Source: a virus (taxonomy: Duplodnaviria > Heunggongvirae > Uroviricota > Caudoviricetes). Taken from it: a stretch of DNA of 42,003 nucleotides. Positions 1 through 42,003 of the stretch are shown in pieces. The position numbers and the translations under genes are program-made. The stretch covers positions 1 to 42,003 of the IMG/VR virus record IMGVR_UViG_2671180896_000003. One strand, given 5' to 3'. A model generated the notes under the pieces. That model ran no database searches and was not told the DNA's origin. It worked only from the letters and a program-made list of their open reading frames with translations. The first letter of the stretch is position 1. Every line of letters starts with the position of its first letter.

Positions 1-549
1 TCAGCTAGCTGGAAACTTTTTATACAGAGTTGAGAGCCCTACTCCATACGTTTTTGATACGCTTTGTCGTGATTCACCGGTTGCCATCCGCTCCCCCATT
101 TCCCGCCATTGCTCATCCGTGAACTTAGGCCTGCGACCACCAACTCGCCCTTTTGCCCTGGCTACGGCCAGCCCTGCTAAGGTACGTTCGCTATTAAGAT
201 CAGATTCATATTGTGCTGCGGAAAGGATGTTACGAAAGTTATAGCGGCCGCTGGCTGTTTTGAGATCCACGCCATCAGTAATACTGCGGAAGTTGATACC
301 CTTTTCCTGTAACTGCTGGAACATCAACAGCGCATGCAGAACGTTGCGGCCTATCCTGTCCAGCTTCCAGACCACCAGTTCATCCCCCGGCTGCATAGTG
401 GCGATCAGCCGTTTTAGAACCGGCCGATTCGATTTCCTCCCGCTGGCATGCTCTTCAAAAATTTTCTCACAACCCGCTGACTTGAGCGCCGTTAGTTGCA
501 ATTCAGTGTCCTGGTGGTTTGTTGATACTCGGGCATAACCGTAAATCAT
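1..549 (-). CDS. pin: DNA invertase, serine recombinase of Hin/Gin/Pin family
   Basis: Protein from internal Met MIYGYARVSTNHQDTELQ... is typical resolvase/invertase N-terminus with C-terminal HTH; ATG at 547-549 preceded by AGGAG; stop at 1-3. ORF track extension to 708 has no homology and is probably not translated. Confidence 0.9.
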   Translation of the reverse strand: MIYGYARVSTNHQDTELQLTALKSAGCEKIFEEHASGRKSNRPVLKRLIATMQPGDELVVWKLDRIGRNVLHALLMFQQLQEKGINFRSITDGVDLKTASGRYNFRNILSAAQYESDLNSERTLAGLAVARAKGRVGGRRPKFTDEQWREMGERMATGESRQSVSKTYGVGLSTLYKKFPAS

Positions 550-608
550 GGGATTTCTCCTGTTATGAAAACAGGAGAAACGGCGAAGCATCACCAGATT
601 TTTGATGG

Positions 609-634
609 TTATAAAAAAGGTTGGTTTGGGAGAA
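609..634. repeat. Invertase crossover site (hix/gix-like), copy next to invertase gene
   Basis: TTATAAAAAAGG-TT-GGTTTGGGAGAA: two 12-bp half-sites around a 2-bp core, resembling hix/gix consensus; 14 bp identical in inverted orientation to site at 2548-2573. Confidence 0.7.
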
Positions 635-1075
635 GCGGCAAAACGGAATGTGGGCAACGGGGAAAACCAAATCCCTGATATGTCTTTCTGGACGGTTACT
701 GGTGGCAATGGAAATTTTGTGATTCGTCAACCTGACGGGCTAATCACTCAGATGGTTACTGTAAGTATAAGCGGTCCAGTGGCGATGAATGGAATGACTG
801 ATAATGCTTATGCCATTACAGGTTCTAATAAGTCTTATATTGCCACAGCCACATTGCCCTTTGTATTTCCTAATAAGGTGCTGGGCGTTATCCCTCTGGT
901 ATCAACAACAACCTATGGTGGTGTATCCAGTAATATTACAGGTTCATACGCGACGGCGGTTTGTTCTTTTGCCGCTGTCCGGGGGAATAATACGATTGTA
1001 TTCAAAGTCGACAAACCACTGAATGCAGCCTTTCCTTCAGATACCAGCGTCTCAGCGTTAATCATTGGACGGTAA
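623..1075 (+). CDS. Alternative tail-fibre C-terminal variable domain (silent in this orientation; no own start)
   Basis: Reading frame continues from crossover core (GLGEAAKRNVGNG...); after inversion it fuses in frame to the constant fibre N-terminus. The ATG at 602 in the ORF track is probably incidental. Confidence 0.65.
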   Translation, partial: GLGEAAKRNVGNGENQIPDMSFWTVTGGNGNFVIRQPDGLITQMVTVSISGPVAMNGMTDNAYAITGSNKSYIATATLPFVFPNKVLGVIPLVSTTTYGGVSSNITGSYATAVCSFAAVRGNNTIVFKVDKPLNAAFPSDTSVSALIIGR

Positions 1076-1077
1076 TA

Positions 1078-1521
1078 ATGAACTCAGTATTCTTTTCACC
1101 CGGAAGTAAAAGTTTTTATCTACAAGAATTGTTTCCAGAATATGAGGATGCGGGAACGCTTCCAGATGATATTATTGAAATTACCCGAGAAACATATGAG
1201 CAATTTCTTGGGCTGCATCCAGAAGGGAAAGAAATTGGCGCTGACAGTTCAGGACGGCCAATATGGATTAATTCCCCACCGCCTTCAAAAGAGGATGAGG
1301 TGTTGATGGCTGAAATGAAAAAAATATCTTTGGTTTCAGAAGCCAATACCTACATCAATACCCATCAGTGGCCTGGCAAAGCTGCTATTGGTCGTCTGAA
1401 AGGTAACGAGCTGGAGCAATATAATTTATGGCTGGATTATCTGGACGCACTGGAACTGGTTGATCCCTCCAGTGCTCCAGATATTGAATGGCCTACGCCT
1501 CCGGCAGTTCAGGCCAGATGA
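1078..1521 (+). CDS. Tail fibre assembly protein (chaperone) paired with the alternative fibre domain
   Basis: 147 aa, starts 3 nt after the alternative fibre domain; C-terminal region resembles the other Tfa (shared ...LDYLDA...VD...SAPDIEWP motif); convergent with and overlapping the 1493-2095 gene by 29 bp. Confidence 0.7.
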   Translation: MNSVFFSPGSKSFYLQELFPEYEDAGTLPDDIIEITRETYEQFLGLHPEGKEIGADSSGRPIWINSPPPSKEDEVLMAEMKKISLVSEANTYINTHQWPGKAAIGRLKGNELEQYNLWLDYLDALELVDPSSAPDIEWPTPPAVQAR

Positions 1522-2095
1522 CATTCGGCGCGGTGCTGGTATCTGTTACCGTCACCGCGTCAATGTAATCCAGCACGGCGTTAAGTCGGGTTGTTTCTGC
1601 CTGCGTCAGCTTCCGCCCGGCCTGTAATTTCAGTTGAATCAGACTAATGGAAGCCATTGCAGCATCAATCAGTGACTGGCGCTGTGCTTCTGCCGCGTCT
1701 ACTGCGGCGCTATGCTGTGCCTCAGTATCGGTCACCCATTTCTCACCATCCCATTTATCGTATGGCGTTAATGGGGCGATAGTGGTTGTATTTTCAGGGT
1801 AATCACCCGGAGCGGTGATTTCTTTTGATTCTCCTGTTTTGGTGCTATAGACCGTTTCACCGCGATGGTCTGGCACATATTCCCATGAGTTAAAATCTGC
1901 AGAACGGCAGATTGCATAACCAGCCTTATGTGTGCCAGGGGCATCTAAACAGGAACATGCCGGAATGCCGATACCAACGGTAAGATATTCATTTGAAGTG
2001 GAAATATATTCCCGAGTTTCACCATCATAGCTATAGACGGTAATATTCCCCGCCTTCGTGGCAATAAGCTCGCTATTTAATACAGCGTTATCCAT
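1493..2095 (-). CDS. Tail fibre assembly protein (chaperone), currently expressed orientation
   Basis: 200 aa; start overlaps fibre stop by 1 nt; conserved Tfa C-terminal motif (LNAVLDYIDAV...TSTAPNVIWPELP). Confidence 0.75.
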   Translation of the reverse strand: MDNAVLNSELIATKAGNITVYSYDGETREYISTSNEYLTVGIGIPACSCLDAPGTHKAGYAICRSADFNSWEYVPDHRGETVYSTKTGESKEITAPGDYPENTTTIAPLTPYDKWDGEKWVTDTEAQHSAAVDAAEAQRQSLIDAAMASISLIQLKLQAGRKLTQAETTRLNAVLDYIDAVTVTDTSTAPNVIWPELPEA

Positions 2096-2829
2096 TATGC
2101 AGCCCTCACGATAAAGTTAAATGCAATATTTCGCGCACGTGTTTCCGTTGATGTTCTGGCAACACGTGATGCATCAAAATAATAATTCGCCTGTTTATAT
2201 GTACCACCTGTCGCAATTGATGCGAGATTTGGTGTCAATGTTGAAGAGGTAAATGCGCCGACAGTATTATTATTTGGCCCCGTGGTCATATCCAAAAAGC
2301 TACCTGTAATATTTTGCAGCGTATCGCTCTGAGCACTCAATAACGCTCGCCCACTGTCCACTCCACGCCCATCATCCCAGCCACGAATAAACTCACCACG
2401 TAAATCAGGCAATTTATTTGTCGGGTAAACTTTTGCCAGTTCCGGGTATTCTTCAGCAGAAAAAGCGGCACCATTGCATTTCAGCCAACCTGTTGGCGGA
2501 GTGGCTGAAGGCCACGGAACAGGGACACCAACAGGTAATGCAGAGCCTTCTCCCAAACCAAGGTTTGTGGTAATCGCTGTCGCCAGCTTTGCCACCAGTC
2601 CATCAACGTCACCATCATCGAGCGCGTCCAGTTCGGCGTTCGCGATAAACTGCCCCAGTACAGCCGCCATCGTCGACGGTTGGCGCAGCGCTTTACTGAC
2701 CTGTGCGCTGGATGCTTTACCCGAGGAGAATCCTTTCTTCAGTGCGGTTAGCGTCTCCCATTCCTCCTGCGAGGTAACATTTGCATTAGCATCTGTCGCA
2801 AACGCTTTAAAATCATTAGTTCCAGCCAT
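2095..2829 (-). CDS. Tail fibre protein (constant N-terminus about 90 aa plus invertible C-terminal domain)
   Basis: Follows baseplate genes; start ATG 2827-2829 overlaps upstream stop (TAATG); crossover site in frame at residues TTNLGLGEG; Gly/Ser/Thr-rich fibre-like C-terminus. ORF track start at 2847 is also possible. Confidence 0.75.
   Translation of the reverse strand: MAGTNDFKAFATDANANVTSQEEWETLTALKKGFSSGKASSAQVSKALRQPSTMAAVLGQFIANAELDALDDGDVDGLVAKLATAITTNLGLGEGSALPVGVPVPWPSATPPTGWLKCNGAAFSAEEYPELAKVYPTNKLPDLRGEFIRGWDDGRGVDSGRALLSAQSDTLQNITGSFLDMTTGPNNNTVGAFTSSTLTPNLASIATGGTYKQANYYFDASRVARTSTETRARNIAFNFIVRAA
2548..2573. repeat. Invertase crossover site (hix/gix-like), copy inside tail-fibre gene
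   Basis: TTCTCCCAAACC-AA-GGTTTGTGGTAA; inverted repeat partner of 609-634; lies in frame within tail-fibre ORF at the codons for NLGLGE. Confidence 0.7.
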
Positions 2830-3509
2830 TAAAGTAATCTCCCCCATGCGCCGTCATCAAAACCGGCGATGTATTCGTTATCCATGTCAAATCCAAAGAA
2901 TTTTGTTCCTTCGGACGGTGTTTCGACTGAGGGTGTTTCAACGCCGCCAGCCCATACACCAGCAGCTTTAACGGTGAGATAACCCTGTTTGATAGCGGCT
3001 ATCAGTTCGAGTGACACATCAGAAATATCAGTCTCGGGAAAAACCCAGACCGATATCGTCATGTCCTGGTTATCGACGATCTGCATCTTCAGTCCAGAGC
3101 CTGCGGTAGCAGCGTCAAGGATGGGAGGCAGAGAGTCGTTCCGACCATCCCAGTTGTTGATAGCGATTTTCGCTTTCAGAATGATGCGGTACGTCTCATC
3201 ACTCAGCGTCGTATAGCCAGAATCAGGATCATATGGCCCTTGCCAGATGCCCTGGTCATATCCGAGCCCGTCAGTGTCCCAGCTGAAATAAACGCCGCTA
3301 ATTGGCTGGCTGACTATACGACTACGCCCAATCCACAGGCCGAGGATATCGAGTTGCACGCCAACCGCCGTATCGATATCGAAGGCTGTTACAAGCCCTG
3401 ACATAGTGCTGGACACATCAATCAGCGGGCGGGTGCTCAGATCTATATGGTCAAAAAAGAGTGGCTTGGTAGCATGGTAGTTAGTGATCAGTTCGGTGTA
3501 TTTGCTCAT
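2829..3509 (-). CDS. Phage tail protein (YmfQ/DUF2313-like, gpI position)
   Basis: Protein from MSKYTELITNYHATKPLFFDH...; ATG at 3507-3509 overlaps stop of upstream J-like gene (ATGA); position between baseplate J and tail fibre. Confidence 0.55.
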   Translation of the reverse strand: MSKYTELITNYHATKPLFFDHIDLSTRPLIDVSSTMSGLVTAFDIDTAVGVQLDILGLWIGRSRIVSQPISGVYFSWDTDGLGYDQGIWQGPYDPDSGYTTLSDETYRIILKAKIAINNWDGRNDSLPPILDAATAGSGLKMQIVDNQDMTISVWVFPETDISDVSLELIAAIKQGYLTVKAAGVWAGGVETPSVETPSEGTKFFGFDMDNEYIAGFDDGAWGRLL

Positions 3510-4705
3510 GAGGTCACCGTGATAGTGACGTGACTCGCAACGCATGACGCAGATTCGTCATAAGCAATATCGATATTTCCGCTTGCGACTGAGTCAGAGG
3601 ATTTGCCGATGAGCAGCTCCTGAATGTCGTAATAGCGAGCACTGCCTCCGCTTACCACGCCAAGGTTTGCCGGGGAATAAATACGACTCAGCAGAACGTC
3701 ATCGCCAATTGCCAGGCCATTTATATAATCGGCAACAGCCTGTTTTATCTGCTCGCCGATTTGAGATGTATACCCGGTAAAAACTTTCAGGGTAATGGCT
3801 ACAAAAATTGGCACATCGGTAGAACGCGAAAAACTGATGACGTGAGGATTACCGTAAGTATCCGGCACGGTGACAGAAGTTGTACCGTAAGTTGCGGTTC
3901 CCTGCCCTTTATTCCCCCTGATGGTCTGGGCGATTTCAGTCAGATCGCCGCCATCCACGATGGCAGAGATAGAGTGTGGCGGCAGCCCATTACTGTCGGT
4001 CGTGCCGGTATCATTCTCGTAGAGCTTGTGACGTGTAACCCCTGCAACGTTCACTATCGCGCCGTCCACCCCTTCAAACGGCGTGATGGAGGGTAGCGCG
4101 ACACTCTGCCCCTGCCGGATGCGCAGCTCTGCGTCGGTTTCCGCCGGGGATCCGACGGTGGCCGCCGCGGGGTTAGTTACCGAAGTCCAGCCGCGGGTCG
4201 GTGTGTTAATGGTCGTGACCGTTCCGGACAGCGCGGCCACTGCGCCGCTATTTGAGCAGGTGGCAGTGACCGTCGCCGTCCCGTCTAAACCAATTACCAC
4301 GGAAGCCGGCATGCTCCAGACCAGGCCATTCTTATCCCTGACGGAGCCATTCGAAATGGTCGTACCGGCCGCGCCGGTAAGCAGCAAATCAACCGTTGAG
4401 TTGGTAGCCGTTCTCCTTTTAATACCGTTTATTTTCACGTTCTTGCTCAGCCCTGCGCCATAAGCGGTGGCAGGCGAAAAGCTGTTGTAAACAGCAATGG
4501 CCGTGTTGTTAGCATCGTGAATAGCCAGGGCCACCAGCGCCACCATCTGCCCGTCTTTGCTGTCAGGATCCAGATAAGCATCGCTGCCATATATCTGCTT
4601 AAAGTAGTTGGTCAGGGTGTCCAGTATTGTCTGGTAATCAGGCGCGCTGATCCCCTCAGCGGTTACCGTTGCCGATAAGCCGAGCGTGTCCAAATTGAGG
4701 GCCAT
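3506..4705 (-). CDS. Baseplate J-like protein
   Basis: 399 aa; position and size match baseplate J/Mu gp47 family; directly follows gpW-like gene. Confidence 0.65.
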   Translation of the reverse strand: MALNLDTLGLSATVTAEGISAPDYQTILDTLTNYFKQIYGSDAYLDPDSKDGQMVALVALAIHDANNTAIAVYNSFSPATAYGAGLSKNVKINGIKRRTATNSTVDLLLTGAAGTTISNGSVRDKNGLVWSMPASVVIGLDGTATVTATCSNSGAVAALSGTVTTINTPTRGWTSVTNPAAATVGSPAETDAELRIRQGQSVALPSITPFEGVDGAIVNVAGVTRHKLYENDTGTTDSNGLPPHSISAIVDGGDLTEIAQTIRGNKGQGTATYGTTSVTVPDTYGNPHVISFSRSTDVPIFVAITLKVFTGYTSQIGEQIKQAVADYINGLAIGDDVLLSRIYSPANLGVVSGGSARYYDIQELLIGKSSDSVASGNIDIAYDESASCVASHVTITVTS

Positions 4706-5059
4706 TTATGCCTCGCTGGTAAGGGTGGTTTGTCCGTAGATAGTGTTTATGGTGGCTGTGAACGTTACCCGGCGTGTCGTGCTTTCATTCACGGTATCAA
4801 AGGCCAGTATGGACAGAACGCCAGGTGTGGTGCTGATGCGATCCCTGATCGCAAGGTTATAAACCTCAGGCCTTTGCTTTCCCAGAACCGACTGGATATA
4901 GGGTGTGCCCTCGGTTGTGTCCAGAAACCATTGCCCCTTCCACAGTTCAAAGCGCGTTTTAACGGCCTGGGCCACGCACTCGGGTGAGTTGACCAGAAAG
5001 GTGTCATCGCCCTGGCCGAAGGTGTAGTCCCCGTCGTCGTCTTCGCGTCGGTATCGCAT
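4706..5059 (-). CDS. Baseplate wedge protein (gpW / GP46-like)
   Basis: 117 aa small acidic protein between spike and J-like genes, the typical gpW/gp25 position. Confidence 0.5.
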   Translation of the reverse strand: MRYRREDDDGDYTFGQGDDTFLVNSPECVAQAVKTRFELWKGQWFLDTTEGTPYIQSVLGKQRPEVYNLAIRDRISTTPGVLSILAFDTVNESTTRRVTFTATINTIYGQTTLTSEA

Positions 5060-5061
5060 AA

Positions 5062-5715
5062 TTACCCTCCCAGTGGTTTCGTATTGCTGCCGCCGACTTC
5101 CACGCCGCCATGCGTATGCTTATCAACCATGGAGCCATCCACCAGCTGCAGGCGGCCGTCAGGCAGAATTTTCAGACCGTTAAGGTTGAAGCCTCCCGGC
5201 GCGGTTCCCGTTATCGCTCCGGATGAAGGGTTAAGGCTCAGTTTTGTTCCACCGTCGTCACTGCGCAGTTCAACCGCACTGGTACTGATGCTGCTGATTT
5301 TCTGCGCCTGCGACTGCGGACCCACAATGGCAAACGCATCACTCAGGTCATGCTGGCGCGGGTCAACCGGTTCCTGCACCCCGCCGCTCTGCCACCAGAA
5401 GTCGATGCAGCGATCGGAGAAGACCAGGAGGCACTCGTCACCGGCCTTTACCGGGAAGGTTAACGTGCAGCCACCGCCGCGGGGGAACACCACTGGAACG
5501 TCTGGCAAAATCGGTATCTCCTCAGAAACCAGAGCGCCATCGTCGCTGAGCCGCTGACCGTAGATGGCTGGCTGCACGGTGCATGTCACTGTTTCAGGGT
5601 CAAAGGACTGGATGATCCCCGGCAAAGCCACGCGCAGGCTGCCGAAAATGGCGTGGCGGTGCGCCTCAAGAGTCTGCGATTCGTTGCCGTCCTGCGCGCG
5701 GGCTGATACTGGCAT
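5062..5715 (-). CDS. Baseplate assembly protein V / central spike
   Basis: Protein from MPVSARAQDGNES...; ATG 5713-5715 with GGAGAAA upstream; Gly-rich C-terminus typical of gpV/Mu gp45-like spikes. ORF track start at 5763 would overlap a terminator. Confidence 0.6.
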   Translation of the reverse strand: MPVSARAQDGNESQTLEAHRHAIFGSLRVALPGIIQSFDPETVTCTVQPAIYGQRLSDDGALVSEEIPILPDVPVVFPRGGGCTLTFPVKAGDECLLVFSDRCIDFWWQSGGVQEPVDPRQHDLSDAFAIVGPQSQAQKISSISTSAVELRSDDGGTKLSLNPSSGAITGTAPGGFNLNGLKILPDGRLQLVDGSMVDKHTHGGVEVGGSNTKPLGG

Positions 5716-5731
5716 AGCTTTCTCCAGGTAA

Positions 5732-5755
5732 TAAAAAACCCGCCGAGGCGGGTTA
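5732..5755 (-). terminator. Intrinsic terminator (minus orientation) just upstream of spike gene
   Basis: AACCCGC-CGAGG-GCGGGTT hairpin followed on the minus strand by TTTTTT. Confidence 0.6.
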
Positions 5756-5933
5756 CTGATCAAATGTCAGGATTTGAGGGTGAGTTAATGCGTGCTATTT
5801 ATCTTCATTGCAGCTCTTAATATAGGTTTTGCTTAGAACCACGGTAACGTCGTGATTTGTAGCAAGATACAGGCTGCTAAGGAAAAGCCGGTAGGCAATT
5901 TTTAGCTTCTCTCGATAGGGGCCTGAAACCTTT

Positions 5934-6284
5934 ATGCCAAAATCAGAAACAACCATAAAATTTACTCCAGCTATTTGGAAAGAGTTACTTCCTGTAATCC
6001 AGGATAACATACCCGCTAATGACTATGTAGTAAGTAAAAGAGTCAGAACGGGTGATTCTCCTGGCGCTATTGGCACAATTCTCGAAATATCTATTACCGT
6101 TATCACATCATCACCAGCTTGTATCGCCATTGCATCGATAGCGAGAAAATGGTTACAGACCAGATCATCAAAAAAAATAACGGTAACCACTGAAAAAGGT
6201 ACGATCGAAATACAAAATCTGACATCAAAGGAGCTTTCAGAAGTACTGGAGCAGTACAAAATTATAAGTTTTAAAGACGAGTAA
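5934..6284 (+). CDS. Hypothetical protein (moron candidate, antisense to late operon)
   Basis: 116-aa ORF followed immediately by a plus-strand terminator; weak RBS; one hydrophobic segment (ITVITSSPACIAIASIA). Coding status uncertain. Confidence 0.35.
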   Translation: MPKSETTIKFTPAIWKELLPVIQDNIPANDYVVSKRVRTGDSPGAIGTILEISITVITSSPACIAIASIARKWLQTRSSKKITVTTEKGTIEIQNLTSKELSEVLEQYKIISFKDE

Positions 6285-6288
6285 CTGA

Positions 6289-6314
6289 GCGCCGGTAGTT
6301 CCGGCGCCTTTATT
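6289..6314 (+). terminator. Intrinsic terminator (plus orientation)
   Basis: GCGCCGG-TAGTT-CCGGCGC hairpin followed by CTTTATT. Confidence 0.55.
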
Positions 6315-6317
6315 AAA

Positions 6318-6674
6318 TCACTTAGCCTTCACGCAGTCGTAAGTTCCAAACACTCGAGGTTCATTCATGTTCATTCTGATGGCCTCGGCATTGAGTATCC
6401 CTCTCCCATTGCGTTTTATATAATCAAGACCATAGCGCTGCCCAGAATTCTCATTCATGACAATCCATTGCATTTTAATATTGTCATAATCTCCCTCTTT
6501 TTTGAGGAATGTCACCTTCTGACTATCAGGCTTTGCTCCGTTTATCCTCGGATATCCGTCGTTGCTTGATGAGGTTGAGAAAGTAAAGGGACCACACTTC
6601 ATATAAGCGGTGTTTGCCGCTGTAGAAGAAAAGCTGACGAATGCTAAAGAAACCAAAAAAAGTATTTTTTTCAT
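6318..6674 (-). CDS. Secreted/periplasmic protein with signal peptide (moron inside tail operon)
   Basis: 118 aa; N-terminal signal peptide MKKILFLVSLAFVSFSSTAA; two Cys; start overlaps stop of baseplate hub gene (ATGA), so translationally coupled. Confidence 0.6.
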   Translation of the reverse strand: MKKILFLVSLAFVSFSSTAANTAYMKCGPFTFSTSSSNDGYPRINGAKPDSQKVTFLKKEGDYDNIKMQWIVMNENSGQRYGLDYIKRNGRGILNAEAIRMNMNEPRVFGTYDCVKAK

Positions 6675-7741
6675 TGTGGAGCCGTTCGCTGTAGGGCCGT
6701 ATTCGATTGTAAATCACGCGCCCCTCTGGCCATACACATGAGATCCATATACCACGGATTCCCTCTCGTATCGCCGGTGTAGCTGATTGACTGAACTATG
6801 TAAACGCCATCAGTTGCCACACTGGCGGGCTGCGCAAGCGTCGCGCTGCCTGTACTAAGATTACCATTATCATTTGCCTCAGTAATCCTTGCCTGTGATC
6901 TTTGGATCTCATCGTTCGGTAATTGCGAGCGATACACCGAGTCCTGGTTCAACTGAATAAGCCCGTTAACCCGAATGTTTGGATTAATGAGACAGCGCAC
7001 ATTAACGCCTGCCCCCATGGTTTGCTGAGGCATACCGACCAGGCCAGTTTTGGTGTTAAGCACGATCGCTTCATGGAGATATTTATTCTCAGGCACCATT
7101 TGCAGCTGGCCGTCGACAAATTGCCAGTTAGCCTCGCACTGCGCCGCTAGGTTGCTCATGTAGTCGCGCGTTGCGCCGAAGAAGACGCGACCGCGTGGCA
7201 TCACCCTGTCAGGGAACTGCCCGGTGATGCCCTGGGTGATGCCGTAAGGCGAAAAGTCCTTCATCAGAAGTGTATGCACGTCGGCAAGCTTATATCCTGC
7301 CGCCAGGCTGCCGGACGATACGGCTTCGTTGAACGCCTTATGACCATCTACCGACTGAATTAGCGTAAAAATATCGGTAGGATTATCGCGCCCGGTTATC
7401 GTAAAACGAATCTCCCCATCAAAAATGACTCCGTAATTTTGCCCGCGCGTCTGGCCGGTTTGCTCAGATGAAATCTCGGTAACCTGCCCAACCTCGCTTT
7501 CAGTAACCGTCGGCGCCAGGCCGTTATAACCGGCTATGATGGTAATGCGAGAAAACTCATCCCCCGTAATCCGGGTGATTGTGTCACGCTTGAGGTTGTA
7601 AATTTTAAGCGTCGCCACACGTGGCCACATCGAGTTAAACCAGTCGATTGCGAAGGTAACTTTAAAGTCCGACAGGGATATGCCATTCCCCTTGTCGTTC
7701 AGAAGCCGCAGTTCAAAATGGCGATTCCAGTTAATAGTCAT
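6671..7741 (-). CDS. Baseplate hub protein (gpD / Mu gp44-like)
   Basis: 356 aa; position after tape measure and two small tail proteins matches gpD/Mu P family. Confidence 0.5.
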   Translation of the reverse strand: MTINWNRHFELRLLNDKGNGISLSDFKVTFAIDWFNSMWPRVATLKIYNLKRDTITRITGDEFSRITIIAGYNGLAPTVTESEVGQVTEISSEQTGQTRGQNYGVIFDGEIRFTITGRDNPTDIFTLIQSVDGHKAFNEAVSSGSLAAGYKLADVHTLLMKDFSPYGITQGITGQFPDRVMPRGRVFFGATRDYMSNLAAQCEANWQFVDGQLQMVPENKYLHEAIVLNTKTGLVGMPQQTMGAGVNVRCLINPNIRVNGLIQLNQDSVYRSQLPNDEIQRSQARITEANDNGNLSTGSATLAQPASVATDGVYIVQSISYTGDTRGNPWYMDLMCMARGARDLQSNTALQRTAPQ

Positions 7742-7744
7742 GGG

Positions 7745-8050
7745 CTATTCCTGAACAAAATAAAGATGGCTCGAGGCACCAAGGTTTGTTTTCGTCGGGT
7801 ATTCAGGGGCTCCGTTGTCTGTCATGACCACCAGTGCGCCAGATATCCCCAGATCCGGATACTGAGCCAAAAGGTTAACCCCCGGCACCAGGGGGACGCC
7901 CATTAACAGAGGCTGCGCGCCGCTATCCATAACGTCCATTATCCAGCCAGCATCGTCGCGCCATAGCACGCGGAGCGTGTAGCTTATGTCGCCCAGGGTG
8001 ATGCGAAACTCCTGGTTATCAGGGATCATCGGAATCTCATTAACGCTCAT
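7745..8050 (-). CDS. Phage tail protein, hypothetical (small)
   Basis: 101 aa; tightly packed between tail genes, start overlaps upstream stop. Confidence 0.45.
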   Translation of the reverse strand: MSVNEIPMIPDNQEFRITLGDISYTLRVLWRDDAGWIMDVMDSGAQPLLMGVPLVPGVNLLAQYPDLGISGALVVMTDNGAPEYPTKTNLGASSHLYFVQE

Positions 8051-8625
8051 TATCCCCTCGCAAAATCGGCTATCTTTTGAATTACAGATGAGCTGCTGGT
8101 CGGCACCAGAGATTTCATCCCTGTATTCTGTACTGGCGCGGTGCTGACTCCCTCCTGCATGTTGGCCTTATCCGTAACAGTGATGCTCTGCGTATCCGAC
8201 ATGATCACTTCCCGCAGCGTCAGAACGCATGACAGCACATTTTCGCTGGTTCGGTCCGTCGTGGCCTCGATAGCGCGTATCAGCATATTGCTGTAGGTGC
8301 GCTTGCCGGTAACAACATCAAACGGCACCCGGGATTTCTGCAGATCCAGCAACTGCTGATAAATCTCCCTTGGGCTCTCGCCAACCCGCAAGCCTATGCT
8401 GGACAGATTTACCAGGTCGAGTACCGACCCGCCGCCGGCAAACCCGCACTCCATAGTGACCTCGCTGGCGCGCTTATAGGCGTGGTCGTTTATGGCGGCG
8501 CCAAACTCCACCGGATGTTCAGTGATTTCCAGGGCATCAACATGCTTCTCCGACACCACCACGTCAGGTACAAAAATACCTATTTTCCGAGACTGCAGCC
8601 GGAAGATGACCGATAAAATATCCAT
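8050..8625 (-). CDS. Phage tail protein, hypothetical (follows tape measure)
   Basis: 191 aa; start overlaps tape-measure stop; position of DNA-circulation/gpU-like proteins. Confidence 0.45.
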   Translation of the reverse strand: MDILSVIFRLQSRKIGIFVPDVVVSEKHVDALEITEHPVEFGAAINDHAYKRASEVTMECGFAGGGSVLDLVNLSSIGLRVGESPREIYQQLLDLQKSRVPFDVVTGKRTYSNMLIRAIEATTDRTSENVLSCVLTLREVIMSDTQSITVTDKANMQEGVSTAPVQNTGMKSLVPTSSSSVIQKIADFARG

Positions 8626-10604
8626 CAGTAGACCCTCGGTTGTAGCTGCTGAGTAAGACGGGAATTAACGCCGGATTGACGATCGGCAACCTCCCGGCCA
8701 GTGGATGCCGGGTCGCTCGCGCCGTAAATATTGATGTTCGTTTCCTGGCTGATCTGCGCGGCTGCCTGCGTAGCGGCAACGCTGGCCAATGGGGAATTCC
8801 ACTGACCGTAACCTTCCTTCCTGGACATGGCCTGCAGAAGGTTGCTGAACTGCTGCGGGTCGCTCAGGTTCAGCGTGTCCTTAGCGCCCACGCCCATCAT
8901 ATTGGCTACGAAGTTCGAATAGGCCTCGGGGTCGTTGTTGTCGCTGGCAGGTGCGTATTTGTGGATGATGTCCCATATTGACTGGAGTTTTTCATACCCG
9001 GCGGCCGCGCTTTTTCCGGTGAAATAAAGACGGATCTGCCTGGCCATTGCCATCCAACCATCAAGCGGCGTCTGATGAGAGGTAAAACCGGTGCCGCCGA
9101 CGGGGCGCAGGTTGCCAGGATTGTTGTTACGGTCGGCCAGCGTCTTGCCCGGGCCGCTCTCCTGCTGGTCTGAGCCGCCCTCTTCTTTGCCGAAAATCCA
9201 CCCGTTTATTGTTTTCCCGATGCTTCGCGGGTCGAACCCCGTCTTGCCCTCTATCCAGTCAGCAGTATTGTTAGCGCTGTCAGATACTGCAGGTAGAGCA
9301 TCCTGGCCTTGCCCTTGTGCCAGCAGGTTCTTGCCGATCGCATAAGCATCTTTCCAACGCCCCTCGTTGATGGCGTTTATCAGGTCGCCAATCATCTTAA
9401 TCATCTTGCCAAACTCACCGAACTGCTTAGTGAGGTTGTCGATGTCGCCTTTAAGGGTCCAGTTTTTGAGGTTGATATTGAGCAGCTTTGCGATTTCAAC
9501 CCCTATCGCCTTCACAGAATCCCGCAGCTCGCCAAGCGATTTCAGGGCAGCCTCTATTTCTGGCTCCCATTTATCCCAGGGCAGCAGGCTTTGACCGCCT
9601 TCTTTCCAGGTTTTGTAGTCGTCGTAAAGCGCGAACAGCGCCGAGCCTAGCGCGATTACGATACCTATCGGCGATTTGAGGAACTCAGCGTTAAGCAGCT
9701 GCCACGCCGAAACCAGCCCGGACACCAGCATGATTAGCTGCTGTATATCCGGCGGCAGCTTTTTAAACCACTCAATCAGGCCGCCTACCGCCTGCGAGAC
9801 GCGCCACGCCATCTGGGTAATGACATCAGCAGCAAAGAGCACCCCCTTCACTATCTTCGTGACCACGCCCTCTATCTTCGGCCAGTTCTCCAGCATCTGC
9901 TTGCTGAGATTGTTCAGCGTGCCGCTCAGGCCGCCGGCCAGATTCGAGCCAACCTTATCGCGCAAGATCCCCAGTAGCGAAACGAAGTTGCGCATTGAGG
10001 TCATGAACTTGTTGGACTGCTGCGCGGCCCTGTCAGCATCGAAGCCTGTCTTCTGCATCATCGACTGGTATTCAGCCGTGAAGCCGGACATTCCTCGCCG
10101 CATTGCCATCAGCGTGTTTTCGTCAATGCCCAGCATCTGCGCGAACTGATTGGCTCGATAATAGGGCATGCTGCTGAGGCGCTGGCCGACGCCGGTGAAG
10201 ATAGCCGACATGTCGCGCATCTGTCCGGAAGCGTCCCGGGTCTGCACCCCCAGGCGGTTCAGGAAGCCTTCGGCGCCGGGATTGCTGCGCATGAAGCGCG
10301 CCAGGCTCTCCAGTGAGTTCTGGGCAGCCTCGGCGCTGGAGCCGGTTTGTGAGGCAGCATAGCCAAGCGCCTTGATGCCGTTGACCGATGCCCCGGTGCG
10401 TTCCGCGGCCCAGTAGAGTTTATCAAGGCCGCTGGCGATCGAGGCGGTGAAGCCCACAATGGCCAGCCCCGTCGACTCAACTATGGCCCCCAGTTTTACG
10501 ACGTTCGCGGCCACACCTTTGAGCGTGGCTTCAAACTTCGCCTGGCCCGCGCCGTCGATATCGAACCCCAGAGAGACCAGGTAATCACGGATAGTATCAG
10601 CCAT
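8625..10604 (-). CDS. Tail tape measure protein
   Basis: 659 aa, Ala/Gly/Gln-rich with predicted helical repeats and hydrophobic central segments; preceded by chaperone gene with frameshift extension. Confidence 0.75.
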   Translation of the reverse strand: MADTIRDYLVSLGFDIDGAGQAKFEATLKGVAANVVKLGAIVESTGLAIVGFTASIASGLDKLYWAAERTGASVNGIKALGYAASQTGSSAEAAQNSLESLARFMRSNPGAEGFLNRLGVQTRDASGQMRDMSAIFTGVGQRLSSMPYYRANQFAQMLGIDENTLMAMRRGMSGFTAEYQSMMQKTGFDADRAAQQSNKFMTSMRNFVSLLGILRDKVGSNLAGGLSGTLNNLSKQMLENWPKIEGVVTKIVKGVLFAADVITQMAWRVSQAVGGLIEWFKKLPPDIQQLIMLVSGLVSAWQLLNAEFLKSPIGIVIALGSALFALYDDYKTWKEGGQSLLPWDKWEPEIEAALKSLGELRDSVKAIGVEIAKLLNINLKNWTLKGDIDNLTKQFGEFGKMIKMIGDLINAINEGRWKDAYAIGKNLLAQGQGQDALPAVSDSANNTADWIEGKTGFDPRSIGKTINGWIFGKEEGGSDQQESGPGKTLADRNNNPGNLRPVGGTGFTSHQTPLDGWMAMARQIRLYFTGKSAAAGYEKLQSIWDIIHKYAPASDNNDPEAYSNFVANMMGVGAKDTLNLSDPQQFSNLLQAMSRKEGYGQWNSPLASVAATQAAAQISQETNINIYGASDPASTGREVADRQSGVNSRLTQQLQPRVY

Positions 10605-10836
10605 TGTTCTGGGCTCTCCATTTGGCTACGCGCGCGTCGTTATCGTCACGCATATCGAGGTAATCGTTAAGCAGCGCGATGCGGCACAGGTCCACTGCAC
10701 CGCTGTCGAGGTCTTTCTGATCGAGGTTGAAGGCGAGCGCCGGGCGAAGGATGTAATCCTCACCGCCCGGCAGGGTGTTAAAGGTTATTCCGCAGGCTGG
10801 GTGTTCGTCTCGCTGGTAGGAAGTCCTTGCAAAAAA
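10598..10836 (-). CDS. -1 frameshift extension of tail assembly chaperone (gpGT-type fusion product)
   Basis: Slippery heptamer T_TTT_TTG at 10830-10836 (minus strand) in register 17 codons before chaperone stop; -1 frame stays open for about 78 codons to a TGA at 10598-10600, 5 nt past the tape-measure ATG. Confidence 0.55.
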
Positions 10837-11210
10837 TTTCCCAGCGAATCGGCGACCACCCGCGCCACAAGCTGCAGCATCACGAACAGGTCGATATCGT
10901 CAAAGGCCATGGTGCCCTGCTGGCACACCGGCACCCAGGCGCTCAAGTGTTTGCGCGCCACCACCTGCAGGCAGGGAAAAAGGATCGCATTCACATCATC
11001 ATCACTGAGGCCGGAAACGGCGCCAGCGATCTTCGGAAGAATACTTTCCATCGCGCCTTCGGTGTCTTTGGCATTCAGCTTCGTCTGGATGTTACGGAAG
11101 TCAGAAACCAGACCCGCCAGAACCGGCAGCAGCTTGCGGGATACCTTCAGCTGTTCGAAAACGCTTAACTTAGCGATACGGTACTGCTGATCCTTGATAG
11201 TAATTTCCAT
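10785..11210 (-). CDS. Tail assembly chaperone (gpG / Mu gp41-like)
   Basis: 141 aa, acidic; between tail tube and tape measure; carries the frameshift site. Confidence 0.7.
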   Translation of the reverse strand: MEITIKDQQYRIAKLSVFEQLKVSRKLLPVLAGLVSDFRNIQTKLNAKDTEGAMESILPKIAGAVSGLSDDDVNAILFPCLQVVARKHLSAWVPVCQQGTMAFDDIDLFVMLQLVARVVADSLGNFLQGLPTSETNTQPAE

Positions 11211-11213
11211 GAA

Positions 11214-11654
11214 TTAATACTCCCCCAGGAACGGGTCAATTTTGATGCAGTCGAACACCCAGGCCACCGTCCCGCCCTCTTTGGCGTTCTGCCAGTCGGG
11301 GTGCTTCTGGAAGGCGCCGCCGCGCGCGGTCATGATGTCGCCAGATGCAGTGTTGCGGAACACAAAGACGTTATTACCCCACAGCGCTGAGGACTGGCTT
11401 TGCGCGTTGTAGGCCAGAGACAGCTTTTTGTTCACCGGCGAGGTTTTCAGAAGGTTAACGGTTACCGTTCCAGCCTTGCCGGCGTGCAGGGAGTGCATGC
11501 CCTCGCCGTCAGCGCCGATCGTCATGGTGTTTTTGTTTTCGACCATGGCGATGGTAATGCCCTCTTCGGAGTTGGCAGAACCGGCGCCGAGGTCAATCAC
11601 CCCGGTGGGGCCAGTCATTGACCCCGTGATATCCAGAAAAGAATAAGTGCTCAT
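11214..11654 (-). CDS. Tail tube protein
   Basis: 146 aa directly downstream of sheath gene; size and position match contractile-tail tube proteins. Confidence 0.7.
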   Translation of the reverse strand: MSTYSFLDITGSMTGPTGVIDLGAGSANSEEGITIAMVENKNTMTIGADGEGMHSLHAGKAGTVTVNLLKTSPVNKKLSLAYNAQSQSSALWGNNVFVFRNTASGDIMTARGGAFQKHPDWQNAKEGGTVAWVFDCIKIDPFLGEY

Positions 11655-11665
11655 TCAGTGCCCCC

Positions 11666-13156
11666 TTAGCGCACCACGTCGATTAATACATCAGCGAAGT
11701 GGATAGCCCCCGCCAGTTTGGTTGCTACCTGAATCACCGGCGCCTTACGCGCTTCACGATCTGCCTGCGCCTGGGCGTTGAGCGGGTTCGCGTAAACGTA
11801 ATAGCCTTTGGTCAGCATATCGCCTGATGTCAGCTGTCCGACGTCACCGCCGTTCCAGATTCCCGGTGCCACCAGACCGTTGTTTACAGACTGGTCCATC
11901 GACTGTTCGACATTGGTCACCAGGCGCGTCACGCCCGCTTCGGTCTGCGGGATTTTGGTGGTTGAGGTGTAAAGCAGGTTCCAGAGGTTGTTCTGGACGT
12001 AATTCTGCAGCCAGTCGAGGCCGTGGCGCTCGTCGAAGAAATCGCCGTTGGACATCACGCCTTCCTGGATGATGGCGGTATCGTTGGCGTAGCGCACAAA
12101 TACGTTGCAGTTTTTTGCCTTGAGCGTATCGGCCTGCTGCGCGGTGATCGTCTCGGCAGTAATGCCCGGTTCCTGCTTGAATTTCAGGGTAATGGTGGTG
12201 TTGTTACCCAGGAAATTTACTGTGAACGCGCGACCAAAGGCAGAGGCTGCGGCATAAGGCACCTGGCTGTACTGGCAGAACGTGCGGCCATAACCGGCGG
12301 CTTTCAGCCTGTAGGCAATATCCGTGGTGCTGGTTGAGTCCAGGACCTCGGCCGCCGCAGTCGTCACACCGTACACCCGGGAATCGCTCGCAGAGCCGAT
12401 CAGGGCAGAAACATCGATATGGTCCTGGTCCGTCATTGCAGTATCGGCGATAACCAGGCCGTACCAGTCGGCTGAGTAGTTCAGCGCTGTGTTCACCGAC
12501 GGCAGCACTGAAGATGAAGCATCCTGGCCGTTTGACACGGTTGGGTTATGCGCTGAGTCAATGCCCAGCAGCGGCGCCAGGTCAGTGCCAGTGCCGGCAG
12601 CAACAGGAATACCAATTGCTGAGGTGGCCCCGGTAGTGGAAGACGTCACCACAAACTGATTCGAGCCGGCCACGTAGGAAACGGCGGTGCCGGTAAGTTT
12701 CGCAGTGATGGCCGTCGCTACTCCGGCCAGATCGGTCACCGCTGACAGGTCGATACCCGTTACGGTTTTAACAGTGCCGTCCACCGAGATCTTAATCGCG
12801 CCATCGTCAACCGCGGTGAAGTTTGCGATTGCCTGCTCTGCAGAGGTCAGTACAGCACCAGTGAGCTTGCCGGCCGTTGCCGGGCTGGAGGCGCGTTCCA
12901 GTTTTCCGATATAAAGATCGCGGGGCTGCGGCGACTGCTGGAAGTAAAGGTTTGCCGCCTTGTACTCTTCAGCGGTAGTGCCAAAGTCGGTGGCGACACT
13001 TTCGATATCCTGGTAAAGGCGCATCACTTCCGGGGCAGTGATTACGTCGGCGGTGCCGAGAACCAGCAGCGCGCCGAAGTTACGCCCGGCCGCCGCGCGA
13101 ACGGCGAGCGCGACCTGCACGCGAACGACGCGTGATACAGATAAGCCGTTAGGCAT
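11666..13156 (-). CDS. Tail sheath protein
   Basis: 496 aa; position upstream of tube gene; size typical of sheath proteins. Confidence 0.7.
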
Positions 13157-13159
13157 GAT

Positions 13160-13702
13160 TTAATCTCCGAAAAATTGTACTGGAGCAGAGAGGATGGATT
13201 TGATGCCGTACTCGCGTACCGTTTTGCGGCGTAGCGTCACAGACAGGTCGTAGCGACGCTGCCACTGGTTGTTAACGAGCTCGGGCGCCGGGATGATTCG
13301 GCCCACCTCGCCGAGCGTGAGGCCGACGCGATTTAGCTCAGCGTTGTTCTGGGACACGAACAGACCGTTACGAAACGTTTTGGCGTAAGCCTGGCCTGCA
13401 GGGCCGTAGAAACAGCAGAGCACCACCAGCGATTCGAATTGCCACTGGTAGTCGGTGTCGTCGTCCCTGGTGACCGATGCCGGGTTGGCTGTGTCCTGGA
13501 AGTCTGTGATACCAAACCCGCACCAGTTGGTGCCCAGCACCGGGATCGCTGGCTGAGGGTCAGTAAAGCGTGGTATGGCCATGCCATCCAGCAGGCCAGA
13601 AACACCGCGAATCCACCGGCTGAGCTCGCGCTCAAGCGCCTGGTCGTACTGCGGCGGCTGGCTGGTAGGCGTCAGGTATCCGGGATGTGTGGTGTCATTC
13701 AA
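13160..13702 (-). CDS. Hypothetical phage structural protein (neck/tail-completion region)
   Basis: ORF open to 13783, but a TTG at 13700-13702 preceded by GGAGG avoids an 89-nt overlap with the upstream gene; start uncertain. Confidence 0.45.
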   Translation of the reverse strand: MNDTTHPGYLTPTSQPPQYDQALERELSRWIRGVSGLLDGMAIPRFTDPQPAIPVLGTNWCGFGITDFQDTANPASVTRDDDTDYQWQFESLVVLCCFYGPAGQAYAKTFRNGLFVSQNNAELNRVGLTLGEVGRIIPAPELVNNQWQRRYDLSVTLRRKTVREYGIKSILSAPVQFFGD

Positions 13703-14081
13703 CTGGCGTACCTCCGTTAAACTCCACCAGCTCACAGTGGGCCTGAACGAACCCGGCACCATATGAGGTGTACGGATCCACAAACGTTACGCGGTAATGC
13801 CGCCCGTTGTAGAGCACCACGTCAGCATCCTGACCGGGCAGGCCCTGCGTTAAGCGGAAGGTGGTAACCACCAGGATTGCGCCGCCAATAACCTGCCCTG
13901 CCGCCATGCGCCGGGCTTCCAGCGAGCGGTCGACGGTGACCACGCCGTTAAACGGAATATCCTCCGGCGTATTGGTCACGAAGCCGTCAGCATCCTTCGC
14001 CTGGTGGTTGCGGATGCAGACCAGCGTGTAATCGCAAAAATCAGGATCCGACAACACATCGGTGACATCGAGAAAAGGCAT
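13695..14081 (-). CDS. Hypothetical phage head-tail joining protein
   Basis: 128 aa; start overlaps upstream stop; located between virion-morphogenesis gene and sheath. Confidence 0.45.
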   Translation of the reverse strand: MPFLDVTDVLSDPDFCDYTLVCIRNHQAKDADGFVTNTPEDIPFNGVVTVDRSLEARRMAAGQVIGGAILVVTTFRLTQGLPGQDADVVLYNGRHYRVTFVDPYTSYGAGFVQAHCELVEFNGGTPVE

Positions 14082-14587
14082 TATTTTTTACCTCTCACAA
14101 CGAAGGTGATCGAGCGAAGCAGATAGCCATGGTCATACAGCGGCTTAATGCCTGCGTACCCGCGCTCTCTGCGTTTCTGGATAGTGAAATCGGATATTGG
14201 TGCCAGCCGATCACCATCCGTAATAACGCGCTTCGCGGCATCCGATGCCAGCTGACCTGCGCTGGTAAGCTCGCGCTCAGCACCAGAGAAATTGCCATCG
14301 AGCGCATGACCTGCGGCCGCCTTGAGGTGCTCAGCAGTTACCTTTGCCGAATCCTCAATACCGATGTCCAGGAACGGGCGCGGCGGCAAGGTCACCTCCT
14401 GCCCACCGAGCCGGACCGTCGCCCCGGTGGATTGCAGATAGGCGATCTCAGCGTTGTTGAGATCTTCCCCATCCTCACGCACAGCGTTGGATTCAGGGAT
14501 GCCCACCAGCACATCCATGCGGGACACTCTGTCCAGCCCGGCCAGCACGGATGCGGCATTGTCTGCCCTGACCTTCACGCCGCTCAT
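14081..14587 (-). CDS. Phage virion morphogenesis / tail completion family protein
   Basis: Protein from MSGVKVRADNAASVLAGL... contains PPRPFLDIG motif recalled from virion morphogenesis family; ATG 14585-14587 overlaps upstream stop. Confidence 0.5.
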   Translation of the reverse strand: MSGVKVRADNAASVLAGLDRVSRMDVLVGIPESNAVREDGEDLNNAEIAYLQSTGATVRLGGQEVTLPPRPFLDIGIEDSAKVTAEHLKAAAGHALDGNFSGAERELTSAGQLASDAAKRVITDGDRLAPISDFTIQKRRERGYAGIKPLYDHGYLLRSITFVVRGKK

Positions 14588-14991
14588 AACAGTTGCCGCC
14601 CGCCAGCACCGAACATCAACCACCACCAGAAGAACTCCTGGCCGTATCCGGTTTTATTCCAGAATCCGGCGTCAGGGTTGATGGTGCCCGAGTTGTCATA
14701 GCTGACGCTGACCTTATCGACAGACTTCGACGACGCTACGCCGCTGCCACCGCTACTGACAAAGCCGCCAGAGGCGCCCGCCAGCGCGCGACCACGCAGC
14801 TCAACGTAATGCGCAGTGAACAGCTCCGCCAGGTAAACGAACTGGTCGCCGTGCACATCCTGATTGAGGATGGCGTCAGCCTGGCAGAGGTAAAAATTTA
14901 CCGCGGCGTCTGGATAGCGGGTGGTGTTGGCAAACTCAGGAAAGTCGGTGCGGAATTGATCACTTGTTGGCAGAAGGCTGTTTTTTGGCAT
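14584..14991 (-). CDS. Hypothetical phage structural protein
   Basis: Protein from MPKNSLLPTSDQFRTDFPEF...; GGAGG 7 nt upstream of ATG; C-terminus Gly/Ser-rich with FFWWW. Confidence 0.45.
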   Translation of the reverse strand: MPKNSLLPTSDQFRTDFPEFANTTRYPDAAVNFYLCQADAILNQDVHGDQFVYLAELFTAHYVELRGRALAGASGGFVSSGGSGVASSKSVDKVSVSYDNSGTINPDAGFWNKTGYGQEFFWWWLMFGAGGRQLL

Positions 14992-15325
14992 TGCCAGCCT
15001 CCTGTGATGCAAGCTTCTCAGTCAGATCATCCAGCTGCTGCTGCAGGCCGGCGATGGTGTCTGACTGCTCTGCGATAGTGACATCCTTATCCGTCACCTG
15101 CTGCTGCAGGCCGGCGATGGTGGATTCCAGCGCCGAGATCTTAAGCGAGAGGTCTTCGCCTCCCTGGCTCTGCTTCAGATCTTCTTCACTGATGGCCTGC
15201 GCATGCGCACCAAAAGCCCAGTGCTCGGTAACGCGCTTATCGAAGCTGTGCACGCCAGGGGTAAGTTCTACCTGCGAACCATCGGCAAAGCGCAGCACGG
15301 TCCCGGTATTAACGAGATATTTCAT
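14960..15325 (-). CDS. Hypothetical protein with C-terminal coiled coil containing a 21-aa tandem repeat
   Basis: Protein from MKYLVNTGTVLRFADGSQ...; ATG 15323-15325 with GGAGA upstream; DNA direct repeat of 25 bp at 15035-15059 and 15098-15122 encodes TIAGLQQQ twice. Confidence 0.5.
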   Translation of the reverse strand: MKYLVNTGTVLRFADGSQVELTPGVHSFDKRVTEHWAFGAHAQAISEEDLKQSQGGEDLSLKISALESTIAGLQQQVTDKDVTIAEQSDTIAGLQQQLDDLTEKLASQEAGNAKKQPSANK

Positions 15326-15362
15326 GTTCTCTCCAGAACGGCGGGTTGCCCCGCCATAGGGG

Positions 15363-16307
15363 TTAAGCTGCAGGCACGTCCATGTAGGCAATGGTGTTGC
15401 CGTACGGGGTTTCCACCTGGCCCAGGCGGCCGTAGTAGGTTGTCAGCTGATACAGGCCGCGGTATTCCAGCGGGGTATTCAGCAGCGGCACCAGCGGGAA
15501 GCGAATGAATTTCTCATCCTGGGTGTACGCTACAACGCGGTGTGCACCAGCCGCGCCGCGTTTGGATGCCCATTTCATGGACACGATTTCCAGCGGTTCG
15601 CCGTTTTCCTGGAACGCGATACAGTTAACTTTCACGTACTCCAGCACGGAGATATTGCCCGCATCAGAAACCTTCTTGCTTGCCAGCAGGCCGAATAACT
15701 CCGGCGCCAGGCCGACTTTTTTCGGGCAAATTGCGTAACCTGAAGTCACCCATGCCTGGGAGAGGATGAGGTTAAAGTCCTGTACGATTTCGTCAGGGCT
15801 GGCGGTGGCCCACGCTTTGGCTGCGCTGATCGGCGTTACCTGGGAAAGGTTCAACAGGCCGGTGATACCCATGTCGCTGTCGCCGATATAAACCTGCTCA
15901 TCGATGTCCATGTTCCATTTCAGCTGCATGGCATCATACTTTTGGCTGTCGATTGGGCGTCCAACCTGCTGCGCTGAAGCCAGTTCCGGCAAGGTCCAGC
16001 CCAGCTCCATACCCCACAGGCTAAGCGGCTGTGCGGTCTTCTCGATATAGAGATTGGTCTGCGGAAGCGCGGTGGAGTTTTTGCCTATCCAGTTTTTACC
16101 GTTCGGGTTTACACCACCAGCGGCTGCCAGATCGGTGTTGGTGAAAGATGACTGCTCGTCGGCGATAGAAACATCGCTACGCAGAGGCATATCGCGCGAC
16201 CACTTATAGCTAACCAGCGGCAGGTTGAGCGTCTGGTCGAGGCGTTCAAGTTCGCCGACCAGGAATACGCCAGCAGCGTCTACGGTGGCCTTATCAATGG
16301 TAATCAT
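15363..16307 (-). CDS. Major capsid protein (Mu gpT-like)
   Basis: 314 aa; follows protease/scaffold and a small head protein; size and position match Mu-like major head subunit; hairpin GGCGGG-TTGC-CCCGCC downstream. Confidence 0.7.
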   Translation of the reverse strand: MITIDKATVDAAGVFLVGELERLDQTLNLPLVSYKWSRDMPLRSDVSIADEQSSFTNTDLAAAGGVNPNGKNWIGKNSTALPQTNLYIEKTAQPLSLWGMELGWTLPELASAQQVGRPIDSQKYDAMQLKWNMDIDEQVYIGDSDMGITGLLNLSQVTPISAAKAWATASPDEIVQDFNLILSQAWVTSGYAICPKKVGLAPELFGLLASKKVSDAGNISVLEYVKVNCIAFQENGEPLEIVSMKWASKRGAAGAHRVVAYTQDEKFIRFPLVPLLNTPLEYRGLYQLTTYYGRLGQVETPYGNTIAYMDVPAA

Positions 16308-16318
16308 TCATCGTTCCT

Positions 16319-16837
16319 TTAGATGTTGTAGGCGATTTCAACGTTGCCGTGGGTGGTGGTGGCGCTGCTGTCCCCCGGCCCCATCACTTTGGCGATGGTC
16401 AGCTCCGGGGTGTTTTCTGCGGTAGCGTCTGGCTTGAGCACCACTGAACCAAGAGGACTGGAGGCAGTAGGCTCAGCAACGCGGATATAAACCTTGTCGC
16501 CCTTCTTGGCGGTACCGGCCTGTGCTGCTGGCACCGCTACGGCGATATAACCGCGCTTGAGGGCATCGCCGGTATAACCGCTCGTGATGCCCAGCGCGCG
16601 AGCGTCGGTCGGGTTGGTGGTCGGGTATGGGCGAATGAAGATACCGTCAACATCGTCGATATCATCACCAGCTTCCAGCGGCACAAATTTACCGTTGAGG
16701 TTTTTGCCAGCCAGACCATACGAAGGGAATGGCTTAGCGGCATCGAGAATCACCGGCTCTGCGGTGAGGTCCTGCGGGCGAGTTACGGCACCAGGGAAGC
16801 CCAGCCCCATGCGAGTTAGATAAGCTTTACCAGCCAT
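16319..16837 (-). CDS. Capsid-associated protein (hypothetical; decoration/cement position)
   Basis: 172 aa between scaffold/protease and major capsid genes. Confidence 0.45.
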   Translation of the reverse strand: MAGKAYLTRMGLGFPGAVTRPQDLTAEPVILDAAKPFPSYGLAGKNLNGKFVPLEAGDDIDDVDGIFIRPYPTTNPTDARALGITSGYTGDALKRGYIAVAVPAAQAGTAKKGDKVYIRVAEPTASSPLGSVVLKPDATAENTPELTIAKVMGPGDSSATTTHGNVEIAYNI

Positions 16838-16848
16838 TGTTGGTTACC

Positions 16849-18102
16849 TTATTTGTTACGTTTCCAGAATTCGGCGTTGATTTTGTTCAACTCAGCCGGG
16901 GACATTGGGCCGCGGGCGCGGTCGCCAGTTGGTTTGCCTGAAGGCGGGGTGATGCGGTTCTTTGCCTTACTGATCTCGACTGCAGCCTTAAACACCGCAT
17001 CGACAGTGGCCTTCGGCGCTTTGGCGAAGTCGGAAATGCCAAACGCCTTCAGGCTGTCGCCTGTGCGCAGCGCCTGGTTGAGTACCTGACGCTTCAGGCC
17101 TTTGTCGCCGGCAGGCTGGAAGCCCGGGCAGATGATCTCTGCGTCGCCGATGATGTTGCGCTTATAGGCCGCATCGCCGGTTACCTTCGCATCCTCTTTC
17201 GCGTCTTCGTCACCGGTTTTGGTTTCGTCGTCCAGATCAGCATCGCCAGTTTTGCCTTCCAGCTTATCGAGTCGAGCAATCAGAGCCTGCGCCCAGGCGG
17301 GCGCCTCTTCATCACCGGTTTTCTTTTCCGGATCGGTATCTTCATCGACCGTGGTCTTCTGGTCTGCTGGCAGCGCGGTAGCCTGTGAAGGCACGTTCAT
17401 GTTGATGGTTACGCCGGGGATGGAACCCATGCCGTCAGATGGCATGTCCGGCGCTTCATCGATGAGCTTCGTCAGCGCGTCCTCATCTTTCGTCTTAATG
17501 GCCTGAGCCAGTTTTTTCAGCCATGACATTGCAGGCTTCTCCTTTGGTTTTGATGGGGCCGAATCCCCGATTGCACAGCGGGAGCCCGCCCGGCCCTTAT
17601 CAACGATGGCCAGATGGTTTCCTGTGATTTCTGTTTGCTTGCCCTTGCCCGGGCCGATTTGCACGTACTGGGCGTCGTAGCCACAGCTGACCTGGTTTTT
17701 ACCAGCGTTGACCGCATCGATGCCTTCCTGCCGCTTCACCAGCACATCAGCGATCAACAGGTCGGTTTTATCGCCGGTGCCGCGGCGGACGTTCTGGATA
17801 TGGCCATGGGCCAGCTCCGCGAAGTTCGCCGGGTTAACGAAAACGATGTTGCCTTCGCCGTCTTCCGGGTGATCCAGCGTTACCGCCATGCCCTCGAAGC
17901 TCGCCATAGTCTCTGGAGAGAAAACCTCGTCCTCGGTGCGATAGATGACCACCAGCCCATCTGCGCCAGGCTCAAGGCCGATTTCTTCGGGAAGATAGGT
18001 TTGCGTGCCGGTGCGGGCGATCGGGACGTCTTTGCACAGCAGGGAGCCGTCCGCCAGCTGGTAGCGCGTTTCGCCAAGGCGGGTAATGAAGAAGTATTTC
18101 AT
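16849..18102 (-). CDS. Prohead protease/scaffold protein (Mu gpI-like)
   Basis: 417 aa; long acidic, Lys/Asp/Glu-rich C-terminal half typical of scaffolding domains; position between Mu F-like gene and capsid. Confidence 0.6.
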   Translation of the reverse strand: MKYFFITRLGETRYQLADGSLLCKDVPIARTGTQTYLPEEIGLEPGADGLVVIYRTEDEVFSPETMASFEGMAVTLDHPEDGEGNIVFVNPANFAELAHGHIQNVRRGTGDKTDLLIADVLVKRQEGIDAVNAGKNQVSCGYDAQYVQIGPGKGKQTEITGNHLAIVDKGRAGSRCAIGDSAPSKPKEKPAMSWLKKLAQAIKTKDEDALTKLIDEAPDMPSDGMGSIPGVTINMNVPSQATALPADQKTTVDEDTDPEKKTGDEEAPAWAQALIARLDKLEGKTGDADLDDETKTGDEDAKEDAKVTGDAAYKRNIIGDAEIICPGFQPAGDKGLKRQVLNQALRTGDSLKAFGISDFAKAPKATVDAVFKAAVEISKAKNRITPPSGKPTGDRARGPMSPAELNKINAEFWKRNK

Positions 18103-18126
18103 GGGTTACCTGCTGAATTGCGGGCA

Positions 18127-18151
18127 GTAAAAAGGCCGCGCAGTAGCGGCC
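18127..18151 (-). terminator. Intrinsic terminator (minus orientation) upstream of scaffold gene
   Basis: GGCCGC-GCAGTA-GCGGCC hairpin followed on minus strand by TTTTT. Confidence 0.55.
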
Positions 18152-18269
18152 ACTGGGGTTTATCTAATGCTTTAGCACGAGCTCTTCACCACTAATTTTC
18201 GGCCTTGACACTCTAAATTCGATAGTGAAAACATGAACATTGATTCCCACCACCAAAAGGAGTTTTGAA

Positions 18270-18467
18270 ATGAGCACTAAAGCAGAATTGTTAGCGAAGA
18301 TGGATCGCATGGCAGATGAGTGGTCACGCACCACTGGCCTCAACAATGACTATGTTGAGGGCGAGCGTTACACCAAAATCAAAGACCAACTTGCAGCGCT
18401 CGGGGTGAACGCTCGCATTGATGCCGTAGAGGGTAATTCAGCTCAATTCAGGGTTTATGTAGATTGA
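18270..18467 (+). CDS. Hypothetical small protein (moron embedded antisense in head gene cluster)
   Basis: 65 aa from MSTKAELLAKMDRMADEW...; strong RBS AAGGAG 7 nt upstream of ATG; followed by strong terminator. Confidence 0.6.
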   Translation: MSTKAELLAKMDRMADEWSRTTGLNNDYVEGERYTKIKDQLAALGVNARIDAVEGNSAQFRVYVD

Positions 18468-18482
18468 GAAAGCCTCCCTCCC

Positions 18483-18510
18483 AGCCATCCTTGTGATGGC
18501 TTTTTTATTT
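18483..18510 (+). terminator. Intrinsic terminator (plus orientation)
   Basis: AGCCATC-CTTGT-GATGGCT hairpin followed by TTTTTTATTT. Confidence 0.75.
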
Positions 18511-19263
18511 CCTGGGATTTGGCACCTGCACTTCCGGCCAGCATTTGCAGTTCGGCAGGCACCCGGCGTGCCCGGTCATACCGTCCAGCGTCGGCGGGTT
18601 ATCCCAGCGCACAAACTTATCTTTCATCCAGCGATGTGAATCGCGCGTTCCGGCCCCTTCGATGCGCCACCAGTAGCCCTCAGAGCCAATCGACTCAGCG
18701 CGCGCCTGGGTGAGCGCTGTCGTGGCCCGGCCGATTTCGGTGCGGGCGATCATCTTCGCGCGGCTCTCTGCCACGTCGCCGGACTCCATAATCATCCGAT
18801 AGAGCGCGTCGGGGCGCTCACCGTTTATGACGGCTTCCATTGCGCGCTCCTGGATGTCACGAACGCGGTCGGCAGCTTCCAGCGGAAGAGATTTAATCAG
18901 CTGCACCTGGCGGGATACGATGTCCTGAGCCACGAACCCCACCGGCGTATTGCCGACAACATCCCGCAGCCCCTCAGAGATTTCCTGCGACACAGAGCGC
19001 CACTGGTTCCACTCCTCCTGCTCAACCTGCAGGAACATGCGTTTGGCTACCCGGTCGGCCCAGTCGTCAATCAGCAGCGAGTAATCTATCAGCCGGGCGC
19101 TAACCTGCTCGGCGCTCGCTTCCGAACCATCGTAGGAGCCAGTTACTATCGCGCCGCACTGACGCGCTATCTCCTGTAGACTTTTCTGATACTGGCGCTC
19201 CGATTTGCGGCGGAGGTTCGGTTTCAGATTCAGCCTCCTCCCATTCTGCTTTGGCATCTTCAA
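18505..19263 (-). CDS. Minor head protein, Mu F / SPP1 gp7-like head morphogenesis protein
   Basis: 252-aa ORF downstream of portal; family recognised by position and C-terminal WxxxxDxRxR-like region; annotated start overlaps portal 3' end by 164 nt, so true start may be internal. Confidence 0.65.
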   Translation of the reverse strand: MKMPKQNGRRLNLKPNLRRKSERQYQKSLQEIARQCGAIVTGSYDGSEASAEQVSARLIDYSLLIDDWADRVAKRMFLQVEQEEWNQWRSVSQEISEGLRDVVGNTPVGFVAQDIVSRQVQLIKSLPLEAADRVRDIQERAMEAVINGERPDALYRMIMESGDVAESRAKMIARTEIGRATTALTQARAESIGSEGYWWRIEGAGTRDSHRWMKDKFVRWDNPPTLDGMTGHAGCLPNCKCWPEVQVPNPRK

Positions 19264-20578
19264 TATCCTTGTCGGTGATAGAGCCGCCGATACCGATGAT
19301 GTCGGACAGGTTGCGCAGGTCGTTCAGCGCGGCATGCTGCGGCATACCGATGTCGCGCACGGCAGTCGCCAGGGCGGTGGCCACGTTGCTGGCCATTGTC
19401 GCCCGGTCAGTGTCCGACATCTCCCAGAGCTTGTTGAACTCGAAGGTGAAGTCTTCCGGCAGGGGCTGTCCGAACAGGGAGCGCCAGGAGATATCCAGCA
19501 GCCAGCGGATGTGTCGGCGCAGGCGGCGCTCCTGCAGCGAGTTAACGCGGCTGTAGTAGTTCTCCAGATCCCCGTCGCCGGTGCTGAATCCGGATGGTGA
19601 CTGCCCGAACAGGCGCACCAGCGGGATCCCAGTTGCGCCGGATACCTGCTCAGCAAAGCGCAGGATGACATCAGCGATCCCGGCGAACGAGTAACTGTGG
19701 GTCTGGAACTCGTCCGACTTATCCATGATGGTCATGCCTTCTATGGTCTGGAACTCACGGATCATGTCCATGTGCTTCATCAGACCATCTTCCAGCGTGC
19801 CGCCAGTGGCCAGAATCTTACGCAATCCGTCAATGCTGTAGGTACGCAGGTGCGCCTTGTGAATCAGCTGTGTAGTGCCGACGGTTGCGGTATCGAACGC
19901 CTGAATGCGCTCGTAGATACGCTCGACTACCGACATTCCCCAGCCGTTCTCGGTCTGCGCCTGCTGGAATGGCAGTGTGTCACCTTCCATGCGGATAATG
20001 CGGCTGTGGTGAATCTTCCACGGGGGGATCCCCTGCTGGTTGGTCACCACCTTGTAGTACTTCGGCTTGCCGAACTCCGGGCCGTAATCGGTCACCAGGT
20101 CGTAATAGCTCGGGGTTACCTGCCAGCGGTCGAGGCACATCACCCCCTTGAACTGACCCTCTTTGATGCGGTCGAGCTTCAGCGGAGTGGACATGTCCTG
20201 CCCTTCCAGCAGCACCACCAGCAGCGCGCCGCCGTACAGCCGGGACCACTTCAGGGTGTCGTTCAGTCCGTCCCAGATGGCAATGTCATCCCAGAACATC
20301 TCAAATTTACCCTTCTGTCCGGGCTCGAGCTTGGAACTGATGTTTATGCCCTTGCGGGTCATATCATCGGCCATAGCGTCTACACCGGCGCCCACCAAAA
20401 ACGATGAACGATACGCAAATTCCAGCTGTACGCGGTTACGCGAGATATAGCCAGGCTGATAGCTCCCACCGCTCTGGATGTTGGATGTATAGCCGCCGAG
20501 CTTAGCCGCGAAGTTGTTGTACCCGTCACCAGTCCGGACGGGCTTTTGTGCGCCGCTCTGGCGTTTCTTTCGGGACAT
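19100..20578 (-). CDS. Portal protein
   Basis: 492 aa immediately downstream of terminase large subunit; acidic C-terminus; size and position typical. Confidence 0.8.
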   Translation of the reverse strand: MSRKKRQSGAQKPVRTGDGYNNFAAKLGGYTSNIQSGGSYQPGYISRNRVQLEFAYRSSFLVGAGVDAMADDMTRKGINISSKLEPGQKGKFEMFWDDIAIWDGLNDTLKWSRLYGGALLVVLLEGQDMSTPLKLDRIKEGQFKGVMCLDRWQVTPSYYDLVTDYGPEFGKPKYYKVVTNQQGIPPWKIHHSRIIRMEGDTLPFQQAQTENGWGMSVVERIYERIQAFDTATVGTTQLIHKAHLRTYSIDGLRKILATGGTLEDGLMKHMDMIREFQTIEGMTIMDKSDEFQTHSYSFAGIADVILRFAEQVSGATGIPLVRLFGQSPSGFSTGDGDLENYYSRVNSLQERRLRRHIRWLLDISWRSLFGQPLPEDFTFEFNKLWEMSDTDRATMASNVATALATAVRDIGMPQHAALNDLRNLSDIIGIGGSITDKDIEDAKAEWEEAESETEPPPQIGAPVSEKSTGDSASVRRDSNWLLRWFGSERRAG

Positions 20579-20590
20579 ATCCCCTCACTG

Positions 20591-21796
20591 TTATTGTTTG
20601 CCCAGGGCGGCCCAGACACCGAGATCGCCAACGCTTGTGATGTATCCATCCAGCGAGTAGCGCACGGCATCCCACAGGTGGTTATGCTTATCCACGACAA
20701 CCGGCAGCACTTCGCCGGTCATGCGGTCGGTTTTGTAGGAGTAAAGGCGCGCCTCATCGACCATGTGCTTACAGCGCTCATGGATGATGATTTCTTCGAA
20801 CCCTTTCAGGTAGGTAATGCCGTCCTCAACGCTCCCCGGCCATTTGGTAGCGCCGTCGATGATGAAGCCCTGACGCGAAAGATAACTGATGGTCTCCGGC
20901 CGGCTGCAGTCGCCGTGAATGGGCCATTTTCTGGATTCCGGGATGGAGTCATAGAACTGCGCCATTTCGTCCAGCTCGACGCCGACGCCGTAGGCTTCGT
21001 ACTCGATGTACAATCGGGTGCCGATAATGAAGCAACGGACCAGAGTGGATGGGTCGTTGGCGAAACCGAAGTCAGCCCCATAAAACAGGCGATCGGCTTC
21101 TTTCCACAGGTCGTCAGAGAATGCCTCAACCCGGTACTTGCCGGAGAAGATAACGGCCTCACTGAGCGCCTTCGGCAGCCCCAGCCAGATATGCTCGTAA
21201 GCCTCGAAGTCGATACGCTTGCAGTATTCCATCTCGTGCCTGAGCACGTCAGGGAAGAATGCGTTATCGCAGTAGTTGACGCAGGTAATAATCGCTCCGC
21301 CATCAGGGGGATCGGCGCGGTGCCGCTCCATCATGGCGTAGGTCGGGTCGGTAGCTTCGCGCGGGTTGAACGACACCCACACTTCGGATTTATTGGCGCG
21401 AACGGTCGGACCGAGGATGTCCCAGCTATCCTGCGATACGGTTTGCGCTTCCTCTACCCAGCATATTTTGATGCCGTGCATCGACTTAATGCTCTGGATG
21501 TTGTTGCGCAGACCTTTGAAGGTAAACCGCGTGCCGTTGCTGCCCTCTATCTCGTTGTTCTTGACCTTGTAGAAGTGCGCCAGGCCAAGCGAGTGGATTT
21601 CAGCGTCCAGCAGTGCCAGTACCGAATCGTTGATAGAGTTCTGGAACTCACGAGCGCACAGGATGATCATTGGCTCGATAGCGCCCAACAATACCAGCGC
21701 GCGGGCAATCTCTACCGATTTGCCGCCACCACGACCGCCATACGTCCAGCGCCAGCGGACAGAGCCTATCGGTGCGTCGTACAGCGTCCCGAGCAC
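20591..21796 (-). CDS. Terminase large subunit
   Basis: 401 aa; Walker A-like YGGRGGGKS near N-terminus; follows terminase small subunit. Confidence 0.85.
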
Positions 21797-21831
21797 CCAG
21801 TCGCTACTGAATGAGTACAGGACACCATCGA

Positions 21832-22539
21832 TTATTGTTGGGCTGTCTGCTTTCCCTCGCGCAGCTTATCCATGTGCGCTGCCCACGCTTCAGGCGGGCA
21901 GTTCGACGGCGTGACGATGCAGACCTTTCCGTAACTCAGGCCAGCCAGATCGACATTCACTTCCGTTTTGTTGCTCATGTCGATGCCGGTGAGCTGCGCG
22001 GCGTTTTTGATGTTCGGGGCTACCTGCCCAAACTTCTCAGCGTCCAGCGCGGCTTTCGCCGATTTGTAGGAGAGTTCAGCCAGGTCTTTCGCGTCGAATG
22101 ATACGAGCAGAGCGGCATCCTGACGCAGCTCTCTGATGCGCCTGCGCACATCCGGGCGTTTGAAAAGTATCGATGCCTGGGAATCAGCGCGTGAAGGCGA
22201 ATAGCCCGCGCATATCGCCGCATCTTTCTGCGGCATGCCCCGCGCGATGTTCTGCGCAAACTGCTCATGCTGTGGTTTAAGGATGCCTGCGTTTTCCTGC
22301 GCAGTATCGCCCTCAACTGGCGTAGAGGCTTCAACCACTACTACATGCGGCATCTGGCTTTGCGCAGTTTTGCGCACATCCTTTTGCGCAGTTTTTTGCG
22401 CAGCAGGCTTTTTGATGTACCTGCGCGCAGATGTATAATTCAGTCCCTGCGCTTCGCACCATTCTTTCGGCGATATACCTGTTTTGGCATGCTCGGCGAG
22501 GAACCGTCTTTGGAGGCTTCCCCAGTCCGGTTTTGCCAT
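21832..22539 (-). CDS. Terminase small subunit
   Basis: 235 aa; N-terminal HTH-like segment ([21 protein letters not shown]) and motif AAICAGYSP typical of small terminase subunits. Confidence 0.7.
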
Positions 22540-22675
22540 AAAACTCTCTGGAATATTCCAATAAACGAGGCGATAGTAACCATTGAAAATGACGAAGTAT
22601 TAGCGGCAAAAATTATTTTGCTTCTATACAAGTGTCATGTTTCAACCCTAAGAACTTTGATGCAAAGGAACGACT

Positions 22676-22936
22676 ATGTCAGATGTAGAAAAAAGAATTG
22701 CCCATCTTGAGGATTTGGTTGAAGAGTTACAGTTACACAGCCACGCTTCTCGTGTTGCTATTGCTGTATTATCAACGGCTTTAAACGGAGTTGTGGGGAA
22801 AGAAACTCACCTCGGAGATGTTTATTTAGAAGGGGTTTCTAAGGCCGACCCCATCGAATTCGACATTCCCGCTAAAGATGGATACCTAGAAAAATTAAAC
22901 GAGAGAGTCGCTGCTCTACTAGGCAGAGCACAATAA
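22676..22936 (+). CDS. Hypothetical protein (moron in the bor position, antisense to late operon)
   Basis: 86 aa; RBS AAGGAA 6 nt upstream of ATG; no signal peptide; predicted helical N-terminus; hairpins downstream. Confidence 0.55.
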   Translation: MSDVEKRIAHLEDLVEELQLHSHASRVAIAVLSTALNGVVGKETHLGDVYLEGVSKADPIEFDIPAKDGYLEKLNERVAALLGRAQ

Positions 22937-23027
22937 GCATTTTTCAAAATCATTTTTCTTAAGCCTTTTACGCATCCCCTCCGGGGGATGTAGCCATAAA
23001 GATGAGTTTGTCCATAGCGTTGACACT

Positions 23028-23050
23028 AAAAAACCGCCCGTAGGCGGTTT
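23028..23050 (-). terminator. Intrinsic terminator, bidirectional but stronger in minus orientation
   Basis: AACCGCC-CGTA-GGCGGTT hairpin flanked by AAAAAA upstream and TTTG downstream on plus strand (TTTTTT after hairpin on minus). Confidence 0.6.
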
Positions 23051-23435
23051 GTAGGTGAAAGGAAGGCCAAGCTAATGCGAATTACTACAAGGTTCAGTTA
23101 TCCCTAATGACGCGACGGACATTTCGGGGCCAAACCAAGCAGCGTCACCTGAGCCCCTTGGCTTTTCATGAATTGACCCAACAGCGTGACCTGAAAGGCG
23201 GGAGACTCCAACGTCCCAGACGCGGGTGGTAAAAATCTCAAGATGGTCATCCATCTCGGAATTCTCCCTTCGCACTATCCTCTCGATTTCTGTTACCCCT
23301 GGCTCAGGAACCCTGACGTCACGATCAACGGTTGCTTAAGGGGAAGTCCAAAAACTGGGTCAAAAAGACCTCCTTGAACTTTCCGTGGGTTAACATTTTT
23401 TATGATAGCGAAACGGGTAACTTTCGCAAATATTG

Positions 23436-23699
23436 TTATTTAAAATGAGATGTGCGTGAAAGCTCAACCTTCCATATATCAGCCTTATCCCGATTGCATT
23501 GCCCCAGCGCCGATAGCAGACTGACATTCAGATCCAGACTGTCCCCGTAGGTCAGCGGCTCGGGAATGGCAGGCTGTGGTGTTTCAGCTGTCAGGTTCGC
23601 CGGCAGGGGCACCACCGGCGCCTGCACGTAAACTGTCCGCGTATTCCCGCAGCCGGTTAGCAGCTGCAGCAGGCACAGGCCGACGAGCGCAATCATCAT
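23436..23699 (-). CDS. o-spanin (Rz1-like outer-membrane lipoprotein)
   Basis: From MMIALVGLCLLQLLTGC: lipobox LTGC; Pro-rich mature part; starts inside i-spanin gene in another frame and extends beyond it (overlapped architecture). Confidence 0.7.
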   Translation of the reverse strand: MMIALVGLCLLQLLTGCGNTRTVYVQAPVVPLPANLTAETPQPAIPEPLTYGDSLDLNVSLLSALGQCNRDKADIWKVELSRTSHFK

Positions 23700-23976
23700 C
23701 CGCAACAGCCACTTTGATATCTGCCTGGGCTCTCTGTGACTCCAGTGCGATCTTGTTCTTTGCATTCTGGTTCGCCTCTGAAATGGCGTTGATGATACTC
23801 ACGGCCCGAATCACGTTCGCGGTGACAGCATTCGCGGTCTCAGCCTGCTGTTCTGCGCTATCGGCCCGCTCCTTTTCGCTACTGGCTTTGTCGCTGTAAT
23901 ACCATGCCGACCAGCACGCCCCGCCGAACAGGCAAAGGAGGAATATGGCAATCGCAATGATGTGACGAGCTTTCAT
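23584..23976 (-). CDS. i-spanin (Rz-like)
   Basis: 130 aa; N-terminal transmembrane segment IIAIAIFLLCLFGGACWSAWYY then periplasmic coiled coil; start overlaps endolysin stop. Confidence 0.75.
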   Translation of the reverse strand: MKARHIIAIAIFLLCLFGGACWSAWYYSDKASSEKERADSAEQQAETANAVTANVIRAVSIINAISEANQNAKNKIALESQRAQADIKVAVADDDCARRPVPAAAANRLREYADSLRAGAGGAPAGEPDS

Positions 23977-24509
23977 TTATCGAGCCCCCAGCATGCCAAC
24001 GCGCTTTCTTGGTCGCGGCGTTCCACCTGACCGAAGCATCCGTTCTTCTGCCCCTTGGTTAGCCGGCAATCCCGGCCGCCATCTTTTATCCACCAGCGGA
24101 TCGCTTCGCATGCCCCTTTACGGTCACCGGCATTGATGCGCTTATAGAACGTCGAGGGGAAGCACTTACCGGGCCCGATGTTATACGGGCAGAAAGAAGC
24201 TATTCCGGCCTTTTGCGGTTCGGTCAGCGGCACCCTGATATTGCGTTCAACCCAGGCCAGCGCTTTATTTCGCTCAACGGCATTCACCTGGTCACATTTG
24301 GCCTGCGTCAGCTTCATGCCCTGGCGAACTGGTTTACCATCTACCAGCGTGGCGCCGCGGCAAATAGTCCAGACGCCGCCACCGTCCTGATAAGCAATCA
24401 GGCTGTTGCCTTCCTTCTCATTCAGGAACTGATCGAGAATAACGGGCGCTGACGCACCGGCGAGGATAAGACCTAATACCGCAGCGCTAAGCTTTGATCT
24501 GTCAGCCAC
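23973..24509 (-). CDS. SAR endolysin (lysozyme with signal-arrest-release domain), phage 21 R-like
   Basis: GTG at 24507-24509 overlapping holin stop; N-terminal SAR segment KLSAAVLGLILAGASAPVIL; motifs GVWTICRGAT and KGACEAIRWW match recalled R21 lysozyme. Confidence 0.8.
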   Translation of the reverse strand: MADRSKLSAAVLGLILAGASAPVILDQFLNEKEGNSLIAYQDGGGVWTICRGATLVDGKPVRQGMKLTQAKCDQVNAVERNKALAWVERNIRVPLTEPQKAGIASFCPYNIGPGKCFPSTFYKRINAGDRKGACEAIRWWIKDGGRDCRLTKGQKNGCFGQVERRDQESALACWGLDK

Positions 24510-24724
24510 TATTCCCCCCTGGCGGCTTTGCGCCGGTCCTCTTTGATTTTGAAATACAGGTTTGTCAGATACGTCAGCAGCCCGAACACCAGGCTGCCAA
24601 GCACACCAATGGCTGCCCACTGCGATGGTGACACCTGGTCAAGCAACTGCAGGCTCCAGTAACCAGCGTTAGTCGCTGATGCACCATAGGCGATGCCAGT
24701 GGTTAGTTTTTCCATGCGTAACAT
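24509..24724 (-). CDS. Pinholin, phage 21 S-like, with dual-start motif
   Basis: 71 aa; near-identical in pattern to recalled S21 (…TGIAYG…AGYW…[18 protein letters not shown]…[21 protein letters not shown]); two Met (M1, M4). Confidence 0.85.
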
Positions 24725-25232
24725 GCTCTCACCTCCGATTATTTCGGGGTGCTATGTGTAATGGGGATCAGGCTCTCGGGCTGCATTAACAACAAGGCTT
24801 GTTGAGGAGGTTTCCCGGAGCCTGAAAAAGAAAAGGCCCGCGTATGCGAGCCTCTATAAATTCTTTGCCACTTCCCGGAGTGGCCACGCTCATGCCCTTG
24901 AGCTGCTGTCGCATCATCGCCGCTTATCACCGGTGCGCGTCTGGCTTTCGCGCTGCTTTACCGGAGCTATTTTTAATCTATGAACCCTGACCCGTCACTA
25001 CACAGGCTCGCTCAATGGCGACTCGGGGCAGCATCATGACTGCTGCATTGCCTTTCGGCTACGGTGTGTCCGTTCTACTCTACATTTTCATACCCTCCAG
25101 AAACGGCAAAGCCCCGCGGGGTTAACCGCAGGGCTTTAAACGAAGGCAGTAACCCATCGTTGGAGAGAAATTAACACAGATTCGGGAAAAGTAAATAGCT
25201 CACGATAAAATCGACAGCGATTAATTGGTGCT
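24725..25232 (-). promoter_or_regulatory. Late-gene regulatory region between Q and holin (expected late promoter, Q-utilisation site and leader)
   Basis: 508-bp non-coding gap in the position of lambda PR'/qut/tR'; contains a long hairpin at 25108-25137. Exact promoter elements not confidently assignable by eye. Confidence 0.5.
25108..25137 (-). terminator. Long hairpin, candidate tR'-like terminator / short late leader RNA end
   Basis: AAAGCCCCGCGG-GGTTAA-CCGCAGGGCTTT, 12-bp stem with one mismatch; only a short T-run follows on minus strand, so terminator strength uncertain. Confidence 0.35.
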
Positions 25233-26063
25233 TTATCGAGTTATTGCTCGCAGTTGCGATTCGGCCCACGCTTCTTCCATGTCGAATTTGGTGATCAGCC
25301 GGTCGTAAAACGGCTTCACTGACTTTTTCCAGGTGTCCAGAGTAATGGCGTCGGTAATAAGGCAAACAGCCGCATATGCCTCAGTCGAGGGGATCCGCTC
25401 ATACCCGCGCCCGCCGCAGCGCTTGCAGTCGGCCATCACCGGCGCGCCCTGCTTTTCTGTCAGCGTCTTGCTGACAGCTTTTCCGCGCCCCTGGCAGTCA
25501 TTACATGCGCAGCTGACGACCTTCTTCCCTTTGCAGGCCGAGCACAGCACCCGGGCCACCTCTTTCACCTCACGCCGATTCTGATGCTGCGAAGGGATAA
25601 CCTTCAGCCCCCATTTTTTTGATTTTTGAATGATGTCTTTTGCGCAGCCAGAGATGCTGGTTTTCATACTAAAAACGTCAGCCTCAATGAACCCCTGCCC
25701 TGCGCAACATTCGCACCTCTTGACGCTGGCGGCGCTGCGGGAATAGTCCTCAAAAGCGAAGGTAGCAAGCTGGCGCATCACCAGCGGTTTAACCCCAGCG
25801 TCCAGTTTGCGCAGGGCAGCCACGCTATCGCATTTTGTCAGCGCATACTGGGCCAGCAGCTCGATCGCTCTCTCCCGATCGTTGTTGCTGATGCCCATCT
25901 TTCCGAGAAAGGCACTGTAGCCCATGGCGGCGCGTTCCTGGGTCATGCCCATGGCTGCCATGATGTCCGTTCCGGTCAGCGAGTCGGAGGCCGTAGCGCG
26001 CGGAGAGTCGCTAATCAGCGTCGATTTGGCGAAGTGGTATTTCACGGTGTTTTCGAGGTTCAT
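25233..26063 (-). CDS. Late-gene antitermination protein Q
   Basis: 276 aa; multiple CxxC zinc-finger motifs; position immediately upstream of late regulatory region and lysis genes. Confidence 0.8.
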   Translation of the reverse strand: MNLENTVKYHFAKSTLISDSPRATASDSLTGTDIMAAMGMTQERAAMGYSAFLGKMGISNNDRERAIELLAQYALTKCDSVAALRKLDAGVKPLVMRQLATFAFEDYSRSAASVKRCECCAGQGFIEADVFSMKTSISGCAKDIIQKSKKWGLKVIPSQHQNRREVKEVARVLCSACKGKKVVSCACNDCQGRGKAVSKTLTEKQGAPVMADCKRCGGRGYERIPSTEAYAAVCLITDAITLDTWKKSVKPFYDRLITKFDMEEAWAESQLRAITR

Positions 26064-26200
26064 GCAGCAGCTCCTGCCAACTGGTTAATGCGAATAAAAT
26101 TGCGAAGAATGCGGTAGTCCACCAGCACCGAACCCGGGCGGCGATAAATGCGGAGGCGTGTCCAGCGCATGCGGATTACCTCAATCAGTTCTGATGTCAT
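26060..26200 (-). CDS. Small protein (46 aa), ylcG-like position between rusA and Q
   Basis: Not in ORF track (below size cut-off); [22 protein letters not shown]...; start overlaps rusA stop and stop overlaps Q start (ATGA at both ends). Confidence 0.5.
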
Positions 26201-26559
26201 AAGTCCCCCAGTTCGGTGATGGTCAGCTCCAGCCTGCCGCCCCTGACGACGGGCATCCGTATAACGCGGTAGTCGTCCACCAGCTGATCGTCCTGCCAGA
26301 ATCCGGCCTTAGTAAGCGCGTCGAACGCGGCCTTCTGCAGGTTGTCCAGGTCACGGCGGCGGCGGTCAGGCATATGGCACTCGATGCGAATCTTCACCGG
26401 GCCGGAGATGCCGATATCCAGCAGCTGGTCTTTGATGATTTGGGCCACGCGGTCGCGGTAAGCCTGCCCTTCCGTGCTGATGTGCGTACGCCCGCGATTG
26501 TGTCGGTAATAGCGGTTATTACTCGGTGGCCACGGCAATGTGATTTTGTACTCGCTCAC
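26197..26559 (-). CDS. rusA: Holliday junction resolvase RusA
   Basis: From GTG at 26557-26559: [35 protein letters not shown]...[32 protein letters not shown] matches recalled E. coli RusA almost residue for residue. Confidence 0.9.
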
Positions 26560-26846
26560 GCTTTCACCTTCCCCTCTTTCAGCCAGATAACCTGCGTGCG
26601 GGCCATGCCCTCCAGCGCGCACTCCTTTGCATAATCCGCGTCGACCAGGCGAGTGCGGCGGTCGATTTCGTCGTGACAGCTGCTGCATGCAATGGTGGCA
26701 ATCAGATCAGGCGGCTTAATTCCGGTACCGCACAGCCCGGCCAGGCGAATATGCGCCAGCACGCTTGTGTCTGGGTTGCCGTTGCACACGCCGGGGATCC
26801 GAACCTGACATTCGCGACCGCGCGCAGCTTTGCGTAAATCCGCCAT
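26556..26846 (-). CDS. ybcO: YbcO-like protein (DUF1364, putative nuclease)
   Basis: From [42 protein letters not shown]...; matches recalled DLP12 YbcO; stop overlaps rusA start. Confidence 0.8.
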
Positions 26847-26848
26847 GC

Positions 26849-27058
26849 TCACCCCCAGACCTTCTGACGGAGTGACCGCGGCGTACGTTCCTGCCGGTGC
26901 GCCTCCGGCAGCCGGGCGCTGACGGTCCAGGTGACGTAATCGGGATTCAGGCTTCGCTCTACCTTCACGCCGCGGCGCCGGTATTCCGCCATGAGCTCGT
27001 CGGCCTGCTGCGTGGTGCACTCGGTGTGCTGGAACCATGTTTCTTTCATCGGCATCAC
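26849..27058 (-). CDS. Hypothetical nin-region protein
   Basis: 69 aa; start overlaps stop of upstream gene (ATGA). Confidence 0.5.
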   Translation of the reverse strand: MMPMKETWFQHTECTTQQADELMAEYRRRGVKVERSLNPDYVTWTVSARLPEAHRQERTPRSLRQKVWG

Positions 27059-27654
27059 CCCACGAAGCTCATGAGCTGCGCAGCGGCATTATCCGCGTCG
27101 CTACGGCTCTTGAATGCCCTGGACAGGATCCAACGCCACAGAACATCGAGTGCGGCCCTGTAGAGTTGCTGGAACTCGGTTTCGTCCATATTGGCGAAGG
27201 CGATGCTGCGGGGGTGTTTGCGGAGGGTGCCGTCAGGCAGCTGTATCGCGTCGTAGTGGCCGGATTCGATGGTTACCCAGGCGCGGTAGGCGTCGAATGA
27301 CTTGCAGGCGCTGATGCTGCCCGTGCGCTTATCAGCGATGCGCTCGAGATATTGCTCAGCGGCATCCAGCAGCGCCCCTTCGTTCCCGCCGTAGGAGGCC
27401 AGAAATCTGGCATAGCCGGTCACCAGCTTGCGTTCGTTGGAAGAGATCGCCCCGCCGGTTGGCTCCCAGTATTCGAACCCGAGGTTTAAAAGCGCGAAGA
27501 AGCGGCGGTGGAAAGCCGGATTGCGGACCTGTTTGAAGTCGGCTACCAGCACGGCGCCGAGTTTGATTTTTGATTGCAGAATATCGCTGGTCTCCGGCGT
27601 CGCGGGGATCAGGATTCCTGATGACTGCTTGATGAGTTGTAGTTCGTGCGCCAT
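27055..27654 (-). CDS. Hypothetical nin-region protein (possibly DUF1367-like)
   Basis: 199 aa; family assignment from memory only, not secure. Confidence 0.45.
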   Translation of the reverse strand: MAHELQLIKQSSGILIPATPETSDILQSKIKLGAVLVADFKQVRNPAFHRRFFALLNLGFEYWEPTGGAISSNERKLVTGYARFLASYGGNEGALLDAAEQYLERIADKRTGSISACKSFDAYRAWVTIESGHYDAIQLPDGTLRKHPRSIAFANMDETEFQQLYRAALDVLWRWILSRAFKSRSDADNAAAQLMSFVG

Positions 27655-27688
27655 GGTTTCTCTCCGTGGCGCAGTAGGTTACGGTTGT

Positions 27689-27937
27689 TCAGACCGTTGA
27701 TTTCATATTATCAGAAGGTTGGGTTACCCGGTAGCCGAGACGGTTAATAAACTGCATAAAACCATTAGGAGTAAAGACCTCTTCATCATCCAGCAAAGGC
27801 CGCATAGAAACCATGCCATTGACGCGATAAATTAGATGCCTGCCCGATGAAGGAAAGCTAAACACCACGCAGCCGTCAGACCTTCTTACAATGTCATACC
27901 AGTTGTCTTCTGACGTTTGCAAAGCTGAATCACTCAC
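27689..27937 (-). CDS. Hypothetical small protein downstream of dinI-like gene; candidate antirepressor
   Basis: 82 aa; GTG start preceded by AGGGAGAA; same strand and immediately downstream of SOS-box/dinI-like unit with no terminator between. Confidence 0.5.
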   Translation of the reverse strand: MSDSALQTSEDNWYDIVRRSDGCVVFSFPSSGRHLIYRVNGMVSMRPLLDDEEVFTPNGFMQFINRLGYRVTQPSDNMKSTV

Positions 27938-28054
27938 ATTTATGTTCTCCCTTCGAGCGACTAACAGACGCGATTAAAGATTGTCGGCAGCAGCATCAGA
28001 GGGTTACGCAAATTGCGGTATTCTGAAAAATGCGCGCCAGCCTTAAGCGCAATT

Positions 28055-28288
28055 CTAATAAAACCAGTCGTCAGCGCTTTCCCAGGTATCCTGGAGGATT
28101 GATTCAATTTTCTTTTTATCGTCCTTGTCACCACCAAAAACACTTAACCCATCGGCCCCGGCACGGCGGATTGTGAGCCTGCAATTGTCATAGTGATCAT
28201 TCAGGCGCTTAAGCAGTTCTTTCTCCAGTGCTGGTACTGCGCCTTTAGGAAGTTCTTTCATGCGATCAATGGTTAATTCAACTTTCAT
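28055..28288 (-). CDS. dinI: DinI-like protein
   Basis: From MKVELTIDRMKELPKGAVPALEKELLKRL...ESILQDTWESADDWFY; matches recalled E. coli DinI pattern including C-terminal ETWESADDWF. Confidence 0.85.
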   Translation of the reverse strand: MKVELTIDRMKELPKGAVPALEKELLKRLNDHYDNCRLTIRRAGADGLSVFGGDKDDKKKIESILQDTWESADDWFY

Positions 28289-28306
28289 AATGGCCCCCAT
28301 TGCATG

Positions 28307-28326
28307 TACTGTGTTTTTATACAGTA
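28307..28326 (-). promoter_or_regulatory. LexA operator (SOS box) in dinI-like promoter
   Basis: TACTGTGTTTTTATACAGTA: CTGT-N8-ACAG, 19 bp upstream of the dinI-like ATG; candidate -35 TTGATC and -10 TATACT overlap it on the minus strand. Confidence 0.8.
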
Positions 28327-28388
28327 TACCTATGCGCGGAAATGATCAACGTTTTAAGAACACAAATTGTTAATTTTCTGTCAGTAGT

Positions 28389-28416
28389 AAAAAAAGAAAA
28401 CCCGCCGTAGCGGGTT
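28389..28416 (-). terminator. Intrinsic terminator (minus orientation) between accessory island and dinI-like unit
   Basis: AACCCGC-CGTA-GCGGGTT hairpin followed on minus strand by TTTTCTTTTTT. Confidence 0.6.
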
Positions 28417-28779
28417 GAATTAGCAGTGTTATATTAAGCGGCAATTTCTTTCTGCCGGCACAATCCCGAGAGATTCGCCCTCTGTATCGCATCATCAATG
28501 AGCACCTGTATGACCATGAGGCAAAGCGTTATCCAACTTGCATTCATCTTTTTCAATCAGCAAAGGAGTGGTTAGTGCTGTGAGTGGGCTTTGTTCACTT
28601 CATGGTAGATAAATCAGCTATGGATAAGTGATAAGAGGTGAAATCAATCCGAATTAACAACCTGAAGCACATTAATCGGAACACAGATATTAAAATCCTA
28701 AAGTCTAGTAACAAATAGCCGATATGAGATATTGCTTATCAGTTTAAAAATAATCTATTGAAAAAATGGGGGGGAGGCG

Positions 28780-29343
28780 TTGAAGCGAGTAGAGCGCGAT
28801 TTTATCTGTCTGTTTAATTGTGTGTGGTATCAAGATTTCCCTGTGTTCAAAGGTGAATATATCAACCGTTCCAACTGGACCATTCATGTTGGCCTGGTCA
28901 TGCGCGAGTGTGCAAAGTTAATGGGCGCAAGAACATTTTTTGAACAAGGCGGGCGTACCGATGCGGTCCTACAATATCCAGACAATCAAATTTTAACCTA
29001 TGTTGAGTGGGAGTATAATCAGGCAGACAGAGATAGCGTTAACGAGTTAGACAAACTGCTTGAAAAAAACGACAAGTGCTATTTCTCCACATTCATCTCA
29101 TATTGTCAGCATGAAAACATCAATATTGTTATTGAAAAAGCAAGTAGAATATGGAGTGAAGCAAGCAGGCCTTTGATTTTTTTTCTTATCACCTATGAGC
29201 CTCAAACGAAAAAACGCCGCCATTTTTTAGAACTCAGAACTTATTTTTTCTCAAACGGCAAAAGAAAACTAGTTCGCAAACAACCTGCGCTTCCATGGGA
29301 TATTGAGCAACGAAAATACAATGTCGAAGAAGATGCAGGATAG
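28780..29343 (+). CDS. Hypothetical protein, 187 aa, AT-rich accessory cargo (defence-like candidate)
   Basis: TTG start with GGGGGGAGG RBS; AT-rich codon usage unlike flanking phage genes; about 350 bp non-coding upstream; no family recognised. Contains YPD...YVEWEY segment that might be a degenerate nuclease motif (speculative). Confidence 0.6.
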   Translation: MKRVERDFICLFNCVWYQDFPVFKGEYINRSNWTIHVGLVMRECAKLMGARTFFEQGGRTDAVLQYPDNQILTYVEWEYNQADRDSVNELDKLLEKNDKCYFSTFISYCQHENINIVIEKASRIWSEASRPLIFFLITYEPQTKKRRHFLELRTYFFSNGKRKLVRKQPALPWDIEQRKYNVEEDAG

Positions 29344-29382
29344 AAGAGACATAAGGTTTTCACGACAGTCTCGTTTCGAGCC

Positions 29383-29764
29383 CTAACTAAAATATTCTGT
29401 TCGGAGCAACCAAATAGCTCTGGCTTTGCTGTGACCATGTTCGCGGTACCAACGCCTCTCTAGGTCCGCTTCTCGCTCATGGTGGACCAAAATCAAATCT
29501 AAAATGACGTGGCTAAGCGGGAGTACATAGTGAATGACAGGATGCTCCGGGCAGCACCATACTAATTCAGTTCCCGTCAGAGGTAGGCGTTGCTTCATGA
29601 TGGGATGAGCGCTCCCTCCAGACAATCCATGCGACAGCCGCCTCCCATGATATATATCCATTACCGCCATTTTTCGCTCTGCGGAGATTAACTGCATCAC
29701 CAAACCTTTCAATGATGAATTTTTCAAATTCTATGCGTTTTTCTTCGTCGATTGTTGAATCCAT
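29383..29764 (-). pseudogene. Two overlapping minus-strand ORFs in different frames (65 aa and 114 aa); possible frameshifted gene
   Basis: ORF 29567-29764 (MDSTIDEEKRIEFEKF..., RBS GGGGAAGG) and ORF 29383-29727 overlap by 161 nt in frames offset by one; together they would give about 120 aa. Confidence 0.35.
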
Positions 29765-29981
29765 ACCTTCCCCAGAAGAGTCCTACGAATCGCTCTTATT
29801 GCATAAAAAATAGCATATACAATAGAGAGTGAAAAACCGACGTAGCGGGTTAACTTTATGTTACTCATGAGTCTTGTCTCGCTGCGACTTAAAAGCGGAA
29901 CATTCTCGCGCAAGTTGCGTTGCTAAAGCTACGGGGTTGAATGGCTCTCCATGCCCATTTAAGAAGGCATGCGGTGTGTAG

Positions 29982-30010
29982 TTGAACGTTATTTAAAACA
30001 CAGATAGAAT
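29982..30010 (+). promoter_or_regulatory. Sigma70-type promoter for secreted-protein gene
   Basis: TTGAAC (29982-29987), 17-bp spacer, TAGAAT (30005-30010); about 35 bp upstream of ATG at 30044. Confidence 0.55.
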
Positions 30011-30043
30011 CAAGAAAAATCCTAAATAAATGGAATATTGTTT

Positions 30044-30424
30044 ATGGCTAAGAAAATCGCATTACTGGGCTTTTCTGCTCTTTTTGTTGCAAGTGTTGCT
30101 TTTGCTGAAACGACAAGTAACTGGGTTGAGGTTACTACAGCTGATGATGGCATTTTTTCAGCAAAAAAAGGCACATTTAGAAATGTAAAAGGTGATTCAT
30201 CTGCCTTGTTCATGTATCAAACAAAAAATAAAAAAGTAGAGTACTACAAAGTTAGTATTAAAGATGCCGACTGTGATAGTGGATATGGGGAGATAAGATT
30301 CTTCTATATGGATGGGAAATTAGCTTTCAAAGGTGATTATGTTGCTGATGGGAACAGTGTTGGCGCAGGTATTGGTGATTTTATGTGTGGGGTCAGAATT
30401 GGACTTAACACACAAAAAAGTTAA
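30044..30424 (+). CDS. Secreted/periplasmic protein (lysogenic-conversion candidate)
   Basis: From MAKKIALLGFSALFVASVAFA|ETT: signal peptide with AFA cleavage motif; mature about 105 aa with two Cys; own promoter. Confidence 0.7.
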   Translation: MAKKIALLGFSALFVASVAFAETTSNWVEVTTADDGIFSAKKGTFRNVKGDSSALFMYQTKNKKVEYYKVSIKDADCDSGYGEIRFFYMDGKLAFKGDYVADGNSVGAGIGDFMCGVRIGLNTQKS

Positions 30425-30464
30425 ATGAGGGGCATTTGTTAAAAAACAATAGCCCCACATTAGA

Positions 30465-30666
30465 TCAATATTGGCTCCGGCATTTCTGGATAAAAGCTTC
30501 TATGCTACGGCGCTCATAGCGAACAATCTTAGCGCTGAACTTTACACGGGGCCAATGTAGACCGGTGTCGGTGTTCTGTATTCCATTTACATAATGTTTT
30601 TTGCGTAATTCCCAGCTTCTGGCATACCTCGCCCGGAGTGAGGAGATCATCAGGTTGCTCAGTCAT
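30465..30666 (-). pseudogene. AlpA/Xis-family HTH regulator, frameshifted
   Basis: ATG 30664-30666 (RBS GAGG): MTEQPDDLLTPGEVCQKLGITQKTLCKW then premature stop; frame shifted by one continues with HWPRVKFSAKIVRYERRSIEAFIQK, the usual AlpA C-terminal pattern. Confidence 0.6.
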
Positions 30667-30838
30667 GTTATGCCTCGCTGTTATCTGGGGTGATGATTAG
30701 CAGCTTCCAGATGGCTGAGACATACATAGCCTGATGTTTCGCATCGACTAGGGCATTATGCATGTCACCTTCAAACGGCATGTCCCGAGTTCTCCCTTTT
30801 CGCCGCTTTCGCGTCGCATATTCTCCAAACGGTATTTA

Positions 30839-31396
30839 TCAATCATTACTGTTATCCTCGCAGTAGTAGTGCCGTCCCTCTGGGTCAGTAGATACATGTC
30901 CGCAGATATCGCATTCAATTCCAGGAAGCACCGATTCTGACTGCGCTTTGATATGCAGTCGCGGTTCACCGTCTTTCGGCTCTGGCCACTGGCGGTTTTT
31001 GTTAACCGCCAGCTTTTCTACCATCGCCAGGGTAATCTGCTTATCACTGATACCGGCACGACGTTGCGCATCCCATAACAGGAATTGCATGTCAGCCCAT
31101 TCGCTCATCTCGTCTGGTTCCGCAGCAGCCTCGATAGCTTCTTTGGAAAGGTGCTTCAGCGGACCAACTGGACCGACATCGCCGAATGTTTCATCTGACC
31201 ATGCTGCATGTTCACAGCGTACCTGCTCACGGGCTATCGACTCCAGAACCCCATCAATCACCTTCACTGCATCAGCCATTGCGTAGCCGAGATTACCGCC
31301 GTCGCTTTGTGCTGCTGCTTTGCTGAGTATTTCGCGTACCTGGTGCAAGCGATCAAGTGATACAGGACCGTGCGCCGGGTGGTTGTTAGTTGTCAT
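30839..31396 (-). CDS. Hypothetical early protein (possibly DUF550-like)
   Basis: 185 aa; C-terminal Cys/His cluster (CDICGH...YYCED); family recollection weak. Confidence 0.45.
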   Translation of the reverse strand: MTTNNHPAHGPVSLDRLHQVREILSKAAAQSDGGNLGYAMADAVKVIDGVLESIAREQVRCEHAAWSDETFGDVGPVGPLKHLSKEAIEAAAEPDEMSEWADMQFLLWDAQRRAGISDKQITLAMVEKLAVNKNRQWPEPKDGEPRLHIKAQSESVLPGIECDICGHVSTDPEGRHYYCEDNSND

Positions 31397-31399
31397 GGG

Positions 31400-31600
31400 T
31401 TAGTCCTCTACCTTGTTTCCGCAATGCGGGCAGTAATTGAACTTATGGGCGAATCCAGGATGCGGAACGGCAAAGCGTTTGGTTTTCTCGTTCCAGTCAG
31501 CAATTACGATTTCAAAATTTACGACCGCATTAGCCCAGTCACTGGAAAGAACTGGCTGCGACCCAATCAGGCCGACTATACAGCGATTACATTTTTCCAC
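31400..31600 (-). CDS. Small zinc-ribbon-like protein
   Basis: 66 aa with CxxC...CxxC (CNRC...CPHC). Confidence 0.5.
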   Translation of the reverse strand: MEKCNRCIVGLIGSQPVLSSDWANAVVNFEIVIADWNEKTKRFAVPHPGFAHKFNYCPHCGNKVED

Positions 31601-31604
31601 TGAC

Positions 31605-31799
31605 TCACCCCCCCTTCACGCCAATGCCAGCAGTAAATCGCGACGGTGACCAATCGCAATATGTGTTCGACTCCGTGTGTCCAAAAATTGCTTTACAACG
31701 ATGGATATGGTGGCAATTACCACATGTTATGCCAGCCGGTAATCGCATCTTGTCGGGATCGGCTGGGTCATAATTCAACGCCAGTTTTTCGGTTGTCAT
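31605..31799 (-). CDS. Small Cys/His-rich protein
   Basis: 64 aa with CGNCHHIHRC...C; start overlaps upstream stop. Confidence 0.5.
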   Translation of the reverse strand: MTTEKLALNYDPADPDKMRLPAGITCGNCHHIHRCKAIFGHTESNTYCDWSPSRFTAGIGVKGG

Positions 31800-32134
31800 G
31801 CTGGCATCCTCCCCACGATATCTATAACCCGACGCATAACCGCACTTCCCCGAAAATCTGCTGGTAACTCAATCAGAGGCTTACTCGAACCGTATGAGAA
31901 TCGTTGGAGATCGAAATCAATTACAGCCTTTGGGTCCCTGAACAAATCTAGACGACCGTAACGAATGAGTTCGCCGCGTTCGGCTGCTACGCGGAAATAC
32001 TTCTCAGCAGTCTGACGATGCAGCGACAACATCTGTGATGCCTCGCTAACGGTTAAGCGTCCACGGATTTTCACCTCTTCGATGATCACCCGGATAAGTG
32101 CCGCCTGCTCTTCTGGTGTATTTGGTCTTGGCAT
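31796..32134 (-). CDS. Hypothetical protein following replication initiator (HTH-like segment)
   Basis: 112 aa; segment TVSEASQMLSLHRQTAEKYF resembles an HTH; too short and unlike a lambda P or DnaC-type loader. Confidence 0.45.
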   Translation of the reverse strand: MPRPNTPEEQAALIRVIIEEVKIRGRLTVSEASQMLSLHRQTAEKYFRVAAERGELIRYGRLDLFRDPKAVIDFDLQRFSYGSSKPLIELPADFRGSAVMRRVIDIVGRMPA

Positions 32135-32136
32135 GC

Positions 32137-33048
32137 TTACCCCCTGAATCCGGGTGGGATTGTTTTGTCTGGCTCAGAAATGCGGTTCACATCCCTGCCC
32201 GTTTTGCGAGCGTTGAGAGCGAACTTCGGTTTAAACAGTCCCTGGTACCCGTTGGCGATACTGGTGTTGATCACATCAACGGGGTCATGCCCAGCGTCCA
32301 GGCAAGCCTTGAGCAACTTGAATGCTTTGGTGACCGTCATTTCGGTCTTGATGGCTTTGCCAGACTGTTGGCGGTAGGCCACCCACTCACTCCAGGACAC
32401 AGAATCAAGCCACTCAGGAACGGGAATCGTCAGCGGGTCAAACTTACCCTTCCCCTTTGGGGGATTAGAGGGGGTTAGATCTGTATTTATATTTGTATTT
32501 GGAAGAATGTCTTTGGTGTTCCCTGTTTTCAGGGATACCTCTCCCTGTTTTTGGGGATGGTTATCCCCGTTTTCAGGGATGATTGAAGGGGTAAAATTGC
32601 TATCCCTGAATTCAGGGATGGTAATAACCCATGTGACAACTTCAGCAGCAGGAAACACCGCTGGACACTTCATGCAATTTGGCTTGGTATACGCCCATTT
32701 ATCCAGGCTGGTATTAATCCCTATGTATCTGGTTTGCCCAATGCGGCGCAGGATGATGATGTTCCGATAGGCAAGGCTCAACACGGCTTCAGAGACGTGT
32801 TTCACCTTCAGCGTCGTTTTATCTGCAATGAGGCTATTGGCGATGCGGTCAGAACTCTTAGACCAGCCATAGGTCAGACGAACGATAGCATTCAGCACCC
32901 GGAACTCGCGCCCGGATAGTTCGACGATACACAGGGCATCCTGAATCTGGTTGGCCAGGCGCAAATAGCCTTTCTCCAGTTCAGCCATGCTGCTCTCCTG
33001 TTTCCCCTGCTGTGTGGGGAATTTGAATATTTCAGCGGTATTTGACAT
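32137..33048 (-). CDS. Replication initiation protein, lambda O-like N-terminal domain
   Basis: From MSNTAEIFKFP...: GYLRLANQIQDAL...REFRVLNAIVRLTYGW...DRIANSLIA parallels recalled lambda O N-terminus; ori iterons lie inside the gene; C-terminal domain unlike lambda O. Confidence 0.8.
   Translation of the reverse strand: MSNTAEIFKFPTQQGKQESSMAELEKGYLRLANQIQDALCIVELSGREFRVLNAIVRLTYGWSKSSDRIANSLIADKTTLKVKHVSEAVLSLAYRNIIILRRIGQTRYIGINTSLDKWAYTKPNCMKCPAVFPAAEVVTWVITIPEFRDSNFTPSIIPENGDNHPQKQGEVSLKTGNTKDILPNTNINTDLTPSNPPKGKGKFDPLTIPVPEWLDSVSWSEWVAYRQQSGKAIKTEMTVTKAFKLLKACLDAGHDPVDVINTSIANGYQGLFKPKFALNARKTGRDVNRISEPDKTIPPGFRG
32520..32618. repeat. Replication origin iterons (four about 16-bp dyad repeats) inside the O-like gene
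   Basis: TCCCTGTTTTCAGGGA (32520), TCCCTGTTTTTGGGGA (32542), TCCCCGTTTTCAGGGA (32564), TCCCTGAATTCAGGGA (32603); 22-bp spacing for the first three; AT-rich stretch at 32480-32510 on the O-downstream side, as in lambda ori. Confidence 0.75.
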
Positions 33049-33132
33049 ACTGTTCTCCGCAATTACGCACAGTTTTTGCACCTGAAAGCCGTTGGTGTTC
33101 GAGCACCGCGGCTTTCGCCATTTCTGAGCCCG

Positions 33133-33690
33133 TCATAGCGCACCACCCAGCATCGTTGTAACCATCGCCATAATGGGCGCCACAGAATCAGGTCCGTCCA
33201 GGTAGAGCTTGGCTACGATGCTCTCGCTGATTTCCTTCATCCGTTCGTGTCTGGGGGCTTTGAGGACGACAGCCTGTATCGCCTCAGCGTCTTCTTTCAC
33301 CGACCTGGCGACACGAACCGCAAAGCAGTCGTGCTTAATCACGCGATCCCGGTACGCCAGCGGCAGAACCGAAATTATTACCGGCGCCAGCTGCTCGACG
33401 TTCGCCCGGTAGGCCGGTGATTTCTCGTGGTTGTCCAGCCAGCGAAACAGCTTCACGTTCCACACATCGGCGCTGCCGGTCATGTCAATGCTGTCAAGCT
33501 CGGCCTGTTCGGCAGCCTCTTTAATCGCCAGAGCGACCGCCACGCGGCCCTCTGCCGCCGCCCAGGCGCGGACGGCAGAACAGATAGCCCGGTGATCGAC
33601 CGGCTGGCCTTCAGCCTCACTGTGTTGATACTGGAATTTCAGGTGCTCTGATGGCGCTCTGTTATTCTGTTGAAAAGAAAGTGTTTGCAT
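33133..33690 (-). CDS. Hypothetical early protein in cII/YdaT position
   Basis: 185 aa immediately downstream of cro-like gene; weak resemblance to YdaT-like proteins from memory. Confidence 0.4.
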   Translation of the reverse strand: MQTLSFQQNNRAPSEHLKFQYQHSEAEGQPVDHRAICSAVRAWAAAEGRVAVALAIKEAAEQAELDSIDMTGSADVWNVKLFRWLDNHEKSPAYRANVEQLAPVIISVLPLAYRDRVIKHDCFAVRVARSVKEDAEAIQAVVLKAPRHERMKEISESIVAKLYLDGPDSVAPIMAMVTTMLGGAL

Positions 33691-33701
33691 TGTCAGTGCT
33701 C

Positions 33702-33920
33702 CTACTTTGGTAATCCGTCAGTGGGATTTGGATAGAGATCAGGGCGCAGCTCGTGGGGGGTTACGCCTGTCATTTTGAAAATCGGGAAGATATAGCTTGG
33801 CGGGACGATCCCTTGGTCACGATTCTTCCAATGACTTACAGACATACTCGTCACACCAAGCGCGATGCTGAGCTTTCTGGCAGAGCCAGCGGCTTTAATT
33901 GCTTTATCGAGTGCGGACAT
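33702..33920 (-). CDS. Cro-like HTH regulator (YdaS/Cro family)
   Basis: 72 aa; HTH segment ARKLSIALGVTSMSVSHWKNR; divergent from repressor gene; RBS AGGAG 7 nt upstream of ATG. Confidence 0.65.
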   Translation of the reverse strand: MSALDKAIKAAGSARKLSIALGVTSMSVSHWKNRDQGIVPPSYIFPIFKMTGVTPHELRPDLYPNPTDGLPK

Positions 33921-34022
33921 GTGCTTCTCCTGCTTATTGATAGCAGAAGTAAACCACAGATTTATACTTCATGCAAACTTTGGATTTATTGCGTGCATAA
34001 ACCAAATATTTACAATGACCAT
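33921..34022. promoter_or_regulatory. Immunity-region divergent promoter/operator interval
   Basis: Two related about 18-bp sites TAAACCACAGATTTATAC (33950) and TAAACCAAATATTTACAA (33998) with partial dyad symmetry; PRM-like -35 TTGCGT / -10 TACAAT ending 6 nt before the cI-like ATG (possible leaderless mRNA). Confidence 0.5.
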
Positions 34023-34412
34023 ATGAGAAAAGAAGAACCCAACCTCGTTCTGGTGGAGCGCCTTACTGAGATCACTGATCGCGGCGTTACCAAAGCAGAC
34101 ATGGCAAGAATAGCTGGAGTCACCCCTCAGGCCGTAAACGGCTGGTTCAAAAAAGGCGTGATTAGTAAGAAATCGGCACTGGCCATAGCCGACGCTGTTG
34201 GTATTTCTGTCGCCTGGCTACTCGGTGAAGACGTTGGGGAGAAAGACGGTCTCAAACCGGACGAACAGCGTTTGCTCGAGCTCTACCGCCAGTTACCGGA
34301 AGAAGAGCAGCAGAACATGCTCCGCATTTTTGCGCTTCGCCTGAAAGAGTTAGATGAGCTGTACGAGAAGTACATGAAGGGTCGGATTCGATCGCAAGGT
34401 GAGCAAACCTAA
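34023..34412 (+). CDS. cI-like repressor, short form (XRE-family HTH, no LexA-type peptidase domain)
   Basis: 129 aa from MRKEEPNLVLVERLTEITDRGVTKADMARIAGVTPQAVNGWFKKG...; divergent from cro-like gene. ORF track upstream extension to 33753 crosses the operator region and is unlikely. Confidence 0.7.
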   Translation: MRKEEPNLVLVERLTEITDRGVTKADMARIAGVTPQAVNGWFKKGVISKKSALAIADAVGISVAWLLGEDVGEKDGLKPDEQRLLELYRQLPEEEQQNMLRIFALRLKELDELYEKYMKGRIRSQGEQT

Positions 34413-34476
34413 ACCAGTAGTATCTAATTCCATGTAATAAAAATATTTCAAGATTTAATATCTTCTGGAGGATTCG

Positions 34477-34758
34477 GTGTCTAAAGAAACAACCGTCGAA
34501 CTTATGCATCTTAATGATGTAATCGAAGCGAAAAATTTCATCGAGACCAATGCTGACGGTGTCGTAACAATCGGCACACAAAATGCCGGTTACGAAGTTT
34601 ACAATTTTGTGTTCCTGAATAGCAGCCCGATCATCGGTACGGATAATGCGGATATAGTCGTCAAGGGCATGCAGCGAACCAAAGTTGTGTCTGTGACTTT
34701 AAGCAAACAAAAGGCTTATGATTTTTATCAATCCTTAAAAAGTATGTTTGAGGAATAA
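34477..34758 (+). CDS. Hypothetical protein, gene 1 of repressor-linked cassette
   Basis: 93 aa; GTG start with GGAGG 5 nt upstream; same strand as and 64 bp downstream of the repressor gene; no family recognised. Confidence 0.6.
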   Translation: MSKETTVELMHLNDVIEAKNFIETNADGVVTIGTQNAGYEVYNFVFLNSSPIIGTDNADIVVKGMQRTKVVSVTLSKQKAYDFYQSLKSMFEE

Positions 34759-34764
34759 TAATTG

Positions 34765-35286
34765 ATGGATGCGGCTCAATCATCTCTTGGTGAAGGGAAG
34801 TTATTGATTGCATATTCAGACCATAGCGGAGCTACAGTAGGCTTAGAGTTTTCATCAGTAGCTTCGAGCCAAGCAACCTTCCTTATGGGTGCTTGTAGTT
34901 TTGCCGCTTCGGATAAACAAAAACGGATTGTCACATCAGTTGCTATGGATGATACTGAAATCATTCATACGTCAACTGAAGATGGAGGTGACGACATGGA
35001 AAAGAGATTGGCTATTCTTGAGGTTGAAGTTGCCCACATCAAGAAAGATGTTGCCGAGATAAAAAACACAGTTTCAAAAGTTGATACGACAGTGAATTCA
35101 CTGGACAAAAATATGGCTGTAGTTTTGGAGAGGCTGTCTAGTATCAAAGAGTCTGTAGACAAAAAGCCCTCATCAGACACAGTGGACAAGAAAATCTCTG
35201 ATGCTAAATTGGCGATTCTCTTAGGTGTCCCTGCGATTATCGCCATTGGTACAGGGCTGTACAAAGCTTTTATGCACTTCTTTTAG
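34765..35286 (+). CDS. Hypothetical membrane-anchored coiled-coil protein, gene 2 of repressor-linked cassette
   Basis: 173 aa from ATG 34765 (RBS GAGGAA); N-terminal about 75-aa domain, central coiled coil (LAILEVEVAHIKKDVAEIKNTVSKVD...), C-terminal transmembrane segment LAILLGVPAIIAIGTGLYKAFMHFF. Confidence 0.6.
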   Translation: MDAAQSSLGEGKLLIAYSDHSGATVGLEFSSVASSQATFLMGACSFAASDKQKRIVTSVAMDDTEIIHTSTEDGGDDMEKRLAILEVEVAHIKKDVAEIKNTVSKVDTTVNSLDKNMAVVLERLSSIKESVDKKPSSDTVDKKISDAKLAILLGVPAIIAIGTGLYKAFMHFF

Positions 35287-35358
35287 TCAGATTTGGTCAA
35301 TACGCCTGAGTTATAAGGCTCTCAGCTACTAACTCTGTCGCCTTCCCCGAACCTTCTC

Positions 35359-35387
35359 ATCCCGACCACGCGTCGGGATTTTTTTTG
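35359..35387 (+). terminator. Strong intrinsic terminator ending the repressor/cassette operon
   Basis: ATCCCGAC-CACGC-GTCGGGAT hairpin followed by TTTTTTTT. Confidence 0.8.
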
Positions 35388-35460
35388 CCTGCGATTCTGC
35401 AGACGTGTCACAAAACCCAGCCACATAAACCTCAGATTTACAATTAACACCAACCTTAAG

Positions 35461-35489
35461 TTGACATATATATAAACCAGTGATTTAAT
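35461..35489 (+). promoter_or_regulatory. Strong sigma70-type promoter (PL-like, early-left operon)
   Basis: TTGACA (35461-35466), 17-bp spacer, TTTAAT (35484-35489); directs transcription toward recE/recT/xis. Confidence 0.6.
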
Positions 35490-35741
35490 CTAACTCACCA
35501 AGACGCACCACGAACCACCCAGGCATGGAGCCCACGAAGTAGCCGTCCGGGGCATACGAAAACCGGAATGAGGTGGTGATATTAACGCGCAGTAGGTTTG
35601 AAACGTTCCGCCAGCCTGGCGACAAGGGCAAACACAGAAGTGAGCTTCGCGGTGGTGAATTGCAGAGTTAAAACGCTCAACTGTGAAGATCAGCGTCACG
35701 GCACCACCAGCGAAGTTCACTCAGCAATAGTGGAGAACATC

Positions 35742-35948
35742 ATGGTTCATCAGCACTACGGTACACAGACAGTAAACCGCGGCGCAGTTCAGCCGGGGAT
35801 GCTTGTAAAACACAAAGACTCAACCTGGACCGCATCTGCTAACGCACGCGGTCGCCTGTATCTTCACCGTGGCATCGAACGTACCTACACCAAAGATTTG
35901 CTGGTTGAGGTTTATCTAAACGGTTTAGGACATGGCCTTAGCCATTAA
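35742..35948 (+). CDS. Hypothetical small early protein (68 aa)
   Basis: ATG 35742 with GGAG 6 nt upstream; first ORF after the PL-like promoter. The ORF track TTG start at 35598 has a poor RBS. Confidence 0.4.
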   Translation: MVHQHYGTQTVNRGAVQPGMLVKHKDSTWTASANARGRLYLHRGIERTYTKDLLVEVYLNGLGHGLSH

Positions 35949-35959
35949 CGGAGTGAGTT

Positions 35960-36121
35960 ATGCAGGAGAAAAAATGCGCGTACTGCCGCAAGCCGATCAA
36001 GCAAGGGAAGGAAGTTAAAAACGAACTGCTCTTTATCCACGGCACGCAGTTGAAACGCGAGCAACGTGATTACTGTTCAGTACGTTGCGCTTCGTTCGAC
36101 CAGATGGCCCACGAAGCATAA
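35960..36121 (+). CDS. Small zinc-finger-like protein (53 aa), not in ORF track
   Basis: MQEKKCAYCRKPIKQGKEV...YCSVRCASFDQMAHEA; CxxC...CxxxC; RBS GGAG 8 nt upstream of ATG. Confidence 0.4.
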   Translation: MQEKKCAYCRKPIKQGKEVKNELLFIHGTQLKREQRDYCSVRCASFDQMAHEA

Positions 36122-36256
36122 CGAAAACCCCGCGCAAGGCGAGATTCACGTCCGGTGCCACCGACCAAAGTTACACCGGAATTTATACCAAACCAAAAAA
36201 CATCCAATGGGCGCTATCTCTGGCCCGGGGATTCTAACACTCAAAAAAGAGGATCT

Positions 36257-39169
36257 CACATGGAATTTTTCCATCTGATAAAAGCCAGTCAGAAGTCTGG
36301 CAAGAAAGATGCAGTGATTTGGTTCACTGCGAAAAGTGTAGCGCGCGCCAATCTCCAACTCGATGTGGCACTGGAAGAAGCCGGAATTGAAGAAACTGGC
36401 CGCGGTAAAGATTATGCCAAACCAATCCGCACCGATTTCCCGGTATATGACGACCTGCCGGAAGAAGGCGCAGTGGATTACACCTGGTGCAAACGCTACG
36501 AACTGCAGAACGATGACCGCACCTGGATGCCAAAAGTCACAGCTGAAAACTCTGACGAGAAAACGGCTCAGACCGTTGATAGTCACATAACTACTGAGTC
36601 AACGCTGCCAGAAACCGCTGGCATCACGCTGGACGAACACGACGACGACTCAACCCTCTACCCGGTAGTGCAGATGCCGTTTCGTAAGCAACTGCTTTCC
36701 CAGTTCACCGCCGACGAACTGCGCCACCACGTAACCCGCGAAGAGTACGAAGCTATCGGCGCGCTGGAGATGGACACTGATAACAGTTACGTCCAGAACT
36801 TGCTGTTAGCTGCTGAGAACTGCCCGGACGTGAAGGGTTACGACACCAAAGACCTGTGGCGCTACACCGATGCCATTCGCAAAGTGTTCAGCCAGGACAA
36901 GCGTCACGAACTCGCGCTGGTACTCCGTTTCACCAGAATGTGGGCGGCGACTGATTACATTGACCGTGGCATCCTGGCGCGTGAATGGGCTGCCGGTAAT
37001 CACATCAGTAGTGTTCAGCGTACTGATTCCGGAACCAATGCCAACGGCGGTTACGTCACTGACCGTGGACCTGATGCATACCATACCCTTGACACTCTCG
37101 ATTTAGAGATTGCATGTGCCCTTCTGCCTATGGACTTCAACCACTTCGAGATCCCGGGCAGCATTCTTCGTCGCGCTAAAGAAATCGTGACCAAAAAAGA
37201 AGAACCGTGGAAATCATGGAGCAGCATTCTGCGCAATCAACCCGGCGTTCTTGGCGTTAACCGCACAGCTATTTTTAACCTGATACGTATCGCGCCGGAA
37301 AATATTCATCTAACTCCTGTCGCTCACCTGGAGTTTGTTAACCGGACCATGACTGCTGCGTTTAATGCTGCTGTTGAGTTATTGCCATTGCATGAAGCTG
37401 AGCCCGCAACACAGGAAATTCCCCAACCTGAAAGTAAGGAGTCTCCACGCAAACCCTTCTGCACTCACGAAGAGAACCTGCAACGCGTACGTGAAGAAGA
37501 AGCACGCCGCCGCGCAGAGGAAGCGACAGCACAACCACATAAAGCCGAACAAGAACTGGTTAAAAATGTCGGCAACGGAATATTCGATGTTACGGCTTTA
37601 CTGCAGAACTCAGCAACTCATGGCACGAAACAGGCTACGGAAACCACCAGCAATGTGCAGGTTCAAGAAACTGTCAGTGATGAAAAAAATGTTGGTAATG
37701 AAATGCAGTCAGGCGAAAGCAGTCTGGAAACTGGTGAAGAGTCACATCCCGGCCAGCAGGCCGATGTAAACCAAAATACGGAATCTGTCGCTCAAAATAG
37801 CGATTCTGTAAACCAGACTGAACCAGTTTTGGCACACGTCGAGCCAGAGGCGCAATCTGACGAACAAGCTGTTTTTTACCCCGATTACTTCGAGCCTGGG
37901 CGCTATGAAGGTCTGCCGAACGAGGTTTACCACGCTGCCAACGGCATCAGTTCCACCCAGGTAAAAGATGCGCGCGTTTCGCTGATGTACTTCAATGCGC
38001 GCCACGTTGAGAAAACCATCGTCAAAGAGCGCTCCTCAGTGCTGGACATGGGAAACCTGGTACATGCGCTGGCGTTGCAGCCAGAACAGCTCGATGAAGA
38101 ATTTAGCGTTGAACCCGTAATTCCGGAAGGTGCATTTACCACCACGGCAACGATCCGCGCGTTTATTGATGAGTACAACGCCAGCCTGCCAGCGCAACTG
38201 AGCGCAGACGATATCAAAGCTTTGCTGGATGAATACAACGCCACCCTGCCAGCGCTGGTGCCGCTGGGCGCTAGCCTGGATGAAACGGCGCAGAACTATA
38301 TGGCGCTGCCAGCTGAATTCCAACGTATCGATGCAGATCAGAAGAAGACAGCAACAGCAATGAAGGCGTGCATCAAAGAGTACAACGCCACCCTGCCAGC
38401 GCAGATTAAAACCAGCGGCAGCCGCGACGCACTACTCGAACAACTTGCGATTATCAATCCTGACCTGGTCGCGCAGGAAGCTCAGAAGCTGCAACCGCTG
38501 AAAGTCTCTGGCACGAAGGCCGATCTGATTCAGGCCGTGAAGGCAGTCAAACCAGATGCAGTGTTCGCCGACGAGCTGCTCGATGCGTGGCGCAACAACC
38601 CGGAAGGGAAAGTGCTGGTTACCCACCAGCAACTTGCCACCGCGCAGGCAATTCAGTCAGCACTGCTCTCGCACCCGACCGCAGGCATGCTGCTAACCCA
38701 CCCGAGCCGCGCCGTTGAGGTGAGCTACTTTGGCTTTGACGAGGAGACGGGACTGGAAGTTCGTGTGCGCCCTGACCTTGAGATCGACCTAGACGGCGTG
38801 CGTATCGGTGCTGACCTGAAAACCATCAGCATGTGGAATGTTAAGCAGGAAAGCCTGCGCGCCAGGCTACACCGGGAAATTATTGAACGTGATTATCACC
38901 TGAGCGCGGCTATGTACTGCGAAACCGCAGCGCTGGATCAGTTCTTCTGGATTTTCGTCAACAAAGACGAGAACTACCACTGGATCGCCATCATCGAGGC
39001 ATCCGCTGAACTACTGGAGCTGGGTATGCTCGAGTACCGCAAAGCGATGCGCAATATCGCAACCGGATTCGACACAGGTGAATGGCCAGCGCCAATCACT
39101 GCTGACTACACCGACGAACTGAACGACTTCGACCTGCGCCGCCTTGAAGCGCTGCGTACTCAGGCATAA
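36257..39169 (+). CDS. recE: Exodeoxyribonuclease VIII (RecE-like)
   Basis: 970 aa from MEFFHLIKAS (RBS AAGAGGA); segments DFPVYDDLPEEGAVDYTWCKRYEL and YIDRGILAREWAAGNHISSVQRTDSGTNANGGYVTDRG parallel recalled E. coli RecE; C-terminal nuclease domain expected. Confidence 0.85.
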   Translation, partial: HMEFFHLIKASQKSGKKDAVIWFTAKSVARANLQLDVALEEAGIEETGRGKDYAKPIRTDFPVYDDLPEEGAVDYTWCKRYELQNDDRTWMPKVTAENSDEKTAQTVDSHITTESTLPETAGITLDEHDDDSTLYPVVQMPFRKQLLSQFTADELRHHVTREEYEAIGALEMDTDNSYVQNLLLAAENCPDVKGYDTKDLWRYTDAIRKVFSQDKRHELALVLRFTRMWAATDYIDRGILAREWAAGNHISSVQRTDSGTNANGGYVTDRGPDAYHTLDTLDLEIACALLPMDFNHFEIPGSILRRAKEIVTKKEEPWKSWSSILRNQPGVLGVNRTAIFNLIRIAPENIHLTPVAHLEFVNRTMTAAFNAAVELLPLHEAEPATQEIPQPESKESPRKPFCTHEENLQRVREEEARRRAEEATAQPHKAEQELVKNVGNGIFDVTALLQNSATHGTKQATETTSNVQVQETVSDEKNVGNEMQSGESSLETGEESHPGQQADVNQNTESVAQNSDSVNQTEPVLAHVEPEAQSDEQAVFYPDYFEPGRYEGLPNEVYHAANGISSTQVKDARVSLMYFNARHVEKTIVKERSSVLDMGNLVHALALQPEQLDEEFSVEPVIPEGAFTTTATIRAFIDEYNASLPAQLSADDIKALLDEYNATLPALVPLGASLDETAQNYMALPAEFQRIDADQKKTATAMKACIKEYNATLPAQIKTSGSRDALLEQLAIINPDLVAQEAQKLQPLKVSGTKADLIQAVKAVKPDAVFADELLDAWRNNPEGKVLVTHQQLATAQAIQSALLSHPTAGMLLTHPSRAVEVSYFGFDEETGLEVRVRPDLEIDLDGVRIGADLKTISMWNVKQESLRARLHREIIERDYHLSAAMYCETAALDQFFWIFVNKDENYHWIAIIEASAELLELGMLEYRKAMRNIATGFDTGEWPAPITADYTDELNDFDLRRLEALRTQA

Positions 39170-39174
39170 GGGGA

Positions 39175-40293
39175 ATGATGATGGAAAACACGAATATCGT
39201 AACCGCTGAACAGCAGACTCCAAACACGATCTCAGCCAGCAATGCCATTTTCAACGTGCAGGCTTTAACCCAGCTTCAGTCTGTCGCCGGGTTGATGGCA
39301 CAGGCAGCCGTAACGGTGCCTGAGCACCTCCGCGGCAATCCGGCAGACTGCATGGCCATCATCATGCAGGCGATGCAGTGGGGTATGAACCCTTACGCCG
39401 TGGCGCAAAAGACGCACCTGGTTAACGGTGTCCTGGGATACGAAGCGCAACTGGTTAATGCGGTGATCTCCAGCTCAAACGCCATCGTTGGCCGCTTTCA
39501 CTATGAGTACGAGGGCGACTGGTCGAAATGTGCCAGCAGCCGCGAGATAACCGTTAAAAAGCCTGCGAAAGGTGGCGGGACGTACGACAAGAAAGAAATG
39601 GTACGCGGTTGGGAAAGTGCTGATGAACAAGGACTGTCGGTACGGGTAGGTGCCGTTATTCGCGGTGAAAGTGATATCACCTGGGGAGAGCCTGTTTTCC
39701 TCTCCAGCGTAATCACACGTAATTCTCCACTTTGGGTATCAAACCCGAAACAGCAGATCGCTTATCTGGCACTCAAATACTGGGCGCGCCTGTATTGCCC
39801 TGCAGTTGTTCTTGGTGTGTACACCCCTGATGAGATTGAACAGCGCACAGAAAAAGAGATCAACCCAACGCCGCAACGCGTTAGCCTGGCTGATATCTCA
39901 GGTGACACCGTCACAACCACGCAAAGCGCACAGGAATCGTCGGTAAATGTCGACTCTCTTGCCGATGATTTCCGCGAACGCATCGAATCTGCTCAGGACG
40001 TGGATAGCGCCAAATCGCTGCGTGCCGACATTGAAACGGCGAAAGCTACGCTGGGATCCGCACTATTCACCGAGCTGAAAAACAAAGCCGTAAAGCGTTA
40101 TTACCTAGTGGATGCACGCAACAAGGTTGAGGAGGCTATTAAATCCCTGCCCCAGCCCGACGAGCCGCATGCATCCGAACGGTTCGCTGAAGCCGAGCGC
40201 ATGCTTGCATCTTCAAAGCGTCACTTAGGCGATGAACTGCACGATCAATTCAGCATCACCCTAGCGGATATGAAACCGGAATACGTGGCCTGA
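39175..40293 (+). CDS. recT: RecT-family single-strand annealing protein
   Basis: 372 aa directly after recE; segment ADCMAIIMQAMQWGMNPY...GYEAQLVNAVISSSNAIVGRFHYEYEGDW parallels recalled RecT core; long acidic C-terminal extension. Confidence 0.7.
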   Translation: MMMENTNIVTAEQQTPNTISASNAIFNVQALTQLQSVAGLMAQAAVTVPEHLRGNPADCMAIIMQAMQWGMNPYAVAQKTHLVNGVLGYEAQLVNAVISSSNAIVGRFHYEYEGDWSKCASSREITVKKPAKGGGTYDKKEMVRGWESADEQGLSVRVGAVIRGESDITWGEPVFLSSVITRNSPLWVSNPKQQIAYLALKYWARLYCPAVVLGVYTPDEIEQRTEKEINPTPQRVSLADISGDTVTTTQSAQESSVNVDSLADDFRERIESAQDVDSAKSLRADIETAKATLGSALFTELKNKAVKRYYLVDARNKVEEAIKSLPQPDEPHASERFAEAERMLASSKRHLGDELHDQFSITLADMKPEYVA

Positions 40294-40331
40294 CGAGACC
40301 GGGAGGGGTAACCCTCCCTCAAGGAGATTAT

Positions 40332-40574
40332 ATGCGACTGATCAATCGAGGAAGTAAGCAATCACCTTTAGCTCGCCAAGCATGCGACATCGCGCTGGCA
40401 GCTCACTTGCAAACATATGGCGACTATGGGCGAAGCAAGATGAAAGAGACTTATACGGTGAAGGTTGAAGGCGTGAAAGTCTGGGTGGAGGTGGTGAACC
40501 GAAAGGCGAGCTACGTGGCCACAGCGATGACCGGCATGCGCCGTCTCCGCTCCCTGCCCGGGCAGGTTGGTTGA
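40332..40574 (+). CDS. Hypothetical protein
   Basis: 80-aa ORF between recT and xis; start uncertain. Confidence 0.4.
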   Translation: MRLINRGSKQSPLARQACDIALAAHLQTYGDYGRSKMKETYTVKVEGVKVWVEVVNRKASYVATAMTGMRRLRSLPGQVG

Positions 40575-40615
40575 AAAAGATTTTGAATGGCCCGAACGGG
40601 CAACTGGAGAGAGCT

Positions 40616-40813
40616 ATGGATGATATTTTGGTAACGTCAGACCTGACCAGTCGCTACAAAATTTCACGCAAAACCCTTTGGTCATGGCAAAGTGCAGACA
40701 CAATGCCTCGGGGCTTCGTATGCCCGTTCCCACCCCCTGACTGGCCCGGCAACCCTAACCGCTGGCGCTCTGAGTCAATCAAAGAGTGGGAGGATAAAAA
40801 GAAGATAAATTAA
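40616..40813 (+). CDS. xis: Excisionase / AlpA-family DNA-binding protein
   Basis: From [24 protein letters not shown]...: AlpA-like HTH; RBS GGAGAGAG; stop overlaps integrase stop on opposite strand. ORF track TTG start at 40571 is less likely. Confidence 0.6.
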
Positions 40814-42003
40814 CTGAAGGGCTCTCCGATGATCTCTTCAAGATGGCTCTGCCAAACGCGGAGCCAGTGTTTCTGATCATCGATATAGTCATGAAGGTTG
40901 TAATGCGCCATAACCCCCACCATCTGATGCCCGAGCAGCTTTTCAATTACGTGCGGCGGGCAACCTAACTCAGAGAGATTTGTGGCTATCGTCCGCCTCA
41001 TATCATGAAGCGACCACTCTGCCATACCTGTTCCATTCCAAATAGAACGGGCGTAATTGGATGCCACAGGTGAATGAACGGGCGAATCTTTGATCCCGCC
41101 ATCAATTTTACGTTGTGAAGTCACCAGGTGATTGGTGTTTATTTTCTTGAGGTGATTTCTGACCAGGTTAACGGCGGCGTCTGAGAGTCCCCTTCTAATA
41201 TGTACCCGAGTTTTATAACTGCCCGCAGGCACGACCCACTCATTATCATCCAATCGAAACCATGATCTCTCACTAAGTCGAATCTCAGCCGTACGGCATC
41301 CGGTAAGCATAATAAATTTCACCAGGAAAACGGACTCTATCGACATATGGCTTTTCAACCACTGATAGATTTTGCGCAGATCGTCATCGTCCATCCTGCG
41401 AGTTCTCTTTTTAGGCTTTTGCCCGACATCAGATGGCAGTAATCCCTCGAGTGGGTTTGAGGCGATCACACTTCTGTTAACGCAGAACCTAAAGGCCCGT
41501 TTGCACAGCGAAAGCATGTAATGAGCCATCACCCTGCTTTCTATAGAATCGAAGACGTTGATCCAGTGCATTTTCGCTGTGTTATCGACTTTGACATTCT
41601 TCATCGGTTCGGCGATATGTTTCTCAAACACCTGGCGATAGTAATCGACTTTAACTAGCCCGTTAGCGATACAGTGCCTTTCAATCCAGTAATTGAACGC
41701 TTCGGCAACGGACATCGCTTCCTGTCGGGTCTGCTTATCCAGCTTCACCTGCTCTCGCGGATCCAGTCCCTCAGTTAACCAGTTTCTGAATTGTTGGCGA
41801 CGCTCTCTTGCCTGGGTGATACTCATTGCAGGATAATCACCAACATTGAGTTTTACCGCTTTACCGGCCCAGCGATACCGATAGAAAAATGATATTTTTC
41901 CGGCCTGGCTGATTCTGGCGTTGAGCCCGTGCGAATCAGAAATAATCTCGATATCATCTCTTTTCTTGCCGAGCGCCTTCCTGAGCTTTGTGTCGGTGAT
42001 CAT
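40810..42003 (-). CDS. int: Tyrosine integrase (P4-like family)
   Basis: 397 aa; N-terminal [10 protein letters not shown]...[20 protein letters not shown] arm-binding-like domain; C-terminal catalytic region with R...HxxR...Y pattern (HDMRRT...[11 protein letters not shown]); start codon at window edge. Confidence 0.85.

Follow-up and report, generated by a model that had tools for sequence, protein, structure and literature searches.

A small gene on the plus strand of a lambdoid prophage, lying within an operon that runs the other way, raises two questions: is it an accessory unit that a lysogen could express by itself, and what would its exported product do for the bacterium that carries it? 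Morons are among the chief means by which temperate phages alter their hosts, and most of them are unannotated. In the sense of Hendrix and colleagues, the term denotes autonomous accessory transcription units; lambda bor and lom, HK97 gp15 and P22 gtrABC are examples. The locus was analyzed within a stretch of 42,003 nt of IMG/VR record IMGVR_UViG_2671180896_000003 (Caudoviricetes), referred to here as the window, and all coordinates are positions in it. On comparative sequence grounds, the interval 29982-30456 appears to be a genuine phage moron encoding a predicted periplasmic protein. We call it a moron because its putative promoter moves with the gene, a hairpin closes the unit and its GC content is atypical. 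The moron is of an ordinary, well-known kind; the protein family that it encodes is unnamed.

The prophage itself is readily placed. A 1,001-bp query (29700-30700) matched the prophage of E. coli PSJ-22 and ES7 at 100% identity and that of NCTC11023 at 99.8%. RefSeq annotation of PSJ-22 describes a Rac-like lambdoid prophage adjoining kch. Its plus strand carries int at one end, recE/recT and a cI-like repressor, and its minus-strand operon includes a cro-like regulator, ydaT, a replication protein, DUF977 and DUF550, followed further along by DinI, DUF1367, rusA, Q, lysis and terminase genes. The gene of interest had been predicted to be transcribed opposite to the surrounding early operon, and this layout agrees: the gene is on the plus strand, and the flanking genes, from cro and ydaT through replication to Q and lysis, are on the minus strand. 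Other features of the same region were also recorded. A 187-aa ORF with a TTG start (28780-29343, plus strand; a RefSeq hypothetical protein) likewise runs against the early-right operon, has a GC content of 40% and matched nothing in Pfam, PHROGs or PADLOC; it may be another moron. On the minus strand, the "DUF550" gene (30839-31396) matches the Pfam dATP/dGTP pyrophosphohydrolase family PF04447 (E 6.5e-41). Also on the minus strand, a canonical intrinsic terminator (28399-28416; a 7-bp stem with five G-C pairs, then a T-run) lies upstream of dinI in the minus-strand direction, inside the supposedly Q-independent early operon.

The immediate surroundings of the gene point to a second prophage. 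A piece of about 0.9 kb from the int-xis junction of a different prophage appears to have been recombined into the early-right operon of the Rac-like prophage. By blastn, window 29894-30787 is 93.6% identical to the int-xis arrangement of Citrobacter prophages (L018-L021), in which a 95%-identical protein is encoded between the integrase gene and converging genes for an excisionase and a 3'-5' exonuclease; a Kluyvera locus (L002) is 81% identical over the same span. The span reads as an int-xis fossil of a Citrobacter/Kluyvera-type lambdoid prophage, which adjoins the "DUF550" gene. What remains of the integrase gene is its last ~13 codons, with a translation that ends in NILAQVALLKLRG before the stop, versus SILAQVALLRRRS in the intact gene. 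The frameshift in xis divides that gene into ORFs of 45 and 61 aa in the window, and the final ~120 nt alone are left of the exonuclease gene. Amid these decayed int, xis and exonuclease genes, the cassette is the one part of the fossil that is whole, with an intact ORF, both promoter hexamers and the hairpin. Coordinates of all features are collected in Table 1.

Table 1. Features of the cassette and of the int-xis fossil that surrounds it, in window coordinates.
Feature	Position	Strand	Remarks
Integrase gene, 3' remnant	29894-29940	+	Matches the last part of the gene for the 465-aa integrase in Citrobacter loci L018-L021 (93.6% identity)
A/T-rich stretch with TGTG(A/T)-type motif	29954-29981	+	Just 5' of the -35 hexamer; possible UP element or regulator site
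-35 hexamer, TTGAAC	29982-29987	+	Read from the sequence; similarity to the window in independent contexts starts here
-10 hexamer, TAGAAT	30005-30010	+	17-nt spacer from -35; transcription start predicted near 30017
Weak Shine-Dalgarno-like GGAA	30032-30035	+	Putative; 8 nt 5' of the ATG; GGA(A/G) or GGGG equally spaced in homologous loci
Coding sequence	30044-30424	+	126 codons plus stop; RefSeq hypothetical protein WP_053271636.1 (E. coli PSJ-22)
Signal peptide	30044-30106	+	n, h and c regions and A-x-A conserved in all homologues
Mature 105-aa domain	30107-30421	+	Seven beta strands and a C-terminal helix (modeled); Cys77 and Cys115 invariant in the superfamily
G+C-rich hairpin	30429-30456	.	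5 nt past the stop codon; shared with the converging xis remnant
Excisionase (HTH_17-type) pseudogene	30465-30666	-	1-nt insertion frameshift relative to the intact 66-aa xis of L018; context, outside the cassette
3'-5' exonuclease gene, 3'-terminal fragment	30668-30787	-	Incomplete pseudogene in RefSeq; homology to L018 stops at 30787; context

In order to delimit the cassette, homologous loci were drawn from species-representative genomes, assemblies that encode homologues, complete E. coli genomes with their plasmids, and IMG/VR contigs, and window 28300-31500 was compared by blastn with loci L001-L022. The stretch that resembles the window opens at 29981/29982, where the -35 hexamer has its first base, and runs to 30422-30457, which is the stop codon or the hairpin. 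These limits recur in five groups of loci (L003/L004, L005/L010, L011-L013, L014-L016 and L017) whose flanks are unrelated, and at least five different insertion contexts were distinguished. With a GC content of 35% versus 53% for the window, the cassette is compositionally foreign to the prophage. The shared boundaries suggest that the promoter moves as one unit with the gene among unrelated phage and plasmid contexts.

The original prediction described a near-consensus promoter at 29982-30010, TTGAAC-17-TAGAAT. Direct reading of the sequence bears out both hexamers and their spacing; the term "near-consensus" is overstated, as 9 of the 12 positions match. Shuffled sequence yielded approximately six sites of this quality per 2.7 kb in a promoter scan, and by itself the match is no better than chance. 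The promoter is credible only because of comparative evidence, namely the shared boundaries, the kept hexamers and a constrained leader. Among the 35 loci with enough upstream sequence, 33 have TTGNNN-17-TANNNT at the same distance from the ATG. The -35 hexamer varies between TTGAAC, TTGTAC and TTGAAT, with TTG always retained, and the -10 hexamer between TAGAAT, TAGACT and TAAAAT, with the initial TA and final T always retained. In one group of loci (L109-L113), the spacer and the untranslated region have diverged and both hexamers are unchanged. Over the 62-nt leader that starts with the -35 hexamer and precedes the ATG, pairwise identity is 68-87%, versus 33-50% at synonymous sites, and the 62 nt further 5' are at the background level. 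The promoter is nevertheless not obligatory, since it is missing from the Klebsiella aerogenes loci (L006-L009), where the gene is preceded by a yecR-like lipoprotein gene and a hairpin.

Sequence upstream of the promoter also shows a pattern. The motif ATGTGAY occurs 6-9 nt 5' of the -35 hexamer, with A/T-rich sequence beyond it; together the two lie 6-30 nt from the hexamer and are weakly conserved in most of the otherwise unrelated contexts. They fall in the stretch that might serve as an UP element or bind a regulator (Table 1). For the TGTGA motif, a class II CRP site was considered and set aside, given a poor second half-site and a good -35 hexamer.

The original prediction of a signal-peptide protein with a mature part of about 105 aa and two cysteines holds. 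The 126-aa product begins with MAKKIALLGFSALFVASVAFA, followed by ETTSNW. Its signal peptide consists of a basic MAKK n-region, the segment IALLGFSALFVASV and a predicted cleavage site, AFA/E (slash, point of cleavage). The hydrophobic core is 17 residues long, with a mean Kyte-Doolittle value of 2.3. Neither a lipobox cysteine nor a twin-arginine motif is present in the 126-aa product, in which the first cysteine is residue 77. Judged by these features, export would be of the Sec/signal peptidase I type. A Cor-, Bor- or Llp-like lipoprotein is ruled out by the lack of a lipobox. The mature part (105 aa, 11.5 kDa, pI 6.5) has no second hydrophobic segment by hydropathy, and its two cysteines are encoded at 30272-30274 (Cys77) and 30386-30388 (Cys115). 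An in-frame TTG at 30038, taken from the list of open reading frames, was rejected as the start codon for want of conservation in the homologues. Scans of the region against Rfam and for tRNAs returned nothing.

Substitution patterns point to a genuine gene kept by purifying selection, with a median dN/dS of 0.18 over 50 pairs and values of 0.52 for the signal peptide versus 0.15 for the mature part. Two minus-strand ORFs (30022-30213 and 30320-30460) were rejected as real genes, as dN/dS favors the plus-strand frame. These values also bear on the skeptical view that an A/T-rich spacer has given rise to ORF and promoter by chance. A region of this kind should indeed contain several 9/12 promoter matches at random, but the low dN/dS, the 38 full-length homologues and 357 more distant clusters, a confident structure model and the conservation of the hexamers together with the gene all speak against it. 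The probability that we leave to this view is vanishingly small and, on this comparative evidence, we regard a chance ORF as excluded.

The 3' end of the cassette is marked by structure rather than by sequence. A hairpin lies a few bases past the stop codon in every context, and its sequence differs among contexts. In the window, it folds with -17 kcal/mol on the plus strand (z = -4.8) and -17.6 kcal/mol on the minus strand (z = -4.6). On the plus strand it has no U-tract, which is why the terminator scan made no call. The hairpin is probably a terminator or a 3'-end stabilizer.

The evidence so far agrees with the original prediction that the gene is a moron and a candidate for lysogenic conversion: the promoter appears to travel with the gene, the GC content is foreign, selection is purifying and the gene is intact amid decayed neighbors. 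In this particular prophage, the cassette might still be a silent passenger, dragged in with the 0.9-kb int-xis fragment by illegitimate recombination and either silenced by H-NS or not yet decayed. The gene does sit in a fossil whose other genes are dead, it is rare in E. coli, and a GC content of 35% would suit silencing. Moreover, identity among the three E. coli carriers is 99.8-100% over the 1,001 bp compared, which points to a recent event with little time for decay. Against this, within the same fragment xis is frameshifted and the exonuclease and int genes are truncated, and the ORF, hexamers and hairpin of the cassette are intact; gene and promoter are also constrained across the family. 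We consider a silent passenger unlikely. Since the three E. coli copies are nearly identical, the intact gene is weak evidence of selection in this prophage, and the family-wide constraint is the stronger evidence.

Carriers of the gene are diverse in kind and narrow in host range. The close family comprises 38 clusters, represented by full-length homologues, all of them from Enterobacteriaceae (Citrobacter, Kluyvera, Klebsiella, Raoultella and Escherichia, plus Enterobacter). The gene is found at the int-xis junctions of lambdoid (Citrobacter) prophages; at the ends of prophages, including thrW-integrated elements, either between int and tRNA-Thr or proA or beside invertase/resolvase genes; on P1-like plasmids of ~107-133 kb, beside humD- and hot-like genes; and on 25 IMG/VR viral contigs, mostly ~2 kb from the contig end. 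The gene is rare: among 5,426 complete E. coli genomes, 7 carry it, and neither megablast nor tblastn (E ≤ 1) found it in 50,697 sequenced phage records. No conserved partner or immunity gene was seen in any context examined, and a toxin-immunity pair is ruled out by the lack of a partner gene. A gene for a YecR-family lipoprotein lies directly upstream (~50-140 nt) in L003, L004, L006-L009 and L028; the YecR-type gene and the moron gene may form an array of small exported cargo proteins.

Beyond the close family, the protein belongs to an unnamed family of predicted exported proteins that is absent from Pfam, NCBIfam and PHROGs despite hundreds of clusters. The 126-aa protein matched nothing in Pfam (E ≤ 10), PHROGs (E ≤ 10), NCBIfam or PADLOC (E ≤ 1), and Pfam and NCBIfam likewise assigned no family to 60-61 sampled relatives. 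A profile search of 1.84 billion cluster representatives recovered 357 clusters at E ≤ 1e-3, of which 70 also reached E ≤ 1e-10, with superfamily clusters defined at 50% identity. Most members are 120-145 aa long and carry a signal peptide. Gly82 is invariant along with the two cysteines, and Trp27 and Gly103 are nearly so. Variant domain architectures were found among distant relatives (P0154, P0045, P0047, P0188, P0108 and P0187): tandem two-domain forms of ~240 aa, one domain that is C-terminal to a trypsin-like protease, and two with His-rich N-terminal extensions. The distant and chromosomal relatives (L022-L026 and L087-L092) are isolated genes, among which no conserved neighbor was seen. 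Many distant relatives come from environmental metagenomes, and one chromosomal locus has betaproteobacterium-like neighbors.

Structure prediction had been proposed as a check on the protein, and AlphaFold2, given a 33-sequence alignment, returned a confident model. The mature part has a pLDDT above 90 throughout and is modeled as seven strands followed by a helix (residues 106-125); the N-terminus, corresponding to the signal peptide, is a low-confidence helix. Foldseek comparison with viral models (BFVD) gave as the top two matches phage proteins annotated "Surface-adhesin protein E" (E ~1e-3, TM ~0.5). A Foldseek search of the PDB gave nothing significant (best E 0.15). Searching PDB sequences with the family profile (E ≤ 10) yielded chance matches only, and PseM, discussed below, was not recovered.

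The BFVD matches lead to Protein E of Haemophilus influenzae, which has a six-stranded sheet and a C-terminal helix tied to a strand end by Cys99-Cys148 (PMC6652776). Its Pfam family is Adhesin_E (PF16747), and its PDB entries include 3zh5 and 6gus. In the model, the cysteine pair is topologically analogous to that of Protein E, and no sequence or profile similarity was detected: neither this protein nor the 60-61 relatives matched Adhesin_E, versus 65.6 bits for Protein E itself, and hhalign of the family profiles with Protein E or its family gave a probability of 7-11%. The helix cysteine fell on Cys148 of Protein E in a local alignment that is not significant. Protein E also carries a lipobox, LLTAC/S, whereas the moron protein has AFA/E and no lipoprotein signal, and so no surface anchor.

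The gene might accordingly be read as a virulence-type conversion gene, whose product would act in adhesion, vitronectin or plasminogen binding, or serum resistance in the manner of Protein E. The annotation of the best BFVD matches, the analogous cysteine pair and the presence of human and animal isolates among the carriers are in its favor. This reading has to contend with the missing Adhesin_E match and low hhalign probabilities, with a soluble periplasmic protein that, having no lipobox, would lack outer-membrane anchoring and has no evident route to the surface, and with distant relatives that are in many cases environmental, one of them at the locus with betaproteobacterium-like neighbors. 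A host-interaction factor of this type is improbable in our estimation.

The second structural comparison is with PseM of Pseudomonas aeruginosa (also TdeM or PA0989; PDB 9m3l) (PMC12494544). PseM is a Sec-exported toxin that acts in the periplasm, is reported to be an endolytic muramidase and has an adjacent immunity gene (PA0990-like); its fold is an eight-stranded sheet with a disulfide (Cys87-Cys134) from a strand end to a helix, and its C-terminal helices form a dimer (PMC12494544). No structural homologue was reported in that work (PMC12494544). The PseM sequence was recovered from metagenome contigs via the published cloning primers and confirmed against 9m3l_A. Strand order and lengths in our model match beta1-beta7 of PseM with an offset of ~10 residues (a constant 10 for beta2-beta6), and the cysteine pair of the model is topologically equivalent to the sheet-to-helix pair of PseM. 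At the level of sequence, hhalign gave a probability of 0.6%, and in an insignificant local alignment Trp27 fell on PseM Trp33.

The two proteins also differ in several respects. The moron protein, of 126 residues, is shorter by 60 and stops 11 residues past Cys115, whereas PseM runs 52 residues past Cys134. PseM residues ~145-186 (beta8, alpha5 and alpha6), which form the dimer and contribute to the proposed substrate crevice, are absent. The position of PseM Arg90 (Cys+3) is a conserved Gly in the moron family, by an argument from register rather than by structural alignment. PseM is associated with a type VI secretion system and has its adjacent immunity gene, whereas the moron is a single-gene cassette without such an association. 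Because there is no sequence-level link among the three proteins, the model suggests a modest resemblance of the moron protein to Protein E and PseM in fold only, rather than family membership.

These comparisons decide how far a PseM/TdeM-like peptidoglycan hydrolase, used in competition as a toxin or by the phage as an accessory factor in lysis or entry, deserves consideration. Such a function would fit the matching strands, the sheet-to-helix cysteine pair found in both proteins, and the Sec signal peptide and periplasmic action of PseM. Sequence and profile similarity are nonetheless lacking, the dimer and crevice region is missing and Arg90 is replaced by Gly. Furthermore, no immunity gene lies in or beside the cassette in any context, and a constitutive wall hydrolase without immunity would harm the lysogen. 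We think a hydrolase very unlikely. It is conceivable, although we would not expect it, that the superfamily (at least 357 clusters, with no Pfam entry and an invariant cysteine pair) is a widespread and unrecognized group of periplasmic domains bridging the folds of Protein E and PseM, with a phage branch directed at peptidoglycan, either as a minimal wall-binding or wall-cutting module or as a decoy or inhibitor of such enzymes.

The reading that we prefer is an autonomous moron, expressed in the lysogen, that encodes an exported, disulfide-bonded periplasmic binding module shielding the envelope of the lysogen; as a whole, we give it an even chance. It would work as follows. A unit of one sigma-70 promoter, one gene and a closing hairpin (29982-30456) would move among temperate phages of Enterobacteriaceae. 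In a lysogen, the minus-strand early operon would be repressed and the plus-strand promoter of the cassette would give a short monocistronic mRNA. Sec would export the 126-aa precursor, with cleavage after AFA21. In the periplasm, the 105-aa product would fold into a seven-stranded sheet, with its helix pinned by a Cys77-Cys115 disulfide made by DsbA; this bond is proposed from the model, from the invariance of the two cysteines and from the comparable disulfides of Protein E and PseM. The product would then act as a soluble periplasmic binding module to the benefit of the lysogen.

We favor binding over catalysis because there is no partner gene, no membrane anchor and no recognizable catalytic motif, and also because the part of PseM that forms the dimer and crevice is missing and, in relatives, the domain appears as an appendage or in tandem. 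The likeliest route to a benefit is that the module shields an envelope target, such as peptidoglycan or a point of entry or attack, from superinfecting phages or wall-degrading effectors. This shielding function is a guess, and a doubtful one; the roles first suggested for the protein, envelope modification and a block to superinfection, are guesses too. No PHROG or PADLOC match to a superinfection exclusion or defense protein was obtained, and nothing in the data is specific to exclusion or protection. A further point against the preferred reading is that a GC content of 35% could attract H-NS silencing. The 9/12 promoter match, the hairpin without a plus-strand U-tract, the K. aerogenes loci that lack the promoter, the modest fold resemblance and the rarity of the gene count against it as well.

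Compared with known systems, the cassette resembles the classic morons in being a unit of putative promoter, gene and probable terminator between phage genes, with deviant composition and presence or absence among related phages. Its orientation would likewise permit expression from a repressed prophage, and its product is predicted to be targeted to the envelope. Unlike Bor and Cor, which are lipoproteins, or Lom, an outer-membrane protein, the product is predicted to be soluble in the periplasm, and it is unrelated to any named moron product. Envelope exclusion and anti-lysozyme factors include T4 Sp, phi80/N15 Cor, T5 Llp, Ivy and PliC. Like these, the moron protein is small and predicted to be exported; they are encoded by phages or hosts and act by binding rather than catalysis, which is the mechanism favored here.

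For comparative work, the boundaries of this moron are unusually clean, from the -35 hexamer to the hairpin, and mobile elements of at least three kinds (lambdoid prophages, thrW-integrated elements and P1-like plasmids) have picked it up. It is a well-defined unit and is convenient for experiments on the role of a secreted accessory protein of phages. The modeled fold hints at a link between the adhesin Protein E and the muramidase PseM, and a phage branch directed at peptidoglycan, if real, would alter the susceptibility of lysogens to superinfecting phages or wall-degrading effectors. Should envelope protection not be its role, the gene would be one more hypothetical cargo gene; should it be, the protein would represent a new family in the superinfection-exclusion and anti-effector repertoire.

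What the first reader, a model, noticed from the sequence alone, without database searches (positions are those of the whole stretch)
34413..35390. Unassigned two-gene cassette co-oriented with the repressor, in the rex position
Directly downstream of the short cI-like repressor and on the same strand sit two tightly linked genes (34477-34758, 93 aa soluble; 34765-35286, 173 aa with coiled coil and C-terminal membrane anchor). They are followed by a strong terminator (35359-35387) and then a PL-like promoter. In lambda this slot holds rexA/rexB, and in other temperate phages it holds lysogen-expressed exclusion or abortive-infection genes. Neither protein matches a family I can recognise, and their sizes and topology differ from RexA/RexB. 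The membrane-anchored coiled-coil partner would suit a membrane-disrupting effector with a small cytoplasmic sensor or regulator. This is my best candidate for an undescribed lysogen-expressed defence or exclusion module.
Basis: partly seen in the sequence, partly recalled or inferred. Interest (0 to 1): 0.8.

Follow-up and report, generated by a model that had tools for sequence, protein, structure and literature searches.

The report
Uncharacterised two-gene cassette replacing rexAB
Next to the repressor gene of an E. coli prophage, where phage lambda keeps its rexAB exclusion genes, sit a small soluble protein and a membrane-anchored coiled-coil protein from a widespread, modular, uncharacterised family; it is a good but untested candidate for a new anti-phage module.

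Summary
Two tightly coupled + strand genes (34477-34758, 93 aa soluble; 34765-35286, 173 aa) lie between a short cI repressor and a terminator. Repressor operators bracket the whole block, as they bracket lambda cI-rexA-rexB. Both genes are under strong purifying selection.

Neither protein matches Pfam, NCBIfam, PADLOC or PDB. Both fall in PHROG families of unknown function.

New findings:
- A homologous cassette takes the place of rexAB in HK544, which has lambda immunity, and in the Stx1 prophage of O157:H7 Sakai. Both Sakai/EDL933 proteins were detected in proteomes of uninduced cultures.
- Gene 2 belongs to a broad family: variable head, Gly-rich linker, perfect 8-heptad coiled coil, KKPS hinge, C-terminal membrane anchor. 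The hinge and anchor are the most conserved parts.
- In about 70 of 78 copies it is the second gene of a pair. There are at least 5 unrelated partner families, and where heads cluster cleanly, head type and partner type always go together. About 63 copies follow a repressor gene.
- The window protein is a mosaic of one head and another anchor.
- Prophages with the same or a near-identical repressor carry PDC-M63, HicAB or an orphan gene in this slot.

Best reading (0.45): a lysogen-expressed exclusion module with a swappable sensor and a conserved membrane output. No functional evidence exists.

The parts
33950..34012 (.). OR-type operators: two exact copies of TAAACC-N4-ATTTA (33950-33964, 33998-34012) between cro (33702-33920, -) and cI
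   Evidence: 4 exact copies in 42 kb; 0/100 shuffles reach the observed count; cro = YdaS/P22_Cro-like
34023..34412 (+). Short cI-type repressor (129 aa from ATG 34023; RefSeq uses GTG 33993, 139 aa). HTH_3 only, no S24 peptidase domain. First gene of the presumed immunity transcript.
34413..34476 (+). AT-rich 64-nt spacer with a GGAGG ribosome-binding site for gene 1. No terminator between cI and gene 1.
34477..34758 (+). Gene 1: 93-aa acidic soluble protein (phrog_12039). Predicted helix, six strands, C-terminal helix. The partner/specificity subunit (inferred).
34765..34929 (+). Gene 2, residues 1-55: variable head domain (beta-hairpin plus helix). It always co-occurs with the gene 1 family.
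34930..34995 (+). Gene 2, residues 56-77: acidic, Gly-rich, disordered linker
34996..35160 (+). Gene 2, residues 78-132: coiled coil of 8 perfect heptads. Holds the family signature M-E-x-R-[LIV]-A-x-L-E-x-[DE]-V-x-H-I-K. The recombination breakpoint lies at about residue 93.
35161..35286 (+). Gene 2, residues 133-173 and stop: KKPS hinge, basic juxtamembrane helix, single C-terminal TM (149-166, LAILLGVPAIIAIGTGLY) and 7-residue tail. The most conserved part of the family.
35359..35387 (+). Intrinsic terminator ending the cI-gene1-gene2 unit (the Timm equivalent)
   Evidence: equivalent terminators annotated in HK544 and VT1-Sakai
35426..35489 (+). OL/PL-like region: operator copies at 35426-35440 and 35473-35487 flank a TTGACA -35 hexamer (35461-35466). 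Transcription runs on into kilR-like, ydaE, recE and recT.

Best explanation
I read this as a lysogen-expressed, two-component phage-exclusion (abortive-infection type) module that fills the rexAB niche.

It is transcribed with cI from the maintenance promoter and ends at the terminator at 35359-35387.

Gene 2 is a tail-anchored inner-membrane protein. Its bulk lies in the cytoplasm. A parallel coiled-coil stalk, probably trimeric, holds a small head domain on a flexible Gly-rich linker. The last 25 residues form a highly conserved membrane helix.

Gene 1 is a soluble protein that binds the head. Together they form the specificity (sensing) part, which is exchanged as a unit between phages.

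The stalk, hinge and membrane helix are the common output part. On recognising a cue from an infecting phage, this part acts at the membrane. The most likely action is clustering or rearranging the membrane helices so that the membrane leaks or depolarises, which stops the infection.

Shown: the anatomy, the position inside the immunity region, purifying selection, the modular exchange, and expression of homologues in lysogens.

Inferred: the partner-head interaction, the oligomeric state, the sensing step, the membrane effect and the defence phenotype.
For: Position
- The cassette lies inside the operator-bracketed immunity block, co-oriented with cI, with no terminator before 35359.
- The homologous pair (74% and 55% aa identity) sits between cI and Timm/pL in HK544 (lambda immunity) and in VT1-Sakai, phages with unrelated repressors.

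Expression
- ECs2991 was among only 394 proteins identified by iTRAQ in uninduced O157 cultures.

Hotspot
- Prophages with the same repressor (95-99% identical DNA over the immunity region) carry HicAB plus YoaK or a 467-aa orphan in this slot. One with a 92%-identical immunity region carries PDC-M63A/B.
- The cassette has moron-like low GC.

Modularity
- Across 78 copies in 76 loci plus the window, the anchored protein is almost always the second gene of a tight pair.
- There are at least 5 unrelated partner families.
- Head type and partner type co-occur 28/28, 12/12 and 2/2.
- Long heads go with small partners, and short heads with 139-187-aa partners.
- The window protein is 82% identical to the HK544 protein over residues 1-93 but 16-21% over 94-132 and 149-173. 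It is 80-88% identical over 133-173 to P0036, whose head and partner are unrelated.
- DNA homology to the Sakai type stops at residue ~93.

Output part
- The hinge and TM are the most conserved regions (0.78/0.74 and 0.86/0.91 majority fraction, against 0.32-0.37 for the head). A passive anchor would not be expected to be this conserved.
- The TM is rich in small residues and has a Pro.
- The heptads carry beta-branched residues at both a and d positions, and the PDB profile hits are largely trimeric coiled coils.
Against: - No functional data of any kind exist for this family.
- There is no similarity to any known or candidate defence protein in PADLOC.
- AlphaFold models are poor (pLDDT 47 and 60), and fold searches gave nothing significant. 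Partner-head binding and oligomeric state are therefore untested.
- A single tail-anchor helix is a minimal device for making a pore. A conserved membrane helix could equally mean binding to a host membrane protein.
- Location next to the repressor is also used by non-defence cargo.
- Some family members lack a partner (Pantoea L017, L018) or sit in tail-gene regions (Serratia L013).
- Two relevant papers could not be read: Degnan et al. 2007 and Brenes & Laub 2025. Prior characterisation cannot be fully excluded.
Confidence: 0.45

Rival explanations
1. Superinfection exclusion of the Sie type. The anchored protein sits in the inner membrane and blocks DNA entry or an entry cofactor of incoming phages without killing the cell. 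The partner and head set which phages are blocked.
For: - Membrane location, lysogen expression and repressor-adjacent position.
- The strongly conserved TM helix would suit binding to a host inner-membrane protein that phages use for DNA entry.
- Several interchangeable TM flavours exist.
- From my own knowledge: lactococcal Sie2009-type proteins and HK97 gp15 are small prophage membrane proteins with this job.
Against: - With no signal peptide and only 7 residues after the TM, almost the whole protein, including the variable head and the partner, is cytoplasmic.
- Known injection blockers expose their working part to the periplasm or the membrane.
- A cytoplasmic variable sensor fits post-entry sensing better.
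Confidence: 0.15
2. Toxin-antitoxin or addiction pair that stabilises the prophage. Gene 2 is a small membrane toxin and gene 1 its antidote, with no dedicated anti-phage role.
For: - A tight two-gene operon of a small soluble and a small membrane protein.
- The same slot holds HicAB in a related prophage.
- Partner and head co-vary as cognate pairs do.
Against: - Partnerless, headless members exist (L017, L018), which is hard to reconcile with an unneutralised toxin.
- The antidote would be encoded upstream and bind a head domain far from the membrane helix.
- Both proteins accumulate in normal cultures.
- Many TA pairs are themselves abortive-infection systems, so this rival overlaps the main reading.
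Confidence: 0.12
3. Host-fitness (lysogenic conversion) factor unrelated to phages. One example would be a stress or stationary-phase membrane protein working like the tail-anchored ElaB/YqjD/YgaM proteins.
For: - Same gross architecture: cytoplasmic helical region plus a C-terminal anchor.
- ECs2991 was detected in 48-h anaerobic and rumen-fluid cultures.
- Carried by the Stx1 prophage of O157:H7.
Against: - No Pfam DUF883 or other family match at E<=1.
- Rapid exchange of heads and partners on a conserved stalk is the pattern of a conflict system, not of a housekeeping helper.
- Alternative cargo in the slot is defence or TA-like.
Confidence: 0.1
4. Phage-intrinsic regulator of induction or lysis timing. 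One example would be a membrane tether that sequesters a regulator, or an XhlA-like holin accessory.
For: - Weak, sub-threshold XhlA (PF10779) hits in 5 of 48 relatives, and PHROG 'hemolysin' hits.
- The repressor here lacks a self-cleavage domain, so some extra induction route must exist.
Against: - The cassette travels with LexA-like self-cleaving repressors as well as short ones, so it is not tied to one induction mechanism.
- It is far from the lysis genes.
- XhlA scores of 20-25 bits lie below the 34.7-bit cut-off and are no better than generic coiled-coil noise.
- Prophages with the same repressor lack the cassette entirely.
Confidence: 0.08

Closest known systems
Lambda RexA/RexB
   Same: Identical genomic niche: co-oriented after cI, inside the OR-OL immunity block, ended by Timm. 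In HK544 the cassette literally takes the place of rexAB next to lambda-type cI. Two genes, one soluble and one membrane protein, expressed in the lysogen.
   Different: No sequence relationship. RexA is 279 aa and RexB is a polytopic 4-TM protein (my knowledge). Here the soluble protein is 93 aa and the membrane protein has a long cytoplasmic coiled coil with one C-terminal anchor. The modular swapping of head and partner is not a known Rex feature.
Mycobacteriophage repressor-adjacent two-gene defences (Sbash gp30/gp31, Butters gp30/gp31), recalled from memory and not tested here
   Same: A prophage-expressed pair of a cytoplasmic protein and a membrane protein, described as Rex-like.
   Different: Unrelated hosts and proteins. 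Their membrane components are polytopic.
XhlA (PF10779) of PBSX/SPbeta-type phages
   Same: A small protein with a coiled coil followed by a C-terminal membrane helix. It acts at the membrane with a holin (my knowledge).
   Different: Only sub-threshold hits in a few relatives and none for the window protein. XhlA is a late lysis-cassette gene, whereas this one is an immunity-region gene. XhlA has no head, linker or partner.
ElaB/YqjD/YgaM tail-anchored proteins of E. coli
   Same: C-tail-anchored inner-membrane proteins with a helical cytoplasmic part.
   Different: No DUF883 match. Those genes are chromosomal, single and non-modular.
PHROG families phrog_12039, phrog_12602 and phrog_3556
   Same: Gene 1 matches phrog_12039 full length (1.6e-47). 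Gene 2 matches phrog_12602 (2.7e-54) and, over residues 63-173, phrog_3556. All 48 diverse relatives match phrog_3556.
   Different: These families carry no functional annotation, so membership names the protein but explains nothing.
PDC-M63 (PADLOC candidate) and HicAB, the alternative occupants of the same slot
   Same: They sit at the same position after the same or a 92%-identical repressor, before the kilR-like/ydaE/recE genes.
   Different: Unrelated proteins. PDC-M63 is itself only a candidate system.

Membership tests
Lambda RexAB | RexA-like and RexB-like protein sequences | tested here: not met
   No Pfam family at E<=1 other than coiled-coil noise, and no PADLOC model.
Lambda RexAB | Polytopic (4-TM) membrane component | tested here: not met
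   A single hydrophobic segment at 149-166 of 173 residues.
Lambda RexAB | Position between cI and Timm/pL, co-oriented with cI | tested here: met
   The homologous pair is in that position in HK544 and VT1-Sakai.
Lambda RexAB | Exclusion of T4 rII and similar phages through membrane depolarisation | not testable with these tools
   Needs plating and membrane-potential assays.
XhlA (PF10779) | Profile match above the gathering score | tested here: not met
   No hit for the window protein. The best relatives score 20.8-25 bits against a 34.7-bit cut-off.
XhlA (PF10779) | Encoded in a lysis cassette beside holin and endolysin | tested here: not met
   Holin, lysozyme and Rz1 genes lie about 10 kb away on the other strand.
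ElaB/YqjD/YgaM (DUF883) | DUF883 profile match | tested here: not met
   Absent from the Pfam output at E<=1.
Known or candidate defence systems in PADLOC-DB 2.0.0 | Match to any system protein model | tested here: not met
   Gene 1 has 0 hits. Gene 2 has only coiled-coil overlaps with LmuB, DruC and JetA at 12-16 bits.
phrog_12039 and phrog_12602/phrog_3556 (unknown function) | Full-length profile match | tested here: met
   E-values of 1.6e-47, 2.7e-54 and 3.2e-28. 48 of 48 relatives hit phrog_3556.
Tail-anchored coiled-coil cassette family (defined here) | Head, Gly-rich linker, M-E-x-R-x-A-x-L-E-x-D-V-x-H-I-K coiled coil, KKPS hinge and C-terminal TM; second gene of a tight pair; usually directly after a repressor gene | tested here: met
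Type II toxin-antitoxin pair | Toxicity of one product, neutralised by the other | not testable with these tools
   No TA family match. Needs expression tests.

The most novel reading that the evidence does not exclude
The cassette represents a previously undescribed, widespread class of prophage immune modules in Enterobacterales. A conserved, tail-anchored trimeric coiled-coil 'stalk and membrane helix' acts as a universal membrane output. Phages plug interchangeable head domains, each with its own small cytoplasmic partner, onto this output by recombination at the first heptads. This would give lambdoid prophages, including the Stx1 phage of O157:H7 and lambda-immunity phages that lack rexAB, a mix-and-match repertoire of phage sensors.
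Probability: 0.35. Interest if true: 0.78.

Novelty: new variant of a known kind. Interest (0 to 1): 0.62.

Why it matters
RexAB was the first phage-exclusion system described, and how it works is still debated. Here, an unrelated and much simpler pair takes the same place in a phage with lambda immunity, HK544.

The pair is common. The window's head/partner type occurs in 106 of 5,426 complete E. coli genomes, and exact copies are on 1000 or more contigs. Carriers include the Stx1 prophage of O157:H7.

If it is an exclusion system, three things follow:
- It would add a new protein architecture to bacterial immunity: a tail-anchored coiled coil with swappable sensor heads.
- It would show that the cI-PL slot is a general defence hotspot of lambdoid phages.
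- Natural chimeras already define the module boundaries, so it would be a small, tractable model for how a cytoplasmic sensing event is passed to the membrane.

If it is not defence, it is still an abundant lysogen-expressed membrane protein of a major pathogen with no known role.

Tried and rejected
- Pfam, NCBIfam and PADLOC scans gave only coiled-coil noise such as SlyX, FlaC, LPP and LmuB.
- PDB sequence search: gene 1 gave nothing, and the gene 2 family gave only generic, largely trimeric coiled coils.
- AlphaFold2 models: gene 1 pLDDT 47.5, gene 2 pLDDT 60.3.
- A profile search for remote relatives of gene 1 added nothing beyond Enterobacterales 93-aa proteins.
- hhalign found no link between gene 1, the 87/88-aa partners, the Zn-ribbon partner or the gene 2 head. 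It did link the 139-187-aa partners into one or two superfamilies.
- Rejected: XhlA and holin homology. Scores are below threshold and the gene context is wrong.
- Rfam found nothing above threshold in 33000-36500.
- Megablast of the cassette against the phage collection found nothing; tblastn was needed.
- Literature searches on locus tags, accessions and architecture found no functional study.
- The DefensePredictor supplements do not list these accessions.
- Degnan et al. 2007 and Brenes & Laub 2025 are not held.
- The first operator pattern used the wrong spacer and failed.
Full report
**1. What is there**

The window is an E. coli lambdoid/Rac-like prophage. It is 100% identical over 33600-35600 to 8 complete E. 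coli chromosomes and at least 99.5% identical to 13. RefSeq annotates the flanks as YdaT-like, YdaS/Cro-like, HTH repressor, two hypothetical proteins, YdaE, RecE, RecT and integrase.

- Gene 1 (34477-34758) starts at GTG, six bases after a GGAGG, and encodes 93 residues.
- Gene 2 (34765-35286) starts six bases after the gene 1 stop and encodes 173 residues.

RefSeq calls gene 1 from an internal ATG, giving 84 aa. Homologues align over all 93 residues, and one of them starts with ATG at the equivalent position, so the long form is right.

Both frames are under strong purifying selection. Against relatives of 81-83% protein identity, synonymous sites are near saturation (pS 0.65-0.82) and non-synonymous differences are 0.10-0.17. 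dN/dS is 0.06-0.10 in the three closest comparisons where dS could be computed, and 0.235 for gene 2 against the more divergent HK544/Sakai type. These are real genes.

Gene 1 has no hydrophobic segment and is acidic. Gene 2 has one hydrophobic stretch at 149-166, seven residues from the C-terminus, preceded by a Lys-rich segment.

**2. Transcription signals**

- No terminator-like structure of any strength lies between cI and gene 1.
- An 8-bp G+C-rich hairpin followed by eight T lies at 35359-35387.
- The motif TAAACC-N4-ATTTA occurs exactly four times in 42 kb. Two copies lie between cro and cI (33950, 33998). Two lie just after the terminator (35426, 35473), flanking a TTGACA (none of 100 shuffles gave as many hits).

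These are best read as OR and OL. The cI-gene1-gene2 block is therefore bracketed just as cI-rexA-rexB is in lambda. The -10 element of the PL-like promoter is weak by consensus and was not flagged, so that promoter is inferred.

The cassette is 39-43% G+C, against roughly 47-61% in the flanking windows. That is the usual signature of a moron.

**3. The same cassette in the rex slot of other phages**

- In HK544 the repressor, OR, OL, pRM, pL and N are lambda's. The two genes sit between cI and the terminator that the depositors labelled Timm, so the pair stands where rexAB stands in lambda.
- In VT1-Sakai the repressor is different again, and the depositors annotated the terminator after the second gene as the one for the pRM transcript.

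The cassette therefore moves independently of immunity type but always into the same slot.

Two proteomic studies of uninduced O157:H7 cultures detected the homologues:
- ECs2991 was among only 394 proteins identified by iTRAQ (PMC3936929).

**4. No known family**

- Pfam, NCBIfam and PADLOC give nothing but low-scoring coiled-coil overlaps.
- PHROGs places gene 1 in phrog_12039, and gene 2 in phrog_12602 and (C-terminal part) phrog_3556. All three have unknown function.
- The PDB holds no relative of gene 1. For the gene 2 family it holds only generic coiled coils, largely trimeric ones such as Lpp, autotransporter stalks and sigma-1.
- AlphaFold2 models are of low confidence. Gene 1 (pLDDT 47.5) is predicted as helix, six strands, helix. 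Gene 2 (pLDDT 60.3) is predicted as a beta-hairpin 11-32, helix 34-48, disorder 56-75, one long helix 77-132, a break at KKPS, and helix 137-172.
- Fold searches returned nothing significant.

**5. The family behind gene 2**

Homology searches show two tiers. One is full-length relatives of 170-183 aa. The other is many proteins of 93-150 aa that share only residues ~75-173. A profile search of 1.8 billion representatives finds 105 clusters at E<=1e-10, and all 48 sampled members hit phrog_3556.

The common plan has five parts:
- A variable or absent N-terminal head.
- A Gly-rich linker.
- A coiled coil that opens with M-E-x-R-[LIV]-A-x-L-E-x-[DE]-V-x-[HY]-I-K.
- A KKPS hinge.
- A C-terminal membrane helix, which comes in at least three or four conserved flavours.

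In the window protein the coiled coil has eight uninterrupted heptads, with 16 of 16 a/d positions hydrophobic and mostly Val/Ile at both. By the Harbury rules (my knowledge) this favours a trimer. A 7-residue indel between subfamilies preserves the register.

Conservation rises toward the membrane. The majority-residue fraction is 0.37 for the head, 0.59 for the coiled coil, 0.78 for the hinge and 0.74 for the TM. In the closer set these values are 0.32, 0.70, 0.86 and 0.91. A mere anchor would not be the most conserved part.

**6. Context of the family**

I collected 76 loci plus the window, holding 78 copies of the anchored gene, and called ORFs uniformly.

- In about 70 of the 78 copies, the anchored protein is the second gene of a pair separated by 0-13 bases or overlapping.
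- In about 63, the gene before the pair is a repressor, either LexA-like (HTH + S24) or short HTH.
- Four Serratia-type loci have the pair after a DUF6246 tail-region gene.
- A few Pantoea loci have headless copies next to an AraC gene with no partner.

The partners fall into at least five unrelated families (hhalign):
- The 93-aa gene 1 family.
- An 87-91-aa family.
- An 88-aa family.
- A 119-aa Zn-ribbon family.
- One or two beta-rich superfamilies of 139-187 aa.

Where heads cluster cleanly, head type and partner type co-occur without exception: 28/28, 12/12 and 2/2. Long heads pair with small partners, and short heads with the large partners.

The gene 1 family itself is narrow, about 20 clusters, all Enterobacterales.

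**7. Mosaic structure**

- Against the HK544/Sakai protein, the window protein is 82%, 77% and 81% identical over residues 1-55, 56-77 and 78-93. It is only 21% and 16% identical over 94-132 and 149-173.
- Against P0036, a 147-aa protein with an unrelated head and partner, it is 88% and 80% identical over 133-148 and 149-173.
- At the DNA level, homology to the Sakai type stops at query base 568, which is residue ~93, in about 93 E. coli genomes.

Head plus partner, and stalk plus anchor, are therefore separate modules that recombine at the conserved first heptads.

**8. The slot is a cargo hotspot**

Prophages with the same repressor (95-99% identical DNA over the immunity region) and the same downstream kilR-like/ydaE/recE genes carry other cargo here:
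- A 467-aa orphan protein.
- An HTH protein, a YoaK-like small membrane protein, HicA/HicB and an orphan.

A third prophage, with a 92%-identical immunity region and the same gene layout, carries a DUF6932 protein with a 310-aa partner. That pair matches the PADLOC candidate system PDC-M63A/B at 9e-40 and 9e-44.

**9. Interpretation**

These points are shown:
- A real, conserved, lysogen-side two-gene unit in the rex position.
- A tail-anchored coiled-coil protein with a soluble partner.
- Expression of homologues without induction.
- Modular exchange of head and partner on a conserved stalk and anchor.
- A slot shared with defence and TA-type cargo.

From this I infer a two-component exclusion module. 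The partner and head form the sensing part. The stalk, hinge and membrane helix form the common output, acting at the inner membrane, most likely by permeabilising it in an abortive-infection manner analogous to RexAB.

I put 0.45 on this reading. The rivals are:

| Rival reading | Confidence |
|---|---|
| Sie-type entry block | 0.15 |
| Plain toxin-antitoxin or addiction pair | 0.12 |
| Host-fitness factor | 0.10 |
| Induction or lysis regulator | 0.08 |

The cytoplasmic location of the variable parts argues against an entry block. Independence from repressor type, and absence from prophages with the same repressor, argue against a regulatory role. Partnerless members argue against a simple toxin-antidote pair.

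**10. Comparison and novelty**

The cassette works in the niche of RexAB but is not a member. Sequence and membrane topology were tested and not met; only position is shared. It is not XhlA, ElaB/YqjD or any PADLOC system by profile.

I found no paper that studies these proteins.

I rate it a new variant of a known kind, namely a repressor-linked, lysogen-expressed two-gene membrane module built from new proteins with a distinctive modular design. Function is unproven, so interest is 0.62.

Noticed in passing
window 34477-34503: RefSeq/PGAP annotates gene 1 as 84 aa from the internal ATG at 34504. Homologues and the GGAGG site support the 93-aa GTG start, so the public annotation is probably truncated.
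   Followed up: yes
window 33950-34012 and 35426-35487: Four exact copies of TAAACC-N4-ATTTA, two on each side of the cI-cassette block. They are the likely OR and OL operators of this short repressor.
   Followed up: partly
window 33993-34412: The repressor is short (129-139 aa), HTH_3 only, with a helical acidic C-terminus and no S24 self-cleavage domain. How this prophage is induced is unclear. A similar short repressor precedes a cassette in Phaseolibacter (L015 2910-3329).
   Followed up: no
window 34765-35286 vs L001 3501-4052 and P0036: Gene 2 is a natural chimera: its head, linker and first heptads are of the HK544/Sakai type, and its hinge and TM of the 147-aa type. The breakpoint is at residue ~93, right after the conserved LExEVAHIK motif.
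   Followed up: yes
L080 4350-5753; L081 4327-6154; L082 4377-5779: Prophages with the same or a 92%-identical repressor carry other cargo in the slot: a 467-aa orphan with no Pfam or PADLOC match, HicAB plus a YoaK-like peptide, or PDC-M63A/B.
   Followed up: partly
L013 3556-4300, L031, L032, L079: In Serratia-type phages the anchored protein pairs with a 119-aa Zn-ribbon protein. The pair sits after a DUF6246 tail-region gene, not after the repressor. L079 carries a frameshifted copy.
   Followed up: partly
L016 3567-4306, L017/L018 3974-4276, L060: Pantoea chromosomes carry headless 99-100-aa versions, one locus with two in tandem, beside an AraC-family gene and without a partner gene.
   Followed up: no
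L019 3800-4347: The Symbiopectobacterium copy is split by a frameshift into 127-aa and 60-aa ORFs. It is a probable pseudogene in a degrading symbiont genome.
   Followed up: no
window 28780-29343 and 30038-30424: Two + strand hypothetical genes lie inside an otherwise - strand block of the prophage (RefSeq WP_170973743.1 and WP_053271636.1). They may be further morons.
   Followed up: no
L001 4053-4090, L002, L025, L026 (alignment A6): In the other phages a conserved hairpin (CCGGCC...GGCCGGG TTTTTT) follows the gene 2 stop directly. It is missing in the window, which instead uses the second hairpin that it shares with L025.
   Followed up: partly
[not shown]
   Followed up: partly
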